From the NCBI GenBank assembly GCA_963708075.1, contig OY970194.1, positions 2,752,001-2,816,000 on the forward strand: DNA of 64,000 bases, read 5' to 3'. The position numbers were made by a program, and so were the translations under genes. Below the pieces are notes generated by a model that saw only the letters and a program-made list of their open reading frames with translations, did not search any database and was not told the origin of the DNA. Positions 1-64,000 of this stretch are shown piece after piece (position 1 is the first letter of the stretch; every line of letters starts with the position of its first letter). Source of the stretch: Sedimentisphaerales bacterium. Lineage in GTDB: Bacteria; Planctomycetota; Phycisphaerae; Sedimentisphaerales; Anaerobacaceae.

Positions 1-109
1 CCACGCTCTCGGGCATAATCCCCGACAAGAAAGGCTTGATCGAGTATCTTAATAGTTGTGGCCGGACCAGGGCGAGCCCAGCCACGCCACAGGGAGAAAT
101 GCGGGAGCT

Positions 110-1907
110 ATGTACAGCAACTCATTAACACCATCGAGATTGTTCGCCATTGTTCTAGAGCTGTTCTCGGCGGCTGCTATGGTGACGTGGCTCGGCTTTC
201 TGCTGGACGTGGACGAGACAGCGTTTGACGTTGGCGGATGGATCATACTTGGGTCCGCGCTGGGCTTCTTCATCCTGTCGATCTTGTTCTTTTGGCGGAT
301 ACGGTGGGTCCGTGTCCTCACGTCCATCCTGCTCCACGTACTTGCCCTCGTTGCTATCATGGCCCTCCCATTCATCGCTCTGGCGGATGACCTGACCTTC
401 TCGGAGAAGATGTCGGCCACCGCCCTGATCCTCCTGGCCGTAGGGCAACTTACTGTCGGCATCCTCATTCTTCACAGCAACGCCATGAAGCACGATCTGA
501 CGGGTGCCCCATTGCCGCAGGCAGTCAAGCATAGGAAACACACGGGCGTTCTTTTCGCAACAGGCTGCGTGCTGCTGCTCCTCGCAGCGCCCGCCCGGTG
601 GATTGTGCCGCTGCTCGTCGCCAAACCCACGATCTCCGTCGATTATCTCGCTCAGGCCAACGAGGCCATCAAACCCGCCGACTACGACCCGAATCGCAAC
701 GCCGCCCCGCACTATGAGAAGCTCTTTTCCCAATTCACCCCTCTGCCCGAGATCCTCCAACACAAATTCAAGGCATGGCCCACCGAGCTCATCCTCAACG
801 AATACGAAGCGATGAAGGCCTGGGCGCCGCTCAACGAACCCGCCCTACCAACGCTTGCCGAAGCGGTGAAATGCCCCTACTTGTGGCACGAGATGAAGTC
901 GGAGGATGGCTCTTTGGTAGGCATTCAGAAGCCAGACCTGGATCCTGTCCGCAGTTGTGTACAGGGTTCTCATTCTCTTGGCGAAGTACAAGGCGAGTCG
1001 TGGTGACGTGGATGGAGCACTTCAGTTGCTCGCCGATGTGCACATGATCGGTGTTCATCACACTGCGGGCGCAGCGCTGCTCAGTCAGCTCACCGGTGCC
1101 GCCATCTGCAAGATCGCATACGACGCCATCTTTGCCATCATGGACCGCTGCCAGGTCAACAAGAAGATGCTCCGGCAGACCTTCGACGTGTATGCTTCCC
1201 GCCTGCCCCAGACCCGTGTGCCACGCTTCACAGAGGTGGAGCATCTGCTCTTGCACGACCACATGCAGCGTGTGTTTACCGACGATGGCGATGGCAACGG
1301 CAGGTTGATACCGGCCCTCATGTACGAATGGAAGAAGAAGGGCCGTGAGAGTCCGTACGGCAGTCCCATTTCGTTCCTCGATGCCGTCCGCGTCGGCCTG
1401 ACCCATCCAAGCCGAGAGGAAACGACACGACTGTCCGACGCCTATTACGCTGTCGTGAAGGGCCTGGTCGGGCAGAGCCCGTGGGATTTGCACGCACAGG
1501 ACACCTGTTGTTATGAAATCATCGATGAACTTCTCTCAGAGAACTACTACCTTCACGATCTGGCCGTCCCCATCGCCGACTGTATTGACATCGGTTGGCA
1601 AGACAGAGCCCACGGCGAAGGAGTGGTGACCGTGCTGGCGATCCTCGCCTACAGGACACAGGAGGAACGCCTGCCGGGGTCGCTCGAGCAACTGGTGGCG
1701 GCGGGCTTGCTGCAAGAGGTACCGATGGACCCGTATAGCAGCGGGCCGCTTGTTTATCAATTGACCGGCGAAGACTTCACCCTGTACAGCGTGGGCGAGG
1801 ACTTCGTCGATGACGAAGGCGTGCACTGTGAGTGGAACGATTGGGGCGGCGGAGATCATGTGTTCTGGCCGGTCCAGTACCCTGACGAGATCGAAGAAGG
1901 AGAGTAG
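110..1907 (+). CDS. Multi-pass membrane protein with C-terminal pseudopilin/GspG-like motif; split by a +1 frameshift near 964
   Basis: ORFs 56..1006 and 957..1907 join if one G of GGG at 964-966 is removed (RSCVQ-VLILLAK). Several TM helices; C-terminal LPGSLEQLV...VPMDPYS..L.Y...FTLYSVG.D..DD motif. ATG 110 follows GGGAG. Confidence 0.65.
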
Positions 1908-1909
1908 CC

Positions 1910-3763
1910 ATGAGACGATTACAGGCCAAGGAGTTGCGGATCAGTATGGCGGCATTGTTGGTGCTTCTGGTATCGGTGGGCGTGACCTCAGGACAGGCGG
2001 CGGATGATTCGACGCCGCCGGTGGTGGCTCACTTTCATCTTAGCGGCGCGTTGCGCGAGTCGCCTGTGGCCGATCCGTTCGGCCTGATGGCGGGAGAGTT
2101 GACGTCCCTCAAGGACCTCGTGCGGCGGATGGACCGGGCCGGGGCCGACAGCAAGGTGAAAGCCGTGATCCTGACCTTCGGCGGCATGCAATTCGGGCTC
2201 GGACAACTGGAGGAGGTCCGGGGAGCCATCGAACGCGTCAAGACCGCCGGCAAGAAAGTGTACGTATATGCCGAAGCCATGGACACCCGCACGTATGCCC
2301 TGCTCTGCGCGGGCAATCGCCTAAGCGTCGCGCCGCAGTCGTCCCTGTGGCTGACGGGCATCTACGGGCAATCGGTCCACGTGAAGGGCCTGCTGGACAA
2401 GATCGGGGTCCAGGCGGACTACCTGCACATGGGCGATTACAAGTCCGCCGCCGAGATGTTGACGCGAACAGAGCCCAGTGCTGCAGCGGAGGAGAACCTG
2501 AACTGGATCCTCGACGGTTTCTATGGCTCGCTCGTGGACATGATCGCCAAATCGCGGGGCAAGAAGCCGGAGGAGATTCGCGACCTGATCGATCATGGCC
2601 CGTACCTCGCCGACCAGGCCCTTCAGAAGGGACTGATCGACGCCGTGGAGCCGAGGGAGGAGTTCCTGACCTACGTCCGTGAGGAGTTGGGGGGACAGAT
2701 GGCAGTGAGCAACCGCTACGGTCGAGAGGAACGGGCGGCGATCAATCTCACCAGCCCGCTTGCGATCTTCTCCCTCCTGTCCGAGATGTTCAAGACCTCG
2801 ACGGCGTCGCAGAAAGATGCGGTGGCGTTGATCTACGTCGAGGGCCCCATTCTGCCCGGACACAGTCAACCCAGCCTGTTTGGAGCGTTCAACGCCGCCT
2901 TCAGCGGGGATATCCAGAAAGCCCTGGAGAAGGCGGCGGAAATCGACTCAGTCAAAGCCATCGTCATGCGTGTCGATTCGCCCGGCGGCTCGGCCGAGGC
3001 CAGCGAGGTCATACTGAACACCGCCCGGCGAGTAGGGACGAAGAAGCCGCTGATCGTATCCATGGGCGACGTTGCGGGCAGCGGCGGCTACTATGTGTCG
3101 TGCGGTGCGGATGCCATTTTTGCCGATGAATCCACGATCACCGCCTCCATCGGCGTCGTCGGCGGCAAGCTCGTGACGACCGACATGTGGGGCAAGCTCG
3201 GCGTGAACTGGGTCGGCTATAAGCGTGGCGCCAACGCGGACCTGCTCAGCAGTGCCCGGCCTTTCAGCGATTCGCAGCGGCAGGTGATCCACAATTACAT
3301 GCAGCAGGTGTACGAGACGTTCAAGGGCCACGTGGTGAAAGGCCGGGGCGACAAGCTCCGCAAGCCCATCGACGAAATCGCCGGCGGCCGCGTCTTCACC
3401 GGCAAACAGGCCCTGGACCTGGGGCTGGTCGATCAGATCGGCGGACTGCAGCAGGCGATTGACTACGCTGCTGCAAAGGTATCGCTCAAGGACTACGAGA
3501 TCCGCGTGCTCCCCGAGCCCAAGGATTTCTTCACGCTGCTCATGGACCAGTATTCCGGCGAGGGCGAGCAACCCACAGACGTCACCCTGTCGGGCGCAAT
3601 AAATCCGTTCGCCAGCGACCCGACGCTCGCGCGCCTGCTGAGCCTGTTGCGAAAGACGGAGCCCCAGCACGCCGCGGCCCTGACCCAGGCCCTCCAGCGT
3701 ATCGATCTCCTCCGCCGCGAAAACGTGATCCTGATGATGCCCTTTGACATGGTCCTACAATAG
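1910..3763 (+). CDS. sppA: Signal peptide peptidase SppA, 67K type (S49)
   Basis: Tandem S49 domains, GDYKSAAE, RVDSPGGSA, SMGDVAGSGGYY, GRVFTGKQA. Confidence 0.93.
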   Translation: MRRLQAKELRISMAALLVLLVSVGVTSGQAADDSTPPVVAHFHLSGALRESPVADPFGLMAGELTSLKDLVRRMDRAGADSKVKAVILTFGGMQFGLGQLEEVRGAIERVKTAGKKVYVYAEAMDTRTYALLCAGNRLSVAPQSSLWLTGIYGQSVHVKGLLDKIGVQADYLHMGDYKSAAEMLTRTEPSAAAEENLNWILDGFYGSLVDMIAKSRGKKPEEIRDLIDHGPYLADQALQKGLIDAVEPREEFLTYVREELGGQMAVSNRYGREERAAINLTSPLAIFSLLSEMFKTSTASQKDAVALIYVEGPILPGHSQPSLFGAFNAAFSGDIQKALEKAAEIDSVKAIVMRVDSPGGSAEASEVILNTARRVGTKKPLIVSMGDVAGSGGYYVSCGADAIFADESTITASIGVVGGKLVTTDMWGKLGVNWVGYKRGANADLLSSARPFSDSQRQVIHNYMQQVYETFKGHVVKGRGDKLRKPIDEIAGGRVFTGKQALDLGLVDQIGGLQQAIDYAAAKVSLKDYEIRVLPEPKDFFTLLMDQYSGEGEQPTDVTLSGAINPFASDPTLARLLSLLRKTEPQHAAALTQALQRIDLLRRENVILMMPFDMVLQ

Positions 3764-3764
3764 C

Positions 3765-4328
3765 ATGAGGATTGAGAGGCGACTGCCCACAATTCACGTC
3801 AGGTTTCCCTTTGAAGCATACATCCACCTGATCTTGGATGTGTTGCCGCCAAGTGATTTGATTGGCATACGTGAAATACGAGTGGTCGAGATATTCTCCG
3901 ACAACGACCCATCCGACAAGACGCTTGGCTGCTATTATCCTGGCAAGACCACACGGGATGGAGTCATCGAGGTTCATTTGCCAAACATACTCAAACATAT
4001 CGCTCACGAGTGCACATTCTGGCTTCATCCTGAGATTGCAGCCTACAAGATCTCACCGACGTTGTGCCACGAGGTTGGCCATCATGCCCACCACGCGTGG
4101 CGGCACGGTGTCCAGAAGCCGCAAAGAGAGGTGTTTGCAAAGATATATGCCCGTGCCGGAGCGTTCGCATACCTCAAGTCACGTTCGTCCAAGATTCTTT
4201 CCTCGTACAGATGGGCAGGTTGGGACGTTTTGTCCTATGGCTTCAAGGGTATCCGCTATTGGGGCGAGGCGCGTTGCGAATTGGTCCAGTGGCTGGCCGA
4301 CAACGAGAACGGCATCAAGTTCCCTTAG
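3765..4328 (+). CDS. Hypothetical protein with HExxH zincin-like motif
   Basis: TLGCYY...TLCHEVGHH; ATG 3765 directly after the sppA stop; visibly lower GC than neighbours. Confidence 0.6.
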   Translation: MRIERRLPTIHVRFPFEAYIHLILDVLPPSDLIGIREIRVVEIFSDNDPSDKTLGCYYPGKTTRDGVIEVHLPNILKHIAHECTFWLHPEIAAYKISPTLCHEVGHHAHHAWRHGVQKPQREVFAKIYARAGAFAYLKSRSSKILSSYRWAGWDVLSYGFKGIRYWGEARCELVQWLADNENGIKFP

Positions 4329-4502
4329 GTAGCAGCCTGGAACGCGCGCCATACACCGGAACAACATGGCAAGAAGTGGAAAGGTGAACGATGGAGCGAT
4401 ACGAGCAAATACGACCGGATCAAGAAGATTGAGGACGAAGTCTGGGTTTGGAGCTCGATGAACTAGAAACGAGATGCGTTCGCAGCGAGTCTTCGTGAGG
4501 GA

Positions 4503-4889
4503 ATGGTCGCTATTCATCCGCTCGTCGTGGTTGGGATTGGCTATACGGCGGGGGTCCTGTTCTTCTTCGCGCGAGGACTGAAGCCGGGCGCACGCCGTGT
4601 GGCCTTTGTTCTGCTGGCTGCCGTCGTCCTGGGCAGTGCGATGGGGCTCGAGGCCAGAAGCTGGCCGGTCCGGTATGTGGTGGTCGGCATGGTGCTCATC
4701 ATCTTCCTGCTGCACGGCCTAGCCGCCGTGCTGACCCACCGCTTCAAGCCCACCGGCTGGCTCGTCGTCCCGGCCACCCTCTTTACATTTGCATTCAACA
4801 CCGCTTCGACGATACTGTTGTTCATCCCGATCAACGACCGGATTCCCTTCTACGTGAATGACGTTCCCGGATGGATGTATCTGTGGTAG
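4503..4889 (+). CDS. Small 4-TM hypothetical membrane protein
   Basis: Four hydrophobic segments; GAGG upstream. Confidence 0.6.
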   Translation: MVAIHPLVVVGIGYTAGVLFFFARGLKPGARRVAFVLLAAVVLGSAMGLEARSWPVRYVVVGMVLIIFLLHGLAAVLTHRFKPTGWLVVPATLFTFAFNTASTILLFIPINDRIPFYVNDVPGWMYLW

Positions 4890-4901
4890 AGAGGTGCAGG
4901 A

Positions 4902-5726
4902 GTGACTAACCGGTATGGCAGCGAAAACAAGGACGTCGGACACTACACGTGCCATCGGACCGCGGAAAGGATTGAGGTCGACGGACGACTGTCGGAGGCA
5001 TGCTGGCAACGGGCCGCGAAATCACCGCGATTTGTGGATATGGTGACCGGGGTGCCGGGGTTTCTGGATACGCGTGTGGCGGCACTGTGGGATGATGAGA
5101 ATCTCTACGTCGGCTTCTGGGTTGAGGAGCCTAATGTCCAGGCCCGGTTCACCGAGCGGGATTCCCCGGTGTACTTTGAGAACGACATCGAGGTCTTCAT
5201 CGCGGGGCAGGACTGCTACTACGAGTTCCAGATCAACGCCCGCGGGACCATCTATGAAGTTCTTTACATCTGGCAGGAGGCGTATGAGAAGGGAGGCTTT
5301 GTGGATAAGGCCGAGTTCAACCTGCTCACACACCCTGTCGATGTCCTCGGCGGCTTCCAGGACGCAACGCGATACAAGAAGCACCCGCGCGGCCGGCGCT
5401 GGGCCTTCATGGACTGGGATTTACCCGGGCTCAAGGCGGCCGTCCGCGTGGATGGGACATTGAACGACGATTCGGACGTGGACCGGGGCTGGACGGTCGA
5501 ACTGGCGTTTCCCTGGGCGGGGATGCGGACGCTGGCGCAGGGCCGTGCTGTGCCGCCGCGAGACGGGGACATCTGGCGGATGGATTTCTACCGTTTCGAG
5601 GCCCTGCCCTACAACGGCCGGGTGACAGACCCATCCATCGGCTGGTCCTTCAACAAGCACGGCGTGTACGACTCCCACATCCCCGAGTGCTTCCCCTATG
5701 TGCATTTCTCTCACAATGAGGTATAG
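4902..5726 (+). CDS. Carbohydrate-binding family 9-like (DOMON-like) protein
   Basis: IEVDGRLSEACW, WDDENLYVGF, DIEVFI..YYEFQIN, WTVELAFPW. Confidence 0.85.
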   Translation: MTNRYGSENKDVGHYTCHRTAERIEVDGRLSEACWQRAAKSPRFVDMVTGVPGFLDTRVAALWDDENLYVGFWVEEPNVQARFTERDSPVYFENDIEVFIAGQDCYYEFQINARGTIYEVLYIWQEAYEKGGFVDKAEFNLLTHPVDVLGGFQDATRYKKHPRGRRWAFMDWDLPGLKAAVRVDGTLNDDSDVDRGWTVELAFPWAGMRTLAQGRAVPPRDGDIWRMDFYRFEALPYNGRVTDPSIGWSFNKHGVYDSHIPECFPYVHFSHNEV

Positions 5727-5749
5727 GTTAGACGATGGTGGAATCAAGC

Positions 5750-5994
5750 ATGGTGATAAGAACCGCCAAACCGGAGGACTTCGACAGCATTGTCCCTTTG
5801 CTGAAGCAACTGTGGCCTGCCAACCCGCTTGATCTGAAGGCTGCTCGCGAGATCTTCGACAGGGGTCTGCCAAACAGAGAGGATGCCGGCGGGTGGAGCT
5901 GGACTCGGGATTTCATCGCACTGCGGCCCACGGGTTCTATGAGAAGCGAGGCTTCGAGAAGCGGGCATTTCTGTTTTCCAAGGTGATTGAATGA
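5750..5994 (+). pseudogene. GNAT acetyltransferase remnant with internal deletion and frameshift
   Basis: N-terminal MVIRTAKPEDFDSIVPLLKQL joined out of frame near 5869 to C-terminal AKQRGCRRVELDSGFHRTAAHGFYEKRGFEKRAFLFSKVIE*; acetyl-CoA motif A region absent. Confidence 0.75.
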
Positions 5995-6071
5995 AGTAGA
6001 ATCGGCGGCGACGTGTGCTTGTCGGCACCCGATCAAGAAAGAATGAACAGTCGAAGGACCGGAGATCCGAG

Positions 6072-6776
6072 ATGCGAAGACTTTCCGTCATGTTGGCAGC
6101 AGCAATGCTGGTCGTGGCCTCGTGTGCGGTGGATCAGGAGAAGAACGCCGCAGAGCCGCCAGCAAATCAGGAACAGAAGGTCGAGGCGGGCGCGCCGATC
6201 CTGGTCCCACCGGGGCCCCTTGATGATGCGTGGAGCCGATGGCTTGTCGGCCAGTGGGAGTGCTCGGCGGAATCGGATATCCCCGGCTTCAAGAAGTGGG
6301 TCAAAGGCAGAGGGCAGATGAATGCGGAGCTGGGCTTGGGCGGGCAATTCCTGCTGATGCGCATGGAAGGCAAAATGACGCACCTCTCGGAGGAGTATCT
6401 CCAGTACCTCCGGCAGACCCTGCACGCTCCCGAGGCGGACATCCAGAGACTGCAGAACATGGCGTTTGGCAGCCTGGAGCTTCGCTCGATCGACCCCCAG
6501 ACCGGCCAAGTCACCGCCTATCTGTTCGATAGCTGGCGCTGCGTGGCCCAGGGAACAGGGATACGCAAAGGCAACACCGAAGTCATCGAATGGAAATGGT
6601 CGCTGGCCGGCGCAGGAACGTCCGTGCGAACCTCCGTGAGAGTGAATGACGACAGGATGGCCGTCACGGAGAGGTACACGCTGTCCGACGGCAGCATCAT
6701 GGAGGACAGGGCCCTGATGGTGCGAACGCGATCCGTGCCCGCGAGCAGCGGCGAGCTGGCCCTTCTCATAGAGTGA
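6072..6776 (+). CDS. Putative lipoprotein, DUF1579-like beta-barrel
   Basis: Lipobox VASC; WLVGQW, LGGQFL, DPQTGQVTAYLFDS. Confidence 0.65.
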   Translation: MRRLSVMLAAAMLVVASCAVDQEKNAAEPPANQEQKVEAGAPILVPPGPLDDAWSRWLVGQWECSAESDIPGFKKWVKGRGQMNAELGLGGQFLLMRMEGKMTHLSEEYLQYLRQTLHAPEADIQRLQNMAFGSLELRSIDPQTGQVTAYLFDSWRCVAQGTGIRKGNTEVIEWKWSLAGAGTSVRTSVRVNDDRMAVTERYTLSDGSIMEDRALMVRTRSVPASSGELALLIE

Positions 6777-6858
6777 GCACAGCTCGCCGGCGATTCCGCC
6801 CCTGCTCGCGAGAACTCCATAGCCGCGAAAAATATTTCTCCAAGCCGCGAAAATCTGC

Positions 6859-6891
6859 TTGACCCGCGTATACATAGTTGTACTATGTATA
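6859..6891 (+). promoter_or_regulatory. sigma70-like promoter overlapped by a perfect 10-3-10 palindrome (probable PadR operator)
   Basis: TTGACC (6859-64), 16 bp, TACTAT (6881-86); TATACATAGT-TGT-ACTATGTATA at 6869-6891. Confidence 0.7.
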
Positions 6892-6927
6892 GCAGCCATA
6901 GGTAAGCTGATTCGGGAGGTAAATACA

Positions 6928-7269
6928 GTGACAATCTCAAAAGATTTGGTTGCGGCATCGGCTACACCGATGATCCTGTCCATCCTTGCCGAGAGCGATA
7001 GTTACGGGTACGCCATCATCAAACGGGTGCGAGAGCTCTCCGGGGGCGGAATGGCCTGGACCGACGGCATGCTTTATCCCGTCCTGCACCGACTGGAAAA
7101 ACAGGGCTTGATCCAGTCCTATCTGGCCAAGAGTGAGTCAGGCCGGGCACGCAAGTACTATCGACTGAAGAAGAATGGCACGAAGGCCTTGGCCGAGCAA
7201 AGAAACCAGTGGTTGCTCGTGCACAATGCCCTGCAAAAGTTGTGGGAGAGCAAACCATGTTTGACGTAG
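6928..7269 (+). CDS. PadR family transcriptional regulator
   Basis: ILSILAESDSYGYAII, GMLYPVLHRLEKQGLI, RARKYYRL; GGAGG before GTG. Confidence 0.92.
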   Translation: MTISKDLVAASATPMILSILAESDSYGYAIIKRVRELSGGGMAWTDGMLYPVLHRLEKQGLIQSYLAKSESGRARKYYRLKKNGTKALAEQRNQWLLVHNALQKLWESKPCLT

Positions 7270-7961
7270 AAAGGCAGATTGAGCAATGGCGGGCCGGCCT
7301 GGTCGGATCGGAGATGCTTGGCAATTCGACCGTCGATGAGTTGGAAAGCCACCTCCGAGAGGAAATGGGAGACTTGAAGGCATCGGGGCTGTCCGACGAG
7401 GAGGCGTTCTTCGTCTCGCGGCGTCGGCTCGGTGAGGTGGATGTTCTGGCGGCGGAGTTCGCCAAGGTCAATCCGGCCCGGCGTTTCGCCGGTAGATTCT
7501 TGTGGATGGCGATCGGCGTATTGGGCTACTTCCTCGTATTCCACCTGAGTGCGTGCGCCACCTACCCATCCGCGCTGCTCGGTTACGCCATCGGCCTGCG
7601 GAATCCCTATCTCGGTCTTCTCGTGTGTCTCACGTATGTGGCTGCCTTCGCGGGCATCGTCACACTCATGTGGCGATATCTCGCCGGCCGCTCATCCTCT
7701 GGGACGACCATGCGAGGAGCATCCAAAGCGGTATGGGTGGGCCTGTTCGCCGCGTGCGTCGCCGTAGCCCTCCATTGGATGGAAGTCTTCGGCAATCCCG
7801 TCATGGCCCGCATGATAACGCCCCAAGGCTTGCGTCAGGTGCTGATGGCACAAGCCTCGGTGTCCCTCTGTTGGGCCACATTGGCGCCGTTCCTCGTGGC
7901 TGGATTGATTGCCTTCCTCGCCCCGCGTGACCAGCGACGCGCCAAGATCTCGCAGGCATGA
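7257..7961 (+). CDS. Permease-prefix-domain membrane protein (PadR partner)
   Basis: ELESHLREEM..L...GLSDEEAF.....RLG followed by TM helices; overlaps the padR stop. Confidence 0.8.
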   Translation: MFDVERQIEQWRAGLVGSEMLGNSTVDELESHLREEMGDLKASGLSDEEAFFVSRRRLGEVDVLAAEFAKVNPARRFAGRFLWMAIGVLGYFLVFHLSACATYPSALLGYAIGLRNPYLGLLVCLTYVAAFAGIVTLMWRYLAGRSSSGTTMRGASKAVWVGLFAACVAVALHWMEVFGNPVMARMITPQGLRQVLMAQASVSLCWATLAPFLVAGLIAFLAPRDQRRAKISQA

Positions 7962-7994
7962 CCGTCACAGCCTGGGACTTGACCCGCGGTGACG

Positions 7995-8861
7995 TCAGCG
8001 ATCTGCCACGCGGTGACGGCGCTTGCGGTCCATCAGGACCGTGGTCTTGGCGTAGATCTCCGGGGGCAAGGCTTCTTCGAGCACACGGCGGACCTCCGGC
8101 ATCGGCGTCCGCTGGGTCGTGTGCGTGATGATGATCTGCTCGTTTTGCATGCATGAGAGCAGGTGGGCCAGCTCGTTAATGTGCATATGGCGGCCCGCCT
8201 CGGCCCGCTGGGCGTGCTCGTCCTCATAGAATGTGCACTCCGCGATCAGGATTTTGCTGGTCGCCACGTAAGGCAATTGGCAGAAGTCCACGTACTGCGT
8301 ATCGCCCAGGTAACTGACGATGGGCACCTCCAGAGGATAATCGATCTCCACGCCCTGTTGCTTGAGGGTCACGATTTGCGGGCCGGTGAGGCCGACGTAC
8401 TCAGACTTGAGCTTCTTGCGTTTTTCGAGGACACAGTAGCCCACGGAGCCGGGGGTGTGCTTCGTCGGAAAGGCCCGGGCAAAGAGATTTGGCTTGATCT
8501 GATGCTCATCGCCCGGCCGCACGCCTACGAGGTTGGCAGGAATCTTATTGCCGTCGAGGTGCCCCCAGGCGGCGAGGATCTCCCGCATCGCGGAGATGAG
8601 GTTGACCGGGGCCACAATCGTGCCCGGCGACATCCCGCTGAAGATCCGCTGCGACAGATAGTAGGCGAACCCTGCCGAATGATCCATATGCCCGTGCGTC
8701 AGCAGAACGTGCTCGATGGAGATAAGCTGGTCCGGGGCCTTGCCGATATCGAAGCATACGTTGAGCTGGGGCACGCCCACGACCGTCTCCTCGCCCGCTA
8801 TCGAGTAGCCGAGGATGTCGAGCTCGCCAATTTGAACTTGTGCCAGGTTGTGACTAGGCAT
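7995..8861 (-). CDS. MBL-fold metallohydrolase, short RNase Z-like
   Basis: THGHMDHSAG, YLGDT, ECTF, RHMH motifs. Confidence 0.85.
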   Translation of the reverse strand: MPSHNLAQVQIGELDILGYSIAGEETVVGVPQLNVCFDIGKAPDQLISIEHVLLTHGHMDHSAGFAYYLSQRIFSGMSPGTIVAPVNLISAMREILAAWGHLDGNKIPANLVGVRPGDEHQIKPNLFARAFPTKHTPGSVGYCVLEKRKKLKSEYVGLTGPQIVTLKQQGVEIDYPLEVPIVSYLGDTQYVDFCQLPYVATSKILIAECTFYEDEHAQRAEAGRHMHINELAHLLSCMQNEQIIITHTTQRTPMPEVRRVLEEALPPEIYAKTTVLMDRKRRHRVADR

Positions 8862-8864
8862 TTG

Positions 8865-8988
8865 GATTTACCATTTATCATTTACGATTTATGATTTACG
8901 AATTACGATTTGTCTCCGGACGCGCTATCTGTTCTACCGTGCGTCATCGCCAATCATAAATTGTAAATCGTAAATCGTAAATCGCAAA
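8865..8988. repeat. Heptamer inverted-repeat element A: (GATTTAY)n, core, (RTAAATC)n
   Basis: About 6.5 units at 8865-8911 and about 5 inverted units at 8952-8987; fills the whole divergent intergenic gap. Confidence 0.9.
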
Positions 8989-9768
8989 ATGCCCGACACA
9001 CGAGAACATAGAGGTCCGCATCCCGCCGATGCGGAGTTGTTTGCGCCGCCGATGCATACCCGCCTGCGGGCGGCCGTGGCTGATTTCTCCATGCTGCTGA
9101 CAAAGGGCTACGCGGAAAAAAGTGCGCTGGCGCTGGTCGGCGACCGATTCTCGCTGACGCAGCGGCAGCGATTGGCCGTGATGCGAAGCGCCTGCTCCGA
9201 TCAGCAACTGCAGTCGCGTCTCGAACGCCGCATGCCCGTCGAGGCGCTGGCCGATCAGCCCATCGCCATCGACGGCTATAACCTGCTGATCACCATCGAA
9301 GCGGCCATGAGCGGCGGCCTAATCTTCAAAGGCCGCGACGGCTGCTTCCGCGACCTGGCCAGCATCCATGGTACCTACCGCAAAGTCGAAGAAACAGTCC
9401 CCGCCGTGCAACTCATCGGCGCCTTCCTGACCGAAATCCGCATTGCCCGGGCCCTCTGGCTTCTGGACAGTCCCGTCTCCAACAGCGGCCGCCTCAAGAC
9501 CCTGATCGCGCAACTCGCCCGTGAGAACAACTGGCCCTGGGAGATCCGCCTGACAATCAGTCCCGACGCGGAATTGAGTTCCCCGTTGACAGTTCCCAGT
9601 TCTCAGTTCCCAGCCAACTGTCAACTGACGACTGACAACCGGCAACTGACCGCAATCGTCGTCAGCACCGACAGCGTCATCCTCGACGCCTGCCAGAAAT
9701 GGGCCAACCTCGCCGCCGAGATCATCACCCGACGATTGCCGCCGACGACCATCATCGACCTCACTTGA
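8989..9768 (+). CDS. DUF434 domain-containing (PIN-like) protein with in-frame repeat insertion
   Basis: HRGPHP.D..LF, IDGYNLLITIE, DGCFRDLAS.HGTYRKV, LDSPVSNSGRL, STDSVILD. Confidence 0.85.
   Translation: MPDTREHRGPHPADAELFAPPMHTRLRAAVADFSMLLTKGYAEKSALALVGDRFSLTQRQRLAVMRSACSDQQLQSRLERRMPVEALADQPIAIDGYNLLITIEAAMSGGLIFKGRDGCFRDLASIHGTYRKVEETVPAVQLIGAFLTEIRIARALWLLDSPVSNSGRLKTLIAQLARENNWPWEIRLTISPDAELSSPLTVPSSQFPANCQLTTDNRQLTAIVVSTDSVILDACQKWANLAAEIITRRLPPTTIIDLT
9576..9650. repeat. Heptamer inverted-repeat element (CAGTTCY / CAACTGA) inside the DUF434 ORF
   Basis: CAGTTCC CAGTTCT CAGTTCC followed by CAACTGT CAACTGA CGACTGA CAACCGG CAACTGA. Confidence 0.8.
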
Positions 9769-9792
9769 ATCTCTCATCCCCTTACCGAGATT

Positions 9793-10221
9793 TCAATCCG
9801 CAGATTTCGCAGATTTTCGCAGATTTTGAAAGATGAGCCGTTTGACTTCGAGACTTGCACGCCCGAAGTTCAACAGCAGACCACGCTCCAGGCGAGCGGC
9901 TTTCAGGTAGTTGATCATCTTGGCGTCTTCGACACTGGTCATGTTCTGCAGCGCCTTGAGTTCAACGATTACACTCTCATAGCATACGAAATCCGCTCGG
10001 TACGCACAGGACAACCGTCGACCTTTGAAACAGACCGGCAACTCCGGTTCTCGCTGGAAGGGAATTCCAAGATCCGCAAATTCTATCGCCAACGCCTCCT
10101 GATACACCGCTTCCAAGAACCCCGGGCCGAGTTCTCGATGCACCTCCATCGCCGCACCGATGATGGCATGTGTCTGTGGGTCTCTCGAATCTGCGTCCAT
10201 CTGCGAAATCTGCGGATCCAT
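9793..10221 (-). CDS. GxxExxY protein (PD-(D/E)XK nuclease-like)
   Basis: [50 protein letters not shown]. Confidence 0.93.
9796..10217. repeat. 30-bp terminal inverted repeats bracketing the GxxExxY ORF
   Basis: 9796-9825 matches the reverse complement of 10188-10217 at 27/30 positions. Confidence 0.85.
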
Positions 10222-10285
10222 TTCGTCCCTTCGAAACAGTGTTGACTCGATCCTGATTGTCCTCGCACACGAGGTTGTTCGTGAT

Positions 10286-10954
10286 TCAGTCCTTTGGTTC
10301 CTCAAAGCTGAAGTGCACGCGGTATTTCATGAGCTTCAGATTCGGTATTGCTCTGGCAGCATACCGGATCGGCTCGGGGAAATCGCTCGCGATGAGGATC
10401 GCTCTGACCTTCTCTGTCTTCATAAACCATCCGATATAGCGTGCAATTTGGCCGATTGCCGAGTCCTTGGCTTCTCCCACCTTGACTTCGATGACGGTCG
10501 TGACGCCCCGCGCATCTCGGCCCTGAATATCGACTCGCCCAACATCTGTGGCCACTTGGCGGGCTATGTAGACCAATCCCGGTTCGATTTGACCAAGGTC
10601 TTGCACCAGGTGGTCTTCCATGTCTCGTTCGAGGCTAATGCTGGATTGCACCAACTCTTCCGGACCTTCCTCAGACTCGATCTCCTCGCCCGGTGCCCAT
10701 TCATTCGGCCCGTGAATCTTCTCGTCGTACAGCACGAATGTTCCATCTGAGTTCTTGTACAGGAACCGCTCGGCTGATGGATGATGTATGTACGCTTTCG
10801 GATTGTTGATCTGGCAAGCGTACAGGTGAGCCTGAACCGAAGATACCTTCCACTGGCCGGGATATCTTTCCTCAACCGCACGTTTCACCATGTCGCTGGT
10901 CACTGGGCCTGCCGTTTCCTGCATATACTGTTTGATCGCCTCTGCCAACGTCAT
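10286..10954 (-). CDS. NucS/DUF91-like endonuclease domain protein
   Basis: [34 protein letters not shown]. Confidence 0.8.
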
Positions 10955-11236
10955 GGTCTGGGTCTCCTTTCATACACGAGCAACTGCCTTATGTCTTGTC
11001 ATACCCGCTGTCAGCGCAAGGGCATTGCATGTTCATGGTCCGATCATCAGTTGAACCACAAGATCATCGCATCGTCCTCTGGATATGACCGAGAGAATAG
11101 CATAGTACGTCCACCACATCAACAGGGATGGCGAGAGAATCCGCACATCGAGTCTTTGTGGCCAGTTCTTGGCGTATAGAGGATGGCACCGGCAGATCGG
11201 GCGATGTTCTATTTCAGCGTGCGGAGTGTCCGAATG

Positions 11237-11431
11237 CTATTTGCTCTTCGATGAAGATTGCGTGGGCGGTATCTTGACGCCTTCGCGCCGGGCCTGATTC
11301 AGGCCGATGGCGATGGCCTGTTTGCGGCTCTTGACTTTCTTGCCGGAGCGCCCGCTCTTCAGAGTCCCCTTCTTCCGTTCGTGCATTGTCTTTTCGACTT
11401 TTTCAGATGCTTTCTTCCCATACCTGGCCAT
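11237..11431 (-). CDS. DUF6496-like small basic protein
   Basis: KVEKTMHERKKGTLKSGRSGKKVKSRKQAIAIGL. Confidence 0.85.
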   Translation of the reverse strand: MARYGKKASEKVEKTMHERKKGTLKSGRSGKKVKSRKQAIAIGLNQARREGVKIPPTQSSSKSK

Positions 11432-11615
11432 TGCTGCTCACCTTCTCAAAAAGGACGCTACACACTCCTTTTCCTTATCCGTGCCTGAGAATAATAGCAC
11501 AATACCAGGGAAGACGGCTCATAAGCATTCTCCCGAAACAAACAGACCGTTTCGCGCAAGGGAGCACTATCTGGTGACCTCCAGGTTCCTGACGACACCT
11601 GCCAGACAACTCCTG

Positions 11616-12176
11616 CTATACATAGCGTCTCACGCGATGGCAGTACTGTGCGTACTCATCGCCGAACGCCGTCTGCAGATGCTGTTCCTCGGCCAGAACG
11701 ATCTTGTGGTGAACGGTGACAACAAAGACGCCGATGAGAAGCAGGATTGGATTGAGCGTATAGAGTATGCAGGCAAGAATCGTCGCATCGACACCCAGGT
11801 ACATCGGATTGCGGCTGAATCGGAACAGCCCATGCGTCTTCAAGCGTGTGCTCTCTTTGGCGGAACCGATTCTGAAAGAGTCCCCGAGTCCGAGCCGCCC
11901 GATGAGCAGCAGCGTGAAACCGGCCACCCACAGGACAAGCGAGACCCATTTCAACACGCGTGGGACGTCCACAAAGGCAAGACCAATGCCCCAACTGTGC
12001 AGAACCATCGCGGCCCATAGCACAAGGATCGCGTACTTGCTGCTGTAAAAAAGCCCTTTGCCGATGGGCGGTTTGCCGTCCATGTCAATGCTCCTGCGCC
12101 GAAACAGGGCCCCGCCACCGAAGAGGATAATCAGAAACAAAACCGGAAGTACTGTCACAACGATGGGCTCGACCAT
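11616..12176 (-). CDS. Isoprenylcysteine carboxylmethyltransferase/PEMT family membrane protein
   Basis: LKTHGLFRFSRNPMYLG, EEQHL...FGDEY..YC.RVRRY. Confidence 0.88.
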   Translation of the reverse strand: MVEPIVVTVLPVLFLIILFGGGALFRRRSIDMDGKPPIGKGLFYSSKYAILVLWAAMVLHSWGIGLAFVDVPRVLKWVSLVLWVAGFTLLLIGRLGLGDSFRIGSAKESTRLKTHGLFRFSRNPMYLGVDATILACILYTLNPILLLIGVFVVTVHHKIVLAEEQHLQTAFGDEYAQYCHRVRRYV

Positions 12177-12259
12177 AAATAGCCTCCTTGTCCAATGTCT
12201 CTCCAGCGGCCGGCGGAGTTCTCAGATCCACAATGAGTCCGGCCCAGGCGATCCCCGCG

Positions 12260-12937
12260 TCAATCGACGAGGGTTTGAACCATTGCGAGATTCACCTTCT
12301 CCAGGGAATCACAGATTACGTCGGCGCCGGACAGTCTCTCGGCGGACACAGTATTCGTCACGGCGATGCACTTGGCCCCCGCGGCCTTGGCGGCCCGCAC
12401 GCCGCTGGGGGCGTCTTCAAATACGACACAGCGAGCGGCCTCGATGCCAAGTCTGCGGATTGCGATCAGAAAGATCTGCGGGTCGGGCTTTTTCTTCGTG
12501 ACCTCACTGCCGCTGACGTACGCCATCCGCTGATATGGCACTTTCACGGCCTCCAGAATCGCCTCCGACAACTCCCGCGTCGCCGAGGTCGCAATGGCCA
12601 GTCGAAAGCCGTCCTGTCCCAAAGCCGCATGGATCAAGTCCAGCACTCCGGGAAAAGCCGGCAGCCCTTCCTTGCGCACGGTTTCCGCCAGGTATCGCTC
12701 GCGGACCTGGGCGGCGGCACGGGCCTGCTCGTCGGTCAATTCCAGACCGTGGACCCTCGCCCCGGCCTTGACATAGGCCTCCGCCCCCCTGCCGTACCCC
12801 GCGGCGAAGTCCTCGTACTTGACGCCCTTGAGGCCGAACATCTCATCGAGAACCCGAATCGTAACCTTCGCATTGATCGGCTCGGTGTCGCCGATCAACC
12901 CGTCCACGTCGAAGATCAAACCGTACTCTGCATTCAT
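12260..12937 (-). CDS. HAD-family phosphatase (beta-PGM-like)
   Basis: IFDVDGLIGDTE, ATS, KKPDPQIF, FEDAPSGV.AAKAAG. Confidence 0.9.
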   Translation of the reverse strand: MNAEYGLIFDVDGLIGDTEPINAKVTIRVLDEMFGLKGVKYEDFAAGYGRGAEAYVKAGARVHGLELTDEQARAAAQVRERYLAETVRKEGLPAFPGVLDLIHAALGQDGFRLAIATSATRELSEAILEAVKVPYQRMAYVSGSEVTKKKPDPQIFLIAIRRLGIEAARCVVFEDAPSGVRAAKAAGAKCIAVTNTVSAERLSGADVICDSLEKVNLAMVQTLVD

Positions 12938-13297
12938 ATCATTCACCCTTAAGGCAATCGCAAAGATGAACGTGATAACATTCTGTCCGGCTTTCTGCAA
13001 CCTTTTCGCTCTTCATGCGTCCGCTACGATAGCGGGACGGTGTGGCGTTCGGACTTGAATCCCGCCGGACCGGCGGAGACGCAGTACATTGCCTCTGTGC
13101 GTGTCCCCGCAGAAAGGAGTGTGGAGTATGAAATCGAACCTGTTCCGCAGATCGCTGTCTTGTGGGTGGTGGCGATTCTCACTGTCGCAGCGGGAGGTCG
13201 GGATGAAGTTCCGGGAGATTGCAGACTCCCGAAACGCGAAACGCCATGATCAAGTTCTACCAGCTCGAAGGCAAGACCCTCTGCTTCATCATCGGCT

Positions 13298-13765
13298 CTA
13301 AAGAGAAAGGCGTCGCCGACTGACGTCTGTCTGTGCATAGGGCATCACCCGATGCCGCATGCGCAGAAGCAGAGCTACCATAAGAATCGCCTGGACCAGA
13401 CCCTCCGCGAAATCAACAAAGACCACCCAGAACATGCCGCCCCGCTGGTCCGGCGGCACCTGGGAGAACAGGACGATCAGCCCAACAGGAGCGAGAATCA
13501 GGCTTCCTACACCCGCGATCCAGATCAGCGGGAGGTAGCGCGGGATGTCCATGGAGGCGACAAGGAATATCAGCCCCACAAAGGCATACATGATCATCAG
13601 CATCCGCCATAGATAGGTCACGAGAATCCCTACCGGAGTCCCGGGTGCCCCTTTATTGATCCAGTAAGCCACCCACGATTGAGGCATCACCGCCGCAAAA
13701 AAAGCAAACAGCGTAGTGAGGCACATGAACCGTAGCAGCCATTTCAATCCTGTTTCCGCCGTCAT
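13298..13765 (-). CDS. Hypothetical membrane protein
   Basis: Four hydrophobic segments; GAAGGA upstream. Confidence 0.65.
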   Translation of the reverse strand: MTAETGLKWLLRFMCLTTLFAFFAAVMPQSWVAYWINKGAPGTPVGILVTYLWRMLMIMYAFVGLIFLVASMDIPRYLPLIWIAGVGSLILAPVGLIVLFSQVPPDQRGGMFWVVFVDFAEGLVQAILMVALLLRMRHRVMPYAQTDVSRRRLSL

Positions 13766-13865
13766 AGGGCCGTCCTTCCACTCGGCACGCTATTTCTCCT
13801 CTCCCACCGTACACATCACGTCATGGCATTTCAGGCCAGTCAATCTGTATTCGGGTGTCAAGGCG

Positions 13866-14954
13866 CTATAGCTTATGAGGGCCGATCATAGGGCGTGGTT
13901 TCTCACGGTGATCGGCGATCAGGGAGGCTATGACCCCTACAGTCAGGATCAGGAACACCAACGCCAGCAAGTAGAAGTTGAAATGCTCTCCGATGGCTGC
14001 CTTGAGCCATTTGGCAATCAACATCTTGACTCCCACGACCATCAGCACCAGCGCGAGCGACACTTTGAGGTAGCGGAACTTGTCCACCATCCCGGCCAGG
14101 GCGAAATAGAGCGATCGCAAGCCGAGGATGGCAAAGACGTTGCTCGTGAACACCAGGAACGGGTCGGCCGTGATGGCGAAGATGGCGGGGATCGAGTCCA
14201 CCGCGAAAATCAGGTCCGTCGATTCAATCACGGCAAGGGCCAGTGCCAAAGGCGTCAGCAGCAGCGCGCCGTGCCTGGCTCTATCCACCATCTCGTCCGG
14301 CTCAATGGCCATACCGGGTTGTTCGCTCTCGCGGGAGGCCCGTGTCCCGGCCCGCACGATGAAGTGCTCCCCGTGGAATCGGGCCGTGACCGGAAACCAC
14401 CGCCGCACCAGACGCACAACAACGTTCTGGTTCGGGTCCTTGTGCTCCGTCTTCATGACCAGCATCTTGATCGCCGTGAGGATCAGGAAGACGCCAAAGA
14501 TATACAGAACCCAGTGAAACTCCGCGATGAGTTTTGCGCCGATGGCGATCATCGCGCCTCGCATCACCAAAGCGCCCAGGATGCCCCAGAATAGCACCCG
14601 GTGCTGATAGATCGCCGGCACCGCGAAAAAGCCGAACATCATCGCGATCACGAAGATGTTGTCCACGCTCAGCGATTTTTCGACAATGTAACCGGTCAGA
14701 TACTTCTGAGTTGCCGTCCAGCCGCTATTGACCAACCCGTCGGCGGCATCCACCCCGACCCCAAGTCCAAACCACTGGCCCTCATAGCCGAAGTACACGA
14801 ACAGGGAAAAAGCCAGCCCCAGGGTAATCCACACCGCGGACCACGCGAGGGCCTCTTTCACCGAGACCACGTGGGCCTTGCGGTGAAAGACACCAAGGTC
14901 CAACGTCAGCATCAGCAGCACAAAGGCGATAAAGCCTGCATAAAGCCAGATCAT
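13866..14954 (-). CDS. TerC/Alx family metal-homeostasis membrane protein
   Basis: LDLGVFHRK, EKSLSVDNIFV, TDLIFAVDSIPAIFAIT, SNVFAILGLRSLYF. Confidence 0.93.
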   Translation of the reverse strand: MIWLYAGFIAFVLLMLTLDLGVFHRKAHVVSVKEALAWSAVWITLGLAFSLFVYFGYEGQWFGLGVGVDAADGLVNSGWTATQKYLTGYIVEKSLSVDNIFVIAMMFGFFAVPAIYQHRVLFWGILGALVMRGAMIAIGAKLIAEFHWVLYIFGVFLILTAIKMLVMKTEHKDPNQNVVVRLVRRWFPVTARFHGEHFIVRAGTRASRESEQPGMAIEPDEMVDRARHGALLLTPLALALAVIESTDLIFAVDSIPAIFAITADPFLVFTSNVFAILGLRSLYFALAGMVDKFRYLKVSLALVLMVVGVKMLIAKWLKAAIGEHFNFYLLALVFLILTVGVIASLIADHREKPRPMIGPHKL

Positions 14955-15236
14955 TTCATTTTCCCTGTCAACCGTATCCCGGCGTCTATCATCGTTCCTG
15001 TGAATCTGCCGGACGCCCACATCCGGACTCTCTTACGTGTCGCAGACATCATAGTGCGGCACGCCGGCCAGTCAATGCCGATCCCGCATTTCTGTATCCT
15101 CGGCTCTTGATGGTAAATCGAGGGCGATAGACTAAAATGACGGGGCGCAGCGTTTCCACATTGACAGCCGGTTGTTGGTGTTTGGCGACTTTTGCTGATG
15201 CTTGAGGATAGGATACTGGTCACAATATCGGATTGG

Positions 15237-16250
15237 ATGACCCGCCCGGCATGGGCGCTGGAGCAGACCATCGACGCATTGAAGAATGTCCGGGCTGTAT
15301 ACATTGCCGGGCGTTTGCACAATCCCTGGCGCGACGTTGAGGCGGACTTTGAGATCTGGGCCCGGCCGAAGAGTGGCAATTCAACCCGATCGGGTGATTG
15401 TCGCTACCGGGAAGGAGACTATCATCTCTGCGTGGCCTCGCAAGCCGAGAATGTCACATATGTCTACGAGCGATACCAGAACCCGAAACAGGACGTGGTC
15501 TATATTACAGACGGCCTCAATCGAGGCGCGCACACCTTCCCCAGCGGCGACGTGCTGGCGGAATTCAAAGCCATGGCGGAGGACTGGCGGGAGGAAATCC
15601 GCAAGGACCCTCAGACGGGCAAGTCGTACGTGGATATTACGTTCACAGGGCCGGAGGTCAATACGGCCAAGCATTGGCTGATCCAGGTCGACCTGGAGAC
15701 CAAGTTGCCCATCCGCACCGCCGTCTGGTTCAACGAGGACCGCCAGGGCCCACCTCACTACGAGTTCACCAAGATAGAGTACGATCCTGACATCCCTGAA
15801 GGGTACTTCAACTTCACACCGCCGGCTGGCGCACAGATCATCGATTGTCGAGAGCTCGACAGGCTGGTCGCCCAGAACTCTAACGTCGGGACCTCTGTCG
15901 ACCAACTCGGGTATGAGGAGGCCTGCAAGAAGGTCATCGCAGCCTACTGGAAAGCCGTGATTGCCAAGGACTGGAATGCCGTTCAGACGCTTCGGTCTCT
16001 CGCAACGGGTAAAAGCCTGGCCGATCTACAGGCAGTCTATGCTGCTTACGGATCCATCGAGCAGGCAAGCATCTCCAGGATGAACCATCTCAACGATCCG
16101 GGGACATTCGTTGAAGTGTTCTGCATCCTTAGGATGAAGGACGGCTCTACCCACCACTCGCTGCTCAACGTGGCCCTGCAGGACACGCCTGCCGGCAGGA
16201 TTGGCGTCGTCGCCGGGTCCGCCGGCCCGGAGTTCTATGACGCCGAGTAG
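15237..16250 (+). pseudogene. 5'-truncated paralog of the anti-sigma-type protein at 16978
   Basis: Begins TRPAWALEQTIDALKNV, which aligns to TPAYAVEQTVAAIKKV at about residue 70 of the 16978 protein; shares DLETKLPI and PEGYFNFTPP.GA; no N-terminal cytoplasmic or TM segment. Confidence 0.55.
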
Positions 16251-16278
16251 TTCACAGGTCATACGGTGCTATGCACCT

Positions 16279-16309
16279 GGCCGCCGATTTCACCCTCGGC
16301 GGCCTCTTT
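16279..16309 (+). terminator. Rho-independent terminator
   Basis: GGCCGCCGA-loop-TCGGCGGCC followed by TCTTT. Confidence 0.6.
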
Positions 16310-16441
16310 CATGCGCCGCCGACATGGCCGGTGTCACCAACGAGTCTGGCAAGAAATACTCGCGGGCTATAGACTAATCCTCGTCGGCTATTCGTGTAGT
16401 ATGTGATTGACGGCCGTTCCCGGGAGGTCTGAAGAGTTGCG

Positions 16442-16981
16442 ATGGAAGATACGTGGCTGATCCTGCGATTCAAGCGGGGCAGCGTGGATGCCCTCTGCCG
16501 CATCTACGAGAAGTACGTGCGCGCGATGCTCGCCGTTGCATTCGGGCTCTTGAACGACCACTGCGCCGCGGAGGACGTTGTGCACGACGTCTTTGTCGCG
16601 TTCGCTCAATCGGCCGAGCGGCTCTCGCCGGCAGGCAGCCTGCGGAGCTATCTGACGACCTGCACGGCGAACCTCGCCCGGGACCGGCACAGGGCGATGG
16701 TTCGGCAGGCACGATGCCTGGAACGTGCGCAGAGCACAGGAGACGATGTCCCATCGCCGCTCACAAAGATACTCCGGGATGAGGAATTGCGGCAGGTGAG
16801 CGATGCCCTGTCGCAGTTGCCCTATGAGCAGAGGGAGGCGGTGGTCCTGCACTTGAAGGCCGGCATAACCTTCGGGGCGATGGCCAAGGCACAGGGCCTC
16901 TCGATCAACACCGTCCAAAGCCGGTATCGCTACGGAATCGACAAGCTGCGATCCATGCTGAATGGAGAGGTTGAGTCATGA
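16442..16981 (+). CDS. ECF-type RNA polymerase sigma factor
   Basis: AEDVVHDVF, LRSYL...AN.ARD, LPYEQREAVVLH, TVQSRYRYGIDKLR. Confidence 0.92.
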   Translation: MEDTWLILRFKRGSVDALCRIYEKYVRAMLAVAFGLLNDHCAAEDVVHDVFVAFAQSAERLSPAGSLRSYLTTCTANLARDRHRAMVRQARCLERAQSTGDDVPSPLTKILRDEELRQVSDALSQLPYEQREAVVLHLKAGITFGAMAKAQGLSINTVQSRYRYGIDKLRSMLNGEVES

Positions 16982-19401
16982 AACCTGCAGAGCACATAGA
17001 GAAGCTGATCCGAAGGCTGAACGTCGAGCCCAGCGCCGAAATGCGTGAGCGGACACTTGCGGATATGGTGACGGCACACGTCAGAGGAAGCCCAATCCGG
17101 ATTTCGAGATTCCTTCCGTTCGGTGCGGTGGCCGCCGGCTTTGTGCTGCTGGGCCTGCTTGGGGCGGCCGTCCTTTATAAAGCCGCCACGCCGGCCTATG
17201 CCGTCGAGCAGACGGTCGCTGCGATCAAGAAAGTCCCGGTAGTCCACATCCTCGGCAGGGACTGGGACAATAAACGAATTGAAATGTGGGTCAGGGTGCA
17301 TCCGGATACGGGCTTAATGGATTCCTGCCACGTCAAATACCTCGACGACGACAGGTCCATGGTCTCAACTCCGAAGAACACATACGACTACGATAGTAAG
17401 GCGAACACTGTCCGCATCAAGGATGGGCCCAGCGTCACGTCCATCTTCTGCCTCGGTGATTTCTTCCAGGGCATGGAGCGCCTGGCCAAAACGCTCGACG
17501 GCCAGATCACCTATTCGGAAGTCACCGACCCCGGCACCAAGCGCGGTATGCTTGAACTGAAGCTGAGTTCGCCGCAGACGGAGATCATCTGCTTGATCGA
17601 TCCGAAGACCAAGCTGCCGATCAGCATTCACGCCACTCGGGGGGGACGGTACGGCTCCTACGATATCCTCAAGCATGCCACGGAAATCTATTACAGCGAT
17701 ACCCCGCCGGAGGGGATGTTCGACTTCACCATCCCGGACGGCGCCAACGTCTCCGTGGAGACGTCGGAAGACCCGCTCCAGAGCTTGCCGGTGAGCGTCC
17801 TGCGATACTGCGGCGAGTTCCACGTCAAGACGGTCCAGGAGTTGGCAAAGCCCCGGAATATTGGCGTGAACACGCGCATGTATTTCATCGACAGCGAGTT
17901 CAATCTCCACGATGGTGCGTTCGTGGGGATCTACAACGACTCGAACGAGGTCTGGAAGGGTGAGATTGGCGTCTTCAATGTCGATCCGCCGCAAATGGCG
18001 ATGTTTGATGCGGCCACAGGAAAGAAGCAGCAGATCCGCCTGGTGCAGCACAGGCAGTCCCCGCCGGGTCGATTCAGGGTTTACTGGCAGTTCGAGGAGC
18101 CCTTGGCCCCTGGCCAGACGCGGTATGGCATCTTCTGGACAAGTGAACTGAAGAAGTTGCCAAGCGCGTCAAGCGATGGCGCTCGCTCGTTGACCATGCG
18201 CAATCGGCTCGGTTGCGAAGGAATCGAGAACTTCATGCTCATTGTGCCGAAAGGGATTGACGTCCACAACTGCTCCAGGCCATTCGAGTTGGATGGGGAT
18301 GTGGACGACTACAGGGTGTATACCTGGCAGCGGCAGCTCCCCGCCGAGATGATCGTCAACCAGGTCGATGTCGCCCTGTCGCGTCCATCTGCGGACTACT
18401 CGAACGACTACATCCGCGACAACACCGGCAAGGTCCTCGTCGAGATCCCCGAGGTATTCGAGCTGGCCAATATTGCCATCGCCATTTCGGAAGTCGGGCT
18501 CAAGGACCCGTACAAGGTGAACAAACGTGGTGATTACTACCAGCGAGTGCTCAAGCATTTTCTGCCGTTCAAGGACCATCCCCTGATTGCCCAGCCTGCG
18601 CTGCATCACAACTATGGCTATATGTTCCGCGACAACAGCCTCTGTTATGCCTTCGAGGGGGATAAGATCATCACCACGGGACCCTATCGCAATATTCGCC
18701 GGCCCGATTTGTTCGGGCAGCAACTCGCACAGGCGCAGGATTTCGCCAACGTGAGCGGTTTCAGGCAGTTCTATCGGGACAATCTTCCCTTCTATCAGCA
18801 GCAGATCGAGCTCTACCGACAGAAGGCTCCGCTCCAGAAGATGTGGACGTGGCTGGAGGAACGGTTCCCCGCCAGGCACGATTGCTACAAGGTGGTATTC
18901 TCCCCCCTGCTCGGCGCCTCCCACGAGACGTGCTGCTTCGCGAGAAAGGGTTTCAGCGAAACCATCATGTTCGTCAGCGGTCCCGACGACTCCGCCGAGA
19001 CCTCCAACAGAGGCGAGGACGGTCTTCTTTCCCGGAGCGTGTTCACTGAGATCGACCACAACTACGTCAACGCGATCACCGCGCAGTATATCGATCAGGT
19101 GAACAAGGCCCTTGCCGATCTGGACAAGTGGGGCCGGGACACCGGATACGGGTCGCCTGAGATGACGTTCAACGAGTACATGACCTGGGCGGTGTTCATC
19201 CTGTACGCCTATGACACCTATGAGACCCAGTACTTCGAGGCGATCAAGCAGCATGTGATTCGCCAGATGATCGAGGGGCGGGGATTCATCCGATTCGGGG
19301 AATTCACCGGAGAGTTGCTGCGGCTTTATCGCGGTCGTACTCCGGGCCAGTCCATCCCTGATCTGTACCCGGCCATTCTCGACTGGGCTCGAAACAACTG
19401 A
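16978..19401 (+). CDS. Putative anti-sigma membrane protein with LolA-like region and C-terminal DUF4932-like domain
   Basis: ATGA overlap with the ECF gene; single TM; C-terminal IPEVFELANI, TEIDHNYVN, FNEYMTWAVF. Confidence 0.7.
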   Translation: MKPAEHIEKLIRRLNVEPSAEMRERTLADMVTAHVRGSPIRISRFLPFGAVAAGFVLLGLLGAAVLYKAATPAYAVEQTVAAIKKVPVVHILGRDWDNKRIEMWVRVHPDTGLMDSCHVKYLDDDRSMVSTPKNTYDYDSKANTVRIKDGPSVTSIFCLGDFFQGMERLAKTLDGQITYSEVTDPGTKRGMLELKLSSPQTEIICLIDPKTKLPISIHATRGGRYGSYDILKHATEIYYSDTPPEGMFDFTIPDGANVSVETSEDPLQSLPVSVLRYCGEFHVKTVQELAKPRNIGVNTRMYFIDSEFNLHDGAFVGIYNDSNEVWKGEIGVFNVDPPQMAMFDAATGKKQQIRLVQHRQSPPGRFRVYWQFEEPLAPGQTRYGIFWTSELKKLPSASSDGARSLTMRNRLGCEGIENFMLIVPKGIDVHNCSRPFELDGDVDDYRVYTWQRQLPAEMIVNQVDVALSRPSADYSNDYIRDNTGKVLVEIPEVFELANIAIAISEVGLKDPYKVNKRGDYYQRVLKHFLPFKDHPLIAQPALHHNYGYMFRDNSLCYAFEGDKIITTGPYRNIRRPDLFGQQLAQAQDFANVSGFRQFYRDNLPFYQQQIELYRQKAPLQKMWTWLEERFPARHDCYKVVFSPLLGASHETCCFARKGFSETIMFVSGPDDSAETSNRGEDGLLSRSVFTEIDHNYVNAITAQYIDQVNKALADLDKWGRDTGYGSPEMTFNEYMTWAVFILYAYDTYETQYFEAIKQHVIRQMIEGRGFIRFGEFTGELLRLYRGRTPGQSIPDLYPAILDWARNN

Positions 19402-19470
19402 TGCCGATTTTACTCCACGGGAGCCGGCTGAGTGAGAGTCGAGATGCGAGCAAGGAGAAAGGAACTGAAT

Positions 19471-21211
19471 ATGCGGAGTTCTACGGCGAGAATGATTGTA
19501 GTTATCACCCTTGTTTGTTCCTGGGAATTCCATCTTTCAACTTGCCTGGCTGCGGAGCCTCAGGAGCATGTCACGACGAAGCGGCCTTATGTCCTCAACA
19601 CTGACGTGGTCATCACGCTTGAAAAAGGCCGGACCGTACAACTGGACTTTGCAGCAAATCCTTACGGCCTGGAGAAGTATGTCCTCTCCTATTTCGAGGA
19701 AGCCGGTACGGAAATCATCGGGGGCGACGGCTACGTGGCTGATGGCCAACGCACCCGTGGCGGCAGTCGAATCGATCTGGACGGGGCGATTCGACAGATT
19801 GGGCACACGCCATGCCTGGCCATCGCCAGGTGGAACGTCCGCGAGGGGAAGGCTCACATCGACTTCTGCGTCAGTGACAACCTTGAACGAAACCATCGCG
19901 AGTACCGCCAGTATAGTGCCGGCAACAAGAATATGAGCATACAGTATAGAGAACCGACAGCTTATCCCTGCGATCGAGCTGTCGGAGGCGGAACGTCTGG
20001 CGGGCTTCATTCGTCTCTGGAGCGAAGCCAAGTTCAACTTCGTCTTCTGGGAGCGCGTCCCGGACGTTGACTGGGACGCGGTGCTTCTCGAGTATCTGCC
20101 CAAGGTTCAGGAAGCGAAGACCGACGTTGAATACTACCGGGTACTGAAGCGATGCATCGCCCTGCTGCGCGACGGTCACACCAGCGTCTGGGGCCCGTCG
20201 GGCGAGCCGGGGTGTCGGCCGCCCGTGGAGATTGCCGCCGTGCAAGGCAAGGCGGTCATCGTCCAGGTCTATCCGGCCGAACAGATCAAATCGCCGGAAC
20301 TGAAAGCAGAACTGCTTGCCGCCCGTCTCACACGTGGCGACGAGATCACACACATTGACAGTCGACCCGTTGAAGAAATTCTGACCAATGACTTGTATCC
20401 CTATGTCGCTGCTTCTACCGTGCAACAGAAGGAGCTTCAAGTGTACCCGCAATTGGCCAGAGGCGAGCCTGCAACCAAGGCGACCATGCGCATTCGCGAT
20501 TCAGAGGGGACCGAGCGAGAAGTCCGTCTGACAAGAGGATACTACAGCTTCCCGCACGAGGAGAAGCCGTTCCTGCGAGACTTGCCCGGCGAGATCGTCC
20601 TTATCAGCCTGAATTCCTTCGACTCCGATGGCACTATCCAACAGTTCGAGGGAGCGTTCGACAAGGTCCTGGCGGCCAAAGGATTGATTCTCGATCTGCG
20701 TGATAACGGCGGCGGCAATTCGGGCATCGGCTATGCGATACTGAAGAAGTTGATCGACAAGCCCGTGGCGGGATCGCGTTGGAAGACACGCCGGTACCTG
20801 CCGGCATTTCGAGCCTGGGGTCGCAAGGAAGAATGGCATGAGGGCGATCACGGCACGATCGAACCGTCCAAGGGCCCACGGTACCAGGGTCCCGTGGTCG
20901 TCCTGACGGGTCCGGCCACTGCAAGTGCTGCGGAGGATTTCGTAGTGGCGTTTCAGACCAGTGCTCGCGGCAAAGTCGTCGGACGCAGGACCCTGGGTTC
21001 CACGGGGCAACCCCTCACGATCAAGCTGCCCGGCGGAGGCGGGGCCCGCATCTGCACCAAGTGGGACACATATCCGGATGGACGCGAGTTCGTGGGCACC
21101 GGCTGCATTCCCGATGTGGAGGTGGCCCTCACAAGAGCGGACATCGCCGCCGGACGAGACGTCGTGCTTGAAAGAGCCCTGGCGGTGCTCCGCGAGCAGC
21201 CAACTCCATGA
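19471..21211 (+). CDS. S41 family peptidase (tricorn C1 + PDZ + catalytic); split by a +1 frameshift near 19937-19975
   Basis: Second frame reads ELSEAERLAGFIRLWSEAKFNF...DWD, DGHT, LILDLRDNGGG, TASAAEDF, GTGCIPDV. Confidence 0.85.
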
Positions 21212-21338
21212 AGCAACCTGCATCGTTGCCGCGGATAGAATGACGTTGCAGTCCCCAACCTGCCGGATTATCCTACGGGGCAATGGATAGGCGGCTATCC
21301 AGGCAGTTCTCCAGTACTCCAAAGGCAAGGAGGAAAAC

Positions 21339-23177
21339 ATGAAGGGAGCCCTGGCGGTCTTTGCATTGGTTCTTGTGACCTCGACAGTCGGCGCCGCTCA
21401 GCGCGACAAGCTGCTTGAGATTCCTGAAGTGTCGCGAGATCAGGTGATCTGCTTTGCACTCTACACCGTGCACAACAACGTCATGAAGATGACGGCCCAG
21501 CTTTACCCGCTCAAGGAAGGCGAGGCGAGGACTGTGCGGCTTGAGACCCGCGCGGACGGCCAGTGGCGGCAGACCGCGGAATCGCTTGTGATCGAGAGGG
21601 GCTGGACGACGCACTTCCGCATCGAGGGCTGGGATTCGACCAAAGACATTGAGTACCGGCTTCGACACGGCAAGGCGGCGGAATATGCCGGCGTCATCCG
21701 CAGGGACCCTGTGGACAAGGACGTGATCATGGTCGCCGCGTTCACAGGCAATTCGATCTATCCCGGCCACGGCGGCGATATCCCCAAGAGCGACATCGTG
21801 GAGAATCTCACGAAGGGCAAGCCGGACCTGCTGTTCTTCTCCGGCGACCAGGTCTACGACCACAACCGCCACTACGCCTACTGGCTCAAATTCGGCCGCG
21901 ATTTCGGCGAGATCATTCGCAATACGCCGACCGTCACGATCCCCGACGATCATGACGTCGGCCATCCCAACCTCTGGGGACAGGGCGGCAAAAAGTCGCT
22001 CCGCGCCAATGGCGACGATGGCGGATACTTCAAGCCCATCGAGTACGTGCAGGAGGTCGAGCGGGCGCAGACGAGCCATCTGCCCGACCCCTTCGATCCG
22101 ACGCCCGTCCAGCGAGGCATCGGCGTGTACTACACGGCCCTGACGGTCGGCCGGATCAACTTCGCCATCATCGAGGACCGTAAGTTCAAGACCGGCCCGG
22201 CGAGCGTCCTGCCCGACGATCCATGGCGGCCGAAACGGCCCGATCACGTCTCCGTCCGGGACTACGACCCGCAGGCGCTCGACGTGCCCGAAGCCGAGTT
22301 GCTCGGCGAGCGGCAGATCAGGTTCCTGCGACAATGGGCGGCCGACTGGCACGACTGCGACATGAAGGCGGTGCTCTCGCAGACGATCTTCGCCGGCGGG
22401 GCGCACCTGCACGGCACACGGGACAATCGACTGTACGTCGATCTCGACTCGAACGGCTGGCCGCAAACCGGCCGCAACAACGCCCTCATCGAGATGCGCA
22501 AGGCCTTCGCCCCGCACATCGCCGGCGACCAGCACCTGGCCACGATCATCCATCATGGCGTCAACGACTGGAACGATTCATGCTACTCGTTCTGTGTACC
22601 GTCGATCGCGAACCTGTATCTGCGCTGGTGGGCGCCGCTGGAGCCCGGCAGAAATCGCGAGCCCGGGATGCCCGACTATCTCGGGGAGTTCAAGGACGGG
22701 CTGGGCAACAAGATCACCATGCTGGCCGTGGCCAACCCCAGCCCCGAGGAGAACCACGACAAGTTGACCACGCGGGCCGCCGGCTTCGGTATCGTGAAAT
22801 TCAACAGAAAGACGCGAGAGATCACGATGGAATGCTGGCCGCGCAATGTGGATATTACGGCGCCGGATAGCCGGCCCTATCCCGGCTGGCCGAGAACGAT
22901 CCATCAGCTTGACAACTACGGGCGAAAGGCCGTGGGATATCTGCCCACGATCAAGGTCGAGGGCATGAGCGATCCCGTCCTCCAAGTCATCGATGAGGAA
23001 ACGGATGAGATCGTTTACACGTTGCGGGTCAGCGGCACGGAGTTCCGGCCGAAGGTCTTCAAGGCCGCGACGTACACGATCAAAGTGGGTGAGCCCGGCA
23101 AGGACCGGGTCAAGGTGCTCAAAGGCATCGAGTCTTCAGGCATGAATGACACGAGAACAGTGGAGGTGTCGATGTAG
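21339..23177 (+). CDS. Secreted PhoD-like metallophosphoesterase
   Basis: Signal peptide; FFSGDQVYD, PDDHDVG, DLDSNGWPQTGR, GDQH. Confidence 0.8.
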   Translation: MKGALAVFALVLVTSTVGAAQRDKLLEIPEVSRDQVICFALYTVHNNVMKMTAQLYPLKEGEARTVRLETRADGQWRQTAESLVIERGWTTHFRIEGWDSTKDIEYRLRHGKAAEYAGVIRRDPVDKDVIMVAAFTGNSIYPGHGGDIPKSDIVENLTKGKPDLLFFSGDQVYDHNRHYAYWLKFGRDFGEIIRNTPTVTIPDDHDVGHPNLWGQGGKKSLRANGDDGGYFKPIEYVQEVERAQTSHLPDPFDPTPVQRGIGVYYTALTVGRINFAIIEDRKFKTGPASVLPDDPWRPKRPDHVSVRDYDPQALDVPEAELLGERQIRFLRQWAADWHDCDMKAVLSQTIFAGGAHLHGTRDNRLYVDLDSNGWPQTGRNNALIEMRKAFAPHIAGDQHLATIIHHGVNDWNDSCYSFCVPSIANLYLRWWAPLEPGRNREPGMPDYLGEFKDGLGNKITMLAVANPSPEENHDKLTTRAAGFGIVKFNRKTREITMECWPRNVDITAPDSRPYPGWPRTIHQLDNYGRKAVGYLPTIKVEGMSDPVLQVIDEETDEIVYTLRVSGTEFRPKVFKAATYTIKVGEPGKDRVKVLKGIESSGMNDTRTVEVSM

Positions 23178-23324
23178 AGCGGCAGGTGCGGGAAGGCCTG
23201 ACAAATAAGAATGGCCGCGGATCATTGCTGGCCCGCGGCCGACTCTCTCCTGCTTGATTTCTTACGGCAACTTCGGCGGATGGCCGCCCAAGTCCCCTGC
23301 AGCCCCTCGGCGAGGTGAACGTTG

Positions 23325-23603
23325 TCACCCTTGTTTCTCTGACTGCAGGTGCGCCTCTTCCACCTTTTCCTTGATCCTTTGTGCCGTCCGCATCGCCGCC
23401 TCCTTACCCAGGTCGACGCACTTGTGTATTCCGGAGTTCACACTCGCGACGATCTTGTCCGAGGTCAGCGCCGGACCGAACAGCCCTTTCCCTTGAGCCG
23501 TTCCTTCTGCCGCCGGCGGCGCCGGCGCCAGGCAGTAGATCGCCGTGGCGAAGCCCGCAAAATACACGATCAGCACAAATACGAACTTCGATCTCCAGCC
23601 CAT
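23325..23603 (-). CDS. Small hypothetical membrane-anchored protein
   Basis: N-terminal hydrophobic helix; GGAAGGGG upstream. Confidence 0.65.
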   Translation of the reverse strand: MGWRSKFVFVLIVYFAGFATAIYCLAPAPPAAEGTAQGKGLFGPALTSDKIVASVNSGIHKCVDLGKEAAMRTAQRIKEKVEEAHLQSEKQG

Positions 23604-23701
23604 GGAATTCCCCCTTCCTTCCCAGGACTATGAGGTTGCTGCCCCAACCCCGTGGTTCACGTTACCCCCTACTAAATATTTACGATAAAAACGGGGAAAA
23701 G

Positions 23702-23806
23702 GCAAGAAAGCAAGAAGGGAAGAAGTGAGGAAGGTAAGAAGGTCAGACAGCCTCGCCCAACTCCTGCCTTCATACATTCTTATCCTCTCAACTTCCTACC
23801 TTCCTG
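23702..23806. repeat. Degenerate octamer inverted-repeat element (purine arm, pyrimidine arm)
   Basis: GCAAGAAA GCAAGAAG GGAAGAAG TGAGGAAG GTAAGAAG, then TTCATACA TTCTTATC ... TTCCTACC TTCCTGG. Confidence 0.65.
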
Positions 23807-23826
23807 GCACCGCGTTGGGGCGCTAA

Positions 23827-24951
23827 TTATCGGAGGCAGGTGTCGAGAATAGCTCGGAGCGTGCCGCAGACGAGGGCCACGTCCTGCTCCGTCAGATGGT
23901 TGTGAAACGGCAGTGCGATCGTCCGGCGACTCGCGGATTCCGTGATGGGGAAATCGCCCTCGCGATGGCTGTAGCGGTCGGCGATGAACGGCTGCAGGTG
24001 CACCGGCGGAAAGTAGTTGCTCACCTGGATCCCCTGCCGGCCCATCTCCCGCAGGATGGCGTCCCGCTGTCGCTGCTGGAACTGCTCGCGGAGGCGCACG
24101 ACGAAGACGAACCAGCTCAGCTCGCAGCCGTCCGGCTCGGTCGGGACGATCAGCCGGTCTTCCTCGGCGAGCATCTCCTGGTACCACGTCGCCACCTGCC
24201 GGCGCTTCGCCTTGATCTCGTCGACGCGTGAAAGCTGCGCGATGCCGAGCGCACAATTGATGTCGCTGAGCCGGAAATTATAGCCGAGCCGCTCGTGGGC
24301 CAGCCAGCCTCCTCCCTTGCCGCGGCCCTGGTTGCGGAGCGACACGCATGCGTCCGCCAGGTTGTCGTCATCCGTGAGGATCATGCCGCCCTCGCCGGTC
24401 GTGATTTGCTTATTGGGATAGAACCCGAAGACGCTCAGCGAGCCGAATGTGCCCGCTTTCTTTCCGTTCAGGGCCGAGCCGAGGGCCTCGCAGCTATCCT
24501 CGACGACAGGCAGGCCGTGCCGCTCGGCGACTTCGCAGACCCGGTCGAAGCCGGCTGGATTTCCGAACACCTCGACGGGCAGAATGGCCTTCGTCCGGCC
24601 GGTGATCGCCGCCTCGATACGCTCCGGATCGATGTTCAAGCTCACGCGATCTATATCGACGAATACCGGCTTGGCGCCTGTCATCATGATGCACGTCGTG
24701 GAGGCGATGAACGTGAAAGGCGTGGTGATGACCTCGTCGCCCGGCCCGATCCCCGATGCCAGCAGACTCAGGAACAGCCCGCTCGTGCCGCTGTTGACCG
24801 CGACAGCCCGCCGGCGGCTGATATACTCGGCGAAGGCCCGCTCAAACTCCGGCACCATCGGCCCCAGCGACAGATCCGGGCCGCGTAGCACCTGCGCCAC
24901 CCGCTCGATCTCCTTCTCCGTGATATCCGGACGAGACAGATAAATCCGCAT
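23827..24951 (-). CDS. DegT/DnrJ/EryC1/StrS PLP-dependent sugar aminotransferase
   Basis: NSGTSGL, EDSCEALG, FYPNKQITTGEGG, GYNFRLSDI. Confidence 0.93.
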   Translation of the reverse strand: MRIYLSRPDITEKEIERVAQVLRGPDLSLGPMVPEFERAFAEYISRRRAVAVNSGTSGLFLSLLASGIGPGDEVITTPFTFIASTTCIMMTGAKPVFVDIDRVSLNIDPERIEAAITGRTKAILPVEVFGNPAGFDRVCEVAERHGLPVVEDSCEALGSALNGKKAGTFGSLSVFGFYPNKQITTGEGGMILTDDDNLADACVSLRNQGRGKGGGWLAHERLGYNFRLSDINCALGIAQLSRVDEIKAKRRQVATWYQEMLAEEDRLIVPTEPDGCELSWFVFVVRLREQFQQRQRDAILREMGRQGIQVSNYFPPVHLQPFIADRYSHREGDFPITESASRRTIALPFHNHLTEQDVALVCGTLRAILDTCLR

Positions 24952-25181
24952 TGCGGTCTCCCACAGCAAACCCAACTTCTGCAATCCACCGGCATTGTAA
25001 GTCCCCCACTCTTCTAAGCCAACACATTCTCCCGGTACATCAGCCCGAGAGTCTGTCGACGTTTTGGCGGATTCAGGCCGGGTGGCAGCGGCACGCACCG
25101 GCTTGCCGATGGATTCCAACTGCTGCGGGACACCATCGGCAAGCTCCGCGGGCTCCGCTTGCCGCTGCCACCCGGCCATAG

Positions 25182-25208
25182 GTCATTCCCGCGCAGGCGG
25201 GAATCCAG
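25182..25208 (+). repeat. GTCATTCCCGCG-N-GCGGGAATCCAG palindromic repeat
   Basis: Related inverted copies at 32281-32307 and 32492-32518. Confidence 0.75.
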
Positions 25209-25376
25209 AAACGTGGTGCACGGGCAAACGCGGATGGGTAGGTTTATCGGACGCGGCGGTATCCTGGAGCTTGTCCCATACGGGCAGGGCCTGAATTCCT
25301 TCGGCCTGGCTAAATGCCCCCGCCCGTACAGCCGAAGAACAATACGGAATCAATTTACAGATACGGGAACAGATAC

Positions 25377-25955
25377 ATGGCAAAAGGCAGAAATGTACTG
25401 ACAACCGGCGACGTGGCGAAAATCTGCAATGTCGCCCCGAGAACGGTCTCCAAGTGGTTCGATTCCGGCCAGCTCCGCGGGTATCGCATCCCAGGCAGCA
25501 AGGACCGCCGCATACCCGTCAATGAGTTGATCCGGTTCATGAAGGCCAATAATATGCCGACGGACATCCTGCCCGTGGGCAAGATCCGCGTCCTCGTCCT
25601 GGACGGCGAGAACGGCTCGAAATCCTCGGTGGTCGACGCCCTGACGGCCCGGGGCAGTTACGAGATTCAGGCCGTGTCCAACGGCTTCGACGCCGGCGCC
25701 GCCGTGCAAAGGTTCGCGCCCCACGTGATCCTGATCAACCTGCTCGTCCGAGACATCGACGCGCACGGCATCTGCAGGAGCATCCGCGGCAGCGAAGAGC
25801 ACGGCACGATCAAGATCATTGCCCTGGCCAACTGCCTGAGCCCACAGGAGGCCGCCGCCCTGATGCAAAAAGGCTTCGACGGCTATGTCTCGAATCCAAC
25901 CGACGTAATGGAAGTCGTCAAGAAGATCGAGGAAGCCACCGCGATCATCTACTGA
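25377..25955 (+). CDS. Excisionase-like HTH plus atypical receiver-domain regulator
   Basis: LTTGDVAKICNVAPRTVSKWFDSG.L.GYRIPGSKDRRIP; C-terminal REC-like fold. Confidence 0.88.
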   Translation: MAKGRNVLTTGDVAKICNVAPRTVSKWFDSGQLRGYRIPGSKDRRIPVNELIRFMKANNMPTDILPVGKIRVLVLDGENGSKSSVVDALTARGSYEIQAVSNGFDAGAAVQRFAPHVILINLLVRDIDAHGICRSIRGSEEHGTIKIIALANCLSPQEAAALMQKGFDGYVSNPTDVMEVVKKIEEATAIIY

Positions 25956-26098
25956 TTGCGGACAGAGATCAGATGGCAGCCAGACACAACCTGCCGACTG
26001 GGCGACCGTGAGGCCATTCCAGCCTCCACTCCCCGGTCGTCTCGCACGTGCAGCCTATCATGCCCCCTGCCGGTCAAAAGCAGGAACGGGCCGAACGA

Positions 26099-26950
26099 TC
26101 AATAGTCCTTGTACTTTCGCAGCCACTGGGGCCAGTAATCGGGCTGAGCTCCACCGAGTCTGGTCCAGGCGCCCGATGTATCGTATTCGCGATGCCACCG
26201 CAGGGTCCACAATTCCTTAAGGCCGACGTGCCGGACCGACCAATCCGCAAAGGCAAGATTCGTCCAGCCGTTGTGCCGGTCGATACAGAACTGGTTCATC
26301 TCGCCGGCGGTCCCCTTGTCCCCCCAGCCGGAGTCCCACGGTGTCTGCATCGGCTCATCGGTGTGCTGAGGCCAAGCATCGTGCCAGGTGTTATCCCCGA
26401 GGACCGGGACCTGGTTGGGAGTCTTGAGGTTCTGTGCGGACTTCCAGAACCACTTAACGCTGCGGTTGCCGTTAGTGCGGTCCTGGAGTTGGTAGTCGAT
26501 CCAATTGTTGGTGCCGTAGCTGCCGGTCCAGTTTATTTCGGGGCCCTCGCTCGAAGCCGGGTAACGATTGCCCATCGGGTCCGTGCGCCACGCCTTGAAT
26601 GTACCGAAATCCGCAAGGCTCAAGACAACGCGGGTGGCCGTGGGACAGAACCGCATCTCGTCATCGACGTAATAGGGCCGCAGGGCATTCATCCACAAAC
26701 CATACGTGGCTGGCCGGCCCGCATTTTGCGGGTGCTGGTTGTAGCCCTGGCCTTCGGGGAAGTATCCGCTGTTATCATCGGTGTACAACTTGTATTGCAT
26801 CCCCCAGCTCCTGAGCCTGGACATGCAGGCGACGGACTGGGCCTGCTTCTTAACGCGGGACAGGGCGGGCATGAGGATCGACATCAGGAGTGCGATAATG
26901 GCGATGACCACCAGGAGTTCGATGAGGGTAAAACCCTTGCGTCGGATCAT
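26099..26950 (-). CDS. Prepilin-type N-terminal cleavage/methylation protein (planctomycete H-X9-DG class)
   Basis: GFTLIELLVVIAIIALLMSILMPAL; RHNGWTNLAFADWSV. Confidence 0.9.
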   Translation of the reverse strand: MIRRKGFTLIELLVVIAIIALLMSILMPALSRVKKQAQSVACMSRLRSWGMQYKLYTDDNSGYFPEGQGYNQHPQNAGRPATYGLWMNALRPYYVDDEMRFCPTATRVVLSLADFGTFKAWRTDPMGNRYPASSEGPEINWTGSYGTNNWIDYQLQDRTNGNRSVKWFWKSAQNLKTPNQVPVLGDNTWHDAWPQHTDEPMQTPWDSGWGDKGTAGEMNQFCIDRHNGWTNLAFADWSVRHVGLKELWTLRWHREYDTSGAWTRLGGAQPDYWPQWLRKYKDY

Positions 26951-27055
26951 GGATCATTCCCTTTCCGGTGCTGCAGTTGTCGGCTGATACGATATAGGCG
27001 TCGGTATGACTTACTATATCACATGGCCGGCAGGCATGCAAGGTCCCGCCTGGCG

Positions 27056-27595
27056 TCATTTCTTGCGTTCCTGGAGCATGCGGGTCTGGAGACGGATGAG
27101 GGTCTGGGGCGTGACCGTGCGCGCGGATAGATCGCCGAGAATCACGCCGTACTTGCCATCCGGCGTCGGCCAGTACATCAGGATGGCATACTGATCGTTG
27201 AGATCCGCACGGTCGCCGCAAAAGACCACGTCCCGGCCCTGGGCGGCCAGCTCATCCCGGAATTTCGCCAACCCCGGCAGGACGTCCGCCCGATAGGCTT
27301 TTTCGCCGCCGAGAGCGTACTTCAGGAACAGCTTGCCATCCTGGTACATGTGCACGCCATCGGCGTCCCGTCCGCCGAAGAAGGCTCCGATCAGAAAGAC
27401 GGCCGCCAGGATCGCGGCGGCGGCCGCTATACGGCTGACACGCAGGTCGACGATGATGTTGATCGTGTCCATGCGGTGCGCGTAAAGCCGATGAGGTATC
27501 CGGCTCTTGATCTCCTGGGCCAGACCGGGCCTTGCCTGCTCGATCAACCGCCCGGGCAGAACCTTCAGCATTTCTTCAAGTTCTCTCTTTTCCAT
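27056..27595 (-). CDS. Putative anti-sigma factor (single TM)
   Basis: Directly downstream of an ECF sigma gene; RIAAAAAILAAVFLIG TM segment. Confidence 0.65.
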   Translation of the reverse strand: MEKRELEEMLKVLPGRLIEQARPGLAQEIKSRIPHRLYAHRMDTINIIVDLRVSRIAAAAAILAAVFLIGAFFGGRDADGVHMYQDGKLFLKYALGGEKAYRADVLPGLAKFRDELAAQGRDVVFCGDRADLNDQYAILMYWPTPDGKYGVILGDLSARTVTPQTLIRLQTRMLQERKK

Positions 27596-27621
27596 AGTGG
27601 CCTTACCCGAATAGGAGAACC

Positions 27622-28248
27622 CTACAGATCGCCCATCTGTTTTCTCAGGGCTTCCAGCCCCCTGTTGAGACGGCTTTTCAGCGTCCCCTGCCGCACACCG
27701 GCAGCGTCTGCCGCCTCCGAGATCGTCAACTGCTCCATGTAGTGCAATACGATAGCCTGCCGCAGCTTGCGGGGCAGCCGGGCCACCGCGCTGCGCAGCC
27801 GCACCGATTCCTCATGCCCGCTGGCCCCATCCAGCCCATTGGGGCCGCCCAAAGGCATTTCCAGCCCCTCGGGACTGCTGGTATCCACGTCCTTGTGCCT
27901 TCGCCAGTACAGGCGCGAGACATTTCCAGCGATGCGAAAGAGCCAACCGTTCAATGCCTTGCCGTCCCGCAACTGGCCGATGTGATACCAAGCCCGCAAG
28001 AACGTCTCCTGCGTCAGGTCTTCACTGATCTGCCGGTCATGCCCGACGGCCCGCATGAACAGGTAAATCCGCTCGTAGTAACAATCTACGAGCTCTTCCG
28101 CCGCTGCATGATCGCCCCGTCTGAGCCTTCCGGCAAGCAATTCAAAGTCCATCCGGGGCGTTCCTCCTGTCAGTTCGACAGCGGCCGTTTCTCGGATAAG
28201 ATGCGCGGTTCCTGCGTTCTGTTCTGCTGCCTGGGCGTTTTTTTGCAT
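27622..28248 (-). CDS. ECF-type RNA polymerase sigma factor
   Basis: SEDLTQETFLRAW, GWLFRIA.N, GTLKSRLNRG; start is either 28248 or 28152. Confidence 0.9.
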   Translation of the reverse strand: MQKNAQAAEQNAGTAHLIRETAAVELTGGTPRMDFELLAGRLRRGDHAAAEELVDCYYERIYLFMRAVGHDRQISEDLTQETFLRAWYHIGQLRDGKALNGWLFRIAGNVSRLYWRRHKDVDTSSPEGLEMPLGGPNGLDGASGHEESVRLRSAVARLPRKLRQAIVLHYMEQLTISEAADAAGVRQGTLKSRLNRGLEALRKQMGDL

Positions 28249-28272
28249 GTTCTCCACCCTGCTATGCCCTTT

Positions 28273-28301
28273 AGTATACCCGAATCGGGCCTCCGACTCA
28301 A
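28273..28301 (-). promoter_or_regulatory. sigma70-like promoter for the ECF gene
   Basis: Minus strand TTGAGT-17 bp-TATACT. Confidence 0.6.
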
Positions 28302-28350
28302 CAGAGAACACACCCAAGGCGTCAGCAAGAAGGCCGAGGCCCCTCGCCCA

Positions 28351-29083
28351 AATTGGCTTTGTTTCGCACAACGCACCGGCAGTTGCCTCCCGCCTACGGT
28401 CTCCAGTCTCTGGACTGCCCTCCCAATTGGCTTTGTTTCGCACGACAGCCCTTCCGGAATTTGGCTTTGTTTCGCAGACTCGGCCTCTATTCCGCATTCC
28501 GCATTCCGCATTCAGTATTCCGCACTCCCAAGGCCCCCGGCCTGGAATTGGCTCTGTTTCGCAGAATCGCTCCTGTCTTCTTCATTCCGCATTCCGCATT
28601 CCGCACTCCGCACTCCCAGGCCCCCGACCTGGAATTGGCTTTGTTTCGCAAAATCGCCAGCCAATCATAACCCTTTTCCCACAAAGAACTTAGCGATACA
28701 CACCCGCCAAATTGGCTTTGTTTCGCAGAGTCGCTCCCGTTGTAGGGGCGGGTTTCAAACCCGCCCGTACCGCCGTAAGGCGTTCGTGGCGAGGGCGTCC
28801 CGCCCTTGTCTTCCGCCCCCAATTGGCTTTGTTTCGCAGACTCATTCACCTGCCACGCACCTTCACTCCGCATTCCGCACTCCCAGGGCCTCGACCCCAG
28901 ATTGGCTTTGTTTTGCACACCCGCCTGTGTAATCCCCTGCGGCCTACCGCCTCCAGCCTGCCCGCTGCGAATTGGCTTTGTTTCGCAGACTCGTTCATCC
29001 GCTCCCGGCCTTTCAATCCGCATTCCGCAATCCGCATTCCGCAATCCCAGGGGCCCCCGGCCCATAATTGGCTTTGTTTCACA
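28351..29083. repeat. Array of ten 18-bp direct repeats (consensus AATTGGCTTTGTTTCGCA) with 16-93 bp spacers
   Basis: Copies start at 28351, 28425, 28459, 28546, 28633, 28710, 28821, 28900, 28970, 29066, each with 0-2 mismatches. Confidence 0.95.
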
Positions 29084-29339
29084 CAACCTGGCACTCGCCG
29101 ACGGTGATGCCCGCTTGACCGGTCACGGCAAGACCCTGGGACTCTTGATTTGCGATTTGCGATCTTTGACTTTTGATATTTGACTTGTCTATCCGACCAT
29201 ATACTAAAGACGCTCATCGAGCCGGATTGTTGCAGGAATGTCTGGTAAATAGTGAACCTACTTCCAACCTCTTGTGGCCCGGTGACTTACAGTGCTCTGT
29301 CTTTGTGCATCGAACCGGGAAAACTCGCCCGCCTTCTTC

Positions 29340-29570
29340 ATGCCTCGAATAATGAATAATGAAGACACGGCCCCCGGCCCCCTTAGTACCGTAGGACGGA
29401 AGCTCATTCAGGTGCGGGCGTCCCTGCGGAATTGCCCTCAGGATGCGGAGCTTCGGCGCGAGGCTGAGACGTTGGAGATGATGTACAAGGAGTTGCTGGA
29501 AGAGGCTGGCCAAGTCGGAACTCCTCGACCTGTCGGACGAATCTCTGCATGTCGCGTCGGCTGGCCTTGA
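29340..29570 (+). CDS. Small hypothetical helical protein, convergent with and overlapping paralog 1
   Basis: RKLIQVRASLRNCPQDAELRREAETLEMMYKELLEEAG has protein-like composition; no family recognised. Confidence 0.35.
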   Translation: MPRIMNNEDTAPGPLSTVGRKLIQVRASLRNCPQDAELRREAETLEMMYKELLEEAGQVGTPRPVGRISACRVGWP

Positions 29571-30093
29571 ACGTGTCGCCTACCATCGTCGTGGCATAGG
29601 CTCGGCCTATCCTCGGTTCTTCCGGGATGAGGGGCGGTTGGGCCCGAAGGAGGACCGGGTTGAACCAGATCATCGCGCTGTGTTGTGGACCGACCTCTCG
29701 CTGCCACTCCAAGCCCTTGCGGACAGGTTCCTGTTGACAGAGGGTGACTGAGTGAAATTCTCTTCGTTGCAGAGACCAGACAGCCTTGCTTTCCCGTATG
29801 CGTTTGGGAGCAAACTTGGTGATTGCAGTGATCACTCGCCATCTCCATCCCGGCAGGAATCCGACGGTCGCTCCGACTACAGGCACATGCCCAACGTTGC
29901 AGACTTCTATGATGCCGCGCCATGTCGTGACGTGTTTCCCATCCTTCACTTCACCCATACAATGGAGACTGGGTCGAACGACGAGGTGCGGGCGGCTCTT
30001 GTCCCGCTGGTGAAGGTAGTTGAGGATGCCCAGCGCGAGGCCGGACAAGCCCGACACCGCACCGATTATCGCAGTGACTTCCGTAAGGATCAT
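29404..30093 (-). CDS. Unknown N-anchored membrane protein, tandem paralog 1 (A type; internal insertion and extended C-terminus)
   Basis: GAVSGLSGLALGILNYLHQRD, EVCNVGHVPV, PQHSA, GRAY, VGDTFKASRRDM. Confidence 0.75.
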   Translation of the reverse strand: MILTEVTAIIGAVSGLSGLALGILNYLHQRDKSRPHLVVRPSLHCMGEVKDGKHVTTWRGIIEVCNVGHVPVVGATVGFLPGWRWRVITAITKFAPKRIRESKAVWSLQRREFHSVTLCQQEPVRKGLEWQREVGPQHSAMIWFNPVLLRAQPPLIPEEPRIGRAYATTMVGDTFKASRRDMQRFVRQVEEFRLGQPLPATPCTSSPTSQPRAEAPHPEGNSAGTPAPE

Positions 30094-30105
30094 AAGCAGT
30101 ACTTC

Positions 30106-30134
30106 ATGATAAATGCGATCACCGTCTTCTGCAA
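30106..30134 (-). promoter_or_regulatory. Promoter of paralog 1
   Basis: TTGCAG-17-TATCAT-12-ATG. Confidence 0.75.
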
Positions 30135-30147
30135 GGCCAGAGACGGG

Positions 30148-30642
30148 CTAAGTCGAGGCTGCTTTGCGCATCTTGGCGAATACCCGCGTGTCGCGTCGGC
30201 TGGCCTTGAACTTGTCGCCCACAATACTCTGGACGCAAGCGCGGCCCAGTCGGCGACCTTCTGGCAACTCCTCCGGGCTAAAGTCAAATCGCCCAGTGGC
30301 GGCATGCTGGGGCTTGAGTTCTTCATCCCACCACTTGACGCCGTTGAACGGCGTGAGTATGAACTGAGGCACATTCTTCTCTTGCCTGCGCTTGCGTAGG
30401 AACTCAATGGTCCCACGCACCGTTACCGGCACTTGCCCCACGTTGCAGATACTTACGATAGCGACATTCTTCTCTTGCTGCGGTATATGGGAGCCCCGAA
30501 GGCAAGATATGTCATACAGCCGAACCACAAGACGCGGGCGGCTGGTGTCCCGCTGATGCACGTAGTTGAGGATGCCCAGCACGAGACCGGACACGCCTGA
30601 CACCACGCCGACCATGATCCCGATGGCTTGGAGAGTACTCAT
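30148..30642 (-). CDS. Tandem paralog 2 (B type)
   Basis: MSTLQAIGI.VGVVSGVSG, ICNVGQVPV, ELKPQHAA, VGDKFKASRRD, ends AAST. Confidence 0.8.
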   Translation of the reverse strand: MSTLQAIGIMVGVVSGVSGLVLGILNYVHQRDTSRPRLVVRLYDISCLRGSHIPQQEKNVAIVSICNVGQVPVTVRGTIEFLRKRRQEKNVPQFILTPFNGVKWWDEELKPQHAATGRFDFSPEELPEGRRLGRACVQSIVGDKFKASRRDTRVFAKMRKAAST

Positions 30643-30654
30643 ACGCAGTATCGT

Positions 30655-30683
30655 ATGATAAACAGACTGAATGTCTTCTGCAA
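30655..30683 (-). promoter_or_regulatory. Promoter of paralog 2
   Basis: TTGCAG-17-TATCAT-12-ATG. Confidence 0.75.
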
Positions 30684-30708
30684 GGCCAACCGGTTCAGAT
30701 ATTCGGTG

Positions 30709-31221
30709 TCAGCGTCTTTCTCTGGAAGACGCTGCCTTGCGGGACTTGGCGAACCTTCGCATTTCGCGTCGGCTGGCCTTGAAGTCCTCGCCAACGGCAC
30801 TCGTGACGTAAGCTCGGCCCAGTTTGCGGCCTTCCGGTAGCTCGTCCGGACCAAAATTGAACAGTAGCATGGCCCTCTGTTGTGGCTTGAGTTCCCCAGG
30901 TAAGAGGATCTCGTTGGACATGGCCTCACAGAGCGGTTCCGGTGTGAATATGAGAGAATGTGCCTTCTGCCCGCGCTTAGGGAGGAACTTGATGACCGCA
31001 CCCATCATCACGGGCACCTGCCCTACGTTGCAGATATCTACGTGCACAACGGTCTTCTTTTGCGGGTTGTTGGGAGCAACAACCCCGGACATGTCGAATA
31101 GCCGAACCACGATGCGTGGACGGGTGGTGTCTCGTTGGTGCAGGTAATTAAGGATACCCAGTACAAGGCCGGATACACCTGACACCGCACCGACTATCGC
31201 AGTGACTTCAGTAATGCTCAT
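30709..31221 (-). CDS. Tandem paralog 3 (A type)
   Basis: MSITEVTAIVGAVSG, ICNVGQVPV, GELKPQQRA, VGEDFKASRREMR. Confidence 0.8.
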   Translation of the reverse strand: MSITEVTAIVGAVSGVSGLVLGILNYLHQRDTTRPRIVVRLFDMSGVVAPNNPQKKTVVHVDICNVGQVPVMMGAVIKFLPKRGQKAHSLIFTPEPLCEAMSNEILLPGELKPQQRAMLLFNFGPDELPEGRKLGRAYVTSAVGEDFKASRREMRRFAKSRKAASSRERR

Positions 31222-31233
31222 AAGCAGTGTTTC

Positions 31234-31262
31234 ATCATAAATGCGATTATCCTGTCCTGCAA
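31234..31262 (-). promoter_or_regulatory. Promoter of paralog 3
   Basis: TTGCAG-17-TATGAT-12-ATG. Confidence 0.75.
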
Positions 31263-31275
31263 AGCCAGAGGCGGG

Positions 31276-31769
31276 CTAAGTCGAGGCTGCCTCCAACTGC
31301 TTGGCCACCCAGCGCATTTCGCGTCGGCTGACCTTGAATCTATCGCCGATGGCACTCTCGACGTAAACTCGGCGCACCTTGCGTCCTTCCAGGAGGTCGG
31401 CCAACCTAAAGTCAAATTCCAGCATCGCGGCGTGCTGCGGCTTGAGTTCCCCCGGCCATGCGGTGACGTCATTGTACGGCTTGGGTGATATCGTCATCGG
31501 GGATGTCTGGCCGGCCTTAGTAGGAAGGAACCCGATACCCTCGACCATCATCACTGGCACCTGCCCCACGTTGCAGACCTCCACGAGGCCGGGGTACCTC
31601 TCGTCCTTCGTGCTCTTGGAGGCAAAACAACTGGGCATGATGTAAAACCGAACCATGATGCGCGGCGCGTGCTGACCCGCCGCTCCCAGTAGTTCACGAT
31701 GCCCAGCACGACGCCGGACACACCCGACACCACGCCGACGATAATCCCGATGGCTTGGAGAGTACTCAT
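31276..31769 (-). CDS. Tandem paralog 4 (B type); 1-bp deletion near 31664
   Basis: MSTLQAIGIIVGVVSG... joins MVRF...VCNVGQVPV...FKVSRREMR...AAST if one base is added, restoring RPRIMVR. Confidence 0.75.
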
Positions 31770-31781
31770 ACGCGGTGTTGT

Positions 31782-31810
31782 ATGATAATCTCGCTCGCTT
31801 CTTCGTGCAA
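31782..31810 (-). promoter_or_regulatory. Promoter of paralog 4
   Basis: TTGCAC-17-TATCAT-12-ATG. Confidence 0.75.
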
Positions 31811-31876
31811 GGCCGAAAGGAACGGACTTGGGGTCAACTCGTGACACTTGACAGACGGGGTCGCATTCGAGGAGGA

Positions 31877-32551
31877 GCGCCGGCAAGATGCCGGCGCGAC
31901 GCAAGGCCGGGACGGCCTCGCCACGAAAACGCCTTACGGCGTCACTACAAACAGGAATATTAGGGCCAGCCACCGAGTTCTGCCTTCTCTTATGTCGTTT
32001 ATGCCTCGGCCTTCGCGCCTTCATCAGACATCTTGGCCTCACCACACCGATCCGACCCACGGCGGGCCGGGGCTGTCATTCTTCACACGTTCGTCAGGAG
32101 TGCCTCTGGAGACTATCATGACAGACGCGGGCGAAGCCGGCAAGGGAAAAGAGACCTTGGGATTTATGATTCACGATTTATGATTGAATCTCTCCTGATA
32201 CGCATCTGCATTTCCCCGGCAGTTCTCCGCGTCTTGGCGTCTCTGCGCGAGAAGTCTTCAGTCGTTAGTCGAATGAGGACCTGGATTCCCGCCTTCGCGG
32301 GAACGACATAGGAAGTGATCTCTGCGGCCCTGCGTCTCTGCGTGAGATTGTCTTTTCGCGTGGTTCGCGGTTGAAGAGGAATGAAACGCATGGGTTGAGA
32401 ACCCACCCTACAGTCTACGAAATCAGCGTTCATCGGCGTTTATCTGCGGTTGCATCTTTCCTTGCGTCTCGGCGTCTCTGTGTGAGATGATCTGGATTCC
32501 TGCTTCTGCAGGAATGACATGGGCGGAATCGGTGTGCGAGGCACACCCTAC
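31877..32551. repeat. Non-coding mosaic of several short palindromic and tandem repeat families
   Basis: Hairpins 31877-31941; heptamer run 32161-32186; three GCGTCTCTG(C/T)G(C/T)GAGA units (about 32224, 32320, 32461); two CTGGATTCC..GGAA.GAC; two GTAG-type REPs (about 32389, 32531); ATCTGCG-type unit 32421-32451. Confidence 0.85.
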
Positions 32552-33291
32552 GCGACGCCCATGATCTGCTTGAGGGTTTGGGCGTTGTTCAGGGCGTGGC
32601 CGCTGATGTCGTTGTTGAAGTAGGCGTAGATGGCTTGGACGTTGGGGGCCTGGGCCTTGAGCCAGTTGGCCCAGTCATGGAGCATGTGGTCGGGGTAGTT
32701 GCCCGCGTAGCGGCCGTTGGTGCCGTGGAAACGGACGTAGGCCATGCGGCCGGTGACGAGCCGGGGCGGGGCCTTGTCGCCCATATCGTGAACACATAGC
32801 GCGACGCCCCGCCGGTGCATGAGGTCGAACGTCTCCTGGTCGTACCAGCTATTGTGACGGAACTCGAAGACGGCGTTGTCCCGCCTCGGCAGGGACTCGA
32901 TGAATTCGTCCAGCCGTGCCAGATTCTTGTGCAGATTGGGCGGCAGTTGGTACAGGATGGGCCCGAGCCGGTCCTTGAGCAGGTTCGCCAGGGCGAAGAA
33001 TCGGCCGACCTCCTCGCCCGTGTTGTGCAGTTTTTTGATGTGCGTGATGTAGCGGCTGGCCTTGACCGCGAAGAGGAAGTTCAGCGGCACCTTGTCGTGC
33101 CAGTTCACCATCGTCTGCTCTCGCGGCATGTGGTAGAAAGTGTTGTTGATCTCCACCGTGTCGAAGTGCTGGGCATAGAATCCCAGCCAGTCTTCCTTAC
33201 GCATCTTCTCCGGATAGAACCGGCCGATCCAATGGTTGTAGTGCCAGCCGGAGGTCCCGATCCGAATCTCACTGGATTTACGATTTACCAT
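32548..33291 (-). CDS. DUF72 (UPF0759/YecE) family protein
   Basis: IGTSGW.Y..W, FDTVEINNTFY, KASRYITH, QLPP, FEFRH.SW, YVRFHG, AYFNND. Confidence 0.93.
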   Translation of the reverse strand: MVNRKSSEIRIGTSGWHYNHWIGRFYPEKMRKEDWLGFYAQHFDTVEINNTFYHMPREQTMVNWHDKVPLNFLFAVKASRYITHIKKLHNTGEEVGRFFALANLLKDRLGPILYQLPPNLHKNLARLDEFIESLPRRDNAVFEFRHNSWYDQETFDLMHRRGVALCVHDMGDKAPPRLVTGRMAYVRFHGTNGRYAGNYPDHMLHDWANWLKAQAPNVQAIYAYFNNDISGHALNNAQTLKQIMGVA

Positions 33292-33389
33292 TTACGATTT
33301 ATGATTTACGATTCGTTATACCGACGCGCCGGCCGCTCTGTTGTGCGCCGGCGCCAATCATAAATCGTAATTCTTAAATCGTAAATCGC
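33275..33389. repeat. Heptamer inverted-repeat element B (GATTTAY family)
   Basis: Arms at 33275-33313 and 33356-33389; core shares GACGCGC..GTGCGYC with element A. Confidence 0.9.
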
Positions 33390-33391
33390 CA

Positions 33392-33625
33392 ATGGTTTTT
33401 GGGCCTCAGCAATTCGGCAAATGGCTCGTGGTGATCGGGGCCGCGATCGTCGTGATCGGCGTGCTTGTGATCCTGCTCGGAAAGATCGGGCTGTTCCGTC
33501 TGCCCGGCGATTTCACGTTTGGCGGCCGTAACTGGCGCATTTACTTCCCTTTGGCAAGCAGCATCATCCTTTCCCTTCTCCTGACATTGATCCTCTGGCT
33601 GATCCACTATTTCACCCGGCGCTGA
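33392..33625 (+). CDS. DUF2905 family small membrane protein
   Basis: LFRLPGDF......IYFPLASSIILSLLLTLI. Confidence 0.9.
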   Translation: MVFGPQQFGKWLVVIGAAIVVIGVLVILLGKIGLFRLPGDFTFGGRNWRIYFPLASSIILSLLLTLILWLIHYFTRR

Positions 33626-34124
33626 ACGGCCGTGACAAAAGGTGCATGGGCTGTCAGTGAAAACCACAGGGGGAAATAGGTATTCTCCTTATGGCAGCCG
33701 CCTGACAATCCGGCTTTGATGGTGCAGGCCAGAAGAATCGAAATCCGGAAAGCCGGGATGCCCATGATCACAAGCATGATGCTCTGGAACGAGCCGAACA
33801 ACACGTTGCGTATCTGCCCGCAACTGAAGGATCCCGGACCGATCGTGCAGATGAAGGACGTCAACGCGAGAGAGGAGATCGAGCGGTTTCTCAATTCATT
33901 GCGACCCGTGGCGAAAATGAAGATTGATGAGCAGTCGGCGTCCGGGCCGTTGGTCTCTCCCGCCGGACACCCGTCCCCAAAGGCAACGACAACCCAGGTG
34001 TCGGGCAGCAGATTCAATGAACGGGCCGCAGGGGCGACTGGTCCACGGATACTCTATTCAAGACGGCCAAGGCCGGGCAATTCGAGACGATCTGCGAATC
34101 CATGATGTTGCACGTGGGACAGAC

Positions 34125-35210
34125 ATGAACCCGGATGCACGAAATATTCTGCTATGCCTGCGCTATGGAATTGGCGACCTGATCACGGAGCTTCCAGCTA
34201 TTGCGCGGCTCCGCGAGGTCGTGCCGCGGGCGACCATCACCGCCCTTGGGGCCAAGCCCGCGACCGAAATCCTCGACGGTGACCGGCGGGTGGACAGGGT
34301 CGTCTCCATTCAGCAATGGGGCATCCAACACTTGGGCGATCCTGTTGACGAGCAAGTCCGACGGCAGTTCGACGACTGGCTCAGAGCCAATCAGTTCGAC
34401 CTGATCCTGGATCCGTCCCACGCGGCGAACATCGTGCGGCGGGCGGTTTATGAGAGTGGCGTCCCAGTCGGGGACTCAGACCGCGCCTGCCTGGAAGCCG
34501 GACTGGCCCAAGGCATGGATGGGCTGTCCGCGGTCAAGAACGCCATGCGGCTCGGATGGGGCATGGAGGTGCCTGCGTCATACTATCCGACCGTGGACCT
34601 TCGTCCCGATGAAATCGCCTGGGTCCACGGGTACATGGAACAGGGGGCCGCGATGGACAATCTTGTGGCGATGTCCCCGGGCGCGTCGGGTGATCTGAAG
34701 CGATGGCCCGTGTCGCATTTCGGTCGGCTTTGCCGCCATCTTACCAGCGAGTTGCAGGCCCGGGTGTTGCTCTTCACAGGCCCGCAGGAAATAGAACTAT
34801 TGAGCAGGCTGCAGGCCGAGACACATGATCTCGGTATCGACGTCGTGGTGAATCTACCCCTGCGGCGAGTTGCCGCCCTGCTGTCTTTGTGCCGCCTGTA
34901 CGTGGGCAACGACTCCGGCCTGATGCATCTTGCGGCCGCCGTTCGGACTCCCGTAGTCGTCTTCTTTGGCCCGACGGTTCCGCACCTGTACCTGCCTCGC
35001 TGGGTCCGGTCGCGCGCGGTCGTCAGCCCTATTGAGTGTCCATACCGTCTCAGCCGCAGCTTCGGACACCCGCGCTGTATACTAGCCCACACGTGTCTGC
35101 TCGGCACGCCATGCATCGATGCGATCGACCCGCAGGAAGCCCTGACGGCGGTGCAGCAGGAGTACCTGGCAACCTGGAAGGGTCAGCATTGCGAGCTCAG
35201 TATCCGGTAG
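34125..35210 (+). CDS. Glycosyltransferase family 9 (heptosyltransferase-like)
   Basis: GIGDLI, PGAS...KRWP, VGNDSGLMHLAAA..TP.V..FGPT. Confidence 0.9.
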   Translation: MNPDARNILLCLRYGIGDLITELPAIARLREVVPRATITALGAKPATEILDGDRRVDRVVSIQQWGIQHLGDPVDEQVRRQFDDWLRANQFDLILDPSHAANIVRRAVYESGVPVGDSDRACLEAGLAQGMDGLSAVKNAMRLGWGMEVPASYYPTVDLRPDEIAWVHGYMEQGAAMDNLVAMSPGASGDLKRWPVSHFGRLCRHLTSELQARVLLFTGPQEIELLSRLQAETHDLGIDVVVNLPLRRVAALLSLCRLYVGNDSGLMHLAAAVRTPVVVFFGPTVPHLYLPRWVRSRAVVSPIECPYRLSRSFGHPRCILAHTCLLGTPCIDAIDPQEALTAVQQEYLATWKGQHCELSIR

Positions 35211-35259
35211 CCGCGGATGGCCATTTCCGTCCTCACTTTGCGCGAGTATAATGGGGCTC

Positions 35260-37012
35260 ATGGCAAATGCAGCGCTCAGTGCGATCTTCAGCCAGATGGC
35301 CGACGTGATGGAGATTCTCGGCGAGGACCGGTTCCGCATCAACAGTTACCGCACGGTCGCGCGGGTCATCGAGGAGAGCGGGACAGATGTCGCGGTCCTG
35401 CTCGAAACCGGCGAGCTGGCGAACACCCCCGGCATCGGAAAATCGTCGCTGGCCAAGATCGAGGAGTTCGTCAAGACCGGCCAGATCCAGGCCCACCAGG
35501 AACTGCTGGCGAGAATCCCGCAGGCCCTGCTCGACCTGCTGACTATTCCGGGCGTCGGGCCCAAGACCGTCAAGACCCTCTACGAGCATCTGCACATCAG
35601 CGGCATCCCGGAATTGAAGAAGGCGATCGAGGACGGGACCATCGAAACGCTGCCGGGGTTCGGCGCCAAGAAAGCGGCCGCGATCCTGCGAGGCATCGAG
35701 TTTTTGCAGAAGGCCACCGGCCGAATCCGGCTCGATCAGGCGATGATCGCCGCACAGATTGCCACGGATTATCTTCGACCGCTGCCCGGCATCGACAAGA
35801 TTGAGAACCGCCGGGTCCCTGCGGCGCTGGGCGGAGACCATTGGGGACGTCGATCTGCTTGTCACCACTGAGAAGGCGGGCTCCAAAGCGAAGCAAACGC
35901 CGGAGCAGATTATCGAGTCGTTCACCGGCGCCCCGTTCGTCGAGCGGGTCCTGGCAGCCGGCGGGACCAAGGGCTCCGTCATCATTCACACGGAGACGAC
36001 GGCCGTGCAGGTCGATGTCCGCGTGGTGCCGCAGGAAAGCTTCGGCGCCGCTCTTCAGTATTTCACCGGCTCCAAGCCGCACAATGTCCGGCTTCGCGAG
36101 ATCGCCATCAAGGCCGGGCTCAAGCTCAATGAGTACGGCCTGTTCAAAGACGATAAGATGGTCGCCGGGGCGGTCGAGCAGGAAATTTATAAGAAGCTCG
36201 GCCTCGACTTCATCGACCCGCTGCTGCGCGAGGACCGCGGCGAGGTCGATGCCGCAAAACGTCACGCACTGCCCAAGCTCATCCGCGTGGAAGACATCCG
36301 GGGCGACTTCCACGCGCACACCGTCGCCTCCGACGGCAGCAATACGATCGAGGAAATGGCCCGGGCGGCAAAAGAGCGAGGCTACGAATTCCTCTGCATC
36401 ACCGATCACTCGAAGTCCTCCGCCATCGCCAACGGGCAGTCCCCGCAGCGGCTCGCGCAGCAGATCAAAGAAATTCACAAAATAAACGCCAGGCTCAAGG
36501 GCATCACGCTCCTGGCCGGTGCCGAGGTGGACATTCTGGCCGAGGGCAATCTCGACTTCGAGGATGAGTTGCTGGCCGACCTGGATTTCGTCGTCGCTTC
36601 GATCCATTCGGCCCTCGGCAGCGCCCGCGAGCGGGTCACGATGCGCACGCTCAAGGCGATGGACAATCCCTGCGTGACGTGCATCGGCCATCCGACCGGC
36701 CGGCTCATCGGCCAGCGCGAGGCCATGGATCTCGACATGCCCGCGGTGATCGAACACGCCGCTCAGACAAGCACGGCTCTCGAAGTCAACTCAGACCCTT
36801 CCCGTCTCGACCTCAAGGACGTCCACTGCAAGATGGCCATTGAAGCGGGCGTCAAACTGGCCATCGATACGGACGCCCACAGCACAGGCAGCCTGGGCCT
36901 GATGCCCTTCGGCGTCGCCACCGCCGCACGAGGCTGGGCCACCAGGAACGACGTGCTCAACACCTTCCCCCTCTCCAGACTCAGGACCCTTCTCAAGGCC
37001 AAACGCCGGTAG
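35260..37012 (+). CDS. polX: DNA polymerase/3'-5' exonuclease PolX (PolX + PHP); split by a +1 frameshift near 35806
   Basis: HhH PGIGKS and [51 protein letters not shown]. Confidence 0.93.
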
Positions 37013-37130
37013 CACCATGTTTCCGCGGGCGCGGAATCTGCCATCCTGCAAGTGGCTTTGCTCGCGGAGAAGCAGTACCATAGAAGATCGGACACATAGA
37101 GAGTTTATCATCAATCACTGGAGGTTAACG

Positions 37131-38117
37131 ATGAAGATCTGGAATCACTGCCAGCATGCCGCCATCTTCTGGCTGTTGCTGTGCGCGATTGTGCAAGGCA
37201 AAGAGACAACGGGTATGGTTCCCGTCACGGAGATGGGAGACGGCCAGTACAAGGGGCAGACAGGCGGGCTGTATGGCCATGGGCAGAACACGCCTTCCGA
37301 GTCACACCTCAAGGCCGCACAGGAGCAGACAAGCCTCATTCAGCCGCTCGATGCGAACGGAGTCCCGTCCGAGACCGGCAAGATCGTGCTGATATCGCTC
37401 GGCATGTCCAACACGACGCAGGAGTTCTCGACCTTCAAGAAGCTGGCCGACGCCGATCCGAACAAATCGCCGCACCTGGTGATCGTGGATTGCGCACAGG
37501 GCGGACAGGCCGCTCGTCAATGGGCCTATCCCGGCGGCAATCCAGACCGGCCTTCTCCCTGGCTCGTGATGGATCAGCGGCTGGAAAAGGCCCGCGTCGA
37601 ACCCAATCAGGTACAGGTGGTGTGGATGAAACAGGCCGAGATCTCGCCGGCTCAATACGGGGCCTTTCCCGCCCACGCGCAGGTCCTGCGGGACAACATG
37701 CGACTGATCCTGAACATGCTCAAAATGCGATTCCCCAGCCTGCGTGTCGCCTACCTCTCCAGCCGAATCTACGCCGGCTACGCGGGATCGGGACTGAATC
37801 CGGAACCCTATGCGTATGAGTCGGTATTTTCCGTGCGATGGCTGATCGAGGCCCAGATGAACAACGATCCCAACCTGAACTGGGACGCGACCAGAGGCCC
37901 CGTGCAGACGCCGCTGTTATTATGGGGCCCCTACCTGTGGGCCGACGGCACCACGCCCCGCCAGGGCGACGGCTTAGTGTGGACACGCGACGACTTAGCC
38001 AACGACGGAACGCATCCGAGCCCCTCCGGCCGGGAAAAGGTCGCCCGGATGCTCCTGGACTTTCTCAAGACCGATGCCGACGCGCGACAATGGTTCCTGA
38101 AACCGGCCAACCGCTGA
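37131..38117 (+). CDS. Secreted SGNH-like hypothetical protein
   Basis: Signal peptide; SLGMSNT, DGTHPS; GGAGG RBS. Confidence 0.7.
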   Translation: MKIWNHCQHAAIFWLLLCAIVQGKETTGMVPVTEMGDGQYKGQTGGLYGHGQNTPSESHLKAAQEQTSLIQPLDANGVPSETGKIVLISLGMSNTTQEFSTFKKLADADPNKSPHLVIVDCAQGGQAARQWAYPGGNPDRPSPWLVMDQRLEKARVEPNQVQVVWMKQAEISPAQYGAFPAHAQVLRDNMRLILNMLKMRFPSLRVAYLSSRIYAGYAGSGLNPEPYAYESVFSVRWLIEAQMNNDPNLNWDATRGPVQTPLLLWGPYLWADGTTPRQGDGLVWTRDDLANDGTHPSPSGREKVARMLLDFLKTDADARQWFLKPANR

Positions 38118-38275
38118 CGGTGTCGAATTTGCATCACGCAAGCGATCGTATCGCGAAAACATTTTGCGCAACCTCTTGACGGCGGGCGGCGTAGAGCTTC
38201 TTATAGGGGGCTGCACCTCTCGGTAGAGTATTACGGCTGATGAAATCTGTTCTTTGAGGCCTGTGAAACCAACCA

Positions 38276-39190
38276 ATGCTGAAGCAACTGTATATTACAG
38301 ATGGAAAGATTACGGAGATCGGCGAGGGCGAAGCTCCGGTCTGGGTGTATACAGCGCCGGACGAGGCCGAGCGACGATTCCTCATCGAGCAACTGAAGAT
38401 CGACGAGCACACGCTCAGTTCGGCCCTCGACCCCGATGAGCTGAGCCGGCTCGAGTTCGAGCCCGAGCACGTCGCCATGATCTTCAAGAGACCCAAGCAC
38501 TATACCGCCCAGGACAACTTCCTCTTCAAGGTCGTCTCCACCGGCGTCTTTCTCTTCAAGGAGCGTCTGATCATCGTCCGGGCGGACGAAGCTCTGCTCT
38601 TCGAGGGCCGGCCGTTTCTCAAGATGCAGTCCGTCCAGGATGTGTTCCTCAAGCTCATCTACCGGGCGATCTCCCATTTTGTCGAGCACCTGAAAGCGAT
38701 CAACATGATCTCCACGGAGCTCGAGCAGCAGATCAATACCTCCATGGAGAACAAGTACCTGCTCAACCTCTTCACCCTGGAAAAGAGCCTCGTGTACTAC
38801 CTCAGCGCCATCAACTCGAACGGCGTGCTCATCGACAAGGTGAGAAACAACGCCGTCAAGTTGGGACTGACGCAGGAGAGCGTCGAGTTTCTCGACGATA
38901 TTCTGATTGAGAACAACCAGTGCCGGGGCCAGATCGAGATCTACTCCCAGGTGCTTTCCAGCCTCATGGACGCCCGCGCCTCGATCATCAGCAACAACCT
39001 GAACGTGCGCATCAAAGCGCTGACGATCCTGACCATTGCCATCATGCTGCCCACGTTTATTGTCAGCGTCTTCTCCATGAACGTTCATATCCCCATAGAG
39101 GATTACGAGCACGCATTCTGGGTCATCGCCGCCCTAGCTGCCGCTTCCTCCGCCATCGTCGCAATCCTCTGGCGCAGTCTCCGATGGTAG
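38276..39190 (+). CDS. corA: CorA family magnesium transporter
   Basis: ALDPDELSRLE, ASIISNNLN, two C-terminal TMs with PTFIVSVFSMNV. Confidence 0.88.
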   Translation: MLKQLYITDGKITEIGEGEAPVWVYTAPDEAERRFLIEQLKIDEHTLSSALDPDELSRLEFEPEHVAMIFKRPKHYTAQDNFLFKVVSTGVFLFKERLIIVRADEALLFEGRPFLKMQSVQDVFLKLIYRAISHFVEHLKAINMISTELEQQINTSMENKYLLNLFTLEKSLVYYLSAINSNGVLIDKVRNNAVKLGLTQESVEFLDDILIENNQCRGQIEIYSQVLSSLMDARASIISNNLNVRIKALTILTIAIMLPTFIVSVFSMNVHIPIEDYEHAFWVIAALAAASSAIVAILWRSLRW

Positions 39191-39206
39191 ATGGAGCACA
39201 TCTGCC

Positions 39207-39743
39207 ATGCTCCGAGAACCGACAAGAATCGTGTTGACCGGCCCGCCGGGTTGCGGCAAGACGACGGCGGTGATGAAGATTGTCGGCGCACTTCCCAAGG
39301 CAAAGGTCGCAGGTTTCTATACGGAGGAGATTCGTGAGGCGGGTCAGCGCAAGGGCTTCAGGTGGCGCCGGCTGGATGGCCAGTCCGGCACGCTGGCGCA
39401 TGTGAACATCAAGAGCCGCTACCACGTGAGCAAGTACGGCGTGGACATCGAGAGCTTCGACAAAGAAGCCGTCCCTGCAATCGATCCGGAGATCGCCAGC
39501 GCCGACCTGTTCGCCGTCGATGAGATCGGCAAGATGGAGTGCTTCTCGGAGGAGTTCGTGCAAACCGTACGCCGGCTGTTCGCCTCGAACGCATGCGTCC
39601 TTGCCACGGTCGCTCTCAAGGGCGGCGGCTTGATCCAGGAGGTGAAGGACTATCCTACGGTCAAGCTGATGCACCTGACCGTCGCAAACCGCGACGAGAT
39701 CACCCGGCAGGTCGTCGAAATACTTGCAGCGGCAATGAAATGA
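39207..39743 (+). CDS. Nucleoside-triphosphatase (THEP1/NTPase_1 family)
   Basis: LTGPPGCGKTT, GFYTEEIRE, VDEIGKME. Confidence 0.92.
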   Translation: MLREPTRIVLTGPPGCGKTTAVMKIVGALPKAKVAGFYTEEIREAGQRKGFRWRRLDGQSGTLAHVNIKSRYHVSKYGVDIESFDKEAVPAIDPEIASADLFAVDEIGKMECFSEEFVQTVRRLFASNACVLATVALKGGGLIQEVKDYPTVKLMHLTVANRDEITRQVVEILAAAMK

Positions 39744-39910
39744 GCATGCCGGATTCACGGTCCTTCCCGTCCACAGCCTCATGCCTGCTCTGCCACGATC
39801 TTGTCGCACAGCCGCCAAATCCCAGCTTTCCCCTTGCGAATTCCTCAATTCCATGTTGAAATGGAGAGAACGAGAGATGACAGTAAGAACCGTGTGATGG
39901 GCGTCCATGG

Positions 39911-40807
39911 ATGTCTGAGAACTGGGCCGAAGCGATAGCAGAGCGGATTGCGGGGACAAGTCCTCCTCCAAAGGGCAGATTCCTGCTGCTTGGCGCCGCG
40001 GATACGGGCAAAACGACCCTGTTGATCGCATTGGCGAACCGATTGGCACAGAGCCGGCCTGTAGCTCTCGTCGATGCCGATGTCGGCCAGTCGCACATCG
40101 GCCCGCCCACCACCGTCGGCTGGACCGTTGTCGATAGAAGATGTAGCCCAGCCGCCCTCGGCTGGGAGACGATCACCCCCGGGGGCGGGGGTGCTACAGG
40201 CGGCATCGCTTTCGTCGGGGATATCACGCCGGTCGGGCACCTGCTGCAATTGACCGCTGCGATGATGTTGTGCGTCGAGCAGGCGGCCCAGGCCGCCGAT
40301 GTCGTGCTCATCGACACTCCCGGTCTTGTAACCGGCGGGGCTGCATGCACGCTCTGGTGGACGGTGCAGCGGCTGCTGCGGCCGCAATGGATTCTCGCAG
40401 TCCAGCGGGAAAACGAGCTCGGCGAGGTCCTGAAGGGTTTGCAGCCAGGCGTATCCGCCATCGAGCTGATCGCAGCACCCCCGCAGCTTCGTCGAAAGTC
40501 ACCGGAGGCCCGGCAGGAACATCGCCGCAGGCTCTTCGAGGACTACTTCCAGAACGCCGCCGCTCACACGCTCGACTTCGAGGCCCTGGCGGTGCGCACG
40601 ACGCGTGGGATGACACCCGAGAACACGATCGGCCGGCTCGTCGGTCTGGCGGATATCACGGGGCAGGACATCGCGATCGGCGTCATCGAGCACTGGCGGC
40701 GGGAGAAGGCGAAAGGTACGATACGGGCCCCGAGGCTGGATGTGCAGCGAGTGCGCTGCCTGACCATTGGCGACGTGAGAATCGCTGCCCCGTTTGGATG
40801 GAGTTGA
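39911..40807 (+). CDS. Clp1/Nol9(Grc3)-family polynucleotide 5'-kinase
   Basis: GAADTGKTT, DADVGQSHIGPPTT, IDTPG, RKSPEARQEHR. Confidence 0.88.
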   Translation: MSENWAEAIAERIAGTSPPPKGRFLLLGAADTGKTTLLIALANRLAQSRPVALVDADVGQSHIGPPTTVGWTVVDRRCSPAALGWETITPGGGGATGGIAFVGDITPVGHLLQLTAAMMLCVEQAAQAADVVLIDTPGLVTGGAACTLWWTVQRLLRPQWILAVQRENELGEVLKGLQPGVSAIELIAAPPQLRRKSPEARQEHRRRLFEDYFQNAAAHTLDFEALAVRTTRGMTPENTIGRLVGLADITGQDIAIGVIEHWRREKAKGTIRAPRLDVQRVRCLTIGDVRIAAPFGWS

Positions 40808-40811
40808 CCTG

Positions 40812-42599
40812 ATGGAGACAACCCTGAAGCATCGCAACTTGATTGAGCTGTTCAACCAGTCATTGGCCGCAGTCACCCCCCTCGACAAGATGTGTATCGA
40901 GATCATCCGGCCGGATCGTCACGAGACCATGACGTTCCGGCAGTTGAAGGAGCGGGCGGAGGCCTTCGCGACGTGGCTGTTGCATGAATCCGGTCTGCGT
41001 CACGGGGACAAGATCGCCCTCGTCAGTAAGAACCGCACGGATTGGGATGTCGCCCTGTGGGGCACGATTCTCGCCGGGATGATCCCCGTCCTGATCGATC
41101 CGGAGCGCGGGCCGCAAGGGGTGATCTCCCATCTCCTGAGCACAGACGCCCGCGGCCTGGTCATGGCGAACGACTACGAACATGAGGACGCCCGGTACGA
41201 GTTGGGCCAGTTCGCCGAGGCCCACAATCTCCGCATGGTGACGATGACGGATGGTCCCCTCTGCACAGTCAGTGTCCCGGACGCCATCGGCCTGGCGGGC
41301 ATCGAACGCCAGGTCAATCCGGAGGACACCGCCGTGATCCTGTGCACCTCCGGCACGACGGGTGACCCCCGCGAGGTGGAACTGACCCATGCGAATTTCG
41401 TCGCGAACATTCAGGGATCGGTGGCCAAGGTCGATATTACGCCGAGCGATGTCCTCGGCCACATCCTGCCGCCGCACCATTCCTTCGGTTTGACCGTGGG
41501 CAAGTTCCTCGCCCTGGCCGCCGGCGCTACGAACATCTACACGAACAAGTACCGAGAAGTGTCGGACCTGATCCGGGACAGACATATCACCATCTTCATC
41601 GCCATCCCGGCCCTGTACACCACCCTGGCCAAGAAGATCGAGGAGGGTCTGACCCGGCAGAAGAGGGAGAAGTGGACCATTGCCCTGCTCGACCGCTTCG
41701 CGCCGCGGTACCTCGGCCGCAAAGTCCGCGAGAAACAGGGCTGGACGCAAGTGCGATTCTTCCTTTCCGGGGCCGCGCCGATGCCCCGCTGGGTCCTGGA
41801 AGTCCTGTGGAAGCGGGGTTTCAAGATGTACGAAGGCTATGGCACGACGGAGAACTCGCCGGTGTATGGGTTCAACGACCGGCTGGAGACACTCGGCTCC
41901 GTAGGCAAGCCTATCGATACACTCGTGACCAAGATCGTGGATGACGACAACCGGACGTTGCCGCCGCGACAACGAGGCGAAATCTGCCTCGGCGGGCCGT
42001 GTATCATGAAAGGCTACTACAAGAACCCGAAGGCGAGCGAGGCCGCCCTCGACACCGACGAACAAGGCGTCCGCTGGCTCCATACCGGCGACCTCGGCTA
42101 CCTCGACGAGGAGGGCAACCTCTACATCACCGGCCGCAAGAAATACCTGATCATTCTGCCCGGCGGCAAGAACGTGAATCCCGAGCGCGTGGAGGCGGCC
42201 CTGTCGGAGGCCCGCTTCGTCAAGGAGGTGCTCGTCGTCCCGACGCGACGGCTGGACAGCAATGGGATCATGGAGGAATCCGTCCGAGCCCTCGTACTGC
42301 CGTCGTGGGAGCTTCTGGAAAGCCACACCGGCCGCAAACAGCGGGAGCTGCTCGCCGACCCGCAATTCGTCAAAAACCTCCTCTGGGAAAGCATCCGGGA
42401 CTGCCAGCAGAAGAACAAGCAGCTCTCCGGCTTCGAGAAGATCGCCGCTCACCACCTGGAGATCCACCCCGGCGAATTCGTCAAGACCTCCACCGGCAAG
42501 GTCAAACGCGAGCACTATATCAACCTCGAACACCTGGAGGCCAAGCACACCCCCATGGCCGAGTACACCGCCTCGCGAATAGCAAAGACCGGGACGTGA
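40812..42599 (+). CDS. Long-chain fatty acid-CoA ligase (AMP-binding)
   Basis: TSGTTGDPR, YEGYGTTE, WLHTGDLG, GRKK..IILPGGKNVNPE, TSTGKVKR. Confidence 0.9.
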   Translation: METTLKHRNLIELFNQSLAAVTPLDKMCIEIIRPDRHETMTFRQLKERAEAFATWLLHESGLRHGDKIALVSKNRTDWDVALWGTILAGMIPVLIDPERGPQGVISHLLSTDARGLVMANDYEHEDARYELGQFAEAHNLRMVTMTDGPLCTVSVPDAIGLAGIERQVNPEDTAVILCTSGTTGDPREVELTHANFVANIQGSVAKVDITPSDVLGHILPPHHSFGLTVGKFLALAAGATNIYTNKYREVSDLIRDRHITIFIAIPALYTTLAKKIEEGLTRQKREKWTIALLDRFAPRYLGRKVREKQGWTQVRFFLSGAAPMPRWVLEVLWKRGFKMYEGYGTTENSPVYGFNDRLETLGSVGKPIDTLVTKIVDDDNRTLPPRQRGEICLGGPCIMKGYYKNPKASEAALDTDEQGVRWLHTGDLGYLDEEGNLYITGRKKYLIILPGGKNVNPERVEAALSEARFVKEVLVVPTRRLDSNGIMEESVRALVLPSWELLESHTGRKQRELLADPQFVKNLLWESIRDCQQKNKQLSGFEKIAAHHLEIHPGEFVKTSTGKVKREHYINLEHLEAKHTPMAEYTASRIAKTGT

Positions 42600-42606
42600 C
42601 CGAAGC

Positions 42607-42698
42607 CATTTACTATTTACAATTTATGATTTGCGATTTACCATTTGGTCCATGACTGGTGCATCCAATCGTAAATCGTAAATGGTAAATCATAAATC
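42607..42698. repeat. Heptamer inverted-repeat element C (GATTTAY family)
   Basis: Arms at about 42607-42646 and 42667-42698. Confidence 0.88.
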
Positions 42699-42716
42699 CG
42701 AAGGGAGGACCGTCAA

Positions 42717-43973
42717 ATGTCGCATACGCGCAAACCTACCGATGCATCCCGAAGCAGCAAGTCCCTGAGTCGCCGTGGCTTCATGGCCGGCGCGGGCGCC
42801 GCCGCGATGTCGTTCGCCGTGATCCGGCCGGGACTCGTTCGCGGGACCGCCGCCAACTCCAAAATCAATCTCGGCCTGGTCGGCTGCGGCGGACGCGGCA
42901 CCTGGATCGCCAAACTCTTCCGGGACAACGGCGGATACAACGTCACCGCCGTCGCTGATTACTTCCAGGATCGCGCCGACAACGCCGGCAACGAGCTCGG
43001 TGTCCCGCAGGCCAACCGCTTCACCGGCCTCAACGGGTATCTGAAGGTGCTGGAAAAGGTAGATGCCGTGGCGCTGGAAACCGCCCCGTACTTCCGCCCC
43101 GAGCAGGCGGCCGCCGCGGTCAAGGCGGGCAAGCACGTCTATGCCGCCAAGCCCGTCGCCGTCGATGTCCCCGGCTGCCAGAGCATTGAGGACAGCGGCA
43201 AGAAGTCCACGGCCAACAAGCGCGTCTTCCTGATCGACTTCCAGACGCGGGCCGATCCCTTCTACATGGAGGCCCTGCGGCGCGTGCATGACGAGAAGGC
43301 CATCGGAGAGATTGCGTTCGGCGAGGCGATCTATCATGCGCCCTGCCCGTTCGGGCGGATGTACGACACCTGGCACAGTGATCCGGAGAATGGCGAGAAT
43401 CGCCTGCGGGCCTGGGGCCTCGACAAGGTCCTCTCCGGCGACATCATCACCGAGCAGAACATCCACACGCTGGACGTGATGAACTGGATCATGGGCGTGC
43501 CGCCGCTATGGGCCGTGGGCACAGGCGGCCGCAAGATCCGGCCCGTCGGCACCTGCTACGATACCTTCAGCGCCCTGTTCCAGTATCCGAACAACGTCGG
43601 CATCACCTTCAGCTCACGCCAGATGGAAGGCCATGGCACGCAGCCCGAAGGCATCCGTAACCGCATGTTCGGAAGCGAGGGCATCCTTGAGACCGAGTAC
43701 GGCGGACAGGTGATCATCCGCGGTAAGCATTTCTACCGCGGCGGCTCCTCCCCGGCCATCTACCAGGAAGGCGCTGTGGCTAATATCAAGACCTTCTACG
43801 AGAGCGTCACCGGCGGCAAGTTCGACAACCCGACCGTCGAAACCAGCGTGCGAAGCAACCTGATCACGATCCTCGGGCGCACCGCCGCCTACGGCAACCG
43901 CATGGTCACCTGGGACGAGATGCTCAAGAGCAAGGAGAAACTGGACGCGAACCTCAAGGGCGTCAAAGCGTGA
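42717..43973 (+). CDS. Tat-exported Gfo/Idh/MocA oxidoreductase
   Basis: SRRGFM Tat motif; GLVGCGGRG; HVYAAKP; EQNIHTLD. Confidence 0.92.
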   Translation: MSHTRKPTDASRSSKSLSRRGFMAGAGAAAMSFAVIRPGLVRGTAANSKINLGLVGCGGRGTWIAKLFRDNGGYNVTAVADYFQDRADNAGNELGVPQANRFTGLNGYLKVLEKVDAVALETAPYFRPEQAAAAVKAGKHVYAAKPVAVDVPGCQSIEDSGKKSTANKRVFLIDFQTRADPFYMEALRRVHDEKAIGEIAFGEAIYHAPCPFGRMYDTWHSDPENGENRLRAWGLDKVLSGDIITEQNIHTLDVMNWIMGVPPLWAVGTGGRKIRPVGTCYDTFSALFQYPNNVGITFSSRQMEGHGTQPEGIRNRMFGSEGILETEYGGQVIIRGKHFYRGGSSPAIYQEGAVANIKTFYESVTGGKFDNPTVETSVRSNLITILGRTAAYGNRMVTWDEMLKSKEKLDANLKGVKA

Positions 43974-43996
43974 AGGAATGTGTGAAGTCTGAAGTG

Positions 43997-44108
43997 GTAG
44001 GGTGTGCATCGCACACCATCTTCTACCCCATCGGCCGAGTGTTGGTGTGCGATGCACATCTTACCGACTCCGGGTGGCATCGTCAAGCAAAGCTTGGCGA
44101 TGGTTTAC
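43997..44108. repeat. GTAG-type REP inverted pair plus GGGTGGCA-type hairpin repeat
   Basis: GTAGGGTGTGCATCGCACACC ... GGTGTGCGATGCACATCTTAC; 44072-44108 resembles 50547-50587. Confidence 0.75.
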
Positions 44109-44173
44109 TGTAGCGTGACTGCCTGAGGTTTTTGGGCACGCGCCCTGACAGACACGTATCAAGGAGAAGACAC

Positions 44174-45067
44174 ATGATTCGCAGAGAAATCAGCCGGCGG
44201 GAGCTGCTCACGCGGACCGGCGGGGCCATCGCAGGCCTGACACTCGCCGCCTCCGGCCTGTCGCGTGGGCAGGAAACTGAGCAGAAGAGAAGGCCGAGAG
44301 GATTCAGGATCGGAGTCTGCGACTGGACAATTGGCAAGCGGACCGACCCGGCGGCCTTCGCGGCAGCGAAGAAGATCGGCCTCGATGGTGTCCAGGTCGA
44401 TTTCGGCGGTGGCGAGAAGGACCCGCCCCTCTTCAGCCCGGAATTGCAGAAGCGATACCTTGAAGAGATCAAGACCCAGGATATGCGGATCGCCTCTTTG
44501 GCAATGGGCGTGCTCAACGATGTCCCGTACAAGAGCGATGCCCGCGCCGAGAAATGGGTCGATCAGGCCATCGATGTCGCCCAGGCGATGCGGCAACGGA
44601 TCATCCTGCTGGCTTTCTTCGGTAAAGGCGATATCAAGAATGATGCGCCAGGCACCGACGCCGTGGTGAGTCGCCTCAAGAATATCATATCGAAGGCGGA
44701 GAAAGCCCGCGTGACGCTCGGTATCGAGTCGTGGCTCAGTGCCGAGGAGCACATCGCGATTCTCGACCGTGTCAACTCGCCCGCCGTGCAGGTCTACTAT
44801 GACGTCGCCAACTCACACAAGATGGGTTACGACATCTACAAGGAGATTCGCACGCTCGGCAAGCGCGTCTGTCAGGTCCACGCCAAGGACTACGACGACC
44901 TCTACGGCAAAGGCTCGATCGATTTCAAACGAGTCCGCGAGGCCTTGGATGAAGCCGGTTACCGTGGCTGGCTGGTGATGGAAGGCACGAAGATGCCGCT
45001 GGGCGTCGAGGAAAGCTGCAAGTACGACGCTGAGTACCTGAGAACGATCTTCCCACGTCAGGTATGA
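44174..45067 (+). CDS. Tat-exported sugar phosphate isomerase/epimerase (xylose-isomerase-like TIM barrel)
   Basis: SRRELL; LGIESWL, YYDVAN, VHAKD, WLVMEG. Confidence 0.88.
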   Translation: MIRREISRRELLTRTGGAIAGLTLAASGLSRGQETEQKRRPRGFRIGVCDWTIGKRTDPAAFAAAKKIGLDGVQVDFGGGEKDPPLFSPELQKRYLEEIKTQDMRIASLAMGVLNDVPYKSDARAEKWVDQAIDVAQAMRQRIILLAFFGKGDIKNDAPGTDAVVSRLKNIISKAEKARVTLGIESWLSAEEHIAILDRVNSPAVQVYYDVANSHKMGYDIYKEIRTLGKRVCQVHAKDYDDLYGKGSIDFKRVREALDEAGYRGWLVMEGTKMPLGVEESCKYDAEYLRTIFPRQV

Positions 45068-45111
45068 TGCGTGTAGCGTTCGCATGTCATCCCGGGACGA
45101 AGGCGAAGCGT

Positions 45112-45184
45112 GTAGGGTGGGTTCTTAACCCACGCGTCCTTTGCGCTTCGATGGGTAACCGTGTGGGTCAAGGACCCACCCTAC
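45112..45184. repeat. GTAG-type REP inverted pair (REPIN-like)
   Basis: GTAGGGTGGGTTCTTAACCCACG ... CGTGTGGGTCAAGGACCCACCCTAC; sister copy near 32389-32411. Confidence 0.8.
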
Positions 45185-45243
45185 GAACTGCGTGCTGATT
45201 TGTGAGCCACGTAAACTGGAGATTGGAGAAAGGTAGGTTGACG

Positions 45244-46623
45244 ATGAGAAGACAGAGGAAGGTTTTCGTAGCCCTGCTAGCCCTGCTCATGACGGCTGTG
45301 GCCGTCGCGACGCCGCTCGACGATTACATTGCCAAGCCCGATCCGAGCTACACTTACAGCGTCGTCCAGACCATCGACAATCCGCTGGGCAAGGTGTACA
45401 TCATCGACATGAAGTCCCAGACGTGGCGCAGCGAGAAAGAAGTGAACCGCACGCTCTGGCAGCACTGGCTGACCATTATCGTGCCGAACGACGTCACCTC
45501 CAGCACCGCCCTGCTCTTCATCAACGGCGGCAGCAACAAGAATACCAAGCCGCCCAGCCCGGACATGATGCTCGCGCAGATCGCCGTGCAGAGCAAGACC
45601 GTCCTCGTGGATCTCAAGCAGGTGCCGAACGAGCCGCTGATTTTCGCGGACGATCCGGGCAACGAGCGCAGCGAGGACGCGATCATCGCCTACACCTTTG
45701 ACAAGTTCCTCAAGACCCAGGACCCGACCTGGCCCCTCCTGCTGCCCATGGTCAAGAGCGCCGTTCGCGCCATGGACACCGTCCAGGACCATTTGACCAA
45801 AGTGACCGGCGGCAAGGTTCAGATCAAGGACTTCGTCGTCGCCGGCGGCTCGAAACGCGGCTGGACCACCTGGCTGACCGCCGCCGCCGACAAACGTGTC
45901 CGGGCCATCGCCCCCATCGTCATCGACGTGCTCAACATGGGCCCGCAGATGCAGCACCATTTCGCCGCCTACGGCTTCTACTCCCCGGCCATCGGCGATT
46001 ATGAGCAGATGAAGGTCCTCGGCCAGCTCGACTCCCAAGTCGGCAGCCAAGTCCGCAAACTCATAGATCCCTACGAGTACCGCACTCGCTACACGATGCC
46101 CAAGTTCCTGATCAACTCGTCGGGCGACCAGTTCTTCCCGTGCGACTCGGCCCAGTTCTACTTCAAGGACCTTCCGGGCGAGAAATACCTGCTGTACTGC
46201 GCGAACACCGATCACGGCCTCAATGGCTCGGGCGCGGAGAAGGCCTTGCTGACATGGTACACCGCGGTCCTGGCCGGCAAGGAACGACCACAGTTCTCCT
46301 GGGATGTCGCCGGCGAGGGCCACATGGTCGTCACCGCCAAGACACGGCCGACGCAGGTCTTGCTGTGGACAGCGACCAACCCGAACGCGCATGACTTCCG
46401 GCTGGAGAAGATCGGCAAGGTATGGACGAGCTCGCCCCTGACTGGAAACGACAAGGGCATCTATGATGCCGCTGTGAAAGCCCCGGAGAAGGGCTGGACG
46501 GCATACTTCGTCGAGCTGCAGTTCGATTCGGGCACGCTGCTGCCCTACCGCTTCAGCACGGAAGTCCGCGTCGTTCCCGACACCCTGCCGTTCGCCGACA
46601 AGCTGAAAGCGACCGCGAAGTAA
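45244..46623 (+). CDS. PhoPQ-activated pathogenicity-related (PqaA) family alpha/beta hydrolase
   Basis: QVPNEPL.F, PMVKSAVRAMD, GGSKRGWTTW, IDPY.Y, GDQFF, NTDH. Confidence 0.88.
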   Translation: MRRQRKVFVALLALLMTAVAVATPLDDYIAKPDPSYTYSVVQTIDNPLGKVYIIDMKSQTWRSEKEVNRTLWQHWLTIIVPNDVTSSTALLFINGGSNKNTKPPSPDMMLAQIAVQSKTVLVDLKQVPNEPLIFADDPGNERSEDAIIAYTFDKFLKTQDPTWPLLLPMVKSAVRAMDTVQDHLTKVTGGKVQIKDFVVAGGSKRGWTTWLTAAADKRVRAIAPIVIDVLNMGPQMQHHFAAYGFYSPAIGDYEQMKVLGQLDSQVGSQVRKLIDPYEYRTRYTMPKFLINSSGDQFFPCDSAQFYFKDLPGEKYLLYCANTDHGLNGSGAEKALLTWYTAVLAGKERPQFSWDVAGEGHMVVTAKTRPTQVLLWTATNPNAHDFRLEKIGKVWTSSPLTGNDKGIYDAAVKAPEKGWTAYFVELQFDSGTLLPYRFSTEVRVVPDTLPFADKLKATAK

Positions 46624-46644
46624 GAGACACTGGACAGGGCGATT

Positions 46645-49465
46645 ATGGTGACAAGGTCTTGTCAACCGCGAGGCGGGCTTCAGATCGCCGCATTGAGTCT
46701 GTTGCTCGCGGGAATCATAAGCCCCGCATCAGCGATTTTCTCCCGGCAACAGATCGAAGCCGATTGGGCGGTTCAGGACAGCTTGCGCGTTGCGGAGTCC
46801 CCTGTCACACCGGAGCAGGACGCCGCAGGCGCGTGCGACGGCATCAAGGACGGCCAGTGGGGCTTTCATACACAGCACGAAGACCGCCCGTGGTGGCAGA
46901 TCGATCTGGGCAGGTCATATGATCTGGACTGTCTGCGTTTGTACAACCGGACCGAGTTCGCGCAAAGGGCCGCCCGGCTGATCGTCCTGGTCTCAGGGGA
47001 TGGCAAGGACTTTCGCCAGGTCTATCAGCATGATGGGACGGTATTCCTCGGCCACGCGAACGGAAGCCCTCTCAAGGTGCCGCTCCACGCGGTCGCCGCA
47101 CGCTTTGTCCGCCTCCAGCTTCCCGGCACGGACTACTTCCATCTCGACGAGGTTGAGGTCTACCCGGCCGGGGGCGGGACGAACATCGCCCTGGGGAAAT
47201 CCTGCACGCAAAGCTCGGTCAGTCAGTGGTCCCGCAAACACGGCCGGCCGGATTCCACAATCCCGTCTGCTGATCTGGTTGTGGAGCGAGGATTGAGATT
47301 GGCCGACCGTCTGCGAGAGATGGGCGGCGACGTCGAAGCGAAGGTTGCCTCTCTCAGGACCATTGCAGGCCGCGCGGACAAAGACCAGGAATCCTATCAG
47401 CGAGCGAGATGGCTCGTTCGCGAAATGGCCCTGGCGAATCCGCTTCTGGATTTTGACAGTATCCTTTTCGTCAAGCGGGCTCCGGGGATGCTGCCGCACA
47501 TTTCCGACCAGTACTATGGCTGGTGGTCCCGGCCCGGCGGCGGCATTTACATCCTCGACAGCTTCAAGACCGCCTCGCCTCACCTGCGCTGTCTGACCGA
47601 CGGATGGCCCGAGGGCAGCTTTCTCCGGCCCGATCTGTCCTGTGACGGCAAGCGAGTCCTCTTTGCCTATTGCCGCCACTATCCCGACGTTGCGAAGATG
47701 GAGAAAGTGGATAAGACCCGGCTGCCGGAGGGTGCATTCTACCACGTCTATGAGATGAATATCGATGGCACGGGTGTCCGGCAGCTCACGCACGGGCGAT
47801 ACGACGACTTCGACCCGCGATACCTGCCGGATGGCGATATCGTCTTTCTTTCCACGCGCAAGGGTGTATTCCCCCAGTGCACGAAGGCCAACACCGCCGC
47901 CACGCTGGAACGGACTCTGCCGGACAGCTATGTCCGTTGCGGCGGCGACAACGTGCGTCCCTGCGCCATCTTCACGCTGCACACCATGAACGCGAATGGC
48001 GGCGACATACGTCCGATCTCAGCCTTCGAGAGCTTCGAGTACACCCCTTCCGTGGCCGAGGATGGATGCATCCTTTACACGCGATGGGACTATATCGACC
48101 GCTTCAACGGGCACTTCTTCAGTCTGTGGTCAGTCAACCAGGACGGCACCAATCCGCAGCTCGTGTACGGCAACTACACCGTCAAGCCGCAGGCGGTCCT
48201 GGAGGCATGCTCCGTGCCCAATTCGACCAGGATTCTCTTCACCGCCGCTGCGCACCATTCCACCGTGGGCGGCTCGCTCGTGCTGCTGGACCGCACCCGC
48301 GGCAACGAGTACGAAGCGCCGCTGACGCGTCTGACACCCGAAGTCCCCTTCCCCGAGACGGAGGAATGGCACGACACATATTACGCCAACCCCTATCCGC
48401 TATCGGAGGACTTCTACCTGGTTGCCTGGAGCACGCGCAAGCTCCCGCCGCACGCGGGCAGCACGCCGATCACGGATGACAACAACCCGGCCAATGCCCT
48501 GGGCCTGTACCTGTGCGACCGGTTCGGCAATCTGGAGCTGCTGCATCGCGACGAGCGGATTTCCAGCATGTACCCGATCCCGATTCGCCCGCGCAAGACC
48601 GCCCACGCGCAGTACTGAGGTAGACTGGGACGGCGTCCAGGAGGGCTCTCTTGTTGTCCAGGACATTTATCAGGGCCTGACCGGCGTCACGCCGGGGACG
48701 GTCAAGCGCCTTCGCATCGTGGCGGTGCCTCCCAAGGTCCAGCCGCACATGAATCAGCCCTGCATCGGCGTCTCGGCCGAAGACCCAGGCAAGTACGTCC
48801 TCGGCACCGTGCCCGTCGCGTCGGATGGCTCGGCGTTCTTCCGCATCCCGTCCGGCATCCCCGTTTTCTTCCAGGCCCTCGATGACAAGGGTTTGGCCCT
48901 GCAGACCATGCGGTCCCTGACCTATGTTCTGCCCGGCCAGACGCTCTCCTGCATCGGCTGTCACGAGTCCCGCGATCAGGCCCCGCCCACCGGTCATGTG
49001 CCGCTGGCTATGCGAAATGGCCCATCGAGACTGACTCCCGGCCCCGAAGGCTCCTGGCCGCTTCGCTTCGACCGGCTCGTCCAGCCGGTCCTCGACAAGC
49101 AGTGCACCGGATGTCATAATCCCGATGCCGGCGACACCAAGGCCGCCCGGTTCGATCTGACCGGGAAGAACGCTTATCGCAACTTGATCACGTTCGCCGG
49201 GAAAGACCTGGAGAAACTCGCGTTCGAAAAGGACAAATCCGAAGTCGGGCACGGCCCCGCCAGGGACAGCAAACTGCTCGCCCTGCTCTCGGAGGACCCG
49301 GCGCATAGGCAAATCGTGCTCGACCGGGACAGCATGGAGCGGCTGGCCACCTGGATGGATACCTATGCCCACCAGCAGGGCCATTTCAGTCCCGAACAGG
49401 AGAACCAGCTCATCGCGATCAAAGAACACTACTTCCATTTGTTCGATATTGAGGTGAGGAATTGA
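46645..49465 (+). CDS. F5/8-C (discoidin) + beta-propeller + hydrazine-synthase-alpha-middle-like diheme protein; split by a +1 frameshift near 48595
   Basis: WWQIDLG; DFDPRYLPDG.IVF.STR; LGTVPV.SDGSA.F.IP; CIGCH and CTGCH heme motifs. Confidence 0.8.
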
Positions 49466-50490
49466 AAGCATTACTCTACACGGCACCCTACACACTGGAG
49501 TACACGGATTGGCCCGAGCCGCAGGTTGGGGATGATGACATCCTGGTCCGCGTCAAGGCATGCGGCATCTGCGGGTCCGACGTAGCGGGCCATACCGGCA
49601 AGACCGGTCGGCGTTTGCCGCCTTTGATCATGGGCCATGAGGCCGCCGGGGTCGTCGAGCGAACGGGCAGACACGTCAAGGGCTTTGCGCCCGGCGACCG
49701 CATCTGCTTCGATTCCACCGTCTACTGCAATCAGTGCCCCGCGTGCAAGAAAGGCATGTACAACCGGTGCGTGAAGCGGCAGGTGCTCGGCGTCTCGGTT
49801 CCCGAGTTCAAGCGGCACGGAGCGTTTGCCGAGTTCGTGGCTGTCCCGCACTGGATCTGCGCCAAGCTGCCCGAGGGCATGTCCTTCGTGCAGGCCTGCC
49901 TGCTGGAGCCCGCCTCCATCGGCACGCACGCCGCCAATCGCCCGGCGATTTCGAAAGGCGATACGGTCGCCGTGATCGGCGCCGGGACCATCGGCCTGTT
50001 CATCCTGCAGGCCGCAAGGCTTCGCGGGGCAAAGGCCATCGCCTGCGACATCAACGATTTCCGGCTCGACCTCGCCAGGCAGGTCGGCGCTGATGCCTGC
50101 ATCAACTCCGCGAAGATCAACTTGAAGGAAGAGATCCAAAAGCGAACCGGCGGCCGCGGCGCCGATGTCGCGTTCGAGGCCGTCGGCTTTGGCGAGACCT
50201 TCCGCCAGGCGATCTCGATCACCAGGACCGGCGGCACCGTGGTGGCCGTCGGCAACCTCCAGAAGGAGACTGAGTTCAATCTGCAGGAGCTGGTCTCGCG
50301 GGAGCTGACGTTCATCGGGTCCTACGCCAGCGCGGGCGAGTTCCGGACCTGCATCGATCTGATCGCCTCCGGCAGGATCAACGTGGGCCCGCTCATCAGC
50401 GAGGTCTTGCCGCTCAAAGACGGGCCCGCCGCCTTCAAGCGATTGCTCGAAGGTAAAGAGAATCTGCTGAAGATCGTGTTGGAACCGTAG
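49462..50490 (+). CDS. Zn-dependent polyol/sugar dehydrogenase (MDR family)
   Basis: CGICGSD, GHEAAG, CxxCxxCx7C, GAGTIG; TTG start after GAGGTGAGG. Confidence 0.92.
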   Translation: MKALLYTAPYTLEYTDWPEPQVGDDDILVRVKACGICGSDVAGHTGKTGRRLPPLIMGHEAAGVVERTGRHVKGFAPGDRICFDSTVYCNQCPACKKGMYNRCVKRQVLGVSVPEFKRHGAFAEFVAVPHWICAKLPEGMSFVQACLLEPASIGTHAANRPAISKGDTVAVIGAGTIGLFILQAARLRGAKAIACDINDFRLDLARQVGADACINSAKINLKEEIQKRTGGRGADVAFEAVGFGETFRQAISITRTGGTVVAVGNLQKETEFNLQELVSRELTFIGSYASAGEFRTCIDLIASGRINVGPLISEVLPLKDGPAAFKRLLEGKENLLKIVLEP

Positions 50491-50635
50491 CACGGGCATC
50501 TTACCCGTGTTCATGGGCACTCGCGCCCATGCCACTTGGAACTGATGGGTGGCATCGTCAAGGCCGAAGGCCTTGGCGATGGCTTACTTGAGTAACCATG
50601 AGACCATCGCCAAGCTGCGCTTGACGCTGCCACCC
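50487..50635. repeat. Cluster of REP-like hairpins
   Basis: GTAGCACGGGCATCTTACCCGTG; CATGGGC..GCCCATGCCAC; inverted GGGTGGCA pair at 50547-50587 and 50604-50635. Confidence 0.7.
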
Positions 50636-50676
50636 GATGACATTGGAGTGACCTTCGATTATCGGGAGTAATAACG

Positions 50677-51456
50677 ATGGAAAACCTGTTCGACTTGTCG
50701 GGAAAAGTGGCGATTGTGACGGGAACCAGCCGGGGCCTAGGCCAATATTTCGGCCGGGCGTTGGCCCAGGCCGGGGCGGACCTGGTCATTACCAGCCGGG
50801 ACGTGTCGCGTCTGAGACCGTTCAAGGAGGAGATCGAGGGTCTCGGCCGCAGGGCCCTGCCCGTCAAGCTCGACGTGCTCAACGAGGGTGACATCGCTAA
50901 CCTCGTCCCCGCGGCCCTCGCCGAGTACGGCAAGATCGATATCCTCGTCAACAACGCCGGCCTGAACATCCGCCATCCGGCTGTCGAGTTCACGTGGAAG
51001 GAGTGGGACACCGTCCTGAACACGAACCTCAAGGGCGCATTCTTCGTCGCCCAGACGGTCGGCAAGGAGATGATGAAACGCAAGTACGGCCGGATCATCA
51101 ATATCGGCTCGTGCACCTGTGTCTTCGGCATGGAGGGCATCAGCCCGTACTGCGCCAGTCGCGGCGGCATCCTGCAGATGAGCCGCAGCCTGGCCGCGGA
51201 GTGGGGTCGCCATGGCGTCACCGTCAACGTCCTCGCCCCCGGCTGGTTCAAAACCGCCCAGAACAAGATCCTCTACGAGAACAAGAAATGGGTCGAGTAC
51301 ATTGTCGACCGCATCCCCCTGGGCCGCCCCGGCCAGCCAAACGACCTCGACGGCACTGTGATCTTCTTAGCCTCCGACGCCTCCGCCTACATCACCGGCC
51401 AGATCATCCTGGTAGATGGCGGCTTCACCACCGGCGCCACCCGAGCCATCCCCTGA
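50677..51456 (+). CDS. SDR oxidoreductase (gluconate 5-dehydrogenase-like)
   Basis: TGTSRGLG, LVNNAG, YCASR, APGWF.T, VDGG. Confidence 0.92.
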   Translation: MENLFDLSGKVAIVTGTSRGLGQYFGRALAQAGADLVITSRDVSRLRPFKEEIEGLGRRALPVKLDVLNEGDIANLVPAALAEYGKIDILVNNAGLNIRHPAVEFTWKEWDTVLNTNLKGAFFVAQTVGKEMMKRKYGRIINIGSCTCVFGMEGISPYCASRGGILQMSRSLAAEWGRHGVTVNVLAPGWFKTAQNKILYENKKWVEYIVDRIPLGRPGQPNDLDGTVIFLASDASAYITGQIILVDGGFTTGATRAIP

Positions 51457-51501
51457 TACCTTTGATTTCCCTGAGCGGATTGGAGCTTGAGCCTCATCGC
51501 G

Positions 51502-51855
51502 ATGGATAAGCACCGTTTGAACATCTACTTGAGAATCATAGGAATTCCGGTGGCAGCTTTTGCCGCTGTTACTGTGCTCTGCTCTTGGCTTTTTCAATGC
51601 ATCTATCTATATCCTGCTGTCCTTGCAAGTGAGACACTCAAGACGCTGACAGAAGCCATTTTTGGCATGACGATCTTGGGTTCATTTGCGGTGACACTGT
51701 GTGTGATTCTGCGCCGCCATCACCTGTTGCTCGGAAGATCTATTTCAACTCTGGTTAGGATCACGCTCGTACTCCTGATCGTTCTCTCCCTGTTGGGGCT
51801 CACCATGAATATCGCTGTTGCTTTGGCAACGCTGATGCGCATTGTCGGAACGTAG
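51502..51855 (+). CDS. Small 3-TM hypothetical protein, lower GC
   Basis: Three hydrophobic segments. Confidence 0.5.
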   Translation: MDKHRLNIYLRIIGIPVAAFAAVTVLCSWLFQCIYLYPAVLASETLKTLTEAIFGMTILGSFAVTLCVILRRHHLLLGRSISTLVRITLVLLIVLSLLGLTMNIAVALATLMRIVGT

Positions 51856-51920
51856 CGGGTGCCTCCGGGATGCACAGTGTTGTCCCGCTGGCGTCACAAG
51901 ATCACCCGTTTCAATCCGGC

Positions 51921-53135
51921 CTATTTGGTGCCTTGGTAGGCGCGGACGTAATCGATGTACATGTCGGCCAGGCCGCTGTAGCGGGACAGGTCTACGGGCC
52001 AGCCGCCGCCGGTGGCTAAGTTCACCATGAAGAAGAGGGGCTGCTGTTTAGATAGCGGAAGGGTCGGGTGGCGGCCTACCTCGATGTTGTCGCAATAATA
52101 AATCGTGTCGGTTTCGGTGATCTTGCAGCCGTAGGTGTGAAACGCCTCAAACCAGGTCGAGGGGATGCCGAGCTTGTGCATGCGGACTGGGTTGTGGAGT
52201 CCCTCGTATGCCTTTTTCTCGATGGCCTTGCCTTCGTCGCCCTGATTCCAGCAGTGCGGGACGACCATGTAGCGGTCGCCGGCGTTGGGCGACTTGGGGC
52301 CTTCACCACCGTAGGCTTCGATGATATCCAATTCGTCGCAGGGCGTCTTGTCACGAAGGGGCTCATAGATCGCCATGTAGTTGGTCATGAGCCAGAACGC
52401 CGGCCAGGTGCCGATGGCGTTGGGGCCGAGAAAGCGGCACTCGAAATAGCACGGGGCCGAAGCGGTGATGCCGCTTCCGTCATTCTTGATGGAGCAGATC
52501 AGCCCGGAGCTGTGGGCCTTGTCGCTGGCCCGAATCCGCAGGTACGAGTCGATGTGGGCGAAGGGACTCTTGCGGGAATCGTTGCTCGTGAACGTGTGCA
52601 CGCTGAAGTCCTGCCAGCCATTGGGCGGCTTGTGGTCGTAATAGGTGGCGTTCGGGTCGGTGCTGGAGATGGAGAGCGGTTCGTTGAAATCGTCGGCAAA
52701 GACCAGTCTCATGCCTGCGGCCTGACACGGGTCCTCGGGCAACCCCTCGTTCCAGGACACGCCGCCCTGGTTGTAAAGCTGCAGGTAGCAATTGTCCCTG
52801 GCGTCACGGCTTTGGCCGGTGATTGTCAGCGTGATAGGCCCATGGGGATACTCGTCGGCGGGAAAGACGATGGTCCCCTGCCCCTGATCGTCCATCACGA
52901 CTTGGCCCACGGTGGAGTCTGTCCCGAAGCCTTCGCCCTGCTTCCAGCATCTGACGGTCACAGTCCTGAAGCCGGCGGCTGCTATGACGATGGGTGTGTC
53001 CCCTTGCACGGTGGAGCAATATGGGGGAGAGGTCACCTGCACCATCGCGGACGCCAATCCCCGCACGGGAGTCATCCCGCAGGTCACGAGCAGAAGCAAC
53101 GCCATCAGCGATGTCCGGGCGTGCATGGCAGCCAT
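51921..53135 (-). CDS. Secreted glycoside hydrolase family 16-like protein
   Basis: LVFADDF, GTWPAFWL, ELDIIE (ExDxxE), FHTYG, MYIDYVRAY. Confidence 0.85.
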   Translation of the reverse strand: MAAMHARTSLMALLLLVTCGMTPVRGLASAMVQVTSPPYCSTVQGDTPIVIAAAGFRTVTVRCWKQGEGFGTDSTVGQVVMDDQGQGTIVFPADEYPHGPITLTITGQSRDARDNCYLQLYNQGGVSWNEGLPEDPCQAAGMRLVFADDFNEPLSISSTDPNATYYDHKPPNGWQDFSVHTFTSNDSRKSPFAHIDSYLRIRASDKAHSSGLICSIKNDGSGITASAPCYFECRFLGPNAIGTWPAFWLMTNYMAIYEPLRDKTPCDELDIIEAYGGEGPKSPNAGDRYMVVPHCWNQGDEGKAIEKKAYEGLHNPVRMHKLGIPSTWFEAFHTYGCKITETDTIYYCDNIEVGRHPTLPLSKQQPLFFMVNLATGGGWPVDLSRYSGLADMYIDYVRAYQGTK

Positions 53136-54625
53136 CAGTCAGCCCTCCCTGTCAGTTGGGGTTCCTTGGTTGGGCCGAAACCTACGTTCGTCTCGACATT
53201 GCATTGGAGCTCCTGGTCGGAGAACCCCAGGCGGATCGTGGTGATGTACGGGGTTTCGTAGAAGCAGAGCTTGGCCGTGAAGGTGTCATTCGCAGTCCAG
53301 GCGCCGCTGGCCGCCACGGGCTGCTCGGTGATGATGTCGCCGGAGAGGACCGTGTCAAGGCTCCAGGCGATCCGCTCCTTCTGCCACGTGCCGCAGCCGC
53401 AGACGATTCGTCGCTCGGCACCGTTGAATCGGGCGACGAGAGTCACGGCATCGCCTTTCCCACCGCTTTCGAGCGTGATCGCTTCGAGCTTACGGTCATT
53501 GGCGGAGAATACGTACTTCTTGCCTGAGACCTTCACGGGAGACGTGGCGCCTTCCGGCGTGGGCAGTGACAGATACTTCAGGGTGTGTTCGAGTCTCTGC
53601 CTGGCCGCATCATCGGGAGGCAGAGGCGATGCCTTGATCGCCGGCAACAGCTCGTCCCAGACCAGGTTCAGGACGGCCTGCATGTCTTTCACGCCGCTGG
53701 TGATGGCAATTACCGCATCCTGCTCAGGCAGCACGATGCAATACTGGCCGAACGCCCCATCGCCGCGATAGATGCCGTGTCGGCAGCGCCAGAACTGGTA
53801 GCCATAGCCCTGGTCCCAGTCGCTCTGGGGGTTGCTGCCGTTGGAGGTCTGCCGGGCGGTGGCCGCCGCGACCCAGGCCTCGGGGACAAGCTGTCTGCCC
53901 TGCCATCTGCCCTTTTGGAGGTAAAGCTGGCCAAAGCGAGCGATGTCCTCGGTGCGGACGCTCAGGCCGTAACCGCCGGTGGTGATACCTTGCGGGCTGG
54001 CTTCCCAGGTCGGGTGCTCGATGCCCAGAGGCTCAAACAGTCGCGGCCGCAGGTAATCGAGGATGGTCTGCCCGGTGGCCTTCTGGACGATGGCAGAGAG
54101 CATATATGTCCCCGAGGTGTTGTAGAGGAAATGGGTCCCGGGCTTGAACGGGACGGGATGGGCAAGGAACGCCCTGGTCCAGGGCTGACCCGCGGGGCGG
54201 GGCGGTTCGGTCTGATGACCCGTGGACATTCGGAGCAGGTCGCTGACCCGCATCGCCTTGAGGTTGCCGCTCGGCTCGGCTGGGGCGTCCTCGGGGAAGA
54301 ACTTGAGCACCTCGTCGTCCAGGCTGAGCTTGCCCTCCGCGATGGCCAGCCCTACCGCCGTGGATGTGAAACTCTTGCTCAGCGAATACAGGGAATGGGG
54401 AGACCCGGGGTTGTAGGGTGCCCACCAGCCCTCGGCGACCACGTAGCCGTGACGCAGGAGCATGAAACTATTCATGGACTCGATATGCTTATCGGCCGCC
54501 TCGACAAAGGACAGGACAGCCGAGGAAGAGACCCCCTGGGCCTCCGGGCTGCTGCGTGGCAAGCCTGCCCCAACGCAAATTGAGCTACTGGCGATCATCA
54601 GCGCGGTAATGCAAAGAGTCTTCAT
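53135..54625 (-). CDS. Serine hydrolase, beta-lactamase (class C-like) family
   Basis: YSLSKSF (SxxK), FLYNT, LFEPLGI, YGYQFW, RGDGAFGQ. Confidence 0.92.
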   Translation of the reverse strand: MKTLCITALMIASSSICVGAGLPRSSPEAQGVSSSAVLSFVEAADKHIESMNSFMLLRHGYVVAEGWWAPYNPGSPHSLYSLSKSFTSTAVGLAIAEGKLSLDDEVLKFFPEDAPAEPSGNLKAMRVSDLLRMSTGHQTEPPRPAGQPWTRAFLAHPVPFKPGTHFLYNTSGTYMLSAIVQKATGQTILDYLRPRLFEPLGIEHPTWEASPQGITTGGYGLSVRTEDIARFGQLYLQKGRWQGRQLVPEAWVAAATARQTSNGSNPQSDWDQGYGYQFWRCRHGIYRGDGAFGQYCIVLPEQDAVIAITSGVKDMQAVLNLVWDELLPAIKASPLPPDDAARQRLEHTLKYLSLPTPEGATSPVKVSGKKYVFSANDRKLEAITLESGGKGDAVTLVARFNGAERRIVCGCGTWQKERIAWSLDTVLSGDIITEQPVAASGAWTANDTFTAKLCFYETPYITTIRLGFSDQELQCNVETNVGFGPTKEPQLTGRAD

Positions 54626-55162
54626 GCCTGCAACCTCACAAAATGAGTTCCATCGTCCGCCCGGGGGTCGTCACCCCCGGCTTTCGGTCGAACGAGACCA
54701 TTGTAGAAGCAAGCCACTGGAAGGGCAAAAGGGAAACCTGGGCAAAGGGTCCGGGTGCGCTGCGTAAGATCGTGTGGAGCCAGGCCGGCTGATCACTGGC
54801 CGCTGTATGTGATTGGCTTCGCTTTCCAATCCACGAAATAGGTCAGGTCCACGCCCACACTCGGATCGAGCCCGCCATTGTCGGGCAGCTCGGACGTGGC
54901 ACCGGACGCGCCGAAATTGCCGAGCGGATACGACGGTCGGTCGGTATCGCCCCAGAATCCATAGTCCTATGGTACGGGCAGAACGGCGGGAAAACAAACC
55001 GCAATCTCCACAGGCCACAGGAGACAAATACACGCGACACCCTGAAGGCAGACGGCGCCTCCGGTGGGTCAATCGACGAAATCGAACTGAGTACATCCCT
55101 CCGTGCTCGCCTTCGCAGCTTTCGTGCCCCCCATCTTCACGGGCCGTGGGGTGATCCAATTA

Positions 55163-55180
55163 TGCAAAACAAAGTCAATC
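55163..55180 (-). repeat. Solo inverted copy of the 18-bp array repeat
   Basis: TGCAAAACAAAGTCAATC; its reverse complement matches array copy 8 at 17/18. Confidence 0.65.
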
Positions 55181-55262
55181 GTTTCGCAATTGGCGGAGCA
55201 ATCACGTATAATCGCCGGCAGGTAGTCTGGTTAGTGGTCGGCGTTCAAGTTGCAGGGAAGTT

Positions 55263-56435
55263 ATGACGGATGGCATTTCGCTGCCGGAGCGTGTTTCGCA
55301 CGTGAAGGTGGATGGCAAAGACGTGTACCTGGTGGGTACGGCCCACCTGTCACAGGAAAGCGTGCAGGATGTCCGGACAACGGTCGAGCAGGTGCGGCCG
55401 CAGACGATCTGCGTGGAGTTGTGCAAGTCCAGGCACCAGGCAATCACCGAGGCGGACGCATGGAGCAAGATGGACATCTTCAAGGTGATCCGCCAGAGAA
55501 AGGCCATGTTCCTGCTGGCCCAGTTGATCATGAGCTCGTTCTACCGCCGGCTCGGTGAGAAGCTGGGCATCCAGCCGGGGGCGGAGATGATCGAAGGCAT
55601 CCGCCTGGCCGAGGAAACCAAGGCTGAGCTCGTCCTGGCCGACCGCGATATCGAGATCACCCTCAAGCGAGTCTGGGGATATCTGGGCTTCTGGAGCAAA
55701 CTCAAGCTCGCCATGCAGCTTACGGTGGGAATCTTCGTTCAGGACGAGATCGACGCGGACACGATCGAGGTCCTCAAGCAAAAAGACCAGCTTGAGGGCA
55801 TCATGGCGGAGTTCGCCGGCAAATTCCCGGAGATCAAGAAACGCCTGATCGATGAGCGGGACACGTGCCTGGCGCAGAAGATTCGCAACGCGCCCGGCCA
55901 GACCGTGGTGGCCGTCGTTGGGGCGGGCCATGTGAACGGCATCATGAGCCAGATTCAGCAGGACCACGATCTTACAGAGCTGATGGAGTTGCCGCCCAAG
56001 TCGATCTGGCCGAAGATCGCGGGCTGGGGTGTGCCGCTGCTGATCGTGGCGATGCTCGCCTACAGTTTTCGAGAGGGAGCGGAGAGCGGCTTCAAGAATA
56101 TTTACATCTGGATCCTCGTCACGGGCAGCCTGTCCGCCGCGGGCGCTGCACTGGCCCTGGCTCATCCCTTGACGATCATCTCGGCGTTTCTGGCGGCGCC
56201 GATCACAACGCTGCACCCGCTGCTGGCCGCCGGCTGGATCGCCGGACTTGTACAAGCGTTCATCAAGAAACCCCGCGTCGGCGATCTCGAAGACCTGCCG
56301 AATGCGATTGCGACGCTTAAAGGCTTCTGGACCAATCCCGTGATCCGCATCCTGCTGGTCGTCGCCTTGGCGAATATCGGCAGCGCCATCGGCATGTACG
56401 TCGCCGGCTTCTGGATCGGCGCCCGCTCCGTCTGA
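55263..56435 (+). CDS. TraB/PrgY/GumN family protein with C-terminal TMs
   Basis: LVGTAHLSQES, VELC..R, PGAEM, ADRDI.ITL.R, LIDERD, VVGAGH. Confidence 0.92.
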   Translation: MTDGISLPERVSHVKVDGKDVYLVGTAHLSQESVQDVRTTVEQVRPQTICVELCKSRHQAITEADAWSKMDIFKVIRQRKAMFLLAQLIMSSFYRRLGEKLGIQPGAEMIEGIRLAEETKAELVLADRDIEITLKRVWGYLGFWSKLKLAMQLTVGIFVQDEIDADTIEVLKQKDQLEGIMAEFAGKFPEIKKRLIDERDTCLAQKIRNAPGQTVVAVVGAGHVNGIMSQIQQDHDLTELMELPPKSIWPKIAGWGVPLLIVAMLAYSFREGAESGFKNIYIWILVTGSLSAAGAALALAHPLTIISAFLAAPITTLHPLLAAGWIAGLVQAFIKKPRVGDLEDLPNAIATLKGFWTNPVIRILLVVALANIGSAIGMYVAGFWIGARSV

Positions 56436-56452
56436 CCGAAGCACGCGTGCAG

Positions 56453-57868
56453 TTACGGCTTGATGGCGCGGTTATAGATGCGAATATCGTCGATCAGGCC
56501 TGACCAAAATGTGGCGGAGCTCAGGTCGCTGCCAACTCCGATAAAGAGCCCGTTGGTTGAGGTCCTCAACTTGGCGAGCTTCCGTGTGTCGGCGGCTGCC
56601 TCCCGGCCGTCCACGTAAAGGTAGCGGCACGAGCCGTCCCAGACCAGGCGGACCTGGTGCCAGGCTCCGTCGGTGACGCACTCGGTTGAAACGAGCGGGC
56701 GTGTGAAGCGGCCGCCGTCGGTCAGAGTCGTCATCAGCATGCCTGTTGCGGTATCTGTGCCAAGCCAGATTTGGCTGGTGCCGGACTGTTCCGACTGGGA
56801 GACAATCGCCCCGCCGGGCTGCACGCTCTTGATCCAGGCGAAGACCGTAAATGGGCCATCGGCCGGATTGAGGACGTTGCCGACGGTCACGTGGTCGTCT
56901 ATGCCGTCGAGCTCCAGCGCCCCGCCGATGCTGCCCCCCTGCGGCTGCCAGACGGGTGAGCCGTGCACCGTGCCCTCAAAATGCCTGAGCCTGTCAGCGG
57001 CAACCAGGCCCTCGATCTCGTCGAGGGGCCAGTGGGCCACGAGGCCCGGACACATCAGCCAGTACCTGCCCAGGCCCGCAAGGTCCGCCCAGGAGACGAT
57101 GCCGTCGGCCTCGGCCGGTGCAATATCGAGAGCGGGCTCCTGTGCTCCCCACTGCTGCGCCAGCTTCGCGAAATCAATGAGATTCAGGACTCCATCCTGG
57201 TTGAAATCGGGCAGGAAGCGCACGCCCAGCAGGTACGGGGCGATGGTCTGGGCCATAATGCCGGCGCCTTCAGCATTCGGATGGATAGCGTCTGGAAACA
57301 ATTTCCCATAGTCCGCCAAGGCCGCATACAAGTCGATCACAGGCACGCCCTTCGTCGCGCCAATCTCGTCGATCATCGGCAGGATCTCGTCATGGATCAC
57401 TGCGGGGCGGATGGTGAAGCTCTCCCCGAAGGCGGGCACGGGCTTGCAGATCCAGACTTGCGGCCGGCTGGGCAAGTTCCGGAAGACGTCGATCATCGCG
57501 CAGTAATCCGAGATGAAACTCGCTTTGTATTGCCAGTTTTGCGGCTTGGAATCATTCGTGCCGAGCTTGATGATCACCACATCCGGGTTGCACGTCCGGG
57601 CGCTGACGTACGCGCTCTGGCGGATGTAAGGCAAGTCCCCCCTGCTCAGGAGCGTCGCTCCGCTGACGCCATAGTTGTCCACTCGCCACGTGGGTTCATA
57701 CTCCTGCAGGATTCGCTGCAGTTGGGCGGGGTAACTGTCATTCAGCCGGTTGGCGATCCCGGCTCCGTACGTGATGCTGTCCCCCACGCACGCGACGAGC
57801 TTCGCCGCCGCCGTCAGGGCGCAAAGGTGGATCAGGGACATCGCCGCCAGAAGCATTTTCGTTCTCAT
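56453..57868 (-). CDS. SGNH/GDSL esterase with dockerin-like and LamG-like C-terminal domains
   Basis: CVGDSIT.G, GVSG.T, LGTND, DAIHP; DFNQDGVLNLIDF; HWPLDE; IDDIRIY. Confidence 0.88.
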   Translation of the reverse strand: MRTKMLLAAMSLIHLCALTAAAKLVACVGDSITYGAGIANRLNDSYPAQLQRILQEYEPTWRVDNYGVSGATLLSRGDLPYIRQSAYVSARTCNPDVVIIKLGTNDSKPQNWQYKASFISDYCAMIDVFRNLPSRPQVWICKPVPAFGESFTIRPAVIHDEILPMIDEIGATKGVPVIDLYAALADYGKLFPDAIHPNAEGAGIMAQTIAPYLLGVRFLPDFNQDGVLNLIDFAKLAQQWGAQEPALDIAPAEADGIVSWADLAGLGRYWLMCPGLVAHWPLDEIEGLVAADRLRHFEGTVHGSPVWQPQGGSIGGALELDGIDDHVTVGNVLNPADGPFTVFAWIKSVQPGGAIVSQSEQSGTSQIWLGTDTATGMLMTTLTDGGRFTRPLVSTECVTDGAWHQVRLVWDGSCRYLYVDGREAAADTRKLAKLRTSTNGLFIGVGSDLSSATFWSGLIDDIRIYNRAIKP

Positions 57869-57978
57869 TTCCTCACTCCTGTTCATGAAGAAGCCGTGAT
57901 GAAAAGCGCACAGGCAAGCAGGACCGGCCCACTCCGGAGAATCCCGGTGCCTCATCCGGGCGATCGGTTCTGCCGCCG

Positions 57979-59067
57979 CTATTCTACCTTTCTTGCGGCG
58001 GGCATGGGAAGAGGGTTCTGATCGTTTGCGGGGACATGGGACGCCGAGTGACCCGTGGCGTCCGAGCTTGGGAAAGGCAGGATCTGGGCTCGCGAGACAG
58101 GCGGGTCGGCCGGTGCATCAGTATCTTCAACTTTGACTTTCACTTTCGGCTGTGTCTTCCAGCGGCGGTGCAGCCACCAGTACTGGGTTGGGTCCTCCCG
58201 CACGAAATCCTCGATGGCTTTCGTGTACTCGGCGGTGATCCATTCGAGGGGGTTTTCCTTGTCGGCCCACTCCTCTGGAAGAATCAGCCGGGTGCGCTTG
58301 AACTCAAAGAAGAACCGATTGTCGATCCTGCGGCAGTAACCGACCGCGATGGGCAGGTTGTACGTGATGGCCAGAAGGCCGATGCTCTTGTACGTACTGG
58401 CCTTTCGGCCGAAGAAATCGACGAAGATGCCCTTCCTGCCGGCGTCCTGATCCGCGATGAAACCGAGCGTGCTGCCCCTGCGTATGATCTCGGGCATGAG
58501 CGTCGCGGCGCCTTTTTTGTCGATCAGTTTCAGTCCCCGGCGTTGCCGAACGCCGTACAGGTAGCGGTTCAGGTACTTGTTGTCGAGCGGCCGGGCTACG
58601 CTGTAGCTGTCGAAACTGAAGAGCCCCATCAGGTAGCCGATGATCTCGAAATTGCCGTAATGGCCCGTGACCATGATCAGCCCCTTGCGCTCCTTCATCA
58701 GCCACTTGATATACTCCGCGTTCTTGAATCGCGAGTAACGCCGCCAGTTGTGCTTGTTGACCAGGCGGGGCGTGAACAGCACATCGATCGTCAGCATGAC
58801 GATGCTCTCGAAGCTCCGCCGGCCCGTTTCCTGAATCCATTCCTCGCTCTTCTCGGGGAAGCTGGCGCGGAGGTTCTCCAAGGCCCTCTGGCGGCCCCGA
58901 GGATAGTATTTCCACAATAGCCGGCCCAGGAAACGGGCAGTTCTCAGGTTCGTCTCGATGTTGAAGAGGGACAGGAAGACTACGAGGACCCGGACGGCCA
59001 CATAGAGCAGCCAATCGAGGAACGGATGATGCTTTTTCTTCTTCTTACGAACAGGATCGTCAGCCAT
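57979..59067 (-). CDS. Lipid A biosynthesis (LpxL/HtrB-type) acyltransferase
   Basis: TGHYGNFE, ADQDAG..GIFVDFFG, PTQYWWLHRRWKT. Confidence 0.9.
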   Translation of the reverse strand: MADDPVRKKKKKHHPFLDWLLYVAVRVLVVFLSLFNIETNLRTARFLGRLLWKYYPRGRQRALENLRASFPEKSEEWIQETGRRSFESIVMLTIDVLFTPRLVNKHNWRRYSRFKNAEYIKWLMKERKGLIMVTGHYGNFEIIGYLMGLFSFDSYSVARPLDNKYLNRYLYGVRQRRGLKLIDKKGAATLMPEIIRRGSTLGFIADQDAGRKGIFVDFFGRKASTYKSIGLLAITYNLPIAVGYCRRIDNRFFFEFKRTRLILPEEWADKENPLEWITAEYTKAIEDFVREDPTQYWWLHRRWKTQPKVKVKVEDTDAPADPPVSRAQILPFPSSDATGHSASHVPANDQNPLPMPAARKVE

Positions 59068-59111
59068 AGTCCATGATTGTACGGGCATGACCGGGTTTGT
59101 CAAGATAGGGA

Positions 59112-59144
59112 AAGAGCCGGAGAAGCGTCACTCCCCCGGCTCTT
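59112..59144 (-). terminator. Hairpin downstream of the large secreted protein gene
   Basis: AAGAGCCGG...CCGGCTCTT with only a short U tract. Confidence 0.45.
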
Positions 59145-59192
59145 GATAATCCGTCTCCATGCCGCAAGTCGCAGCGAGACTCCGGTTGAGGA

Positions 59193-62100
59193 TTAGAACG
59201 ATGGGCGAGGCGCCAGGCTCGCCTCGGCTGTGCCACCATAGACGCCTATGTTGATCCGCAGATTGGGGCCTGAGCGGTCCCACAGAGGACTTCCCTCTTC
59301 GCTCTTGGGTTCTTGGTCGAACGACAGGCTTGGATCGCCCATATCGATGCACGGACTGGTCACTTGATACGAGGTCCAGATCCCCTGGGTCACATCCCAT
59401 GTCCAGCCCTTGCTCTTGAGATGATAGTCGCCGGGAATCCATTTGACCCCGGGGTCGCCCGGATTGGGAGCGGCGGTCCTGTTGGCAGGATTGGCCCAGT
59501 GGCCGGAGGCCACGAAAAGCGGATCGGCGTCGATGTTGCTGTCGCCGGGCCAGCCGCCCTGGATATCGCTGTACGTCAGAACAGAGGTCGCGTCAACCTT
59601 GAGATTCTGGCCGCCCGCATTGTTGAAGTAGATGATGGAGCTGTTGGCGTTCAACAACATGCCGTTGACGCCGTAGCCGAGATTCTCAGCGATGGTGCAG
59701 TTCTGCATCGTGGGCCTGCCGCCCCAGATGCCGTCCTTGCGATTGCCGGCGATCAGACAGTTCTGAAGCGTCGCCCGGTTGACGCGGGTGAATCTGCCGC
59801 CGCGCTGCTCCCACATCTCCACTCCTGTACCGTTGCCTGTGATCTCGCTGCGCATGATCGTGGGAGTCGCCTGGTCCCAGAGCTTGATGCCCGCGCAGGT
59901 GTTGTTGACGATCGCGCAATTGGAAATCATGGGCGAGGAGGCTCCGCAATAGACACCGAAGCTTCCGCCGGAGACGGTGAAGCCGGAGAGCACGGAATTG
60001 CTGTCCTCGCCATCCGCAAACGTCACAAGCTGGCCTGAGCCCTCGATAACGGTAGCGGCCCGCACTCGCCGGTCCTGGGGATTGGTCGATGTGACTGTCA
60101 CGTCTTTTCCGCGGAAGATCAGCTTCTCGGGATATGTCCCTTCCTGCGCCACGATCGTGTCGCCGGCTGCCGCCGCATCGACGGCGTGCTGGATGTAGTC
60201 ATAGGATGTCCCCGTGCCCAGGTTCTGAACGGGACCATCGGCCACCTCGTAGGCAAACTCCAGGGAAAGGCTCTGGATACGCTCCCACTGCGGCCAGGCA
60301 ATCGTTGTGCCGTCAATCGTCGGCCCGGTGCCGTAGTACCACGAATAGTCCTCCCCCTCAAGCGGCGGCAGCACAAAGGGCACGATACCGTACTCTCGGG
60401 AAATGGAGCAGGCGTAGATCTCGCCGCCCGACTCGCTGCCAACGCTGAAGACGATCAGGGTTCCATCGATGTCCGGCTGCAACTGCCAGCCTGGCCCGGC
60501 GAAGACCTTGAACTCGCGAATCGCCTCAGGATTGGAGATGTCCGCGCCGTAGATATCGCCTATATCATCCCGTTCATCCGTCCACACAACCGTGCGGCCG
60601 GAGATCGCCGGGTCGTATTGTCGCTCCGGCGCGGTGCAGATTGGGAACGTCTTGATGTGATCCAGGTCAGAGATGTCCGCTCCAAGAATGTCGCCACTGC
60701 TCTCCCACACGACGATGTTGCCTGAGATGTCGAGCATATCCGTACGGGCGTTGTCGAAGTTACTATAGGGGTATGGGGGACAGCGTCCGGCCTGCTCGGC
60801 GATGGTGAAGTAAACCGGCTTGGCAGGATTCGTAACATCTGCCCCGCAGATGTCGTAGGGCGTCAGATCGTACCGGGTGTAGTCTCGCGTGTTTACGTTA
60901 TGATGTTCCAGCCACACGACCTTGTTGCCGGAAATGTTCGGATAGCCGAACGATTCAGTCGCGGTGCCCATACGCAGGTACTGCGGCTGCCCGCCGGCCA
61001 GGTCGACCAGGAACACGCTGGTGCAGACGGGCTCCCAATCGGCGCTGGGGCCACCCGACCAGACGATCAGGTTGCCGTCTATCTTCGGCATGGTGTCGAT
61101 TCCGCCGCCCTCGAATTCATCGAACTTGCCGGTCCTCGTGTCCTTGCAGTGGATCGCCCAGGAGCTGGCCTGCCAGTCCCCCGTCGCGTAGACGATCCTC
61201 GTCCCCGAGACGACAGGATAGAAGAAAGATCCCTGCTGGTAGTCCGTCATCATGACTGGCCTGGCGCTGAGTGTAAATGAGGAAGCCTGGAGCTTCACGG
61301 TGTCAGGCTCACTGGAGACGAACCCATCGCTGACCACGAGCTGAAATTCGTAAATGCCCGGTCTGTGGCATTCGAAATAGGGAGTCGCGGAATGAGCGTT
61401 CCGGAGCATCACATCAGGTCCGTCGATCTGGGTCCAGGTGTAGACAAGCTGATCCGGCGGATCGGCGTCACGCGATGCAGAGCCATCCAGGTCGATGCGC
61501 GCCGGAATGGCCAGCAACGAGTCCGGTCCCGCATTGGCGACAGGAGGCACGTTGCCAACGATGACGAGAACCTCATCCGGGTTACTGGTGTATTGGCCGT
61601 CGCCGACGATCAACTGGAACCTGTACCAGCCTTGGGCAGGCGGTGTAAACACCGATTGGGTAACTGTGGCATCACTGAGCTCTACGGCAGTCCCCTCTTT
61701 CTGCGTCCACTGGAAGGTCCTGGCGCCGTTCGGATCGGAGAAGTAACTGTTCCCGCCGTCCAGCGTGATCGGTTCGGGAGCCAGCACGTGCTGGTCTGCG
61801 CCGGCATCGGCTAACGGCTTGACGTACCCGATGTACTCATCCGCGCCGACGTCCACCCGCATGGCGAATACACGAGGGTCCCGGTCGATATCCTGAGCGC
61901 CCGAGGCAGGAATGGCCGTCGGGTCACCCGCGCTGATACAAGGCGAGCCGGGGCTGATCCGATAGTTGTTGTTCCATACATCCACGAAAAGCGGATCCTC
62001 GGAGATATTGCCAAACAGCCCCGTCCAATCGACGTTCTCACCAAAGGTCAGCTCGCGGGTGCGAGGGTCTTGCGACCCGTAGTTGCCCGGTGCATTGTTC

Positions 62101-62972
62101 CAGATGTTATTGAAGCGAATCAGGTCCGTGCGAGGTCTTGTGTCGTAGAACAGACCGCCTCCGGACTCCGCCCCGCAGATGACGTTGTTGGCGACAACCA
62201 GGTCATCGTAGTAGCCAAAGCCGGCGTAGACGTTGCCGCCATAGCCGTAGTCGGGGTCATTGCTGCAGTCGTTGGCAACAATCGTGTTGTTCACCAGGTA
62301 GCCCGCGCCAATATACACGCCGCCGCCATCACCTGCCGAGTTGTGATAGATGATGTTGTTGGCAACAGTGCCCCGGCCTACGTAGATACCCCCGCCGTAG
62401 TATGCCGAGTTGTTGTAGATCACATTGTGCGTGATCGTGGGATTCGAGCTCTCGCAGGCAATGGCGCCACCACGAGTCGTTTCGTAATACCACTGGTTTC
62501 CTCTCTGCTCATCGACGTACGGCCCATGGTTGTTCCTGATCACGTTGCGAGTGATCGTCGGCGAACCCCAGGCGCAGTAGATACCGGCGCCGTAGAAGTA
62601 CTTATCATACTCGCCGGACCACTCGGCCAGCGTACCGACGCCTCCAGTGATGGTAAAACCGGTCAGGACGGCCTTCGAGCTCTCACCGTTCTCGAACGTG
62701 ACCACGGTCCCATCCTCGTCCGCATTGATGATCGTGTAACCCACGATCTTGGGGTTGTTCGGATCCGTGCTGGTCAGGACAATATCCTTGCCGCTGAAGT
62801 TGATGGTCTCATAATACACGCCTGGCGAGACAATCACCGTGTCCCCGTCGTTGCAGTCGCTGATTGCCTGCTGGATTGATGGATACTCGGCGGGAACCAG
62901 CCGGATGGCTGCATGTGACGTCGCCCCCAGTAGAACCGCCACGACAAGACTCAAAAACCGCACCTTCCTCAT
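59193..62972 (-). CDS. Large secreted protein: beta-helix + PKD/REJ-like repeats + beta-propeller-like repeats + beta-helix
   Basis: Signal peptide; YPSIQQAI..GDTVIV.PG.Y.E; P.A.AG.D repeats; P.ISG..VVW repeats; SPCID.GDP..RINIG.YGGT. Confidence 0.85.
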   Translation of the reverse strand: MRKVRFLSLVVAVLLGATSHAAIRLVPAEYPSIQQAISDCNDGDTVIVSPGVYYETINFSGKDIVLTSTDPNNPKIVGYTIINADEDGTVVTFENGESSKAVLTGFTITGGVGTLAEWSGEYDKYFYGAGIYCAWGSPTITRNVIRNNHGPYVDEQRGNQWYYETTRGGAIACESSNPTITHNVIYNNSAYYGGGIYVGRGTVANNIIYHNSAGDGGGVYIGAGYLVNNTIVANDCSNDPDYGYGGNVYAGFGYYDDLVVANNVICGAESGGGLFYDTRPRTDLIRFNNIWNNAPGNYGSQDPRTRELTFGENVDWTGLFGNISEDPLFVDVWNNNYRISPGSPCISAGDPTAIPASGAQDIDRDPRVFAMRVDVGADEYIGYVKPLADAGADQHVLAPEPITLDGGNSYFSDPNGARTFQWTQKEGTAVELSDATVTQSVFTPPAQGWYRFQLIVGDGQYTSNPDEVLVIVGNVPPVANAGPDSLLAIPARIDLDGSASRDADPPDQLVYTWTQIDGPDVMLRNAHSATPYFECHRPGIYEFQLVVSDGFVSSEPDTVKLQASSFTLSARPVMMTDYQQGSFFYPVVSGTRIVYATGDWQASSWAIHCKDTRTGKFDEFEGGGIDTMPKIDGNLIVWSGGPSADWEPVCTSVFLVDLAGGQPQYLRMGTATESFGYPNISGNKVVWLEHHNVNTRDYTRYDLTPYDICGADVTNPAKPVYFTIAEQAGRCPPYPYSNFDNARTDMLDISGNIVVWESSGDILGADISDLDHIKTFPICTAPERQYDPAISGRTVVWTDERDDIGDIYGADISNPEAIREFKVFAGPGWQLQPDIDGTLIVFSVGSESGGEIYACSISREYGIVPFVLPPLEGEDYSWYYGTGPTIDGTTIAWPQWERIQSLSLEFAYEVADGPVQNLGTGTSYDYIQHAVDAAAAGDTIVAQEGTYPEKLIFRGKDVTVTSTNPQDRRVRAATVIEGSGQLVTFADGEDSNSVLSGFTVSGGSFGVYCGASSPMISNCAIVNNTCAGIKLWDQATPTIMRSEITGNGTGVEMWEQRGGRFTRVNRATLQNCLIAGNRKDGIWGGRPTMQNCTIAENLGYGVNGMLLNANSSIIYFNNAGGQNLKVDATSVLTYSDIQGGWPGDSNIDADPLFVASGHWANPANRTAAPNPGDPGVKWIPGDYHLKSKGWTWDVTQGIWTSYQVTSPCIDMGDPSLSFDQEPKSEEGSPLWDRSGPNLRINIGVYGGTAEASLAPRPSF

Positions 62973-63762
62973 GGCTTACCCTTTCCTCGCTGGTTCATCC
63001 AACCGCACGTGACGCCGGTCCGCACCAATCAATGCCGCTATTCAGGACCCGCACAAAGATAACCTGGGCAATTGTAACTTGTTTGTCCGCAGACTTCCAG
63101 GGGATATCGGCATTCTAACGTTCAGGACCAAGATCAGAAGGGGCGGCGAAGATGCTGTTGGCGATCGTGGGTTTGGTGTCGCCTGCGAGTTCCATACCGA
63201 CGCCGAGATTCCATAGGGTATGGCGGTTGGAAACTGTGGGTGAAGAACCGGAGCAGTGGGTGCCCCTTCCCACGCCGGCGATGGGGGTGCCGACGCAGAA
63301 ATGGTTCGCATCTTCGCCGCCAGCTATTTGGCTCAACGCTGCAGGTTCATCGGGAACGACTGCAGCCATAACTCGTTAATCCTCCACATTTTTCGGTCGG
63401 ACCATCCCGCGCCGACCTGTCACAGCACTAGTCCCGTCATTCTCAAGACCCCTAAGGGTCATATTCTCGAATAGACAGTCGCAGCTCTCTGTCGCTTTTC
63501 CTCAAGGTGCTGATCTATCTGCAACGACGCCCACGATGCTGGCTTTCCATACTATAAGACGCTGGACAAGGTGGATTGTTACAGACTTTCGTGTATTTTT
63601 TCTGATGGGTCTGTCACCCGGCAAGCATGCGGAGGATGTTGGGCGTTTCTGAGTTGAAAGTGAGGAGGAAATCACGATAATTGCGGCGGTCGATTGCAGA
63701 GCCCGTGATGGGCGGCTGCAAGAAGCATGAACGACGGGGGCCGAGTTCGAAAGGATACAAGC

Positions 63763-64000
63763 ATGCGAAGACAGGCGCGAGTGTTGCCAATCGTTCTACT
63801 CTGCTGTTCGCTTATTTCACCGTCCGGTTGCTCCAGGCCGGCGGCGAGACAGGCAAGCACGGGGGCGGATGACGCCGCCCGGCAGACCACGGACAAGTTC
63901 GTACGGGAACCGTCGCGGCAGATACCGATCCTCTATGATGTCGATGTCGTCGTGGTGGGCGGGACTTCGGGGGCCGTGGCGGCGGCAGTCGCGGCGGCCA
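63763..64000 (+). CDS. FAD-dependent oxidoreductase, 5' part only (runs off the window)
   Basis: MRRQARVLPIVLLCCSLI...RQIPILYDVDVVVVGGTSGAVAAAVAAA; AAGGA RBS. Confidence 0.8.
   Translation, partial: MRRQARVLPIVLLCCSLISPSGCSRPAARQASTGADDAARQTTDKFVREPSRQIPILYDVDVVVVGGTSGAVAAAVAAA

Follow-up and report, generated by a model that had tools for sequence, protein, structure and literature searches.

A ten-repeat array beside an ECF sigma operon in a Sedimentisphaerales bacterium, almost certainly the gene-less end of a dispersed cassette

The window, which is the whole stretch of 64,000 nucleotides that we analysed, contains an array of ten co-oriented 18-bp repeats next to an ECF sigma factor gene (Table 1). 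The repeats start at positions 28351, 28425, 28459, 28546, 28633, 28710, 28821, 28900, 28970 and 29066. The start-to-start distances of 74, 34, 87, 87, 77, 111, 79, 70 and 96 bp give the spacer lengths that the first-pass annotation had listed (56, 16, 69, 69, 59, 93, 61, 52 and 78 bp). Compared with the first repeat, six of the ten are identical, three carry one mismatch and one carries two, and a single 14-mer occurs seven times in the array region against a maximum of two in 1000 base shuffles. The repeats are far more conserved than the spacers, as described before; the element itself lies on the minus strand, opposite to the strand of the earlier description. The genome that carries the array (G000) is 7.5 Mb in size and 92.8% complete, and we refer to the array as A18.

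The spacers hold the short motifs previously reported from them, namely heptamer runs in spacers 3, 4, 7 and 9, GCCTAC..CTCCAG motifs in spacers 1 and 8, and a GTAG hairpin followed by a second small hairpin in spacer 6. Elsewhere in the window, other heptamer families form intergenic runs (8865-8988, 9577-9613, 33275-33313 and 42667-42698). As to a possible assembly artefact, contigs of sequencing run X1, which may itself be the source sample of the assembly, match 28107-28388 and 28412-28673 with 0 differences, and none spans the whole array. Joints seen in these contig matches derive from repeats of other organisms and were left out.

Table 1. Positions of the array, its leader and the adjoining host features in the window
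Feature	Position	Strand	Remark
Direct 18-bp repeat array, n = 10, TGCGAAACAAAGCCAATT on element strand, modular spacers	28351..29083	-	array A18 of 42 in G000
Heptamer run, spacer 3	28489..28528	.	motif-run listing
Heptamer run, spacer 4	28583..28616	.	motif-run listing
25-bp TAA-N19-TTA site in spacer 5	28668..28692	.	partly IHF-like
GTAG REP-type hairpin in spacer 6	28742..28770	.	passenger
Second small hairpin, spacer 6	28771..28782	.	same spacer half again in A31 and A42
Short heptamer run, spacer 7	28865..28884	.	read directly
Heptamer run, spacer 9	29014..29047	.	motif-run listing
15-codon frame (MTGQAGIT...)	29079..29126	-	at start position of family gene; ends in first repeat
A-rich heptamer run of leader	29137..29187	-	as ahead of start codon in intact gene copies
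Predicted ECF-type promoter motif, TGCAAC-N16-CGTC	29209..29234	-	directed into array
Second 25-bp twin site	29265..29289	.	in leader, near left boundary of cassette
Sigma-70-type promoter of neighbouring sigma gene	28273..28301	-	
Neighbouring ECF sigma factor gene	27622..28248	-	host gene, outside cassette

The sequence to the right of A18 is a leader of the type found with the intact genes described below, made up of a twin site, an ECF-type promoter motif, the A-rich heptamer run and a 15-codon frame. We take the TGCAAC-N16-CGTC string to resemble the ECF-type promoter consensus. The short frame is homologous, in place and in sequence, to the start remnants of arrays A13, A4, A7 and A25, as judged by eye and from its position after the common leader. 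Directly adjoining the outer edge of this leader are four or five paralogous ORFs in tandem, 126-229 aa long (29404-32060, minus strand), which start like MSTLQAIGIMVGVVSGVSGLVLG and have an N-terminal hydrophobic helix; none of the four that were scanned has a Pfam match over the cut-off.

On its other side A18 stands 50 bp upstream of the promoter of the ECF sigma operon, and that promoter is kept in most relatives of the same genus, whether the array is present or absent. The neighbours of A18 are a sigma factor and small ORFs without known family. The leader's ECF-type motif points through A18 into the ECF sigma gene and a probable anti-sigma gene (27056-28301), and no strong terminator is predicted on that strand within A18. 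Read-through from the leader promoter, and with it autoregulation of the sigma operon, is possible.

A genome-wide search for the 18-mer, proposed in the first-pass annotation, returned 288 copies in G000 with up to three mismatches, in 56 clusters of which 42 have two or more copies, and more in relatives. All 42 arrays are one-directional. Ten of them occupy the 3' ends of a single gene present in nine copies, of which one is interrupted, and the remaining 32, A18 among them, have no gene. Many gene-less arrays nevertheless retain the promoter leader and several retain the gene's first codons; besides A18, seven gene-less leaders have a ribosome site and first codons resembling those of the family gene. 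Promoter motifs are found on the element strand in 31 of the 42 arrays (17 ECF-type, 12 sigma-70-type and 2 sigma-54-type) and on the other strand in 2, with patterns that were drawn up after the leaders were seen and leaders that have common descent. Among 11 gene-less leaders the promoter boxes are conserved in 10-11, and most positions of the spacer between them in 5-9.

The full cassette is a twin site, a promoter, a gene for an all-helical protein of about 180 residues and one or more motifs of 12-18 bp. Since gene-bearing and gene-less copies have the same leader and the same motif, the arrays descend from the gene, and we regard it as nearly certain that A18 is the 3' end of such a cassette without its gene. 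Some copies have other elements nearby. IS-like ORFs, recognised by eye, interrupt the gene copy at A29/A30 (G000 4778140-4780455) and are also present within or next to the A22 and A26 leaders (near 3465765 and 3805906). Two Y1 (REP-type) transposase genes adjoin A4 (478768-481957); the genome has 13 Y1 transposase matches, 11 of them without positional link to arrays.

What fills the spacers is mostly common property of the arrays. Of the 212 G000 spacers with a length of 25-130 bp, 162 have an alignment to a spacer from a different array that scores above every shuffled control, and seven of the eight testable spacers of A18 have whole-length counterparts in other arrays when G000 alone is searched. 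Away from arrays, A18 spacers match only where heptamer or REP motifs are embedded in them, over 23-38 bp. Most copies of these motifs lie outside arrays, including 45 of the 52 exact matches of the REP hairpin motif of spacer 6. The spacers are therefore better described as exchanged modules with passengers than as captured fragments, and the earlier proposal that the array captures or templates dispersed repeats finds no support in that form. Nor do those of the suggested partner families that were checked accompany the arrays: the four tyrosine recombinases and one reverse transcriptase of G000 all lie away from them.

The spacers of gene-less arrays have no frame constraint. The commonest distance between repeats in G000 is 87 bp (28 of 244), and arrays A6 (941600-942040) and A14 (2339761-2340340) contain four to five near-identical 87-bp units in frame with the gene, the product of recent tandem amplification. 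With 17 arrays oriented on the leading and 25 on the lagging strand (n=42), there is no bias with respect to the replichore.

The association of motif and gene extends far beyond this genome. We compared the best 80 of 572 confirmed GTDB loci, which come from Planctomycetota, Acidobacteriota, Proteobacteria and other groups. Of these, 68 have the motif downstream of the gene, against 1 upstream per strand, when one mismatch is allowed and the pattern covers the G variant and inverted copies; the exact pattern gives 59 downstream and 0 upstream. Across phyla the motif has been retained next to the gene, including at loci with only one or two copies. An inverted copy occurs in 13 of the 80 loci and is the sole copy type in 3. 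Within 61 genomes of the order, 10 of the 11 with ten or more exact motifs carry the gene and 45 of the 46 without the gene have at most four exact motifs, counts that include kin and are not independent. The genus has the gene in 23 of its 24 genomes, with exact motif counts from 0 to 976; genomes with low counts have a variant that differs by one base, and among the matches listed it often comes as an inverted copy ahead of a direct one. Gene-less copies are numerous elsewhere too. The gene lies inside 2 of 20 motif regions fetched from genome G071 and 0 of 14 from G058, and whole-genome totals are 2 gene matches and 50 exact motifs for the former and 8 and 196 for the latter. By motif search and clustering, no gene family recurs beside the family gene in more than 3 of the 80 chromosomal loci; clustering of neighbours yields common synteny in two to three loci and one REP-type transposase cluster in three.

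The protein belongs to a large family, with a conserved core of about 180 residues and 24,997 clusters at 50% identity (E<=0.001). Three family proteins have no match over the cut-off in Pfam, NCBIfam or PHROGs, 116 members have none in NCBIfam below E 0.03, and a PDB sequence search gave none below E 0.37. The closest named records come from Phycisphaerae and Sedimentisphaerales. An AlphaFold2 model (pLDDT 86) is all helix, with two N-terminal helices followed by long helices. Foldseek found no match for it in PDB and viral sets at E<=0.001, a VIA search reached a best Z of 8.1 to generic coiled coils, and the ESM Atlas returned only nameless clusters, with no match for residues 1-50. Neither a known fold nor a catalytic motif emerged from these sequence and fold searches, and the predicted homodimer scored 0.01. 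Synonymous and non-synonymous codon changes among gene copies are about equal in number, which implies purifying selection. Intact gene copies of G000, one of which lies at 2846081-2846875, read on through the array, and one and the same ORF has the motif in more than one reading frame; the gene of G071 ends some 120-130 bp ahead of the first repeat.

A possible clue to the function of the protein comes from phages. Over 44 columns the family N-terminus aligns with phage proteins at a probability of 98.9, the rest being without alignment. In 9 of 17 viral loci, which include two near-identical pairs, the relative directly precedes two conserved genes, identified as the terminase large subunit in two and portal in three of the three loci tested. 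The viral relatives have weak small-terminase matches (E 0.004-0.03, under the cut-off). Small terminases (TerS) recognise DNA via an N-terminal module and combine a helix-turn-helix at the N-terminus with an oligomerising helical hairpin, according to the accessible part of PMC9611059. Phages at loci L110-L120 carry a Cys-rich probable small terminase with the shared module ahead of TerL and a portal-minor head fusion. The chromosomal genes are not placed before TerL and portal (80 loci), viral loci with the shared module have no repeat arrays, and TerS is absent from the ranked fold matches of the family model; the phage relative's own model is poor (pLDDT 56) and its fold searches are uninformative. 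INPHARED phage records gave 0 matches to the family protein, and a plasmid search gave 7 matches, all partial, among them an HGGxSTG-domain protein (E 0.009). By analogy, the terminase module may be taken as a lead for DNA binding by the family protein, not as a sign of family membership.

The repeats and the twin site stand in a recurrent geometry. The ancestral unit is a repeat, 23 bp, the TAA-N19-TTA site and a second repeat at 89-92 bp, often with further copies at 10-11 bp after it. Site-bearing units of G000 are 81 or 89-92 bp long and place the site 22-24 bp from the repeat core, and the A18 repeats that flank the site in spacer 5, 77 bp apart, are a shortened form of these. By pattern, 15 of the 244 units of G000 hold the site, two of them probably by chance. 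Among 156 non-redundant units of 89-93 bp, less than 75% identical to one another, the site lies at offset 34-36 in 136, where 500 shuffles averaged 4.5 and never exceeded 12, and the linkers of these units are 32% identical. Outside G000, 205 of the 261 spacings within 76-106 bp are 89-92 bp, a peak within a range that the metagenome scan had fixed, and 10 or 11 bp separates consecutive copies in 161 of 564 cases. Tandem motif copies at this distance could arise by slippage. Phasing on the far side is not strict, given the 77-bp unit of A18 and units of 96-100 bp in G058. Distances of 101-103 bp, considered as a second phased class, run from first to third copy and were discarded.

The twin site itself has no covariation in its interior and is thus not an RNA stem. 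In G000 the TAAGT-N15-ACTTA site class is enriched at exactly this spacing (44 occurrences versus 5-17 for nine other spacings), and of 159 looser sites of this type 31 lie within 1.2 kb of arrays; the class is probably the lineage's IHF-type site. The majority letters of the right half are CAA-N4-TTA, the IHF consensus being WATCAANNNNTTR in the accessible part of PMC5224486, and 30 of the 156 sites fit the E. coli consensus with at most one mismatch and 67 with at most two. G000 encodes three HU/IHF proteins, two of which score best on IHF models, below the cut-offs of those models; the IHF-like proteins are encoded at 6359225 and 2098592. Twin sites near 4 of 16 sigma-54 motifs were set aside, as two of the 16 belong to arrays. 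In eight array-less relatives (L089, L092, L094-L098 and L100) a twin-like 25-bp site, seen by eye, overlaps the -35 box of the ECF promoter; it sits behind the conserved upstream gene, where arrays of other genomes end.

The cassette has spread recently to unrelated loci. Four gene copies at unrelated loci are 92-94% identical, and these four and two more have both ends in common. No terminal inverted repeats or target duplications were seen by eye at 6 related gene copies or at 17 copies in G071, and no empty site was found in close relatives. All 17 G071 leaders inspected start at one 9-base motif. Leaders of the G015/G004/G010/G014 type (L282-L295, L300, L301) start directly after units of a 10-base dispersed repeat. 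Some gene copies have a short C-rich core at each of their two ends, which we treat as no more than a lead. A Rep-like transposon has ends that do not resemble the repeat motif. At the ECF locus, 4 of 19 orthologous loci with upstream sequence have an array before the same promoter (G000, G005, G007 and G013). These arrays differ among genomes in leader and spacers, with complete spacer turnover, and that of G005 is preceded, at a contig end, by a 24-residue stretch similar to the last helix encoded by the gene (i-E 0.026). A single clade for the four array-bearing genomes is rejected in the one gene tree computed, that of the sigma gene (p-AU 0.0012), which implies repeated insertion, or one gain with losses.

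We consider it somewhat probable that the motif works at the level of DNA. Our preferred explanation, to which we give a probability of roughly 0.5, is that the motif is a DNA site for the cassette protein, looped over an IHF-bent site, that serves spread or autoregulation, with gene-less copies served in trans. The motif would be bound as double-stranded DNA, most likely by the basic N-terminal module of the protein that the cassette itself encodes. Bending at the twin site by a member of the IHF family would bring the repeats on either side together in a loop, and the complex so formed may help to copy the cassette or to regulate its promoter. Gene-less copies would rely on protein supplied in trans, much as non-autonomous elements do. 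In the lineage of A18 the repeat-spacer unit may have been amplified and swapped among arrays by recombination at the repeats, while heptamer runs and REP hairpins presumably built up in the spacers over time. Of the two alternatives in the first-pass annotation, the arm-site platform is thus the better backed, by the fixed geometry and the inverted copies; no linked tyrosine recombinase lies beside the arrays or at the 80 loci.

Beyond this, it is tempting to speculate that the cassette represents a class of mobile element without a described member, comprising a small helical protein, the product of its only gene, with a terminase-type DNA-recognition module, a cosB-like repeat-IHF-repeat end and many gene-less satellites. 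We hold this to be rather doubtful. Such an element would spread through Planctomycetota, Acidobacteriota and other phyla via a recruited host or phage enzyme, or by unrecognised chemistry, and its long arrays would be multi-site sinks or shuffling platforms evolved from the element end.

The other alternative of the first-pass annotation was a processed structured RNA. A folding z-score of -1.15 gives this no support, though the promoter points into the array, and Rfam has 0 matches in the window at 26000-34000 (E<=1). Another possibility is that gene-less copies are many-sited regulatory RNA genes, whose single-stranded A-rich repeats titrate an RNA-binding protein, perhaps the family protein. 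The excess of promoter motifs on the element strand and the uniform direction of all 42 arrays would be expected of such genes, and promoter boxes are kept better than the spacer between them, for which a DNA-only model has no need. The same folding score speaks against it, as do the loci where all motif copies are inverted and the spacer turnover at the ECF locus. A fixed 23-bp offset to a non-covarying site and a 10-11-bp tandem spacing suit DNA. A nucleoprotein platform on DNA is accordingly favoured over a sponge RNA on unit geometry and inverted copies, the conserved promoters keeping alive an RNA reading that we judge unlikely.

We think it more improbable still that the arrays are a neutral mosaic similar to NIME or BIME arrays, that is, decayed gene tails that collect repeats, have no present function and owe the uniformity of the 18-mer to gene conversion or an unrelated recombinase. 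Much of the spacer evidence would fit, since modules are common to arrays, A6 and A14 hold tandem duplicates, embedded motifs are frequent outside arrays and copy number is erratic; the NIME architecture, in the accessible part of PMC1797815, is similar. Such a mosaic does not explain why the motif is retained beside the gene across phyla even in one or two copies, why unit length is constrained at such low linker identity, or the purifying selection implied by codon changes among gene copies.

A packaging hijack, in which a derivative of small terminase and a cosB/pac-like unit cause the large terminase of a helper phage to package these loci, is improbable. It draws on the N-terminal module in common with the probable TerS and on known site arrangements, in that the TerS sites R3 and R2 of lambda cosB flank an IHF site (PMC4856287) and the pac site of P22 lies within the terS gene (PMC9611059), both as described in the accessible parts of these papers. 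The remainder of the family protein cannot be aligned with these TerS, however, phage loci lack arrays and INPHARED lacks a match, and packaging alone does not account for insertion at new loci. We strongly disfavour a CRISPR-like or integron-like capture array with spacers acquired from other repeats: repeats far better conserved than spacers and a promoter leader on one side recall one, but no cas1 was found in G000, there is no adjacent integrase, spacers range from 16 to 93 bp, and whole spacers match other arrays and not unique sources. Hardly any weight is left for repeats that encode a conserved peptide (AKQSQ or ETKP) in variable protein tails, as might be read from the intact G000 genes that run through the array and from the 22 of 39 gene-linked spacings that are multiples of 3, because the motif occurs in different frames within one ORF, gene-less spacings fall 79/67/56 by frame and the G071 gene ends before its first repeat.

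Through the motif that travels with it across phyla, a very large protein family without a name in the libraries searched gains a first testable role, and the geometry of that motif points to a direct experiment with one protein, one 12-18-bp site and one bending site. If mobile, the cassette would be an element that works without a transposase or with a new enzyme, bringing ECF-, sigma-70- or sigma-54-type promoters, and up to about 1000 sites per genome, to positions beside host genes. It accounts for a class of short ORFs that are spurious and for unusual protein tails (AKQSQ, ETKP, QNKPN, ELASFG) across these genomes, and its value would shrink to such annotation if the arrays are only a neutral mosaic.

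The literature searched (few subscription papers, no supplements) contains no description of the cassette family, and in the same body of work no papers were found on the strings HGGxSTG and STGPRT or on two 14-base motif strings. Among known systems, CRISPR differs on the three points compared, in agreement with the first-pass annotation, which had set it aside. Its spacers are near-constant in length and those of A18 are not; cas1 was not found in G000, the neighbours of A18 are a sigma factor and small unknown ORFs, and Rfam has no match; and seven of the eight A18 spacers have counterparts in G000 arrays where CRISPR spacers are unique and derived from outside. Protein-titrating RNAs such as CsrB, CrcZ and CcsR are likewise promoter-driven, one-directional series of short motifs, but the cassette has no Rfam match, no conserved structure, inverted copies and a DNA-like geometry. 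Unlike the polar replication-linked sites Ter, KOPS and Chi, the arrays have no replichore orientation bias. REP/BIME elements with RAYT resemble the GTAG hairpins in some spacers, whereas the array's own repeat forms no hairpin. In lambda attP, the left end of Mu and Tn7-like ends, short direct repeats one helical turn apart lie beside a site for a bending protein. The direct repeats one turn apart beside a bending-type site recall these integrase arm-type sites and multi-site transposon ends, yet there is no linked core site, recombinase or transposase at the arrays and the 80 loci.

Closer parallels are found elsewhere. As in lambda cosB (R3-I1-R2-R1, in the accessible part of PMC4856287), repeated sites surround an IHF-like site and the protein has a small-terminase link, but cosN and packaging genes are lacking and there are tens of copies per chromosome; the family's shared module need not correspond to the winged helix of lambda TerS. 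Like MITEs, gene-less copies outnumber gene-bearing ones (32 to 10 in G000, with the gene in 2 of 20 G071 regions), and promoters, an IHF-like site and ORF fusions occur in both, as far as the accessible part of PMC2229807 describes them. Unlike at MITEs, no terminal inverted repeats or target duplication were seen at the cassette, and its parent gene, which may still encode an enzyme, matches no transposase in the sequence and fold searches. The NIME arrays of Neisseria combine dRS3 repeats with RS elements of many 50-150-bp spacer families, with recombination at the repeat proposed (PMC1797815, accessible part). These too are intergenic arrays of short repeats with shared spacer families, the content of which differs between syntenic positions. 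In the same source, dRS3 is an inverted repeat, whereas the 18-mer of A18 is direct and non-palindromic, and the arrays described here differ further in having a promoter leader, descent from a gene tail and a fixed internal site. Fitting the defining features of none of the families tested, the cassette resembles a NIME array in appearance and a mobile family of parent and satellites in the way it works.
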